In this document: piece by piece, positions 1-64,000 of the stretch | Layout of the letters: each line of letters opens with the position of its first letter | Numbering within the stretch: the first letter of the stretch is position 1 | NCBI RefSeq assembly: GCF_902148845.1 | Contig: NC_043762.1 | Coordinates: 28,962,760-29,026,759 of the forward strand | DNA from: Salarias fasciatus | Lineage: Eukaryota | DNA: 64,000 nucleotides | Direction of reading: 5' to 3' | Position numbers and translations under genes: made by a program | The notes under the pieces: model-generated | Told to the model about the DNA's origin: nothing | The model's database searches: none | What the model saw: only the letters and a program-made list of their open reading frames with translations

Positions 1-463
1 AAAAAATACATTTTAGAAATGAATTCCAACACCTGCTGTCATTGAAAATAGACGTCTTACATCCCTAAAATATACACATTACAAACTACTTGAAAGTTTT
101 ATTTATTTTAAGACAAAGATAAAAAAAACCCCTGATTTCAGAAGACACATTGTGAAGCCAGTGGTTTATTCACTGCACTCCATCACTGCCTCGATTCATT
201 TTTACCATCATTTTGTGCTGATTTTGCAAAAAATCCCACCTTATTTCAGTCCATCGTTCACGTCCCTCTGTTTTTTTTAAGTTGCGGTTTCTGTGTAATT
301 TTATTACTTCCTCACACTAAAAAACACAAATGAAGAGAAGTATTCTAAAACTGACTTTACTTTAAACCAGAGGGGAGAAAGTCACAAAGTATCTGTACTC
401 AACAAACACAAGAAGTGTCTGTTAAGTAAACTTTAGCTGAAATAAGAACAGTTGGAATCTGAC

Positions 464-514
464 CTTGTTGTTCTCTGACCCGTCGTCATGACTGAAAGAG
501 AGATCCAGCAGATC
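464..514 (-). CDS. Exon of unidentified gene: DLLDLSFSHDDGSENNK
   Basis: Acceptor tgttcttcag|GATCTG and donor acaag|gtcaga. Confidence 0.3.
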
Positions 515-761
515 CTGAAGAACACAACATGATCCGTCAGCTTCACCCGTCACACAAAGCTGCGTGTTTCACGGCCTGGTTACCTGTTCAGATCATCGCT
601 CACCTGCGACGCCCGGCGGATGTGTCCCAGTCTGGGAGAGCGCTTCGATTTTCCAGCTGATTTATCCTGCAGGGGGAAAAAAAATTAGAAAATAGAAAAA
701 TCTTCTCTCAAAGCAGAAACACTCTGAGCAGGAAATCCAACATGACCGAGAGCTCACACAC

Positions 762-833
762 CTTAGACGACTTGCTTTCCAGATGTTCGCTGCTGGCAGA
801 CAGCTCAGCGTTCTGTACGGATAAGGCGGCCTG
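762..833 (-). CDS. Exon of unidentified gene: QAALSVQNAELSASSEHLESKSSK
   Basis: Acceptor tctctgacag|CAGGCC and donor tctaag|gtgtgt; 72 nt. Confidence 0.35.
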
Positions 834-1642
834 CTGTCAGAGAAATCACAGCTCAATACAGACAGGTCAGCCATTTCAACACATCTGCCTCAAAATAAGT
901 TAATCACTCAATTTTATTGTTCCAAATGTGTAAATCTATAATTCAGGGTCATTTTATGAAGCATTATTCCAGCGTTTAAACGACGGCCTGGGGGCAATTT
1001 CTGATTGGCTGATTCAGAAATGATCATGCGTATTCACTACCGAGTGGCTTGACTGCACTGGAATTCTGAGTTTTCATGAAATCAAGGCAGAGTAAAGAAA
1101 AATGTTGTAACTCAAACAGCAAGCGGGCGAAGAAAATATCCCTCCGGGCGTTTTTCTTCATTTGGCCCTCAATGGAAAAGGTTTGGTGTGAATTTATTGC
1201 TATTGTTCACTGACTAAAATAAAAATATTTAATATTTAAAATATGTCAAATATAATTAAAAGGTTAATTATAATAATATTTTCCAGCACTTTTAACTATA
1301 AAGTTTAAAGGCTTGGTTTGATTGCAAAACTTATGGCCCCAGGTTAAAAAGTGAGAAAAAGACTTATTATATATTCTAATGTAATAACATACTGTAAAAT
1401 GGATTTTCATGATGTGGAAGCTCAAACTAAATGTCCAGTAAATGTGGACCTTTCACAGGTTGAAATGACAAATAAACCTTTTCATTGTATCCGTGTGTTT
1501 TCAGATGTGCTGAAACAGTAAGAAACGAAACTAACAGAGCAGCTCAATCAGCAAATAACATCCAATCACACCTTCAGTGATTCATGAGTAGTGTAACTAG
1601 TACTAGTTAAACTGATTATACATCAGAATAATCTCTCCAAAC

Positions 1643-1708
1643 CTGGGGCTGGTCCTCCTTGGCAGCTTTGGTTGTCTTTTTAAACATCCCCTTAAACACT
1701 CCTTTATC
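1643..1708 (-). CDS. Exon of unidentified gene: DKGVFKGMFKKTTKAAKEDQPQ
   Basis: Acceptor tatttcag|GATAAAGG and donor ccccag|gtttgg; 66 nt. Confidence 0.45.
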
Positions 1709-1802
1709 CTGAAATACAAACAAACAACAACAATAATAAAAACAACGTCTCCCACAGCGGCATGTTGCAGACCGGAATGCAGCCCGGAGGAATCCTGCTC
1801 AC

Positions 1803-1868
1803 CTTGCTGCCGCCGTCGGTCAGGCTGTCGCTGCTCCTGGACAGCTCTGTGCTGGACGATAAGTTGTC
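1803..1868 (-). CDS. Exon of unidentified gene: DNLSSSTELSRSSDSLTDGGSK
   Basis: Acceptor gacgtttcag|GACAAC and strong donor gcaag|gtgagc. Confidence 0.45.
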
Positions 1869-2147
1869 CTGAAACGTCAACAAGAAGCTTTTCAGTGAAC
1901 GTCTGCAGGCAGAACGGGTTCACCTCCGAGCTTCAGAGAGGATCCAGGTTTTTAAACAGTTTATTGATGTTGATGGCAGACAGGCGGCCATAAAGTCAGT
2001 CAGATGTGACAAAAAGACCATCAATCTATAAATCTAAACATCATTTAAAAAAAAAAAAAGCCAAATTCAGAGCAAAAACAAGATCACTTAAAGCTGTTTC
2101 CATAAAATCCTGTAATTTCTGCCCTCAGAGTAAAATGACAGCATCAC

Positions 2148-2219
2148 CTGAGGCTGGACCGTCGGCTCCGAGGACTTGATCGATTTCTTGAACATCCCAC
2201 CGAATATAGCAGCTTTTTG
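2148..2219 (-). CDS. Exon of unidentified gene: QKAAIFGGMFKKSIKSSEPTVQPQ
   Basis: Acceptor cctcttccag|CAAAAAG and donor cctcag|gtgatg; 72 nt. Shares the GMFKK motif with the 1643-1708 exon. Confidence 0.45.
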
Positions 2220-3154
2220 CTGGAAGAGGAGATTGATGACTTCAACCAACAAAACAATGATGAAAAGCCAACTCACTTAAATCTTGCAGTAACCTTTGAC
2301 CTGAAGCTTGTTTACACTGAACGTTTGTCCTGATAAAATCATCACAAAGCTGATTTCTACCTCTAAATGCCTCAAAACGAGAAAACAGCAACAGCGTCGC
2401 CCAGTGCCGAATGAGACTGCAACGTGTGTTTGAAATATAAAATCTAATGGGGAAGTCATGGGATTTGAAATTTTAAATTAAGCCAAGCCTTGCAGAATGA
2501 AAGTACGAGATTAAAAATGCACTGATTTGTCTGTAAAAACGAGGGTTTAGTTTATAGCAACAGCCTGAGCAGCAGTGGATTTACTGCTACACAAGAACAA
2601 CTGGAGACCACAGCTGATCCACTCTGAAGACGTTCAGTCAAAGTTAAGGTCTCCCACATTTCATCTGTGGAACATAAATTCCGCCCCCCTAAACAAAAAA
2701 AGAACAGAATAATAGAGGTACTTCCGTTGGCGTCCACTGACGTGTGGCCTCACTGTCATTTGAGAAGGAGCTCATGACCCGTTAGTGAACACACACACAA
2801 AATCCCAGGCTGCTTTTACACTGTTTGAAGACCTTATTCAGACAAAGACATATGTTCTTTAAAATCATGAAGACAAACTGAGAGCAGAGGTTTCAGAGCC
2901 ACTTGTTGTGGGTGAGGGGGGCTGCTGGTGCCCCGGGGGGGTGTTTCTGCCCCGGAGCGCCCTGCAGGGTGACACGGCCGTGGTGACAACATTAGATCTC
3001 TCAGTGATCCTAAATGAACCAGAAATCCACTTGGCTCACACACTGAGAGAGAAGTGTGTGTGTTCGTGGTGGTAAGGTCACACAGAGGGTGTGTGTCCAA
3101 TAATGAAAGTTTCCTCTCAGCCCGAGAGGAAAACAGGAACACGGAGACACTCAC

Positions 3155-3208
3155 AGAGACGTTTCCCTCCTCACACTCCAGGTCCAGGTCCAGATCATCG
3201 TATCGATC
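3155..3208 (-). CDS. Exon of unidentified gene: DRYDDLDLDLECEEGNVS
   Basis: Acceptor tttccacag|GATCGA and donor gtctct|gtgagt. Confidence 0.4.
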
Positions 3209-3399
3209 CTGTGGAAACATCAGTCTGACGTTAGAAGAGGAGGACGGATCAAACCGACGCTTCGACCGGATCCGCTCTCGGTGAAACTCCAGCCTTTATC
3301 TCACCATCGAACCAGCGGCTCCGAACCCCTTCACAGGAAGTTATTCCGCAGATGAGCAGGGATTAGAGGATAAATGTGGGTATAAAGGTGAACCCCGGG

Positions 3400-3700
3400 T
3401 ATCGGCGGGTCCCTCCGTGTTGACACTGAACTGTTTTCTCTCAGCTCTCCAGATCCTCCCCGCTCGAAAAAAAGAAAAAGAAAAGCGGAGCGGATCCCTC
3501 CCACACCCCGAGCTCAGAGAGGAGGAGGCAGGAACTGGTGGATCCAGTCCGGCGTCCCCCGGGCGCTGCGGCCCAGGTGAGGGCGTGTCCCGCGGCTCCG
3601 CGCGTCCTCGTGCCGGTCTCACCTGGGAGCCGCCGTGGACCGGCTGCTGCGTTCAGGGGCTGCACGGAAATTCCTGCTTCCTGTGATAGGTTCAAACTGG
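3400..3700 (-). promoter_or_regulatory. CpG-rich putative promoter/5' exon of the minus-strand small-exon gene
   Basis: Locally GC- and CpG-rich (gcggctccgcgcgtcctcgtgccgg...) while the surroundings are AT-rich. A possible ATG...GT first exon (MNLSQEAGISVQPLNAAAGPRRLP) reads on the minus strand. Confidence 0.3.
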
Positions 3701-5389
3701 GCTTAAAAAGAGTATTTATTTTTACTTTAAACCTGTAATTTTAACGTATTTCATTTGAACATGAATATGTGAACTTTGTAATAGTTATTTATTGTTCGAC
3801 ATTTCACTGTATTTTGCAACAAAAGGTATCTTTTTTTGAGATTGTAGTTATTTCCCATGGTAATTGTTTGCCTTTGTGAAAATATAGACTATTTCACTAT
3901 GGATGCTCTGAACCACCAAAAAACAAACAAACAAAAAAAAAGGTTTCAGTTTATTTTATTTATTGCCACCCCTGTATTGAAGGATTAAAGCTGATGATGG
4001 CAACAGTTATTTACACTGAAAATGCCAAAGGTTATACACTTAAGAGTGATCACATGGCGTCAATAACAGTTGAATGGAATGACTCCTTGTTTCAAGGATA
4101 GAAGTCCTTCCAAAACAATTCATATGTTTTTCAAAGTTTTCTCTGTGATGTACTGGCTGCCTGAATCATAATCTGTTACACTGCAAAACAAGATGCTCCA
4201 TCTATACAGAAAGTTTTTTTTTTTTTTTTTACTGACTTGAATCTTGATGAGAAAATAATGTTTTATATGCAAACAAATACATATCTAAAACAAAAGAGCT
4301 AGTGTCAGTTGGAATATACCTTCATGCTGTACTACTTTTAAAAACAGGTTTATTCATTGCTCATTGTTTATGCTTGAGTACTGTCCTTTTCGGTTCATTT
4401 CCTCCACTTTTTCCCAGCTCTGCTTCTTGGAGTCTGAGTGTGTCTAAAATAGTCTTAAAATAAGCTTGTACACAGATCATCGCCATCTCCACATTTCAGA
4501 ATATGTGCTTTTACTTACATAAAAACGTTTAAGAAAGACTTTTGAAGTATATGTGGGCTTATTTCTGTTTAATGTGTCTGCTGAACACACTATGGTTGCC
4601 ACAAAAAGTCATTTTTCTGAGCCAAAGAAAGGTCAACAATGCACACCTGCTGCATTCACATACATGCAAAGGGCACAAAAGTATACAGAAGGGGTTTCAA
4701 ACATATGGCCTGTGGTCCAAAATTGGCCTGCAAGAGACTACAACACAGCAGGATGACATTGCTTGTAATAAAAACAAACTAGAAAGATTTTCTGTACACA
4801 CACCACATGGCGGTTCGTTCTCTCATCTCATCTCTCAGTGACTCTATATTATCTAGATGTGTAAATGAGTGTGATGATCTGCTGACCTGTGCAGGGTTCA
4901 GCCTGCCTGAACTCATAATTCCTGAGATCGACTCCAGTATCTTATGGCCAAATGCTGGATATGACAATGTGTCTGTAGACCATGACTGCAGTTATTTCAG
5001 AACCACTGGGTGTGAAGTAACACTACACTAAAACCTGGAATTGAACAGCAGGTGGCAGCAATTGCCAAAAATTGCAAACGACCTTAAAATGATGCCAAAA
5101 TAATCACAAATTTAAAGTGATGCACAACCACAGACAAAGTCCACAAAATATATAATCACAAAAATGACCTTAACAGAGATAAACTGTGCCTCTTGAGAGG
5201 GCAGGGGGCTTTTATAAATACCGTACATCTGTAGCCGTTTTCAAAATATCAAATATGAACTCTCTGAAAGCTAATACCGCTTTCCAAAGCCTTCATAAAA
5301 ATAGTGAGTTACATAATTCATGTTAAATGTGGACTCAACAAAGGATTTTTCACAAAAGTGATATCATACTCAGGTTAGTTCAGATTTAA

Positions 5390-5760
5390 AAATATATATA
5401 TACTCAGACGACAACAAATGCTTTAGTGACTTTATTGAACAGTTTGAAAAATAAGATTATAGCTGCTTATCACTTCATTGTGTTACAATACATAAATTAT
5501 CACAAGCATAAATTAACTCATACAACTTCAGACTTGATTTACACACTGGTAAGTGCCTCATGAGTCTGAATGTAAACATAAAGCAGAATATTTTCCTGAC
5601 AATATCCGAGCGACATTTATTACACAGTTATGTTGCAAAGTTACAAAGTCTGAGAGTGTCGTTGACACCCCTGATGAAGAGAAAGTGGCACAGCTCAGCT
5701 TGTATTCACAAATGGGATTTGAGAAATTGCGGGAGCAGAAGAGTGGAGTCACGTTATGAC
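5390..5760 (+). repeat. Interspersed repeat, copy A (direct-repeat partner of 10150-10500)
   Basis: ...acaacaaatgctttagtgac.ttatt.aac..tttgaaaaa.aagattatagctgct.at.acttcatt.tg...cataaattaactca...tacaact..agacttg.tttacacactgg.aagt.cctcatga.tctgaatgtaaacataaagcagaata... is shared at about 85% identity. Confidence 0.45.
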
Positions 5761-6080
5761 TGCTCAAAGGTGGAGACTCCACTGTGGTCAGGAGCGGAGT
5801 GCGACCAGCCTGCTTTCAGGCCATCTTACCCGGCCCAGATGTCCCAAAGTAAATGTGGAATTTCCATGGAAAATCAAGCACCCGAGTGTCTCGTTCCATT
5901 GTTGAAGCAGATAAGTTCCCAGAGATTTGCCATTTCCTCTAAGAAACCCAGGCTGACTCCTTCGATCAGCATCAGAGAGGCCTCAAGCCTTTCCCAACTG
6001 GCAGCGGCGGGATTTGAACCCACACCTCCTGAGAGACTGGAACCTGAATCCAGCGCTTTGGACCGCTCGGCCACACTACC
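5759..6080 (-). mobile_element. tRNA-Leu(CAG)-headed SINE, copy 1
   Basis: Reverse complement of 5995-6078 is ggtagtgtggccgagcggtccaaagcgctggattcaggttccagtctc...gtgggttcaaatcccgccgctgcc, a cloverleaf with a CAG anticodon. A roughly 250-bp body is shared with 49679-50005. Confidence 0.5.
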
Positions 6081-6225
6081 TGCAGGACCCAAGCCTCAAT
6101 GTTCATCCAGCCTGCAAGTGGCAACTGGCCAAGGCTGCAAGAACAAACAAGGACTGATCTATTTTTTGGAACAGGAACCAAGAAGCCTGTGAGCAAGCAG
6201 TGGTGTGTGCCAAGAGAGTCCCCAG

Positions 6226-6297
6226 TAGCAGAGGACGGTTTCGATCCATCGGCCTCTGGGTTATGGGCCCGGCACGCTCCCACTGCGCCACTCTGCT
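6226..6297 (-). tRNA. tRNA-iMet-like sequence; probably a pseudogene or SINE head rather than a functional gene
   Basis: Reverse complement is agcagagtggcgcagtgggagcgtgccgggcccataacccagaggccgatggatcgaaaccgtcctctgcta, about 90% identical to vertebrate initiator tRNA-Met. It has a C-A mismatch in the anticodon stem. Confidence 0.4.
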
Positions 6298-6879
6298 CCA
6301 CCACGAGCACCTTTGAGAGCAAGAATAATACGTGCAATAAGCAGTTGTTGGGTTGACCAAGTTGACAAAGTTGGACACCAGTGATACTTCCAGCTGATGA
6401 GATTGGGAGGTCACTATGCTTCTCACCTGTGAAACGGCCACTTCACGGCTGTGTGCTTTATTTATTTTTATTTATTTAGTTCTTCTGAACAGAGGTTTTA
6501 CAGTCTCCTCTGGCTGAGGCTCGAGTCACTCGAGTCGAGGCACAGACTGAATTCTGGTGGATGAATTCGCTCATTGGTGGAGGGGCCAATCTGTTTAATA
6601 CTTTGTAAACCAGGCAGGATGATTTGAATAATTTGAAATTTGTGAAGTTTAGAAGGTTATGTTTTTGGAGGATTTGGCAGTGATGATAGGAAAAGGGTTT
6701 TTTGTCTAAAATTTTCAATGCCCACTTGTAGCAAGATTCAACTGGTCTAATGACAGACTGAGCAGCATAAGACCAGCTGGTGATACAGTACTCAATATGT
6801 GCTCTAATATGTTTAAAATTGCGTATATTATAATTTAAAATTTTTACTACTTTGTGAGCATGTTTTTGAAAATGGTAAA

Positions 6880-7170
6880 TGGTAAATGGACTACACTTGT
6901 ATAGCGCTTTCTACCCTGCATGACAGAGCCCAAAGCGCTTCACACTGCAATATCACATTAACCCATTCTCTCCATACTGGGTGGTGGTAAGCTACTGTTG
7001 TAGCCACAGCTGCCCTGGGGCAGACTGACGGAAGCGAGGCTGCCAATCTGCGCCATCGGCCCCTCCGACCACCACCAACCATTCACTCTCACAACTTTCA
7101 TACTTAGGCAAGGTGGGTGAAGTGTCTTGCCCAAGGACACAACGACAGTTTTACGCCTGCGGGAGTCATT
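6880..7170 (-). mobile_element. Same SINE family, head-truncated copy
   Basis: About 95% identical to 15250-15530 (...tctctccatactgggtggtggtaagctact...ggcagactgacggaagcgaggctgcca...ttgcccaaggacacaacgacag...). Confidence 0.5.
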
Positions 7171-8019
7171 TTTGAATCTAATACAACTCCAAGGTACTTA
7201 AAGTGTTCTACAGTTTGTAGCGCTTCTCCTCCCAGGTAAACTTTTGCTTGAATGACAGCTGTTGCTTTGGTGATGTAAAGTATGACAGAGTTTCAACCAC
7301 TGCCCCAGTTCAGCGAAAGTGGCCAAGCTCAGCTGTTGTCAATGGATGGATGAGTGAATGTTGGGGAGGGAAGAAAAGAGTCAATCAATCACTCAATCAA
7401 TTTATTTTTGTTATAGCCCAGTATCACAACAACAGTTGCCTCAGAGGGCTTCAAGATGTTACATTGGTTGGTAAAAATAAAAACAGTGAATAAGCATAAA
7501 GTTAATATGTCAAATTCACAGTAACGAGACAAAACGAAGCAACCACCGCCTTAGACCCTCACATCCGGCAAGAAAAACTCCAAAAACCCATTGGGAAAAG
7601 AAGAAATCTTGGGGAGAACCACAGTATGGAGGGATCCCTCTCCCAGGGACGGACAGCTTTGGCAACAGCCAGCATGAGACAATAAGAAGTAAAGCAGGAC
7701 TATGTTGAGGACAGTCCGTTGGACGATCCAGCACAAGAACTACGGATCCCAGAAGTAGAACCGAAGCCAGTCTGCGGGCAGCACAGACAGGAGTGTCCTC
7801 CTGGTCTGGATGGAGCTTGTTCGTAGGCCCTCGTGATAGTGGAGTCAGCAACTGAAACTGGAGACGACTCCCCCTCGAAGGGGGGGACAGCAGGTGAAAA
7901 GCAATGAACGGACTAAAGGGAATAACATTCAGACATTAGAGGATAGGGCTCAGTGCACCGTACTTCCCACAGCATTCTAGCTCCTAGGGCAGCTTTGTGG
8001 ATAGTTTAGTATTTAAACT

Positions 8020-9400
8020 AGTATTTAGTTAGTATAGTTTAGATAGTTTAGTTTAGTTTAATTTAGTTTAGTTTAGTTTAGAATCCCTAGCTGACCTGAT
8101 CATAGGCTGCATCGAAGAGAAACATCTTGAGCCAAACCTTAAATGTGGAGACTGTGTCTGCCTCTTTGACACCACTTGGAAGCTGGTTCCATAAAAACGG
8201 TGCCTGATAGCTAAAGGCTCTTCCACCTAGTGTCCATTCAGAGACTCTAGGAGTCACCAGTAACCCTGCATTTTGAGAGCGAAGTGCACTGATTGGTTGA
8301 TAAGGCGTTAAAGCATCTTGGAGATAGGTCGGAGCCATCCCATTTAGGATTTTGTAAGTGAGGAGAAGGATTTTAAATCTAACTCTAAACTCGACAGGAA
8401 GCCAGTGAAGAGATTTTAGAACGGGAGTAATGTGTTCACGTCTTCTAGTTCCGGTTAATAATCTGGCGGCCGCATTTTGAACCAACTGAAAGTTTTTTAA
8501 TGCACTTTTTGGGCAGGCTGCAAGAAGGGAGTTGCAGTAGTCCAGTCTAGTAGAAACAAATGCATGGATGAGTTTTTCTGCATCGCTTCTAGGTAGAATG
8601 TTTCTTATTTTAGCTGTGTTGCGCAAGTGGAATATGCTGTTTTACAAGCCAGGTTGATGTGTGCTTTAAAGGAGATATCCTGATCAAATAAGACCCCGAG
8701 GTTCCTGACAGTAGAGGAGGAGGATACACTGACGTTATCTAAGGTGATAATCTGTTCAGACAGACACTCTCTCAGTTTATGGGGGCCTAGTATAATGACC
8801 TCTGTTTTGCCAGGATTAAGACGGAGATAGTTCGTAGTCATCCAGGATTTAATTTCTCTGATACAGTCACTGAGTCTGTCTATTTGATTAGTTTGATCAG
8901 GTTTCATAGATAAATACAGTTGTGTGTCATCTGCATAACAATGAAAATTGATATCGTGACTTCTAATTATGTTCCCTAAAGGAAGCATATACAGCAGAAA
9001 TAAAATTGGCCCGAGCACGGACCCTTGAGGAACCCCATAACTGACCTGGGAGCACGGTGAGGACTGTTGGTTAACGTGAACAAATTGGTACCTATTAGAT
9101 AAATAGGATTTGAACCAGCAGAGGGCTTTTCCTCTGGTGCCAACCTCACATTCTAACCTCTGCAGGAGAATATTGTGGTCAATTGTATCAAAAGCTGCAC
9201 TGAGGTCTAAGAGAACCAGGATTGAGGCGAGACCTGCGTCAGCCGCCAATAGCAAGTCATTAGTGACTTTAACTAACACAGTCTCAGTGCTGTGATAAGC
9301 TCTATATCCTGACTGAAATTTCTCAAATAAACTGTTGTCCTGTAGGTGGCGGCAAAGCTGTTTAACCACGACTTTTTCCAGGACTTTTGAAATAAAAGGC
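8020..9400 (-). mobile_element. L2/CR1-like LINE copy (RT plus C-terminal region) with a (TAAAC/GTTTA)n-type 3' tail
   Basis: Minus ORFs 8605-9369 (...GYRAYHSTETVLVKV...LLDLSAAFDTIDH...[13 protein letters not shown]...) and 8087-8626 (...RLDYCNSLL...). Tail gtttagtttagtttaatttagtttag at 8020-8087. Confidence 0.65.
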
Positions 9401-9698
9401 AGATTTGATATCGGTCTGTAGTTGGCTAGAATATCAGGATCAAGATTAGAGTGGACTGCCTTGGTTCCGAGACTTACTCAATGGTGGAGATTTCACTCAA
9501 ACAGGACTTTTTCGACCTGCTTTCAGTTGGAAGTGTCCCAGCCATCCAACTTTGTCAACATGGTCAACCACAGACGTTGTGTGCTCCAGATGTCCTCAAT
9601 GTCTTCCAATCCATGTGGTGTCCAAGGTCATATCCACGACCATGGCTTACTACTTCAAGTCAAACGTGTCCACGCTGTCGTGTGCTTTTTCCACAGGT

Positions 9699-9771
9699 GT
9701 TTCCGTAGTGTAGTGGTCATCATGTTCATCTCACACATGAAAGGTCCCCTGGTCGAAACAGGGCGGAAACA
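9699..9771 (+). tRNA. tRNA-Val(CAC)-like pseudogene or SINE head with CpG-to-TpG/CpA decay
   Basis: gtttccgtagtgtagtggtcatcatgttcatctcacacatgaaaggtcccctggtcgaaacagggcggaaaca against canonical tRNA-Val ...ggttatcacgttcgcctcacacgcgaaaggtccccggttcgaaaccgggc.... Every difference is at a CpG, and one T is missing from the T-loop. Confidence 0.4.
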
Positions 9772-10149
9772 TCCAGGTGTGCCTAAACGCCACCTGCGTT
9801 TTCGGTTGATGGCCTTTGACTCTAATCTGTGGGGCTTTGAAGGAGGCTGTCAGCTGAGACACTCCTGCTTCCTAATGGCCAGCCCTTGCGGACATTGAGG
9901 CGCAGTGTGAATTTCACAATGGAATGTCGCGCTTGATATGATGGACTGGAATTGATGATGTCTGCTGTTCATGCTGTAGAGCCAGAAGACATCTACCAAA
10001 GATGAGCCATGAGTTATAGCAGCACAAACCCCTTTCACTCGCAACTCGATGAACTTCATGCCACCCCTGAACTCCCAGCATGCAATGCAGCAACCAAAAC
10101 ACAAATGGCGAACCCCTGGGTGGCTACAATATGGAATAATTCCAGTTCA

Positions 10150-10500
10150 TCAAAAATACAAAGAGGACAACAAATGCTTTAGTGATTTTATTCAACGATT
10201 TGAAAAACAAAAGATTATAGCTGCTGATTACTTCATTTTGTCACAATTCTCACCAGCATAAATTAACTCAACTCATACAACTTTAGACTTGGTTTATACA
10301 CTGGCAAGTACCTCATGATTCTGAATGTAAACATAAAGCAGAATAATAATCCCCGAAAATACCACAGCAACATTTATTGCACAGTCGTCACTGTCAAAAG
10401 CAGTAAGAAAGAAAATATGACAAATATTCTTTGGTTAGTTCATAAATTTGGTGCTTCTGCCTCTACTACATGTTTAGTGCAGCATTTCAGTGCTCTTCCT
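10150..10500 (+). repeat. Interspersed repeat, copy B (same family as 5390-5760)
   Basis: See copy A. The two copies are in the same orientation and 4.76 kb apart. Confidence 0.45.
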
Positions 10501-10552
10501 CTCACTACAGGCAGCATTTAAGAGTCATCACCTCTGATACAAGGTCAGTGCA

Positions 10553-11145
10553 ACATTCCATGTCATTATTACCTCCGCCAAAGAGGTTATATAGTCACGT
10601 CAGTTTGTAGGTTTGTTGATTGGTTGGTTGGTCTGTTAGCACCATTATGGAAAAAGTAATGGACGGATTGCAATGAAACTTTGTGGAAAGGTGGGTCTTG
10701 GGCTAACTTACAATCCATTAAATTTTGGTGATGATCCGGATCACTGTCTGGATCCAGGAATTTTTTTGAAGGATTCTTTGTCATTGAGAGATAGGACAGT
10801 CTTTGACATGGTTGGGCATAACTCAACAATAAATGACAAGGGAGCCTAGCAAAAAAATTACAGTCTAAGTTCTTCAATGACTCTAAGAGATATCAGCTGC
10901 TGGTCCAGATCAGGAAGTGTTCCGGATACCAGGATCCAGAACAGACAAAAACAGGGGGATTCCAGAGTGTCAGTTACTGTGAGGAAACACATTGAGATAT
11001 GAACATGCAACAAACATCTTTCTCCCAGACATTGTTTGTGTTGGGGAGAAATAAAATGTTTTTTTGTATATCTGGTGTTCTTATTGTTGTTGGTGACTGA
11101 TTTGAGCTGTGGCGGAGGTCTGCACTCTCTGAGTGCCACATTCTA
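10553..11145. mobile_element. Common teleost interspersed repeat (...attacctccgccaaagaggttat...ggatccggatcactgtctggatccagga...ggcggaggtctgcactctctgagtgc...)
   Basis: Recognised family signature at both ends. No coding capacity. Confidence 0.4.
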
Positions 11146-11607
11146 GCTTTAACATGGAATGTTCTACAGGTGAATCCCAGAGAACCAGGTTCTCATTTTC
11201 AACAGTGCCTTTTAGTCCGGTTTGGTACGGACTGACGGGTTGAGAATGATGTCGTCCAGGGACCGGAGGCTGTGATGGGACTGTTTCATGCCATGTATGT
11301 GGACAGATAAATAAAAATGAACCAGTGAGTGGTTCTCCACATGGACAGTGAAGGCCAGTTTAATGAGGAGTGCAGTGTACAGTGAGGTGCGAGGCGTTCA
11401 AAACCAGTTAAGAATCTCAAGGCACCATGATATGCAGCGGCCACATGATGGAGGGAGTGAGCAGGGGCATTCATATGAACAACAACACCGCAAACCAGGA
11501 GCGGCAAAAAAGTAGCTCCAACAATGCATTTCCCGCTCAATGAAAAGAAAAACAGGCTGTATTTTTGAAGAAAAACCCCAGATTCAGCTGCATTTAAGCA
11601 TTTGTCA

Positions 11608-11640
11608 TTGATTGACTGATTGATTGATTGATTGATTGGT
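11608..11640. repeat. (ATTG)n microsatellite in the TEP1 3'UTR just past the stop codon
   Basis: cattgattgactgattgattgattgattgattgg. Confidence 0.8.
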
Positions 11641-11657
11641 GTGTAAAGTACAGAGGA

Positions 11658-11777
11658 TCACTCTTTCCAGGAGAGAATGTAGACCAGGCCGTATCCATCA
11701 CCACAGACCAGCTCAGTGGGTTTTGCTGGATTTACTTCCAAAACCAGAACCGGTCCTTTACACACAAACATGCCCAC
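11658..11777 (-). CDS. tep1: TEP1 terminal coding exon VGMFVCKGPVLVLEVNPAKPTELVCGDGYGLVYILSWKE with TGA stop
   Basis: Acceptor cctttag|GTGGGC, in phase with the previous exon. Matches the human C-terminus LLGLFRCEGSVSCLEPWLGANSTLQLAVGDVQGNVYFLNWE*. Confidence 0.65.
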   Translation of the reverse strand: MGMFVCKGPVLVLEVNPAKPTELVCGDGYGLVYILSWKE

Positions 11778-12000
11778 CTAAAGGAAGAATTCACACACAG
11801 GGTAATGTTATTTTTGGGGTATTTACCTTTATGAAACTTGAGTAGAAAATAGTTTAATTTGATTTGATTTGTTGATTCAGAGGTAACTGAATTCCTGTTC
11901 ATTTACTTCACTTCCTTAATCTGCAATTGCACACATTTCACTGCATGTTGCACCTCTGGACAATAACAGCTCTCTTGTTGCACGACCGTGATGAAGTACC

Positions 12001-12105
12001 TGTTTCTTGGAGCTGCGGTCCCACAGCTTCACTGTGCGGTCGAGGGAAGCTGAGATGATGGTGGTGTCAGTCAGTCTCAGCTGAGTGATCCTGTCACTGT
12101 GAACC
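12001..12105 (-). CDS. tep1: TEP1 penultimate WD40 exon VHSDRITQLRLTDTTIISASLDRTVKLWDRSSKKQ
   Basis: Acceptor caattgtcag|GTTCAC and donor aaacag|gtactt. Matches TEP1 IHSGSVTALHVLPELLVTASKDRDVKLWERPSMQ. Confidence 0.65.
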
Positions 12106-12681
12106 TGACAATTGAAGAAACATCCCCATCAATAAACATCATTTACTGTATAACCATTTCTTCTCTGTGAGGTTTTGCTGGAAGATCTGAATTTATGGAA
12201 GTAATCTGAACAAAAATAAAACCTACTGGGCTGTCACATGTCAGGATCTGTCAGTGCAAATCTAAATTTTGGAGTTTGAGGCATTCTTGCTACATATGCA
12301 AATTGCCTCTGCAGTACGATTCCACATTGAAATGACCACTGACGATTTTACATAGTTACTCACAGAACTTGTTGCAGCACAGTCAGATGAAATACTGTAC
12401 TCACAGTGCTTTTAGGTTAGGGCATGTTTGAAATAGAGAAGCCCATTAATGTCTGTTTAACTTTATCTGATGAAAAGGAATCATCACAAGAAGATGTTTG
12501 TGGACATTATAAGAATCAGCGTAGAAACTACCCGATGTTATCCAATAAAAATTTAAGATGCACTGAACACATTCTAGAAAAGATAAAACAATGAAAACCT
12601 TGTCTTGATTTGAAAATGATTTCTGTGAACAAGCAACAGATAACATCTGTTGAGCTTTGAAGCTGAATCACTCTTCTCTTA

Positions 12682-12767
12682 CCAGTTTTTTGTTGCTCCA
12701 CGAGAAAAGCTCAGGAGGCAGATTAAACCACATGTTGCCCTCCATGTCACCGCACACCACAAATTCT
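12682..12767 (-). CDS. tep1: TEP1 exon EFVVCGDMEGNMWFNLPPELFSWSNKKL
   Basis: Acceptor tttctgtcag|AATTTG and donor aaactg|gtaaga. Phase 1 to 0, consistent with its neighbours. No clear human counterpart. Confidence 0.4.
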
Positions 12768-13014
12768 GACAGAAAAAGAAGAAAAAACATACTAAGCATC
12801 ATGTATTTAAGTGACGAACAAATTATTTGTTGATAAATCGAATGAACAAAAGTTACAAATGTAACTAGAATTCAATGAATCCCTGATGACCGCAAGAAGG
12901 CGTTCCCTTCGTGCATGCACAGTTCTAGTGTGCACACCAACAGCATCACCTGTGACCCCTGAGTGACCCTGGAGAGATCTTAATTTCTGGTGTCACCACA
13001 GGTTCAGTCCTTAC

Positions 13015-14324
13015 TAGGGGTGTAGCAATACATGTATTTGTATTGAACCGTTTCGGTTCGGTTCGGTACAGGACTGTGCACGGGTGAGTTCACGGGCCAA
13101 AGTTTTTTTTTTTTTTTTCCCCCGGCTCACGGGCCGGATGGTGCGTGTGTTTACGTTCTGCCGCTAGCATGTGCAGCTACACCTGCAGCCATGATTGCTA
13201 CTGCTAGCAGCTTCGTCCATGCCTCACATGTCCGCGTGGCGCATTGGTCCTGGTAATGTCATGAATTTCTGTCCACGGACGTCCGCGCGCAGGACAGATT
13301 TTGTGACCGCGTTGCGCGTATGCGCACGTCGCGCCGGTACACACATGCGCCAGAGCGCCACAGCAAACAAACCATGACAGACGCTAACTTTGAAAAGTGA
13401 GTCTGTGAAGCGAACAGGCTGCAACTCTGTCTGAAGAAACTCAGAGAAAAGCTGGAGGACGGAGAGAGCAGACTCTGTCAGGAGGAGGAGAAGGTCTGTC
13501 ACAGAAGAGAAGCAGTATACCGCGGCTGTCGGGGGGCTCACTTATTGGGGGGGATGCGCGTGCCTCGGAGGGAATATGTCTGCTTTAAGTGACGCTTAAG
13601 GCATAGCGCCCCCACGCTTCAATGGTGAGGACAAGTACTGCATGCAGGTCGGCATCTTTATTAAAGTGAAATCGTGATGCTCAAATCATCCATTAAAATT
13701 GGCCTAATTCTGCATATAATCCATGATTATGATCATACAAAATCAAGAATAATAAATTAAAGGAAATACATGGGGGAAACAGCATTTTTCCAATATTTAG
13801 GGCCCCCCCCAAAATTTCACAAATCATGTTTTCAGGGGGGCTCATGTCTCATCAAGGGGGGCTGAGACCCCCCTGGCCCCCCCATAATTCGCACCCTGAT
13901 TGAAAAGTATCTAATCGCTCGGACGCCGCCCCGAGATTCAGAAACAGAAAACAAAGGCTAAATAAACTGTGATACTAAATGATAACGTACTGACAATGTA
14001 TGTGCCTCATTTCCTATAAATAATCTGAAATAAAGGAGCAGATAAACAGTCTAGAGAGCCGGAAAAGCTTCTGGAGGATGTGTGGATCAGTGCGCCTGCA
14101 TGGAACGTACACAGCTGAGCCCAAATGTAGCAGGAGAGAAGAGCGTTGGCATCGGTGATGTGCCGCAAAGCAGACACAGACACGCGGACATGGGAAGCAT
14201 GGACAACAACAAGAACATTTAGGTTTTGCATTTTGTTCCCTACTGTATCAAAACCGAACCGAACCGTGACCTCAGAACCGAGGTACGTATCGAACCGAGA
14301 TTTTTGTGTATCGTTACACCCCTA
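13015..14324. mobile_element. Non-autonomous hAT-like DNA transposon (1310 bp) with a perfect 8-bp target-site duplication
   Basis: Terminal inverted repeats TAGGGGTGTAGCAATACA and TGTATCGTTACACCCCTA (16/18 match). Subterminal cggttcggttcgg repeats occur at both ends. GTCCTTAC is present at 13007-13014 and 14325-14332. No long ORF. Confidence 0.6.
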
Positions 14325-15239
14325 GTCCTTACAGAACCTTCTTGCATGATCATGAGGATTTTGCTATTTCATTCCTACTGACCGCCAGAAGGCGGTGCTG
14401 AAATCACGGAATGACTTATCCCAGCGCAGTCATGAGGAATTCCAGAAAAACCGACCTCACTGAGAAGCCTCTGCAGAGCCAAGGACCACGCCCACTGGGG
14501 TGGAGTGAGACATTTACCCTGTCACCCTTCTTCTAAACCTGGAAAGGTGCCAGGCGTCGTCCAGGAGGCACTGGCATATATTTCATCCAGGGGTACTCCC
14601 CTCAAGGTGGGTCTGGATGTGGACACCACCTTGGTGGAGAGGCACACCTGGTAGCAGAGGCGGCTCATCGCCTGGTGAGACGGGCGAATAGTGTCCACAA
14701 CCCAGTGGGATAAGTGCTGCTTGGAGAGAGCACAGCCTCCATTAGGGCCTCTATTGCAGACAGAAAGCTGTTTGGACATATACATGCCTGTGGTAGCATC
14801 AGTGTTACATTTCAGAGCTCTGACTGGGCACAAGATCAAAAGAAAAGTTCTGCCCTGCCTCCAGGACTGCTCGATGGAGGGTCAAATCGAGCGAGCCTTA
14901 TAGGTTGGTTAAAATTTAAACCCGACAGCACCTTCGGCCGCCACACTCCGGAGAGCTCTGTCAGATGCCTCCTTCAAGGAGGACTGCAGAAGACACACGT
15001 GGTGCCGTGCTTGGACCAGCAAAGACATCATCCGCCTGAGCTGTTTTGATACCAGAGCCTGTAGAGCCGTGCCGCTAAAGGTCATGGCAGAGGAGTTGAC
15101 GCTGTCCTCTTGCAGGGAAGCAGAGAGGGGAAACATGAAGTGAGCCAAGGAGTTCCCAAAATGCCCAGATTTCTGCACCGGTGTTACAGGCTCCTGTAGG
15201 AGGTCGTCAGTTATCCGACCCTGGAGTCGAGGGGACTTA

Positions 15240-15590
15240 ATGATAATGCATTGGTTTTATATAGCGCTTTTCAGGACACTCAAAGACGCTTTACATTGCA
15301 TTATTCATTCTCTCCATACTGGGTGGTGGTAAGCTACTACTGTAGCCACAGCTGCCCTGGGGCAGACTGACGGAAGCGAGGCTGCCAGACTGCACCATCG
15401 GCCCCTCCGACCACCACCAACCATTCACTCTCACAACTTTCATACTAGGCAAGGTGGGTGAAGTGTCTTGCCCAAGGACACAACGACAGTTTTACGCCTG
15501 CGGGAGCCGGGATCGAACCGCCAACCTTCCGGTTATGAGATGACCTGCTCTACCAACTGAGCGACTGTCGCCCCCGACTTCACAGCTGAT
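15240..15590 (-). mobile_element. tRNA-derived SINE with a conserved central domain, full copy
   Basis: Reverse complement of 15495-15570 is gctcagttggtagagcaggtcatctcataaccggaaggttggcggttcgatcccggctcc, a tRNA-like head. The body is shared with 6880-7170. Confidence 0.5.
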
Positions 15591-16258
15591 GGAAGAGTCC
15601 CCTTTGGAGACACAATGAGGGATGCTGTGGCCTATGGCTCAACCTTGGGCATGCATTCCAGGCCGGCTTCAGCTGCACCATGCATGGCCACCAGTGCTCG
15701 GCTGTCGACTAAAACTCTGAAGGAACCGTGCTATCCCTCCAGTAAGAATGCAGCTTCCTGAAGAAGTCCTCTGGGGGAGGGACAGCAAATGCAGAGGGGT
15801 ACTGGGACTGCCTGCACTGGAAGAAGGCAAGAAGGTGTGTCTGCCATCGCAGCCTTGGAGGGCAAACTTCGCTGCTCCGACCAACACAGTCGTAAGGCTA
15901 CCAGCAATGAAGTATGATGCCATATCGGCAAGACCCATTATCTTCAAAACTGTAGTTTACTGTCGCCGGCGACACTCAAGAAGAAAAGAGGAACCGAACC
16001 TGTGGTGACACCAGAACGTATTACCTTTCAGGGGTCACCCAGGGGTCACAGGCTGGTATGAATACAACAACTGTACATGCGCAAAGAGAACATTTCACGC
16101 TTTCAGCACCGACTTCTGGCAGTCAGTAGGAATGAAATAGAATTTCCAAAGATCCTTTTTTCAGTCTTACGTGGAACTGAATGGATTTTTTCCCCCGAAG
16201 TTTTTTGTTTCTTGAGAACAAATAGTTGAGAAATTAAATTGAAGTAAATAGTAAATAC

Positions 16259-16793
16259 CTCTGTCCTTTGTTAGAGCAGTTATGAGGCTCCCCCCCTTCT
16301 TCAGCTCCTTCTGCTCCTCCTCATCTTCTTCCTCCTCATCCTCTTCGTTCCACTTCTCCTGGTTCTCCTGCTCCTCCTCATTCTCCTCCTGGTTCTGCTC
16401 ATCATCATTCTTTTGGCTCTGCTTCTCCTCATTCTTCTTCTGTTCCTGATGTCCTGTCATGTTCTGCTTCTTCTCATCTTCCTCCTGATGCTCCAGCTCC
16501 TCCTCCTCCTTCTCTTCCTGACTCTCCACCTTTTCATTCTTCTCATTTTCTTGCAGTTGTGAGAGCTTCTCCTCCTCATCCTCCATGTTTTCATCTTTCT
16601 GATCTTCCTCTGCTTTCTTTACCTTCTCTTCCTCCAACTTTTCTTCCTCCTCCTCCTTCTCATCAGTCTTCTCTTCCTCCTCATCACCTTCCTGCTCCTC
16701 CTCTTCCTCATCCTCCTTCACACACCTATCAGCCTCCTTCAGAGTGATTGAGCTGAATCCTGAACTGTGTCTTCCTTTGGAGCCCATGTTGAA
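16259..16793 (-). CDS. tep1: TEP1 exon encoding a greatly expanded Glu/Lys/Gln-rich acidic linker (FNMGSKGRHSSGFSSITLKEADRCVKEDEEEEE...EEEQKELKKGGSLITALTKDR)
   Basis: Acceptor ctcttgcag|TTCAAC and donor gacagag|gtattt; 535 nt in one open frame. Phase is continuous with the next exon (12682-12767). It sits where human TEP1 has ...TGNMWQKKANTPETQ...ESDASMDSDASMDSEPTP, and the starts (FNMGSKGR vs GNMWQKK) align. Confidence 0.45.
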
Positions 16794-17086
16794 CTGCAAG
16801 AGAGGACAAAGTCATGTTTCTCTAAAAACAGCCGTTAGTTTTGATTTGGAGATTCAGAAAAGATGCTCCTAAAGAAAAGTAGAACAAAGCAGAATTTTTC
16901 AGTGTGTGAAGCTTCAACTATATGAAGGAGCCTGTGATTGCAAGTCTAATTGAAGCTGATGTGTCTTATTGGGAAACTTGTAAAACAGGAATACATTCCC
17001 CCGAGACAGTGGAGATTATTGAACTATTTAGTTGAGGTTGACCAACAACATTAAGGTGTTACAGTCAAAGTAAAACTCACCAAGAA

Positions 17087-17180
17087 GCCGATGGTAACAT
17101 TTCCGTCTTCTTCACCGAGCAGCCACGCACTATTGCTGTCTTTACGGATTACAGCATGGATACGAAAAGTGAAGCGCCAG
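17087..17180 (-). CDS. tep1: Probable TEP1 exon WRFTFRIHAVIRKDSNSAWLLGEEDGNVTIGFL
   Basis: Acceptor cattttaag|CTGGCGC and donor cttcttg|gtgagt. The peptide is WD-like. Confidence 0.4.
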
Positions 17181-18586
17181 CTTAAAATGAAAAAACACAC
17201 ACAGAGGTGTTTTCCTGAACGATGCAAATTCTTGAATGTACCATTATTACACATATACAAAGACATTTAATTAACAACGTGTGCTGTTGTAAATGTTTGC
17301 TGCATTCAACAATTCTAAAAATGGTTTACTCTGAATTTCCACTTCAAAAACTCAAGCTCTCTGGAATGCATAATTCCCCTTTTAAACCTCATCATGTCAC
17401 TGCTGTATCCCATTGAACTGGTTATATAAAGTAATTTGACAATCCATGGCCAGTGTTTCAAAACAAAATTAAAATGTTTTCATTCTCACACAAAAAAAAT
17501 CTGTTTCAGAAGCTAAAAGGTTGTGATTAGGTTACAATATCACTAAAGCATGAGCTTTTAATGATTTCCATTCTGCTGCTTTGGGGTTTTCTTGAATATA
17601 AACTCACTCTGTGATCACATGATCCCGTCTGTCGCTCATGTCAAGTGAGACCTCGGATAACCATCCACAGGAGGACACCCCCAGCAGTACTGAGCAGTAG
17701 AAGAGGTGCTGCACTTCCTCTTTCGCTTTGTAGGAGGTCACCTTCACCAGGCTGCAAGGAACAAACACAGAACAAGCAAACTCTCACCCAGTTTAACACG
17801 GACGCAAGATCTAATTATTAAACTTTTTCAGCAAGCAGCACCATGTTGGTTCTGCATTGAAGTAAAGCTCAAAGTTGTGCATTATGTCTGCAATACACAA
17901 CTGCCTGCAATGTGTATTTAAGACTGTAATTATTTTCAGGACAAAAAGATTGATTTTGACTTCATGTGAGACAGGTTGAGGCATCTAGTTTGTGACTGAA
18001 TGCTTGTACAGAAGTCCCAGGGTTCACCGTCATTAGTTGTATATATATATCAGCACAAAGCTCCAGTGGGGAACATTTTTTTTTTTTTTCAGTTTTTGAA
18101 TTATTTTGAGGTGAAAATGGGTGTAGGATAAGGGGATAAGGATTACACCTGGAATATCCTGTCACAGGAGAAAGAACAAGAATGGAAGGGTCATTTTAGG
18201 ATTCTGAGTTACACTTCTGGTGGTAGTTGCAGGGACAGTATATGAGAGCAATGTTTAAACATTTTCAAGAATGGCGAAAATAATTGAGGATCCAGGACGA
18301 CGTAAAGTTGTGCCCCATTGCGACTTAGTTTTGGACTTTTGTGGAAACAAAATTCAGTGATGTGGGTTCAACAGTCTTGCTAAAATGGACATTATGGAAA
18401 CTGCAAATACAGTAGTATTTGGTGAAATTAGATAGCCTTCTGTAATACAGAGAGTACACTGAACTATCTGGACTCAGGTCACATCTGAACATAAATCAAG
18501 GCTGTGATTTTTAGGTAAAGAAAGGTTTTAGAGTAAGATTAGATTGACCACAAAGAAGAGAGATGTCAGAACTCTGATATTTACCT

Positions 18587-18709
18587 GGCCTTGTTGTGTT
18601 CTTCATTCCACATCATCTGCCAAACATCAACCTGCAGCGATGTCTTGTTGCTAATAGCTAGCTGGTCTTTGGGCATGAAGCAGGCTGCTGTGATGGGGGA
18701 GTCGGACAC
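18587..18709 (-). CDS. tep1: TEP1 WD40 exon VSDSPITAACFMPKDQLAISNKTSLQVDVWQMMWNEEHNKAR
   Basis: Acceptor ttgtgtcag|GTGTCC and donor ggccag|gtaaat. Confidence 0.45.
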
Positions 18710-18790
18710 CTGACACAAACATTCATCTGGTTCACTTCAACATGAAAACATATGTCTACATCGATAACCTTTCTCGTGGAAATACTCACC

Positions 18791-18920
18791 TGTTTGTGGG
18801 TAATAATGGCGTGGTGACGCCACACCTCCACCAAACCGGACTCATAACCAGCAACAAACATTTCACCGTTTTCAGAGTAGCTCATAACTGCAACCGAGTT
18901 CTTCTGGTCCTTGGGATAGT
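18791..18920 (-). CDS. tep1: TEP1 WD40 exon DYPKDQKNSVAVMSYSENGEMFVAGYESGLVEVWRHHAIITHKQ
   Basis: Acceptor ctggacag|ACTATCC and donor aaacag|gtgagt. Confidence 0.5.
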
Positions 18921-19983
18921 CTGTCCAGAAAGGGGATAATATGGTTTTAAAAATGAGTCTGACATGACAAAAGACAGCTGAAGAGGAAACTGTGCTCATC
19001 TGGCTGTGCTGCAACTGAACAATGTGCATCTGCATATCTACACTTGTGAGACTTTTATTCAGATTGAAAAACTAGATGGAAGCTGAAGTTAAAGGGGCTG
19101 TATCATGCAAAATTCACTTTTTGTATGTTTTAACCTTGTTATATAGTTATGTACTCACCAAAAACACCCCCAAAGCGTTTTTTTCCTTCGTGCCTGCGTG
19201 TTTGAGCTTTCCTCATGTTTGTGCTGCTCAGAGAGGCAGCCCCTCCCGCACCCGTGAAAACGCTCTGTTTTCCCACGTTCACGTCACACGGTGAAGATGG
19301 CTCCCCTGAGCCCCCCTCCCGCAGGCCCTCGGCAATCAGCGTTGCTGCTTTTTGTCACTCCGATTACGGAGATAAAGTTTAACCATCGTCTGAAAGCAAC
19401 AATCAAGCAAAAGCAGGAGTCTGAAGAGTCTGCGCTTGGTGAGTTTCTAACAGGAAAAGAAGTTTTCGCGTGTAGAGAAGCTAGAGCTAAAGAGCTAAAG
19501 CTAGCTAGCGTATTTGTTTTGAAGCGCTGATTGGTTGAAGTACGCTGTCAGTCAAAGTCCACAGGGGGAGAGGCGGGATTTCAGTGAAACAGAGCGTTTT
19601 CTCTTCCAGGTTTCAGAATTAGCCCCAGAAAATCTTTTATTTCACACAAAATTACTTTTCCTTAGCGCCAAAAATAAACTATTACCATGTTAGAGCCATT
19701 TCTAGGGTTTGGACTAGCTAAAAAAGCATGATACAGCCCCTTTAAGTTCTGTAACTGTCTGCTTTTCATCATCTTAAAAATTTTATTGTGTGTGTGTCAT
19801 TTCTGTCATCCTTTTATTTCAAGTCTATTTTCCCCCATTGTAATGTTCTCACATCCTCCGGTCCCCCTTTAAAAAAGGGGAACCACCACCCCAGTCTGCC
19901 AATCCAGAGGCACTGTCCCTGACCGCCACGCGATGTTGCATAGACGTGTCAACCAAGACAGTCCCTGAACATCCGGAGACTTA

Positions 19984-20509
19984 AAGCTGGGGTTGGCGAT
20001 CTTGGAAAACTAGCATGTAGCACGAATGTAGCATCTCCCCAAGGCTCCGCCCAGCTCCCACCCCATTGGAGGAGCTCCGTTGGGAGCGGAGACGCGGAGA
20101 CGTGCGCGCGGTGCGCGCAGCGCTTCCGCGTCCAGTGCGTTCCTGGCGTAACCTGTCCTCAGCGCTTCGTTTCTTCGTTTTTCTTTATTTGGACTACTCC
20201 AAGTTATGGCGCACTTCTCCGCCATTCTGCAACGACGCTCCGTCCTTCTACGCGCGCACTGAACCAGCACGCCATTGACATGTACGCGCAGGGGGCAGGT
20301 CGAACGGCGAAGGGATTTGATTGGTTTAAAAAAAGGTGTCCCGTCAAGACGATTGGTTGCTGTTTTCCCCGTTTTACTCCTGCTGTAGATAGCGGATATT
20401 TTCCAAACTACTTTAAGAACACGCCATGAATTGCTTCCTATCGGGTCATAAAGATCATTTTAACCAGTATTTAAAAAAATGTATCTCATTCAAATCGCCA
20501 ACCCTAGCT
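19984..20509. mobile_element. 526-bp MITE with 19-21 bp terminal inverted repeats and a TTAA target-site duplication (piggyBac-like target choice), inserted in the RT region of LINE copy 1
   Basis: Left end agctggggttggcgatcttgg; right end reverse-complements to agctagggttggcgatttg. TTAA is present at 19980-83 and 20510-13. Removing the element rejoins the LINE frame as ..GVDEIGPEYLK|SPDVQGLSWLTRLCN... No internal ORF. Confidence 0.55.
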
Positions 20510-22586
20510 TTAAGGTACTCAGGGCCAATCTCATCCACCCCCGGTGCCTTGCCACCGAGGAGCTTACCGACCACCTCGGTGACTTCAGCTTGGGTGATGG
20601 ACGAGTCCACCTCTGAGACCTCAGTCCACCTCTGAGACCTCAGCCTCTGCTTCCTCCACGGAAGACGTGGCGACGGGATTGAGGAGGTACTCGAAGTATT
20701 CCTTCCACCGTCCAACAATATCCCCAGTTGAGGTCAGCAGCTCCTCCTCCACTGTAAACAGTGTTAGTAGAGACCTGCTTTCCCCTCCTGAGGCGCCGGA
20801 CGGTTTGCCAGAATTTCTTTGAGGCTGACCAATAGTCCTTCTCCATGGCCTCCTGAACTCCTCCCAGATCCGAGTTTTTGCCTCCACAACCGCTCGAGCT
20901 GCAGTTCGCTTGGCCTGCCGGTACCTGTCAGCTGCTTCCGGAGTCCCATGAGCCAACAAGGCTCGATAGGACTCCTTTTTCACCTTGACAGCAGCCCTGA
21001 CTTCCGGTGTCCATCACCGGGTTCAGGGGTTACCGCCACGACAGGCACCTGTTGAAGTTGAAGTTCCCCAGTAGAACAATGGAGTCCCCAGTCACCCCTC
21101 CCAGAGACTCTAAGAAGGCCGGGTACTCAGCACCGCTGTTCAGCCCGTAAGCCGAGACAACAGTGAGGCACCTATTCCCGACCCGAAGGCGCAGAGATGC
21201 GACCCTCTCGTTCACTAGGGAAAACTCCAACACATGGCGGCTGAGCTGTGGGCCTATAAGCAAACCCACACCAGTCCACCGCCTCTCACCACGGGCAATG
21301 CCAGTGAAGGGGAGAGTCCAGCCCTTCTCGAGAGGTTGGGTTCCAGAGCCCTGGCTGTGTTGAGGTGAGCTCGACTATACCTAGCCGGTACCTCTCCAGG
21401 GTTTCCGCCAGACCTTTTCAGTCCGGGTGCCCCGCCCGCGCTAAATTGTGCAGCGCCCGGACAACGGAGAGGAGAAAAAAAAAACAAAACTCTCCGACAG
21501 TCGAACACCGGCAGCGTTAGGCGTTAGCAGTGACACCACACGCCCCCACCCCCCCCCACCGGCCAAACTTTTCTCCTTCAGAAAACACTGCTCCCAACCA
21601 CCCTCAAAAGGTCAGGCTCCTTTCCCCCCCAACGAGGATGTGCTCCAACTATAGGGGAATCACACTCCTCAGCCTCCCTGGGAAAGTCTACTCCAGGATA
21701 CTGGAGAGGAGGATTCGACCGATAGTCAAACCTCGGATTCAGGAGGAACAATGCGGTTTTCGTCCTGGTCGCCGAACACTGGACCAGCTCTAGACCCTAC
21801 ATAGGGTGCTCAAGGGTTCTTGGGAGTGCGCCTGACCAGTTCACATGTGTTTTGTGGACTTGGAAAAGGCGTTTGACCGCGTCTCTCGTGGTGTCTTGTG
21901 GGGGGTGCTTCAGGAATATGGAGTCCGGGGCCCCTTGTTAAGGGCCGTTTGGTCTCTGTATGACTGGAGTAGGAGTCTGGTCCACTTTGCCGGCAGTAAG
22001 TCGGGCCTGTTCCCGGTGCATATTGGACTCTGGCAGGGCTGCCCTTTGTCACCGGTTCTGTTCGTCATTTTTATGGACAGAATTTCTAGGTGCAGCCAGG
22101 GGCCGGAGGGGGTCCGGTTCAGGGACCACAGGATTTCATCTTTGCTTTTTGCCAATAATGTTATCCTGTTAAATTTATCATACCTGGACCTGCAGCATGC
22201 ACTGGGGAGGTTCACAGCCATATGTGAAGCGACAGGGATGAGGACCAGCACCTCCAAATCTGAGGCCATGGTCCTCGACCAGAAGAAGGTAGTTTGCCCT
22301 TTCCAGGTTGGTGGAGAGACTGCGGCTGTGGTGATGCAGTCGTTGTATCGGTCCATTGTGGTGAAGAAGGAGCTGAGCCGAAAGGCGAAGCTCTGGATTT
22401 ACTGGTCAATCTACGTTCCCACCCTCATCTATGGTCATGAGCTTTGGGTCATGACTGAAAGGACAAGATCCCGGATACAAGCGGCTGAAATGATCTTCCT
22501 CCGTCGGGTGGCTGGGCTCCCTTAGAGACAGGGGGAGGAGCTCAGTCACCAGGGAGGAGCTCGGAGTGCGCCGCAGCCGCATCGTG

Positions 22587-22588
<2 letters not shown>

Positions 22589-22619
<31 letters not shown>
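22589..22619 (+). repeat. Poly(A) tract of 31 nt inside the 3' region of LINE copy 1
   Basis: A31 follows ...cgcatcgtgatt and precedes the poly(C)-containing segment. Confidence 0.9.
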
Positions 22620-22623
<4 letters not shown>

Positions 22624-22688
22624 CTTTTGGCCGAGTTGGTAAGCAGCTTACAGTCAAGTTGGCACCGACCAACTCGGCCACTTGAGAG

Positions 22689-22724
<36 letters not shown>

Positions 22725-22733
22725 CGAGGCCGA
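22689..22733 (+). repeat. Poly(C) homopolymer of about 45 nt (poly(G) on the minus strand)
   Basis: Uninterrupted C run. It sits inside a structured segment, 22620-22830, that has palindromic ggccgagttgg/ccaactcggcc arms and duplicated gccgacttgactgtatccc motifs. Confidence 0.9.
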
Positions 22734-34100: not shown

Positions 34101-34601
34101 CCTCGTTGTGGCTTTTCCTTGGTTTACATTTTTTAAAACACTTGACCACGTCCTCCTCGTCAAAGTAAGAGTTCTGAAAATGATTTGATAAGAGGCTGTT
34201 AGCTTTAATGTGGACACAGAGGTGATCTCAACTGGGAGCTCTTATTGTACTGACAACATTAAAGATGGTGATGCAGATAAATCAGGTGAATTTAATGTGA
34301 AGTATTGGTTGTGCAAGTTAAGTAAGAGTTTACTGACCTCAGCACTTTTCAACGTCGCGACTGAACGTCCGAGACCACCTGACCACAGACGGATCTGTTT
34401 GTTTTTTGAACATAAAAACAACAAAACAAGAATACATCAGAAATGGTAAAGCAAGAGAGTTTCCTTGTTCCACATGTGTGGATGTAAATGTTTGATGTAC
34501 ATGAGAATATAAATCTGTTCTGAAGCCATTTTGCTACAGCAGTGCAGCAATGGTTCTTCCTTCAGCCATCACTGTCTTCAGTATGCAAAGTAAAGCCTCA
34601 C

Positions 34602-34814
34602 CGTGTGATCAGAGCCAGCTGTCAGCAGCAGCAGTTCTTCCTCCAGGAAACTCAGAGCCTCTGTGGCTCCGTCATGAGCCTGGAAACATCCCACACAGGT
34701 GGAGGTGGGCACCGACCACACCCGCACCTCTCCGGAGATGGAGCCAGAGCAGAGCATCGAGGACGTAGACGAGAAGGCCAGACTGCGCACGGACCGCTGG
34801 TGACCACGAAGCAA
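34602..34814 (-). CDS. tep1: TEP1 WD40 exon LLRGHQRSVRSLAFSSTSSMLCSGSISGEVRVWSVPTSTCVGCFQAHDGATEALSFLEEELLLLTAGSDHT
   Basis: Acceptor tctcctcag|TTGCTTCG and donor cacacg|gtgagg; 213 nt in phase. Confidence 0.55.
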
Positions 34815-34904
34815 CTGAGGAGACGAAAAAACGCAGAGGAAGGTTTTGGCCGAATGCTGCAGCGGTCTGGATGAACTGTAATTCTGGATCAGACCAGAGT
34901 CTCA

Positions 34905-35060
34905 CAGGAAGCTGCTGATTCTGGAGCCAGTTCCACACCATCACGTCTCCGTTCCAGCAGCCAGCAGCCAGCAAGTGAGCTTCAGGGTCAAAGGTCACAC
35001 AGTTCAGGGGGCTGATGCTTGAAAGAGAGGCCACTTCATGGCCTTTAGTGGAGGACCACA
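34905..35060 (-). CDS. tep1: TEP1 WD40 exon VWSSTKGHEVASLSSISPLNCVTFDPEAHLLAAGCWNGDVMVWNWLQNQQLP
   Basis: Acceptor ctcttcag|GTGTGG and donor cttcct|gtgaga. Matches TEP1 LWDTVRGQLAFQHTYPKSLNCVAFHPEGQVIATGSWAGSISFFQ. Confidence 0.6.
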
Positions 35061-35135
35061 CCTGAAGAGCAGAACGTTTTACTCATTGTGAAAGACGTTG
35101 AAAAGATCAGAATTGTTGAAATGTTTGAGACTCAC

Positions 35136-35235
35136 TTTTAGCTTGAAGTCAAGGGAAACCGTCACAAGGTGCTTCTTGTCTGCACTGATGTTACTGGCTG
35201 TTATTGCATTATTGTGTCCTTCAATCAGAGCAGTC
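35136..35235 (-). CDS. tep1: TEP1 WD40 exon RTALIEGHNNAITASNISADKKHLVTVSLDFKLK
   Basis: Acceptor cactgcag|GACTGC and donor ctaaaa|gtgagt; 100 nt. Matches TEP1 RVLQTKAHQYQITGCCLSPDCRLLATVCLGGCLK. Confidence 0.6.
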
Positions 35236-35336
35236 CTGCAGTGAGAGGAAGCAGAAATCAGGACACCAACAAGAGCATCATTTGTCGTTAGTTTAACTGA
35301 GGATGTGAAAGGATTTCCTCTGAACGCTCGTCTCAC

Positions 35337-35461
35337 CTGCATCCATTCTCCACATCCCAGAGTTCGATGCGTCCATCAAAGGAGGTGGTGGCAAGACGCC
35401 CGTCCTCCACAAACATACAGCTTGAGATGCCATCGCAGTTGCTCACCAGAGACTTCACTTC
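35337..35461 (-). CDS. tep1: TEP1 WD40 exon EVKSLVSNCDGISSCMFVEDGRLATTSFDGRIELWDVENGC
   Basis: Acceptor gtgagcag|GAAGTG and donor tgcag|gtgaga. Matches TEP1 EEKSVVSGCDGISACLFLSDDTLFLTAFDGLLELWDLQHGC. Confidence 0.65.
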
Positions 35462-35612
35462 CTGCTCACAAATGGAAGAAAGAAGACATGCAACATCATT
35501 TTTTTTCCCTGAAACAATGCATTCTCAGTTGTGGAACAGATGACATGTGACTTCCACCAAGTGGAACCGAACAGAAGGGAGAAAATAACATTTCTAGAAC
35601 TTGTGTTCGTAC

Positions 35613-35733
35613 CAGTCCAGTCTGTACATTGAGGAAATGCAGCATTCCCTCACAGCTGCCGACCACCATCTGCAGTTTATCCGGACTCAAGGCAACGCAG
35701 GTTGGTTCAGAATGGAGAGTCGACCTCAGCATG
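35613..35733 (-). CDS. tep1: TEP1 WD40 exon SMLRSTLHSEPTCVALSPDKLQMVVGSCEGMLHFLNVQTGL
   Basis: Acceptor catctcag|CATGCTG and donor gactg|gtacga. Matches TEP1 ...AVGTANGTVYLLDLRTWQ.... Confidence 0.55.
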
Positions 35734-36279
35734 CTGAGATGAAACACAGAACAAAATAATCCCATCTCAATACAATCCCAGCTAAATATCTGTCAGGATC
35801 TCAAGTTAAGTTATGCTAACAGTTGATCTATCACAGAGTTATTAAGTTCGAGATCAGAAAACGGGGCATTGATTGAGTGCTACTATCGGACCAAGCCCAG
35901 TGAAACGGCGTACATGTAGAGAATGTGGGGTGAATGGTTGCTTAGAAACCCCACGTATATACTGAGGAAGAAACAACTAATCACTCAGTGCTCAAATATC
36001 TGAAGGGGAAAACTACTGTCACAGTTGTAGATTAATGGGACACAGTGTGCCTCATCCACAGAACAAATATTCTACAGCAAAGAGGAGTCAGGATGGGGTC
36101 AGGTCAGTATGGGGGGGATTTCAGCATCACCCCTAAGCAGCGAGATTGGGTACCAAGCTGAGAACCACTGAAGGGGAGAGCAGCTAATCTGAAAGAGAAG
36201 ATCATGAATTCCAGGGGGAACAAAACTACCTCTTGCCTGCCAAAGCTACAGAACAAAGTACCAAAAAGACCTCTACTGA

Positions 36280-36840
36280 ACGATGAAAACACAGCACTGC
36301 TATCCCTACCCAGGACGTCACCGAGACCAACCAGCTGATCTATACTACGGTATCAGTCGTCCTACAGACACTTGGCTACAGGATGAACAGCATGAGTCGC
36401 CAGAAGTCAGAACCTCCATGGAAAAGAAAGCTGGAGGCAAAAATGAAGGCAACACGGAAAGAAGTTAGCCTCCTGACAGAACCGAACAGTGGCGTGAAGC
36501 TTAAGAACGAACTGCCCAAGAAATACAGCAAGCTGTCCACAGCCGAGGCACTGGAGACTGCTAAACAAAGACTCAAAGCCCGAGCGACCCGTCTAAAGAG
36601 ACGTACAAGAGAAACGGAAGCCAGGAGAATAAACACAACATTCTCCAACAACCCAGCAAAGGTAGACTCTCAATGACAGGACAGTAAGACAACAGCAGAC
36701 CCACCCAGAGCATTGACTGAGCAATACTGGAAGAAAAAGGTGCCACACAACACTACCGCACACTGGCGAGCAGACCTGCAAGCAGAAATCTCCCAGAACA
36801 AGAACCAGTAGTCATCACAACAGCAGACATTCAGAAAAGA
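36280..36840 (+). mobile_element. Retroelement ORF1-like fragment (basic, coiled-coil-like)
   Basis: ORF 36383-36676 (...KRKLEAKMKATRKEVSLLTEPNSGVKLKNELPKKYSKLSTAEALETAKQRLKARATRLKRRTRETEARR...), a lysine/arginine-rich peptide of the kind common in fish LINE ORF1s. Confidence 0.35.
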
Positions 36841-36842
36841 GT

Positions 36843-37640
36843 AATTAAGTAAGTAAAATTTATTTATATAGCGCTTTTCGCAGACAGCAGTTACAAAGTG
36901 CATCACAGGGAGAGAAAAAATCATACGAAGATCAGAAATCAAAGATAACAGAACATTAAACAGAGCATGTGGCATATGAGATCAGAGAGCGTAAGACATT
37001 CCACGTACATAAAAGCAGAGAGATAAGAAATCGTATAGACAGACCGTGACACACTGTGTCAGTGGGTCTGGGATGCCTTTTGAAACAGAAATGTTTTTAA
37101 GTGATTTTTGAAGGCATCCACTGAATCGAGGGAGCGCAGGTCTAGAGAAGCTCGTTCCAGAGGCGAGGTGCGGTGGATGTGAACGAGCGGTCACCCCTAG
37201 TTTTACAGCGAGTCTGTGGGACTCTCTGCAGGTTCTGTTCAGAGGACCTCAGGCTTCGGGCCGAGCTGTGGGGCTTGATTAGGTCTCTGATGGGAGCATG
37301 GCCATGTAGGGGTCAGAAGGTCAGCACCAGGATTTTAAACTGGACCCGGAACACAGCAGGGATTCAGTGGAGAGATTTTAAAACAGGTGTGTTGTGGGAC
37401 CTCCTGCTGGAGCTGGTCAGTAGCCTGGCAGCTGAGTTTTGGACGTACTGAAGACGAGCAGCTCTTTCTTGTTGAGGCAGTGAACAGGCTGCTGCAGTCG
37501 TCTAGCCACAAGGATTTGAAGGCATGAGTGATCGAGGTGGTTACATTCTCCGTTGAAATGTGTTCAACAGTGAGCAAAGCGACATATCAAAGCGAGTTTG
37601 ACTGAGGACGCTCCTCTTCACGGACATGCAGCACAGCGCC
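36843..37640 (-). mobile_element. 3' fragment of an L2/CR1-like LINE of the same superfamily
   Basis: Homologous to the 8150-8560 region (...gctcgttccagaggcgaggtgcggtgg...gctgagttttggacgtactgaag...). Confidence 0.4.
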
Positions 37641-38099
37641 GCCACGACCGATGTAACCCGCTTGATCAGCGGGGTCCAGCCAGCTGGTGAGCCCGGCTGG
37701 TCTCCTGAGTGAAGTCCCCCACCGACTCTGGTGACTGACAGGTTAGAGGTGGATAATGTGCCTGAAGCTTCGTGTTTGCCGTTCTGTTTGAACTGGCTAG
37801 TGTAGCTACAAGCGAGCGGGGGCTGTTTGCTCATGTGATTACGTCGTAAGCATGATGGGAACCGTAGTCAAACAACTCGGACTGACAACCGGGTGGTCTT
37901 TATTACCGTATTTTCCACAAAAAATGGGCACTGTTGTTTTTTTGGGAAAATTAGAGGCTTTTAGGTGCGGAAAATACCGTATATGAAAAATAATCAGAAT
38001 GCACTCTGGGGGCGGGACCAAATGGGGAGGTGGGCCGTATCCAGCCCGCGGGCCGTAGTTTGGGGACCACTGCTGTAAACAAAGTGCAGTGAGGGAGGC

Positions 38100-39005
38100 C
38101 GAGAACTGGTGAGTGTCAAAGCCGCCATCCAGGAGGAAACATCATCCCTCCAAGAGTACAACCAGAGAATGGGCCCCAATGACAACCTGCTCAGTGAACG
38201 CCTCAGACAGTGGAACCCGGTGAGAAAGAGGAGCAGAGGAGGGATCAGGGAAAGATAAAAGCCCTACACGGCATGAACCACCAACAAATTGCAGAAGCAG
38301 CTGACAGAGAGAACATACCAGTGGCTGGAAAAGGCAGGACTGAAAGACAGAACAGAGGCTCTGATCATGGCTGCACAAGAACAGGCCCTCAACGCAAGAT
38401 CAATAGAGGCCGGGGTGGATCACTCTAGACCAGACCCCAGGAGCAGACTGAGACAGGAAGCCCCGAAACAGTACAGACCATACAGCAGGGGCAAGATGCT
38501 GGCAGGAAAAGCAGACACGAACGCCATAAACAGGCTGAGGCAGAGTATACAGAAACACCTGTGGCAAGTCCGGACTGGAGATCCCAGACACCCCTGTAAG
38601 TGGTGGAGAACAACCAAGACAAGATTCTGAGGGACTTCAAGATTCAGACTGACTAACTGGTGAAGTCGCCTGACATTGTGGTGGAGGAGAACCATGAGAA
38701 GAGAGCAGTATGATGGATGTAGCAATCCCCAGTGACAGAACATCAGGAAGAAGGAACAGGAACAGCTGGAGGAATACCAAGGGCTGGAAGAGCAGCTGGA
38801 GAAGATGTGGGCTGTGAAGGCAGCAGTGGTGCCAGTAGTGATGGGGGCACTATGGACAGGAACCCCAAAGCAGGATGCATGGCTCAAGGAAATACCAGGA
38901 ACAACATCTGAGATCTCTGTCCAGAAGAACGCAGTGCCAGAACAGCTAAGATCCTGCAGAACCCTCCAGCCCCCAGGCCTCTGGTAGAGGACCCAGCTCG
39001 AAGGA
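38100..39005 (+). mobile_element. C-terminal fragment of a widespread teleost retroelement ORF (...AAQEQALNARSIEAGV...KYQGLEEQLEKMWAVKAAVVPVVMGALW...TSEISVQKNAV...)
   Basis: ORFs 38289-38630 and 38805-38987 carry the conserved ...RKKEQEQLEEYQGLEEQLEKMW...VPVV.GALG..TPK...QIPG.TSEISVQK... signature, recognised from memory. Confidence 0.4.
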
Positions 39006-39127
39006 GATACCGACCAGGACGGGCGAGAACACGGTTTATACACAGTATAAATGTGATTCACTCCTGTGCAAAAGAAAAAAATCTCCTTGCGATGACTGAA
39101 AGCCAGTTTTGAAAAAGACGGGTTTAC

Positions 39128-39338
39128 CTGAACTCTTGAGGATCATATTTTAGACGAGAACGACACTCAATAATCCGGTTTCCTCCTTTCCCCACCAGAC
39201 CTTTGGCCCAGGACTGAGCAGAGGTCTCTGGAGGACAGTGAAGGGCTTCTTGGATGAAAAGAGCCGGCCAGGAGGAGAGAACGGCACTGTGGCCCCAGAG
39301 GAAGTTGTGGCAGTCCCAGACGTTTCCACAGAAGGGTC
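39128..39338 (-). CDS. tep1: TEP1 exon ...PFCGNVWDCHNFLWGHSAVLSSWPALFIQEALHCPPETSAQSWAKGLVGKGGNRIIECRSRLKYDPQEF
   Basis: Acceptor cttgtcag|GACCC and donor gttcag|gtaaac. Confidence 0.45.
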
Positions 39339-39583
39339 CTGACAAGACAAAGACGTGATGTGATGAGGACTGAAAACACACTGAGCAACAATTCCAAGGC
39401 TAAAGGTTGTTTAAACACTTACTTGAGTGGTCAGATTTACTCTCCTTCTCTACAGGAAAGACAGAAATTCACAGGATTGCAGACATCAGGATGTTTCATT
39501 TATTACTATCACGACTACTATTATAGACAAAACAGCTTCAGAAGACGTTCCTTCTATTATATGAGCTGATCGGCTGTACTCAC

Positions 39584-39698
39584 TGTACAAGTCGTACATG
39601 TCCATGAGGTGCTGCAGGAGCCCGTTCCTCACGTTAGCATACAGGAAATAATAGTTGGACAGCAACGACTCGACTGCCTCCATCTGTCCACTTTCAAT
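39584..39698 (-). CDS. tep1: TEP1 exon IESGQMEAVESLLSNYYFLYANVRNGLLQHLMDMYDLY
   Basis: Acceptor tttggtcag|ATTGAA and donor gtaca|gtgagt; 115 nt. Confidence 0.5.
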
Positions 39699-39930
39699 CT
39701 GACCAAAGCCAAATAAAGACATGTAATAGTTAAAATATTCAATGAATATCAAGCTCAAACATGCTTAAAAGTGTTTAGCTTATTACTGAAATCAATATAT
39801 TCTCATTATTGGAGATTTGCTGGTAGATGATGCTCATTTGCTGCATCACAGGACTGTCAAACTGTTGAACGGTAGAAAAGTCCCACTGTTGATGTGTGAA
39901 GTAGTACTGATGAAACCAAGGCTTCCTCAC

Positions 39931-40019
39931 CAGGCTTTGGGGCAGGTGCATGACAGAGTTGACCTCACAGTGAAAGAAGGTCTCTTGTCCCTCAGGATCA
40001 GCCCGTGTCCACAGATGAG
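39931..40019 (-). CDS. tep1: TEP1 exon AHLWTRADPEGQETFFHCEVNSVMHLPQSL
   Basis: Acceptor ttctgcag|CTCATC and donor cctg|gtgagg. Joins in frame to the next exon, giving HLPQSL/IESGQ..., which resembles TEP1 YHLLQSGNRGLL. Confidence 0.45.
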
Positions 40020-40100
40020 CTGCAGAAAAAGAAACCTTTCAATCAGCACTCACCGACAATTTTTCCATTCAGAACACAAAAAGAAATCAGCAGAGTTTAC

Positions 40101-40234
40101 CAGCCAGTATGAGGTGGGCTCTCTTTGTTTCACTCTCTGCTGGGAGGAGAAAGTCCTCAAAGGCTCGCTTCACCTCCACATTTTTCAGAGTCAGCAAGTC
40201 GCTGGTATTGTAGCAATGAGATGGATCCATCAGG
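40101..40234 (-). CDS. tep1: TEP1 exon SLMDPSHCYNTSDLLTLKNVEVKRAFEDFLLPAESETKRAHLILAG
   Basis: Acceptor tttcctgcag|CCTGATGG and donor ctggctg|gtaaac. Confidence 0.5.
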
Positions 40235-40412
40235 CTGCAGGAAACATACCAAAAAGATGTAATGCTTCTCTAATATTCACATTGCTGAACAATGCATCCT
40301 TTGGAATTGGGGTTGAGATTCAATTAGAGCTGTCGAGGAAAACGGCGTCTCATGAGGTGAAATGAAAGAATACTCGACGTTACAACTTCTTGAAGCAAGT
40401 TGAGAATTCTAC

Positions 40413-40572
40413 CTTTGTAAACTCTGCACTATGCGGGTGAAAGCTGCCATGGGAATGCGTCCTCTGGGCTTCCTGGACAGCTGCAGGACTTCCTGCCATG
40501 TGACCTGTCCTTTCTGAGAGGACAGACTGTTGCATGTGTTCAGCACAGAGTACAAGTCTCTCTCTTTCAGAC
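40413..40572 (-). CDS. tep1: TEP1 exon GLKERDLYSVLNTCNSLSSQKGQVTWQEVLQLSRKPRGRIPMAAFTRIVQSLQ
   Basis: Acceptor cgttctcag|GTCTGAA and donor caaag|gtagaa. Phase is continuous with exon 44254-44389. Confidence 0.5.
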
Positions 40573-40769
40573 CTGAGAACGGAGAAAACAAAAAGACAGA
40601 CATGGTTGGTTCAGTCTCAGCATCTTCCTCTAAGTTTCACATTAATGAAATTCAACATTTAAGTGTGAGGATGACATCTTGGATTTGAAGACACACTGCC
40701 TCAGCCACAAGAACACAATAAACTGCTCTAAACTGAACCACAGTTGATTAGACCTTTTCATACCGACCC

Positions 40770-43700
40770 CTGACCTGCCACCTTAAAGTGGTGGGGGAGT
40801 TTGAGCGCCTACGTGATCCCAGGTGCTATGTTGTCCGGGGCTTTATGCCCCTGGTAGGGCCTCCCATGACAGACAGGTCCTGGGTGATGGGCCAGACCAA
40901 GGGCAGGTCGACAGCCCTTATGAAAACATTAAAATCTAGGTCTGTGACGTCGCCCGGTATGGCGCAGCCGGGGCCCCACCCTGGAGCCAGGCCTGGGGTT
41001 GGGGCTCGCAAGCAAGCGCCTGGTGGCCGGGCTCAGCCCGAAAGGGCGATGTGGGCCAACCCTCCGGAGGACCCACCACTTACCGAGGGAACCGTAGGGG
41101 CTGGGTGCAGTGTGGACTGGGTGGCAGCCAACGGCAGGGTTCCCAGCAACCCGATCCTCAGACACAGACACCAGCTCTATGGACGTGGAATGTCACCTCA
41201 CTGTGGGCGGAGTAGCCTGAGCTTGTGAGTGAGGTTGAGAGGTACCGGCTAGATGTAGTAGGGCTCACCTCCACACACAGCCGGGGCTCTGGAACACAAT
41301 TCCTCGAGAAGGGCTGGACACTCCACTGCTCTGGAGTTGCCCGTGGTGAGAGGCGGCGGGCTGGTGTGGGTTTGCTTACAGCCCCACAGCTCAGCCGCCA
41401 TGTGTTGGAGTTCACCCCAGTGAAAGAGAGGGTCGCATCCCTGGTCCTTCGGGTCGGGGACAGGTGCCTCACTGTTGTCTCGGCTTACGGGCCAAACAGC
41501 AGTGCTGAGTACCCGGCCTTCTTGGAGTCCCTGGGAGGGGTGCTGGACAGTGCTCCATCTGGGGACTCCATTGTTCTACTGGGGGACTTCAACGCCCACG
41601 TGGGCAGAGACAGTGAGACCTGGAAGGGGGTGATTGGATCGCATGGCCTCCCTGATCTGAACCCCAGTGGTGTTCTGTTACTGGACTTCTCTGCTGGCCA
41701 CAGTTTGTCCATAATAAACACCATGTTGGAGCACAGGGGGGTCCATAAGTGCACTTGGCACCAGGGCATCCTAGGTCGGAGATCGATGATCGACTTTGTT
41801 GTCGTGTCATCTGACCTCTGACCTCATGATGGGTGCAGAGAGGAGCAGAGCTGTGGACCGATCACCACCTGGTGGTGAGTTGGATTCGCTGGCGGAGGAG
41901 GAAACCGGACAGACTTGGCAGACCCAAAAGTATTGTGAGGGTCTGCTGGGAACGTCTGGTGGAACCCTCTGTCAGCAGGGTTTTCAACTCCCACCTCCGG
42001 GAGAGCTTCTCTCATGTCCCGAGGGACGCTGGGGACATTGACTGCCCATGCACACTGGATGCGGTCCGCCAGCGTTCCAGCTGCAGTCCGGCTCCGGCCC
42101 GGTACACCGCAGCACTGTGATTCACACCGCCTGCGGTGTCTCTGCAGTCCGCTGGAGAAGGTTGCCAGATCTGTCGTTATCCCCCGTAGACCATTTGAAA
42201 CCAGTTTAACTCAATAGAAAGCAGCCCAAACCTCCATCTCGGATGAAAATGCACGTTAAAACCGTATTTGTATGATAAAAAACACGTCATAAACACATAA
42301 TCATTTCATCAACCCGTCCGACGTGTTCAAAAAAGATGCTTGATTTGGTACAAACCTGCCCAATCTGGCAGCACGGAGCTGCTCCGGTCACAGAGCTGTT
42401 TTTAGCCATTTTGGAGTCATTTGACTTTTCAGCAGTGACTAAGTACAAAACCGTTCATTCTTCCAATCCGTATAATGACTACATTACATTGTTGTTCTGT
42501 ATTCCACCAGAAGAAGTAAAAAAATAGAAAATTAAGGCGAAAACACGACACAGATTTTATTTTGAGGTCACTTATTTTGGAACACGTAGTGCGTTTCCTT
42601 CCGGCACCCGACTTGCTTCCGTCTGAATTGACGCGTTAGGCCTGCGGCATCCGGAAAAATAGGATCCTTGCGGAAAGATACCGGAGCTCCACAGAGGCTC
42701 CGGAGCCGGACCGCAGCCGGACTGCAGCCGGACTGCGGCCGGTGTGAACCACAGCATTGATTTTAATGACTACGGATTAGCTGCGGTGTCCGGACCGCAT
42801 CCAGTGTGCATCGGGGGTGAGTCCGACTGGACCATGTTCTCTACCTCCATTGTCGAAGCAGTTGCCCGGCGCTATGGTCGTAAGGTCTCCGGTGCCTGTC
42901 GTGGCGGCAACCCCCAAATCCGGTGGTGGACACCGGAAGTAAGGGCTGCCGTCAAGAAGGAGTCCTATCGAGTCTTGTTGGCTCTTGGGACTCCCGAAGC
43001 AGCTGACAGGTACTAGCAGGCCAAGCAAACTTTAGCCCAAGTGGTTGTGGAGGGAAAAACTCAGGTCTGGGAGGAGTTCAGGAGGCCGTGGAGGAGGACT
43101 ACCGGTCGACCTCGAAGAAATTCTGGCAAACCGTCCGGCGCCTCAGGAGGGGAAAGCAGGTCTCCACCAACACTGTTTACAGTGGAGGAGGGGAGCTGCT
43201 GAGGAGCAGGAGTCTGGTCCGCATTGCCGGCAGTAAATCGGACCTGTTCCCGGTGCAGGTTGCACTCCGGCAGGTCTGCCCTTTGTCACTGGTTGTGTTC
43301 ATCATTTTTATGGACAAGGGGGCCATAAAAATGATGGGGGCCGGAGGGGGTCCGGTTTGGGGACCACAGGATTTCATCTTTGCTTTTTGCAGATGATGTT
43401 GTCCTGCTGGCTTCATCGAACCCGGACCTACAGCATGCACTGGGGCGGTTCGCAGCTGAGTGTGAAGCGACAGGGATGAGGATCAGCACCTCCAAATCCA
43501 AGACCATGGTCCTCGACCGGAACAAGGTGGCTTGCCCCTCCAGGTTGGTGGAGAGACTCTGGCCCAAGTGGAGGAGTTTAAGTATCTCGGGGTCTTGTTC
43601 ACGAGTGAGGGACGGATGGAGGTGAGATTGACAGGCGGATCAGTGCAGCATCTGCCGTCATGCAGTTGTTGTATCGGTCCGTTGTGGTGAAGAAGGAGCT

Positions 43701-44175
43701 GAGGTGAAGCTCTTGATTTACAGGCCAATCTACGTTCCCACCCTCACCTATGGTCATGAGCTTTGGGTCATGACCGAAAGGACAAGATCCCGGATACAAG
43801 CAGCTTAAATGAGCTTCCTCCGGAGGGGGGCTGGGCTCCCTCAGAGACAGGGTGAGGAGCTCAGTCACCTCCACATCGAGAGGAGCCAGCTGAGGTGGCT
43901 CGGGCACCTCTTTAGGATGCCTCCTGGACTCCTCCCTGGGGAGGTTTACCGGGCATGTCCCACTGGGAGGAGACCCCGGGGAAGACCCAGGACATGATGG
44001 AGAGACTATGTCTCTTGGCTGGCCTGGGAACGCCTTGGGATCCTCCCAGAGGAGCTGGAGGAAGAGTCTGGGGACAGGGAAGTCTGGGCATCTCTGCTGA
44101 GACTGCTGCCCCCGCGACCCGGCCCCGGATAAGTGGTGGAAGATTGATGGATGGATGGATGGATTGACGGATATC
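40770..44175 (+). mobile_element. Copy 2 of the same retrotransposon family (about 430-bp 5'UTR, EN, RT, (TGGA)n tail) in a TEP1 intron; carries an internal deletion and a foreign insertion
   Basis: EN ORF 41225-41821 ([23 protein letters not shown]...[10 protein letters not shown]...). RT pieces 43088-43800. The sequence of this copy's 3' end (about 43820-44000) translates to ...FLRRGAGLPQRQGEELSHLHIERSQLRWLGHLFRMPPG..., followed by gatggatggatggatggattgacgg at 44140-44165. Confidence 0.65.
42120..42745. mobile_element. About 620-bp insertion bounded by imperfect inverted repeats inside LINE copy 2 (MITE-like, or an inverted duplication of adjacent LINE sequence)
   Basis: gcagcactgtgattcacaccgcctgcggtgtc (42113-42144) opposes ccggtgtgaaccacagcattg (42738-42758). 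The ctgcagtccggctccgg motif recurs in inverted orientation (42700-42735). The LINE ORF resumes at 42744. Confidence 0.35.
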
Positions 44176-44253
44176 GATTTATTTTCTTATCTGTGTCATT
44201 GTCCTATTAATAACCTCACAGTCACTGGATTCCCTCACAGTGACTAATCTTAC

Positions 44254-44389
44254 CAGTGGTGCTGACAGTGAGCACTGCCAGCGCCCAGCGGAGTCCCTGC
44301 ATGTCTCTGTAGTGTGAGCAGAGTCTCTCCAGGCTGTACTGCACCAGCTGGCTCAGAGACCCTGGGATACCCAGAACATTCTCCTTCAA
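44254..44389 (-). CDS. tep1: TEP1 exon LKENVLGIPGSLSQLVQYSLERLCSHYRDMQGLRWALAVLTVSTT
   Basis: Acceptor gtgtctcag|TTGAAGG and donor ccactg|gtaaga. Matches TEP1 LRTLPATVPLLLQHILSTLEKEHGPDVLPQALTALEVTRSG. Confidence 0.55.
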
Positions 44390-44552
44390 CTGAGACACAA
44401 AGACAGACAACAACACATTTAATGTAACAGTTATTTAAAAAGATGAATAATCAAACAGGTAATGTAACATCCTGAATGCCCCCCCATTCTGAATCAATGT
44501 TTTTCACTCAAATAATCATCTAAACTACTGCAGAGGTGGCTGAAAAGCATCA

Positions 44553-44645
44553 CGGCACCAACCCTGTCGAAGGAGGCAAAGTTCCTCAGGTCTTCACAGG
44601 CCAGGTGCAGGTAGAGAGGACTCAAAGCCCCCTTCTTCATGATCA
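44553..44645 (-). CDS. tep1: TEP1 exon LQTLIMKKGALSPLYLHLACEDLRNFASFDR
   Basis: Acceptor ttttcag|CTCCAG and donor gacagg|gttggt (weak). Matches TEP1 MRLLLVKRESGRPLYLRLVTDHLRLFTLYEQ. Confidence 0.5.
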
Positions 44646-44746
44646 GCGTCTGGAGCTGAAAAGGTGAACCAGTACAAGTTTAACACAATAAAAAGCACAG
44701 ACGTTACACAGATATGGTGCCTGCAGTAGAAAAGTAAGAAGAAAAC

Positions 44747-44926
44747 CTGGCTGTTGAACGCAGAGTCACTGAGTTTCTTCCCGAAGGCGTCCAGCTCCTT
44801 TTTAACGATTTCCCTGCGGTCCGGCACGGTGAGCGGTCCCAGGGAAAACAGGACTGTGCCTGTTTTCTTGACCAGCGTTTGTAACAGAGGCGCTTTGGAG
44901 GTCATGCTCACAACCAAACACACACC
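44747..44926 (-). CDS. tep1: TEP1 exon GVCLVVSMTSKAPLLQTLVKKTGTVLFSLGPLTVPDRREIVKKELDAFGKKLSDSAFNSQ
   Basis: Acceptor gttcttcag|GGTGTG and donor cagccag|gttttc. Matches TEP1 CVHLVLSVSSDAGLGETLEQ...EELALYGKRLEESPFNNQ. Confidence 0.65.
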
Positions 44927-45007
44927 CTGAAGAACAAAAGACAACCTGAGTGGCAAAAACGTCTGATGACGAGCAGAACACACCATGAATTTAAGACTTA
45001 CTCAACG

Positions 45008-45452
45008 CCTTTAAAGGTGTAATACAACATTTTGATTTCCGGGTGGATCACCTAAATAATTGGTGGGTCTGTTTGTCAATCATTCTGACGAGCTGCTTTC
45101 GTAAGGCGGTTCTACGTGCTTGCGCCCAATCAGCTTCTCCCTTTTGCGCATGTGCATTCAGAGTGTTTATGTAGCCGGTGAGCTTCTGAGCTAGTACTTA
45201 CCGATGGCGAGTCTGACATAATGAAACTGTAACTGTTTCGGAAAAAAAAGCTTTATTTATGAGCGAGGCGGATCGCAGAAACTGTAAACATAGCCGTGCA
45301 CGCCGGAGAAGAGGAGATCGCGCTCGTACACTTCCGCGTTTCCTGGGAGAAGCAAGAGAGCTGGGCGGATGGTCTGGCGCATGCGCGTTGTTCAAAAAGT
45401 GAGTAACAGACGTGGGGCTTCGTCTTTTCGAGAAAATCGTGTATTAGACCTT
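45008..45452. mobile_element. About 440-bp MITE in a TEP1 intron
   Basis: Terminal inverted repeats ctttaaaggtgtaatac (45011-45027) and gtattagacctttaaag (45436-45452). No ORF. The flanking TTTAAA is ambiguous between a TA and a TTAA target-site duplication. Confidence 0.4.
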
Positions 45453-45523
45453 TAAGACATGTTCACTTCTGTTATTTGATGTTCATGAGCATCAGTGATG
45501 AGTTGCAGATGCAATCCACTGAC

Positions 45524-45665
45524 CTTTGGAAGCTTTGGAGGGAGCCAATCACAGCTCAGCTGACCTCTGCCGTCTCTGATCAGGTCTACTCCGTCAATCA
45601 GCAGCACCAGAGGAGTTGTCATCGTCATGGTGGTCAAGGTGGAGTGAAACTCTGTCAGCAAGTCT
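45524..45665 (-). CDS. tep1: TEP1 NACHT exon with the Walker B region: KDLLTEFHSTLTTMTMTTPLVLLIDGVDLIRDGRGQLSCDWLPPKLPK
   Basis: Acceptor cgtctcag|AGACTTG and donor ccaaag|gtcagt. Matches TEP1 VLIIDGADRLVDQNGQLISDWIPKKLPR. Confidence 0.65.
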
Positions 45666-45746
45666 CTGAGACGAAAGAGAGAAAACTCATCACGTCAACA
45701 CAGAAGGAAACAAAATGTGATGAAAAATCAGACGACAGTCACTTAC

Positions 45747-45934
45747 TTATACGAGCGAGGAAGAGGTGATTCCTCCTGTGTGTCTTTAATCTTTCTCAGC
45801 AACTGAACGAGGCACCCAACAAGGTTTTCCCCGGAGCGTGCCGACTGGCTGGCAGCCGTCGAGTAGTAGACGACTCGGCAGACGAGGTTTCTCCTGGACT
45901 TCTGTCCAGTCCGGAGGGCTTCTGCCAGACCAGC
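45747..45934 (-). CDS. tep1: TEP1 NACHT exon AGLAEALRTGQKSRRNLVCRVVYYSTAASQSARSGENLVGCLVQLLRKIKDTQEESPLPRSY
   Basis: Acceptor ctcctacag|GCTGGT and donor tataa|gtaagt. Phase is consistent with the neighbouring exons. Confidence 0.65.
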
Positions 45935-46050
45935 CTGTAGGAGAGTAAAGGTTTAGGCAGTGGTCACTTTTAGCAGAAGTGACAGTGAACCTTTCTGAAG
46001 CCAAGTCGATCAATTTTCAATTTTTCATGTTTAATCTTCTGATAGATTTA

Positions 46051-46240
46051 CCATGAAGAGAGTTTTGCCCTCTCCAGCTCCTCCTTCCACCACCATCATG
46101 TGCCCCTTGGTCTGCAGCTGCTCCACCATCTCCACAGCAGCTGACAGCAGCTTGGACCTGCCAAAGAACTGCCTCTGTAGCGCCCCCTGGTGGACCTCCT
46201 GCTCATTAACCTCTGCTGCCTCCTCACGCTCCTCAGACGC
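46051..46240 (-). CDS. tep1: TEP1 NACHT exon with the Walker A P-loop: ...EVNEQEVHQGALQRQFFGRSKLLSAAVEMVEQLQTKGHMMVVEGGAGEGKTLFM
   Basis: Acceptor cttcatcgcag|GCGTCTG and donor ttcatg|gtaaat. GGAGEGKT is a P-loop, paralleling TEP1 VTGQSGQGKTAFLA. Confidence 0.7.
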
Positions 46241-46450
46241 CTGCGATGAAGAACAAATGGCTCAGTGGACTTTAAAGAGCTGCGATTAATTAAATACCAA
46301 ACAATAGTTCATATTGCACTGTTCTTGACATTAACAACTGTTTGCCAATATTTGAGGCAGAAACTGGAATAGAACAAAAAAAAAGCTAAATGGTACGACT
46401 TTTGATTATTTTGAAGGATTCTCATCAGTACATGTTCAGAGTGACTCACA

Positions 46451-46567
46451 TCCACAAACAGCTTCTTGACAGCCGTCCAAAGATCCTCCAGAACGGCTTT
46501 GCCAAACTCATCCAGTTTTGTCAGATGTGGTTTCCCGTCCACGACGCCTCCCCACTCACAGGAGTAA
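46451..46567 (-). CDS. tep1: TEP1 exon YSCEWGGVVDGKPHLTKLDEFGKAVLEDLWTAVKKLFVD
   Basis: Acceptor gatcacag|TTACTCC and donor gtggat|gtgagt; 117 nt. Matches TEP1 [38 protein letters not shown]. Confidence 0.6.
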
Positions 46568-46741
46568 CTGTGATCAGCACACAAGACAATTCAGCAAAAT
46601 GCTCCCATCATGCCGTCATGGTTCATTTTATAATGCAAGTTATTCATTTATTCAAGTATAAAACCAAAAATGTGATGTATTCTAAAACATGGCATTTGAT
46701 TTTACAACGTACATGACTGAGAAAACTCACTTTTCAGTGAC

Positions 46742-46853
46742 CTTCACATTGCTGTCTCTGAGTGCGTTCTTCAAAGTGGTCATTTTCTGCTCAGCATCGT
46801 TTGATTCAGGGGTAAAATGAGATCTCCAAGCAACAGGAACTGATCTGGCAAAA
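46742..46853 (-). CDS. tep1: TEP1 exon SVPVAWRSHFTPESNDAEQKMTTLKNALRDSNVKVTEK
   Basis: Matches TEP1 [39 protein letters not shown]. Confidence 0.45.
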
Positions 46854-46959
46854 CAGGACAAATACTGAATGAAGCACTCAATATCAGTTCTTGTTATGTA
46901 CTGAACTGTAACAGGATAAACTCATGGAACTCAAACTACAAATAAGCTCATTCAAAGTG

Positions 46960-47090
46960 CATACTTGATGATTTCTGGGTCTCTGAAGTAGCAGAACATC
47001 CGCTCATGTGCAACACCCGGGTAGAGAGACTGGAACTGACGGATCTCCATCTCAGTGACAGACAACCCCTCCGGCGCCGTGGCCAGCTGC
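46960..47090 (-). CDS. tep1: TEP1 exon LATAPEGLSVTEMEIRQFQSLYPGVAHERMFCYFRDPEIIK
   Basis: Matches TEP1 [43 protein letters not shown]. Boundaries are approximate. Confidence 0.45.
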
Positions 47091-49678
47091 ACACAGAGAG
47101 AAAATTCAAGGAAACTCACTTGAATAAAACAATTTTATGTCAAATGAAAGTAAAAAAAAGGCATGTCATTCAGTTCAGAGACCTGAAGAATGCCCAGGTG
47201 AGAATATCCTACTGGCTGTGTTTTATTTAACTTCTCTTTAGCTCAGGAGTTCAAGAAAAAATTTTCATTTGACAGAAATCTTTATTTCTGTTAAAATAAC
47301 GGACGTCCTCCTCCAAGAAAATTCAAAAAATTTTGATGGATTTCCTGTATTCTGGTGGATTTTAAATGATGAAATATGTTTTTGACTGATCCTCTTGTTG
47401 TCAAAAATGGATAAAAGAGGTAGAAGCTCTGTCTGTAGCACTCTGCATAAAATGATGTCTTCATAATTAAAACTAATGGCCATAAGGATGCCTTAATATA
47501 ATTTTACAGAATTTGCCAATAGAACTGTTTGAATTGCAAATTATTTGGTGTAGAGTATTTGCAGTCACGTGGCCCGGGATTTGGCAACCGAGGGACCGCC
47601 GCCATATTGGAGTGAAAACAACCAGTGATACGCGTGCAGTGAGGCGGTGTTCTTTAAAGATAGGGTAGGCGATGTTGTCCAAAAGCACTTTTTGTCATAC
47701 TGAGTGAAACGCTCCTTCCCCCTGGGAGAAGTCAATACATTATGTGTGTGGAAAAAGGTGCGGAAACGATTTTAAAACAACAGTAGCGGCCACAGGACTT
47801 TAAAAACTCCAACCAATCGTAAGGCGTGGACCGCTCTTAAGGAACCAATCAGATTGTGATGTCAGATCAAGTGGACAACCTTGACGTAACACACAAAGAC
47901 CGATACCGGGAGAAAATGCGGATTTCAGGCTTGCAGCATGATCTGTACTTGAAGCCAACCGCCTGTTCCAGCCATGCACGGCTGAGACTCAAGAACTCCC
48001 CGATCTGGAGTACGCCGACATTTACTGTTATCTAATCGACAGTTCTTCGGCGCACACAAAAGCAGCGATGAAGGCGTACAAAAACCTGGATTCCTACAAG
48101 TATTTTGTTTCCGGCTTTGTGGGAGCATCGGGACAGTATCGAATCTGCAACACGGACAACGTTCTTGTAAAGTCTACAGTGTGTAGATCTGCTAACTTAA
48201 AGGAGTCATATTATGCAAAATTCACTTTAAAAAGGTGTCTTTAGAGTCATATTACCTTCCAGAGCCAGATCCCCCAGAAGTGAAAAATTCAGTCGCCTCC
48301 CTCAATTGCGCTCTCCACTTTTAAGAAAATATACACTCAAACATGTGATTCTGAAATCTTCCTCTTGATGACGTCAACAAGAGGAACACCACTCCCACCC
48401 CCTGGAAGAGGATCCAGCCTTCGGGGCCCCCGGATAGGTGGTTAGGTGGTATAGTAGTATGTGTTCAAATTTGAAAACTGTGTTTGTCCTCCTTGTCTCT
48501 CGCTACACCATATTTTTCAAAATGAAACTGAAACTTAAGCTGAAACGGTCGAGGAGACGTGCCTCTGACTGTGACACCCCCCCATGGGAGAGAGTCGGCG
48601 TGGCCAGATGCATCCAAGTGCATCCCGTAAAGTACGCTGTGAAAAACAAGAGGGCTCCTGAGAGCCACTTTTTAGAATGCTCAAACTCCGAACATAGGAT
48701 GAATTTGGTTCAAATAAACTTATATACTATGTTTTTGGGCTTCTGTGACCTGCATGACGTGACTGAAAAATAGCATAATAGGTCCGCTTTAAATGTCAGA
48801 GTTATCTCCAGGCTAAAATGGACTTGTTCATCATGGAAGTCATTGAACCCGTTCGGCCCGATGGACCCTGTACCGGGTCCAGCAGCCGTCTGCTCCACTT
48901 CAACGAGTGTAAAAAGTGACTAAAATGCTGTGAGGATGATTTCTTTCAACTGTGTCTCAAACAAGAAGCCTTAATCTCACTAACTGAAGGCTCCAGCTGC
49001 ACTTTGACGACCGAGTGTTTGTTTTATAACAACTTTAAAATCCAGATGCAACAATTCGACACGCCCCCCTCACCCGCACCTCCAGACACAAAACGCTACA
49101 GAACCAGAGAGCCGTTTGCTCCACTGCAACGTGTTGGGTCTCATATGAAACTAGAAAATCTACACTTTAAGATGATAACAGAATATTCTCTGAGCCGACC
49201 GCCTCCCGTCAGCGGCAAAACAAACCCAAAACAGATCTTCACATTTCACAGCCAGCACCTCAGATCATGTTTCCCACACACTTCTTCACCAAATCTCAAA
49301 GCTTTTCACACCAAACACAACATATTTTATGTCCTTACCATTTTGTGGCCATTTTCCATCTATTCACGCTCTCCTCTGGCCAAAATTAGCCGCATAATCC
49401 TCTGGAGTAGTGAAAGAGCGTCATGCGCCTGAATGTTTGTTCTCACTCCAACATGGCGGCGACTACCCGACGTGCATTGCGAGGCCGGGTGCGTGATGTC
49501 AGCTGTGAATACTCTATTCTTATGAAAGCTGCAGACTGTTTTTTCATCAAGGTCAAAAAGAAAACACAATTTTACTCCACCACTGAAATCTAGATCAAGT
49601 AGTCTCATTTCAGCACTATTAACTCACTTGTCGCGGGGCAGCTGAGCTGTCTGTGATCTGCTCTGCTCCAGGACTTGT

Positions 49679-50005
49679 TCAAAGGTGGAGACTCCGCTCT
49701 GATCAGCCTGCTTTCAGGCCATCTTACCCGGCCCAGATATCCCAAAGTTCATGTTGACTTTTCATGGAAATTCAAGCACCCAAGAGTCTCGTGCCATTGT
49801 TGAAGCAGCAGACAAGTTCCACAGGTGCTGCCAGGTTTGAAGTCGACTGGGCTTTGCCGTTTCCCCAACACACCTTGGCTGACTCAGTGTCAGAGAAGCC
49901 TGGAAAGGCTTCAAAACTGACAGTGGCGGGATTTGAACCCACGCCTCCTGAGAGACTGGAACCTGAATCAAGCGCCTTGGACCACTCGGTCACACTACCT
50001 GCTTT
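49679..50005 (-). mobile_element. tRNA-Leu(CAG)-headed SINE, copy 2
   Basis: Same head (49920-50000) and body as copy 1 (...ctgctttcaggccatcttacccggcccagat.tcccaaagt...), in the same orientation. Confidence 0.5.
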
Positions 50006-50175
50006 GAGCAGTGCATTATGACAACATCGCTCAGTACAATTTCATGTTCAACCTTTATAAAACACATTTTCTGAGTGAGATTGAGTCAAACTAACAGAAT
50101 TATAGATTAGGGTCGCAGTGGGGTTCGCACACAGCTCCACTTAATACTGCTTTAACTATTTTTCAGAAGTCTTAC

Positions 50176-50467
50176 CCAGCTGTACTGCGGCAGATCAGGA
50201 AGGGCAGGCCGATCGGGCACCTGGCCGTACCTCTCTCCCAGGATTCCCACCAGGATCTGGCTGCGACACACCTCCGACAGGCACAGCTCGGTGGCCCGCT
50301 CCGACTCCTCCTCCGTCACACCCCAGCGCAGTTCCACCTCCTGCAGGTAAAGGCAGTGTGGTGCGGCACGGCGGCGAAGCTCTGGAAAGACGCTCTGCAC
50401 CAAGACGTCTCGCTCAGAGTGCATGTCCCTGAAGGTGGAGGAGATGAACACCCGCACACCTTTCCAC
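50176..50467 (-). CDS. tep1: TEP1 exon encoding DUF4062: [97 protein letters not shown]
   Basis: Acceptor ggtttccag|GTGGAAAGG and donor cagctgg|gtaaga. Matches TEP1 [84 protein letters not shown]. Confidence 0.7.
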
Positions 50468-50640
50468 CTGGAAACCAACAAATGAGCCCAGGTTACACAA
50501 CCTGTGACCCACAATTAAGAAAAGTGTATCAATACACTGATGATGATCACTACTGCTGCACATGTGAGTCTTGAAGTCAGCCAGCTAACCAACGAGATGG
50601 ACACATCCTAAGTTTTGTATATCTTCTTTGAAGAAAGTAT

Positions 50641-50767
50641 TACCTCAGCTTTGGACTGGGTGGAATCGTTACAACATCCTTGGTGGCCGGAGTGCCTTTA
50701 GCGCCCTCTGCTGGTTTGATGTTGTACAATCTGTCCAGATGCTCCACATGTTCCAGCAGCCTGGAGG
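50641..50767 (-). CDS. tep1: TEP1 exon FVSERGSSRLLEHVEHLDRLYNIKPAEGAKGTPATKDVVTIPPSPKLR
   Basis: Donor ctgag|gtaata. Matches TEP1 FIAEHGASHLLEHVGQMDKIFKIPPPPGKTGVQSLRPLEE. Confidence 0.55.
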
Positions 50768-51012
50768 ATCCCCGCTCCGACACAAATCTAGTCACACAGT
50801 CAAACACTCAATCCACTTTTGGCCAGGAAGTAAAGAAGGTGTTTTCCAAACATCTCAACCTCCCATATATGTACAACAGATTCCTGATGATGTTGCTAAA
50901 GTAGCCGTTAGCAGAGCAGAGATTAAAGACTTGCCACACCATGACAACATGAAAATAATTTCCAAAAAAATCTCATCATCGAAAATGAAACTGATGAAAT
51001 TTGTCCACTTTA

Positions 51013-51084
51013 CCTCAGGATTTGCTCATTAAAACCAACCAGCGTCACAGTGTTACCTCCAGGGCGAATTTTGGGGTCGTAGTT
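51013..51084 (-). CDS. tep1: TEP1 exon NYDPKIRPGGNTVTLVGFNEQILR
   Basis: Acceptor tttctag|AAACTAC and donor ctgag|gtaaag. Matches TEP1 TDLNPNDVTLSGCTDAILKF. Confidence 0.45.
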
Positions 51085-51635
51085 TCTAGAAATAGAAACA
51101 CAAGCATTGAGTGTGTAAGTTTCAATCAGAAAGTAGATGAACAAATCCATCCTTTATTTAAAGGATCTGCAATCAAGTTAAGCAGTCATCAGTGTATTTT
51201 GACATTACTAACGCTGAATCCCATTTCACCCCTTAGCCCTCCCCCTTGGCCCTACCCCTCCGTTTTGCGCGTTCACGTGGAGGGGTAGGAGTGTCCCAAT
51301 TGTCATTATGACGTAGGGGTAGGGCCAAGGGGGCTATTCACCCCTCCAAACGGAGATTCTCCCGAGGCACACTCCAAATGGAGGGGTATGATCCGGTGTT
51401 GGCCGGTGGCGAGGGGCGGCGGCGGGAGCGCTTGCTTTGTCCGTCTACACCGTGAGTGGCGGGCGGGGTTAGTTCACTTCCGCATTGGCGGGAGCGCTGG
51501 TTTCCACACCCGCGCATTCCAGGCGCATTCCAAACACAACAGATAGACGATTATTTCCAAAAACTGGTTTCTTCAACACTGCCAGCCTTTTTTGCCCCAC
51601 TGTGTACGGTACATCAGAAAAACAAAACATTACCT

Positions 51636-51764
51636 TTCTGCAAGGTAAATCTGCATGATCACGGTTTTGCTGTTCACATTGGCCCTGTAGCTCTCGATTT
51701 CCCACTCGGCTTCGTCACTGAACCAGTGCTCAGCAAGTACGATGATGTTGTCCACCTGGAATGA
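51636..51764 (-). CDS. tep1: TEP1 exon QVDNIIVLAEHWFSDEAEWEIESYRANVNSKTVIMQIYLAER
   Basis: Donor gaaag|gtaatg. Matches TEP1 VDRVILLGQSMDDGMINVAKQLYWQRVNSKCLFVGILL. Confidence 0.55.
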
Positions 51765-51854
51765 ATGATTTCAGGCTGATAGTCTCTTGTAAAGCAGTCC
51801 ACACAGTCCCAAGTTTGCATTTATTGTTAGTGATTTTTTTCTAAATCTTTCTCT

Positions 51855-51899
<45 letters not shown>

Positions 51900-51900
51900 C
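51855..51900. repeat. (AC)18(AT)5 microsatellite
   Basis: acacac...atatatatac. Confidence 0.9.
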
Positions 51901-52199
51901 ATAATAAGATAACTAATATAGAAATAATGAATATTAAATTTGCAACTACAACAAAGCAGCAGTGGAGGAAAAAATCCATCTTATGTCATCACAAAGGAAA
52001 AAAAAATTACAAAATGTTACACAAATAACTATACCTTATTTTCCTTTGAGAACAGTCTGTTGAAGCTGATGCTGTCCCTACCTTCGAAAGACATCTCCTG
52101 GATTTCCTGTGTCAGAACGGACATGATCCATTAACAGGCCGATCAAGTTAATGTTTTACAAAATGGTCAAACAACTTAAAAGTTTACCTGTGAGCGCAT

Positions 52200-54143
52200 A
52201 AATCAAGAGATAATAATAATAATAATAATGAATTTTATTTATCATGCACTTTACATTTGTAAAACAAATCTCAAAGTGCTACAATGGAATTTAAAAACAA
52301 CAGTGACAATTAAAAGTAACAGATACAGGCTAAATCAATAAAAAACTCTCATACTTTTGCACGTCATAAAATACAACAAAGTACAGTAAAATCATTCAAA
52401 CGCTTTCACAAACAAAAACATTTTTAAGCAAGATTTAAATAAGTCCACCGACTGTGGTGCCCTCAGGTGGGCAGGTAGGGCATTCCACAGTCGGGGTGCT
52501 GCAGCCTGAAAAGCCCTGTCCCCCATGGAACACAGTTTGGTTTTGGGGACCTTTAGCAAGTTGATGTCGGCGGAGCGGAGGCGTCTGGTCGGGTCGTGTG
52601 GGGAGAGAAGTTCTTTTAGGTACACTGGTGCACTACCATAGACACACTGATGGGTCAGGAGGCAGATTTTGTATTCCAGCCTGAACCTTATCGGGAGCCA
52701 GTGAAGGTTATGGAGAATGGGAGTGATATGGTGTCTTTTTGGCACCCTCATCAGGATCCTGGCAGCACAGTTCTGGATCGACTGAAGCCGTTGTAGGCTT
52801 CTTCCAGAGATCCCGATGAGGAGTGCATTGCAGTAGTCCAGCCTGGAGGAGACAAAAGCATGGACCAGCTTCTCAGCAACGGGGAGGGAGAGGACGGGGC
52901 GTAGTTTGGAGATGTTCCGGAGGTGAAAAAATGAGGTCTTACAGATGTGTTGGATATGGAGGTCAAAGGAGAGGGTGGGGTCAAAGCGGACACCCAGGTT
53001 GGTAACGGCAGTTGTTGGGTTGATTTTGTGGCTGGCAAATGATAGGACTGTGAAAGGGGAGGACTTAAGTTGATGTGGAGTTCCAATTAATAGAAATTCA
53101 GTTTTGGAGCTGTTGAGCTGGAGAAAATTGTCATTCATCCATGCTTTAGTCTCCTCCAGGCAGGCGGTGAGTGATTGGATAGCAAGGGAGGAGGTCCGGT
53201 CCAGCCTGACATAGAGCTGAGTATCATCAGCATAGCAATGGTAGGAGACTCCATGCCTGCTGATGGTGTGGCCCAAAGGGAGCATGTAGATGGAGAACAG
53301 GCTAGGCCCCAGCACTGACCCCTGGGGAACCCCACAGGTGACAGCGTCGGACCTCGACCTGGCTTCCCCAAGGGCGACTTACTCAGCCCGACCAGTCAGG
53401 TAGGACCGGAACCACTGGAGCACTGTATCTGAAAGACCAATGAAATGCTGGAGTCTGTGGAGGAGGATGGAGTGGTCAACAGTGTCGAAGGCGGCTTAGA
53501 GGTCCAGGAGTAACAGGAGTGATGGAGAGCCCTGGTCAGAGGCCACCAGCAAATCGTTGGTGACCCTGACCAGAGCTGTCTCAGTGCTGTGAGCTGAACG
53601 GAAACCGGATTGGAATTTGTCGTACAGATGGGAGGACTGGAGATGTGTGTGAATTTGAGAGGAGACTACCTTTTCAATGATTTTTGACAGGAAGGGAAGA
53701 TTGGAAATGGGCCAGTAATTAGATGTTTTTTCAGGGTCAAGGGAGGGTTTTTTGAGAAGTGGTTTAATTATTGCATTTTTCAATGACTGTGGCAGGTGAC
53801 CGTGTTGCAGGGAGTGATTGATGATAGTTGTGATTAGGGGGCTCAGTGTGGAAACATGGGATTTGATCAGGGATGTGGGAAGTGGATCCAGGTGACAGGT
53901 GGAGGGCCTCATCTTGCGGATGACGTCCTCCACCTGTCTGTCTGTGACAGGGAAAAACTGGGAAAATTTGGAAGCTGGAGTGGCAGGTGTGGAGTTAGGA
54001 GAACTAGAGGGCAGGAGAGCAGAACGAATGTTATCAATCTTGGATATGAATGTATCCAAGAATGCATCACATTGTTCGTTATTGTTTGTTTTTTGTGTAA
54101 GTGGTTGTGGTGCGAGAAGTTTGTTTACAGTTTTAAAACTCAA
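52200..54143 (-). mobile_element. Second copy of the L2/CR1-like LINE (RT region), in a TEP1 intron, with a (TAA)n tail
   Basis: Minus ORFs 53496-54143 (...[23 protein letters not shown]...LLLLLDL) and 52392-53315 (...[14 protein letters not shown]...[10 protein letters not shown]...). (TAA)7 at 52213-52232. Confidence 0.65.
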
Positions 54144-54184
54144 AGATGGTGACAGAGACAGAGCCTGACCTTCATTTGCTTGAC

Positions 54185-54350
54185 CACAGTTCTCACGTTA
54201 TCCAAAAGGACATCAGACTTCAGCTCCACTTCTTCACAGTGACCGGAATCCACTAAGCAAAGCTGACAATCTTCTGCACTGCTCCTGATCAACAGTGCAA
54301 CCAAAGCAGCCACCTCCTCCAACTGTGAGGGTATCAGCATGAGGCAAGTT
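54185..54350 (-). CDS. tep1: TEP1 exon ...[53 protein letters not shown]
   Basis: Matches TEP1 NYALLLIGMMITRAEQVDVVLCGGDTLKTAVLKAEEGILKTAIKLQAQ. Confidence 0.45.
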
Positions 54351-54539
54351 GAATCATTTCGTTGGTTTGAGACAAAAGAGAAACAGCACAATCACTCACC
54401 GAGGGCCTGAGAGTGTCTTTCTGTTCAACGGTTTTCCGTCTATTGTTGTAACGGCCCTCATTGTCCTTTTTGTCTTTTTGCTCTGGGTCTGGAGGAAGGC
54501 AGAAGTCTTGTTTTTCAAGCCAGCTCGGAAACTGATACA

Positions 54540-54680
54540 TTCCTGAGGAGAGAAGGATGACTGTCCGTCCAGGGAGCGGGGGCAGGTTGTAACGGCAGGA
54601 GATCTGAACCGCTGTCTCCAGAGCTTTACGGTAACGGTCCAGCAGAGCCACGGTGAACACCTTCTCCCTGCGAGTAGACA
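54540..54680 (-). CDS. tep1: TEP1 exon ...VFTVALLDRYRKALETAVQISCRYNLPPLPGRTVILLSSGMYQFPS (vWA-like part of TROVE)
   Basis: Near-colinear with TEP1 EMLNRYRQALETAVNLSVKHSLPLLPGRTVLVYLTDANAD. Confidence 0.6.
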
Positions 54681-55179
54681 TATGGAGCGAATTCAACACA
54701 CAGAATCAAAATTGTATTTCATTTTCTTTCAACTACCGTAGTGCTAATTCTTCAGGGAATGTAAAAGAAAACTCACACAATAGACTCCTGTGGGACTTTA
54801 TTTATAACTCGTGTTGAAAATGTTAAAATGATGACTGAACTCTGATCCACTGTCTGTGGGATGGAACCAATTGTCAAATGTTTCTGGACGGTTGTTGTTT
54901 GTGTGCTGGGTGTCTCGTAGGGAAGAACTGTGCCACTCAGCCCCAGACTGTGTTTATTGGCTGATAAAGGACAGACAGCTAACACGTCAAAAGGAAAATG
55001 TTATGGTTGGGGTTTCAGTGGCTGCTATTATTCTTAGACACTGGAAAACCTCCAAAGTCCTGCAGCCTAAAGAATGGGGAAACATGATGATAAAGACTGC
55101 TTCATATGAACCTTTGCTGTTGGGAGTCGGGGATGGAGACACAACACCAGACTGGGAACGTTTCGGCCTGATGTTACTG

Positions 55180-55385
55180 ATCATGCTGGACACACCTTGC
55201 TTTCTTCAGCTGGGCCTTCTGTTGCTGGTACAGTCGATAGACGAAAGGCACACCAAGCGCCACCTTCAGCCTGCTTTTCTTCGTCGTTTCCCACTGCAGA
55301 CGGCGGAAATGACTGCTCTTAGGAATCTTCTTCAGGATGCCCCGCAGGATCTTCATATTGCCGGCCATTGCTGGCTGGGTTGCAG
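55180..55385 (-). CDS. tep1: TEP1 exon ...MKILRGILKKIPKSSHFRRLQWETTKKSRLKVALGVPFVYRLYQQQKAQLKKARCV
   Basis: Matches TEP1 LMRRILTRNEKNRPRRRFLCHLSRQQLRMAMRIPVLYEQLKREKLRVHKARQW. Confidence 0.5.
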
Positions 55386-56641
55386 AGGCTAAAAGAACAG
55401 TGTTCAGTTGAGGTAGGTTGTTGAGCATTTGTAGCTAACGAAGTAGAATTTATAAAACTAAATAGTGAAATGCTATTTTTACTCATCACATGAAACTCAA
55501 CTACTTGTAAAAATCATATTTAAATTTTTCTCAGCTTGCTGTAATTGAGCGGTCCCAGGTGAGCGGTCCGAGTTTTACTCTATGCGCTTATTTCCATCAC
55601 TGAACTCCTCCCTTGTTGGGGTGTTTTTATATATTGTCCTGCCAATCCATGGAAAAATTATGCTTCTTGAAATCAGTCCATGGTGGACTGTTTTTCAGTC
55701 TGAACCGAAAATATGAACCTTCTAATGATCGGGGCGACCTTATATTTGATCTGATATAGCAATAACGACAATCAAGAGCAGGCAGAAAGTAAATCACATA
55801 AAAATATTAATGATCTGTGTGCTTTTTATGAACAGTCAGCACATTTTACACAGTGGGAATAATTTCTTGAGTAGGAATAGAGATTCTTGTGCATTTTCAC
55901 TTAATTTAATAGATACTTTTTAAAAGTTCAGGCTCTGATGTGTATGCAAAGTAAAAACTAAATTTGTTTAAGCTGATAACATGAAAAATGTCCTTTTAAG
56001 TCCTGAAAAAGACTTGAAAAAGCTATTGACATCTGGCCTGTTGTATGACATGTGGTTGAAATGATTGAGGTAAATATTTTCCATGTATAGTCCCAACACT
56101 GACAATGTGATGCTGATGAATTTGGGATCCACCATGCAAGCCCCAGAAGGAATAAATGCAAGATTTATTGATGTAATCGTGAATGAGTCAGATACACTTG
56201 ATATATGGTCATTTTAATTTTTAATATACTTATCCTATTTATTCATTCTATTTTTACTATGTACTTTTAATTTATTTTATCTTCTATTTTATAATCTTAT
56301 CTTACTTTTTAATTTTTTTTTTTTTTTTAGCTTTGTATCATGTCTTTTTAACATCTGTTTAACTCCAGTGTTTCCTCAGGGGGGTCCTTCACACCGGGAG
56401 TTGGTCCTGGTCCTCTGCTGGGGTCGCTGCGCTCGAGTCCTCTGGTCCTGGCTGGCCTGGGGGTCTCCACACCTTGGTGTGCGGGATCCCGTTGGTCTGA
56501 CGGGGTTGGGGGTTGAGCGCTGGTGCCCCAGTACTAATGACCTTCGCCTTCTCCTGGTGTCAACGGCCCCACTGGTAGTGTTTTCCCATGATGCTTAGTG
56601 CCATGCCATGTCTCCTCTGCCTTGCTTTGGGCATAAATTGG

Positions 56642-56643
<2 letters not shown>

Positions 56644-56697
<54 letters not shown>

Positions 56698-56746
56698 GCG
56701 TGTGCGTGTGCGTGTGCATGTGCATGTGCATGTGGTGTACACTTAT
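56644..56746. repeat. Compound microsatellite (TG)n-(GCGTGT)n-(GCATGT)n of about 100 bp
   Basis: gtgtgtgtg...gcgtgtgcgtgtgcgtgtgcgtgtgcatgtgcatgtgcatgtg. Confidence 0.9.
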
Positions 56747-56871
56747 TGATGGTGCGCTTTTATTCTTTTTTTTTTCTTTTTTTTTACTGTTAAGCACTTT
56801 GCATTGTTTTTATTATCATGAAAAGTGCTATACAAATAAATAAAGTTTGAAGTTTGAAGTTTCTATCTCAC

Positions 56872-56958
56872 CAACTGGGAGAAGCTCCAACATGACTTTA
56901 TAGGCAGCCAGGAATCTGAAAGGAAACTGACGGCTCTCCATGACTGCTTTCTGAAAAA
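56872..56958 (-). CDS. tep1: TEP1 exon KAVMESRQFPFRFLAAYKVMLELLPVGEI
   Basis: Matches TEP1 HAKSVIHSRQFPFRFLNAHDAIDALEAQL. Boundaries are approximate. Confidence 0.5.

Positions 56959-64000: not shown

Follow-up and report, generated by a model that had tools for sequence, protein, structure and literature searches.

Is a long run of glutamate, lysine and glutamine codons in a fish genome a genuine protein-coding exon, and how could a WD40 protein accommodate the acidic stretch that it would encode? The question is raised by a locus of Salarias fasciatus in a 64,000-nt stretch of NC_043762.1 (GCF_902148845.1, positions 28,962,760-29,026,759), which was analysed at its full length and is called the window below; all coordinates are those of the window. 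A preliminary description of this DNA had placed a single 535-nt open exon, here exon A, in the C-terminal part of TEP1, and had explained it either as a lineage-specific disordered expansion, possibly grown by slippage of GAR (GAA/GAG) triplets, or as a mis-joined low-complexity reading frame. TEP1, or telomerase-associated protein 1, is a minor vault protein of TROVE-NACHT-WD40 architecture. Vault RNA depends on it for its stability, and the presumed location of TEP1 is at the vault caps (PMC3216873). The reading developed here, to which we assign a probability of about 0.8, is that exon A is a real tep1 exon bearing a lineage-specific low-complexity expansion of an inter-blade connector, which grew by slippage and is tolerated as an appendage.

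The tep1 gene and its exon A

The tep1 gene is read from the minus strand and extends from about 61.8 kb to 11.66 kb. TROVE (PF05731) scores 59.9 bits (cutoff 23) at 59797-60216, minus strand, with a second fragment matching at 54337-54705, minus strand, and DUF4062 (PF13271) scores 53.8 bits (cutoff 24.7) at 50155-50514, minus strand. A P-loop, GGAGEGKT, lies within 46034-46261 on the minus strand; the match to AAA_30 is weak, and the NACHT model found no match in a Pfam scan of the ORF fragments of the window. The WD40 exons are spread over 35.7-11.7 kb, and the spliced C-terminal model matches Beta-prop_TEP1_C (PF25048) with 118.3 bits (cutoff 32). Furthermore, 32 colinear tblastn segments on the minus strand cover residues 256-2617 of full-length TEP1 from the characiform Acnodon, and the top database matches carry the name TEP1 or the name telomerase protein component 1. 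Together with the homologous ends of exon A described below, these domains and this colinear orthology support the earlier assignment of the exon to the C-terminal WD40 region of TEP1.

Several other features of the window were recorded. tRNA-Leu(CAG) is matched at 5999-6080 (minus, downstream of tep1) and at 49918-49999 (minus, in a tep1 intron beside the DUF4062 exon), both times in similar flanking sequence, which suggests either dispersed tRNA genes or a repeat of tRNA origin. There are also matches to tRNA-Met(CAT) and tRNA-Val(CAC), the latter by ARAGORN alone, and the remaining tRNA coordinates are 6225-6297 (minus) and 9698-9775 (plus). Long minus-strand ORFs at 8090-9477 and 52395-54197 contain reverse-transcriptase-like motifs (...YADDTQLY...) and are probably LINE fragments, the second within a tep1 intron. 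(CA)n/(TG)n microsatellites at about 56.6, 58.5, 60.3 and 22.6-22.7 kb appear as HTHTHT/CVCVCV runs in ORF translations, and an intron rich in repeats contains poly-G and poly-A runs. Downstream of tep1, a 153-residue open frame at 2837-3295 (minus) includes an acidic patch, ...RYDDLDLDLECEEGNVS..., and may belong to a neighbouring gene.

The C-terminal exon chain around exon A, with the parts of this exon, is as follows.

17608-17751, minus strand: exon U, 144 nt, ...LVKVTSYKAKEEVQHLFYCSVLLGVSSCGWLSEVSLDMSDRRDHVIT; donor GTGAGT, leaves 2 nt
17081-17180, minus strand: exon X, 100 nt, (D)WRFTFRIHAVIRKDSNSAWLLGEEDGNVTIGFL; acceptor tttcattttaag, donor GTGAGT, returns the phase to 0
16794-16838, minus strand: acceptor region of exon A, with AG at 16795-16794, polypyrimidine tract ctttgtcctctctt and a CTAAC branch-point consensus at 16834-16838
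16259-16793, minus strand: exon A, tep1 coding exon by open frame, splice signals, phase and homology, 535 nt = 178 codons + 1 nt
16716-16793, minus strand: conserved 5′ flank of exon A, FNMGSKGRHSSGFSSITLKEADRCVK; end of strand c, c-d loop and outer strand d of a WD40 blade
16314-16715, minus strand: acidic low-complexity core of exon A, 134 codons; D+E 72, K+R 18, abundant Q and N
16259-16313, minus strand: conserved 3′ flank of exon A, QKELKKGGSLITALTKDR(E); strand a of the next blade and a-b turn
16253-16258, minus strand: donor GTATTT of exon A, with GT at 16258-16257, GACAGAG/gtatttact; junction KDR/E-FVVCGD fixed by homology
12683-12765, minus strand: exon D, 83 nt, (E)FVVCGDMEGNMWFNLPPELFSWSNKKL; strands b and c of the next blade, takes 1 nt from exon A
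12000-12104, minus strand: exon F, VHSDRITQLRLTDTTIISASLDRTVKLWDRSSKKQ; the Pfam Beta-prop_TEP1_C match begins here
11658-11777, minus strand: last coding exon, VGMFVCKGPVLVLEVNPAKPTELVCGDGYGLVYILSWKE and stop codon (coding 11777-11661)

Exon A lies in an ORF spanning 16170-16811 on the minus strand, and one frame is open over all 535 nt, as the preliminary description had it. The exon begins in phase 0, and its final G forms a Glu codon with AA of the next exon. Its length of about 178 residues was likewise confirmed, but the statement that they are almost entirely E, K, Q, D and N is too strong for the whole exon, in which these residues (63, 25, 16, 13 and 11, in the order E, K, Q, D, N) make up 72%; in the 134-codon core they reach 86%, with D+E at 54% and K+R at 13%. 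An exact-sequence look-up of the 206-aa and 210-aa ORF products matched no record.

The region of exon A is the strongest strand-skew outlier of the window, its top kilobase (GC skew -0.29, AT skew -0.26), the minus strand being purine-rich. Purine-rich strands hold few stops, and TRF finds period-3 arrays here; exon A might accordingly be supposed to be the remnant of an intronic purine-rich microsatellite, open by chance and mis-joined, or a repeat inflated by an assembly artefact. Only 3 of 20,000 dinucleotide-preserving shuffles of exon A remain open in the coding frame (69 of 20,000 for the core alone), so that openness is improbable even given the composition and is not a by-product of purine richness. 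The two other sense frames contain 7 and 19 stops. The Fourier power at period 3 is 27 times the mean; codon position 2 is 74% A, and T is rare, with half of it at position 3. In addition, the strands encoded at the two ends of exon A are present in every orthologue between the counterparts of X and D, the phases fit X and D, and joining X to D without exon A is out of frame. As for the assembly, the repeats are too imperfect for inflation by an assembler, the longest exact repeat being 17 nt. We regard a chance frame or artefact as extremely improbable, and the mis-joined ORF of the preliminary description is rejected.

The acceptor junction of exon A reads ...gactttgtcctctcttgcag/TTCAACATG (intron side also ...ctttgtcctctcttgcag), with the CTAAC consensus 41 nt upstream. 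Of the two splice sites, both of which had been called good, the acceptor is strong and has this branch point, while the donor is only moderate, with +4 and +5 non-consensus. The boundaries at 16259 and 16793 are nevertheless exactly those that the reading frame and homology require. It is conceivable that part of the tract is spliced out as an exitron, or that an acceptor inside the exon is used, which would leave a real loop much shorter than 140 residues; exon A is indeed unusually long for tep1, and its donor is not strong. Exon A, however, holds only 10 GT dinucleotides and has neither a GTRAG nor 7 or more pyrimidines in a row, the outer acceptor is strong with its branch point, and both flanks are required in frame. 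Such trimming is therefore very unlikely.

When the best splice sites are used, the joined translation of U, X, A and D is stop-free, and the phases agree along the chain, U leaving 2 nt, X returning the phase to 0, A leaving 1 nt and D supplying 2 nt. Since 535 is not a multiple of 3, an X-to-D join is out of frame, which implies that exon A is constitutive. Judged by its sequence, exon A thus belongs to the constitutive coding part of tep1.

Two other joins were considered and discarded. Exon U can be joined directly to the acidic exon in frame through a weak donor, CAT/GTGATC at 17618, but orthologues have 33 extra residues between U and A; exon X, identified in this interval, goes with the strong GTGAGT donor of U. 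The weak in-frame alternative donor in exon U (17608-17624, minus), which would skip exon X, is a gene-modelling trap and an unlikely isoform, since X encodes three strands of a blade. A gar TEP1 fragment (P0003) has almost nothing between U and D. Exon X is missing from this model, as is a portion of exon A, and the regions of both exons are present in a second gar-like model (P0022) and in all teleosts.

Position of the insertion and loop length in other fishes

For comparison, TEP1 C-termini of many fishes were gathered by word-indexed protein searches and an exhaustive HMMER search, and the protein search was rerun without the acidic core, since the core drew Glu-rich candidates. One orthologue, P0005, is encoded by a Logan contig of 1251 nt (run SRR19345899), which is contiguous over seven exons that are separate in the window, ends in a 3′UTR with AATAAA and has 37 residues at the site of exon A. 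This contig is a spliced mRNA of another fish in the short form.

The start of exon A, also read as FNMGSKGRHSSGFSSITLKEAD, aligns with TEP1 orthologues, namely with FAMGPKSHLNQAMGTVLLEAD of P0005, FFMGPKWDLSSAFSKL of Micropterus and FAMGAQTDVYSSCGDIEL of Umbra at its 5′ end, and the 3′ flank aligns with KRSLITAVTVDKG of Micropterus, KDCMLIAATMNRD of P0005 and GGWITAVTVKRD of Umbra. Across the 3′ junction, KKGGSLITALTKDR/E-FVVCGDMEGNMWF of the window corresponds to KRSLITAVTVDK/G-FVVSGDVRGNMWF and KDCMLIAATMNR/D-LVVCGDMKGNMWF. Both ends of exon A are therefore conserved in the alignments, and the insertion is restricted to the middle. Short-loop TEP1 of P0005, Micropterus, Thalassophryne, Umbra, Megalops, Coryphaenoides, Gymnothorax, Polyodon and Erpetoichthys has the same exon and flanks, and shares with the window F-x-M-G ... 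S-S-x-F-S ... L on one side and [SW]-[LI]-I-T-A ... D-[RK] on the other. In these orthologues, the insertion point is occupied by a small D/E/K patch, and the exon equivalent has 32-43 residues with a loop of about 5-20. The lengths of the exon A equivalent are as follows.

Twelve ray-finned fishes: 32-43 residues
Acnodon: 56 residues
Metynnis: 58 residues, counted by hand
Hoplias malabaricus: 120 residues
The window: 178 residues

The inter-blade loop thus measures about 140 residues in the window against about 5-20 in short-form ray-finned orthologues. This comparison with related fishes, which the preliminary description had proposed as a check, shows that orthologues carry the flanking strands of exon A between X and D with a short loop, and, since the window has 178 codons where twelve other ray-finned fishes have 32-43, it bears out a lineage-specific expansion.

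A PDB sequence search returned generic WD40 proteins only and no TEP1 structure, and the fold was modelled by AlphaFold2 on P0005 with a 17-sequence alignment (mean pLDDT 86.5, pTM 0.81). One blade of this model consists of the strands RVLAMIRND, SMWLVGVS, QVNIGFIF and NQAMGTVL, and the next opens with LIAATMN, LVVCGD and NMWFI. Between strands 138-145 and 158-164 lies the connector LEADEEEKKDCM, residues 146-157, which has the lowest local pLDDT (67-72). According to this strand mapping, exon A encodes the last part of strand c, then the outer strand d, the connector between the blades and strand a, and exon X, to which tblastn assigns P0005 residues 91-128 (17194-17081), strands a-c of the blade completed by exon A. 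On the model and the alignments, the expansion is confined to the d-to-a inter-blade connector of the last beta-propeller.

Origin and character of the acidic tract

The earlier suggestion of GAR slippage fits the data in part. A pure GAR microsatellite expansion was rejected; there are no long uninterrupted triplet runs, the longest GAR run being 5 codons, and the TRF arrays in the tract are imperfect, with 66-80% matches at period 3 and 72-77% at periods 21 and 24. Repeated 12-mers are not above the codon-shuffled expectation, and repeated 9-mers are marginally above it (31 of 2000 shuffles reach the observed value). Two observations agree with slippage. First, relatives have at the insertion point a short purine-rich seed, D-E-E-E-K-K, which the P0005 mRNA contig encodes by GAT GAA GAG GAG AAG AAA; GAG GCY GAT preceding this seed is common to the relative's contig and the window. 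Second, the confamilial serrasalmids Acnodon and Metynnis differ at this patch by two extra residues (Glu codons) in a longer Glu run. From the composition, the seed and this length difference we infer a slippage origin, of which the direct repeat signal in the sequence is weak. In our reading, the tract is a degenerate purine-rich low-complexity region, old and cryptic, and not a young microsatellite.

An ancestral short purine-rich patch encoding D-E-E-E-K-K would then have been the starting point of the tract, which may have grown via many small in-frame events of replication slippage or short tandem duplication in GAR/AAR codons, and point substitutions would later have degraded the repeats into a cryptic low-complexity region. 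During this decay, the frame would have stayed open because frameshifts were selected against, as a frameshift would cost the last two and a half blades. The product would be a polyanionic, non-globular appendage on the propeller rim that leaves the fold undisturbed; WD repeats would tolerate length changes in precisely this variable segment, and the effect on TEP1 function would probably be neutral or mild.

What the loop looks like is less easily predicted. The product of exon A has a net charge of about -48 and matched no family in a Pfam scan, and the core combines a net charge per residue of -0.40 and a fraction of charged residues of 0.67 with low hydrophobicity. These values lie within the high-charge/low-hydrophobicity range of polyanionic disordered regions, and the orthologous short loop is where pLDDT is locally lowest. 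The proposal of a disordered expansion was nonetheless not borne out by single-sequence AlphaFold2, which draws exon A alone as one long helix (residues 18-167, pLDDT 85-94, pTM 0.36), a prediction to be treated with caution, since such sequences often yield it. Because both ends of the loop are held in adjacent strands, a straight helix of about 150 residues, or 22 nm, is excluded; a flexible coil or a loose helical hairpin is possible. An ER/K single alpha-helix was also considered. The core shares with polyanionic disordered regions and ER/K helices the high charge, the low hydrophobicity and the predicted helical tendency, but ER/K helices balance E against K/R, whereas K+R makes up only 13% of the core, whose D+E (72) and K+R (18) are far from balanced, which does not fit this candidate. 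Judged from sequence, the loop is probably a tolerated polyanionic appendage.

Recurrent acidic tracts in TEP1 and comparison with WD repeats

The expansion is lineage-specific, as had been proposed, yet it is recurrent rather than unique. The RefSeq model of Hoplias malabaricus tep1 (XP_066536272.1, P0021) has 120 residues (D+E 40) in the same exon and a strongly acidic, low-complexity tract in the same loop, between ...FFDLFL and ...VCITAAAMDQGFIVCGD. Its extra residues stand at the identical point, where two BLASTP segments break at P0005 residues 149-155. The Hoplias tract is shorter and made of E/P/H/C/K units (EEPxEEP...), in contrast to the E/K/Q/N tract of the window, and Hoplias belongs to the otophysan lineage, its flanks differing from the acanthomorph-like flanks of the window. 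Because composition and lineage both differ, the two expansions are taken to be independent.

In tetrapod TEP1, a low-complexity acidic insertion occupies another loop on the surface of the last propeller, not more than about 30 residues from the fish site. In the snake Micrurus corallinus (P0008), the one tetrapod compared, the next loop contains an acidic tract of 61 residues that stands between GDSEGFLW and KRKIHCDTITALH. This tract follows strand c and precedes the KRKIH...ITALH strand, whereas its counterpart in the window is an ordinary 15-residue segment, NLPPELFSWSNKKLV, encoded by exon D and the start of exon F. The human linker ESDASMDSDASMDSEPTP (ESDASMDS...) presumably directly precedes ...RQRRKIHSGSVTALH, as in the snake; the linker string gave 0 matches in a full-text literature search. 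The preliminary description had put the human linker at the position of exon A, which does not hold, as the snake tract lies one loop further C-terminal, where we take the human linker to lie as well. The fish expansion is therefore a neighbour of these tracts and not positionally homologous to them.

Elasmobranchs have tracts near the site, slightly further N-terminal, with about 300 residues of D/N/Q/E/R repeats in the ray Narcine and about 50 residues in the shark Heterodontus. BLASTP aligns these proteins only from the GD..G.LW strand onwards, and MAFFT puts the tracts N-terminal of the GF.F strand. In TEP1 of Narcine bancroftii (P0158 cluster, XP_069796905-17), the tract is a nearly perfect tandem array of D/N/Q/E/R/S/G units and immediately precedes the last blades; ten isoforms of 2329-2862 residues are annotated, perhaps because the repeat or its vicinity is alternatively spliced. 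In the moray eel Gymnothorax javanicus (P0016), a WD40 loop nearer the N-terminus, preceding ...LVTGSEDSRLRVWRR, holds a further repeat, about 280 residues long and rich in E/S/G. Since this repeat lies in another loop, TEP1 has more than one hot spot of acidic expansion; the moray-type hot spot is also used in P0038 and has no counterpart in the window, where the loop is short (...VVVETKKEKTEVLVFSGSDQRL, about 31.0-31.3 kb, minus).

The same anatomy admits another evolutionary reading, namely that the acidic loop is a selected functional module, either a nucleic-acid mimic that competes with vault or telomerase RNA at TROVE, a site for a basic partner or a charged helical spacer. In its favour, acidic tracts arose repeatedly nearby, in the same loop of Hoplias, in the next loop of Micrurus, and in Narcine and Heterodontus; these expansions are all net acidic though their residues differ, the frame of exon A stayed open while its repeats degenerated, and AlphaFold2 predicts a high helical propensity. 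Most fishes, however, manage with 5-20 residues in this loop, and length and composition vary freely among lineages, as predicted by neutral low-complexity drift seeded by purine codons. For a helical spacer, moreover, the ratio of K+R to D+E is 1:4, unlike that of ER/K single-alpha-helix motifs, and anchorage of the loop ends in adjacent strands makes a straight 150-residue helix geometrically impossible. We consider selection for such a module unlikely. A broader form of this idea, in which acidic appendages on the rim of the last TEP1 propeller were convergently selected in vertebrates as an RNA mimic or as an electrostatic regulator of RNA binding or vault-cap docking, would span the same loop (the window and Hoplias), the next loop (squamates and human) and nearby positions (elasmobranchs). 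It is a speculation that we hold to be quite improbable; if it were true, Salarias fasciatus would carry one of the largest teleost versions.

The preferred reading, that of a real exon with a tolerated, slippage-grown connector, has a value for annotation, because a suspicious purine-rich ORF becomes a genuine tep1 exon and the exon chain of the C-terminal propeller is fixed in the window. Beyond this, two or three adjacent loops of the last propeller of TEP1 repeatedly inflate into acidic tracts, a pattern that seems undescribed; a full-text literature search gave nothing on acidic expansion of these loops. If the tracts were functional, they would give access to what the WD40 region of TEP1 does in vaults, and if they are neutral, they provide a clean example of WD40 inter-blade connectors absorbing large insertions.

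The closest known parallel is the WD repeat itself, in which the segment from the WD dipeptide to the GH of the next repeat varies from about 6 to 94 residues. The insertion of the window sits exactly in this variable segment and leaves the flanking strands and the GD..G..W signature intact, but with about 150 residues between the strands it exceeds the classical range, and its composition is extreme.
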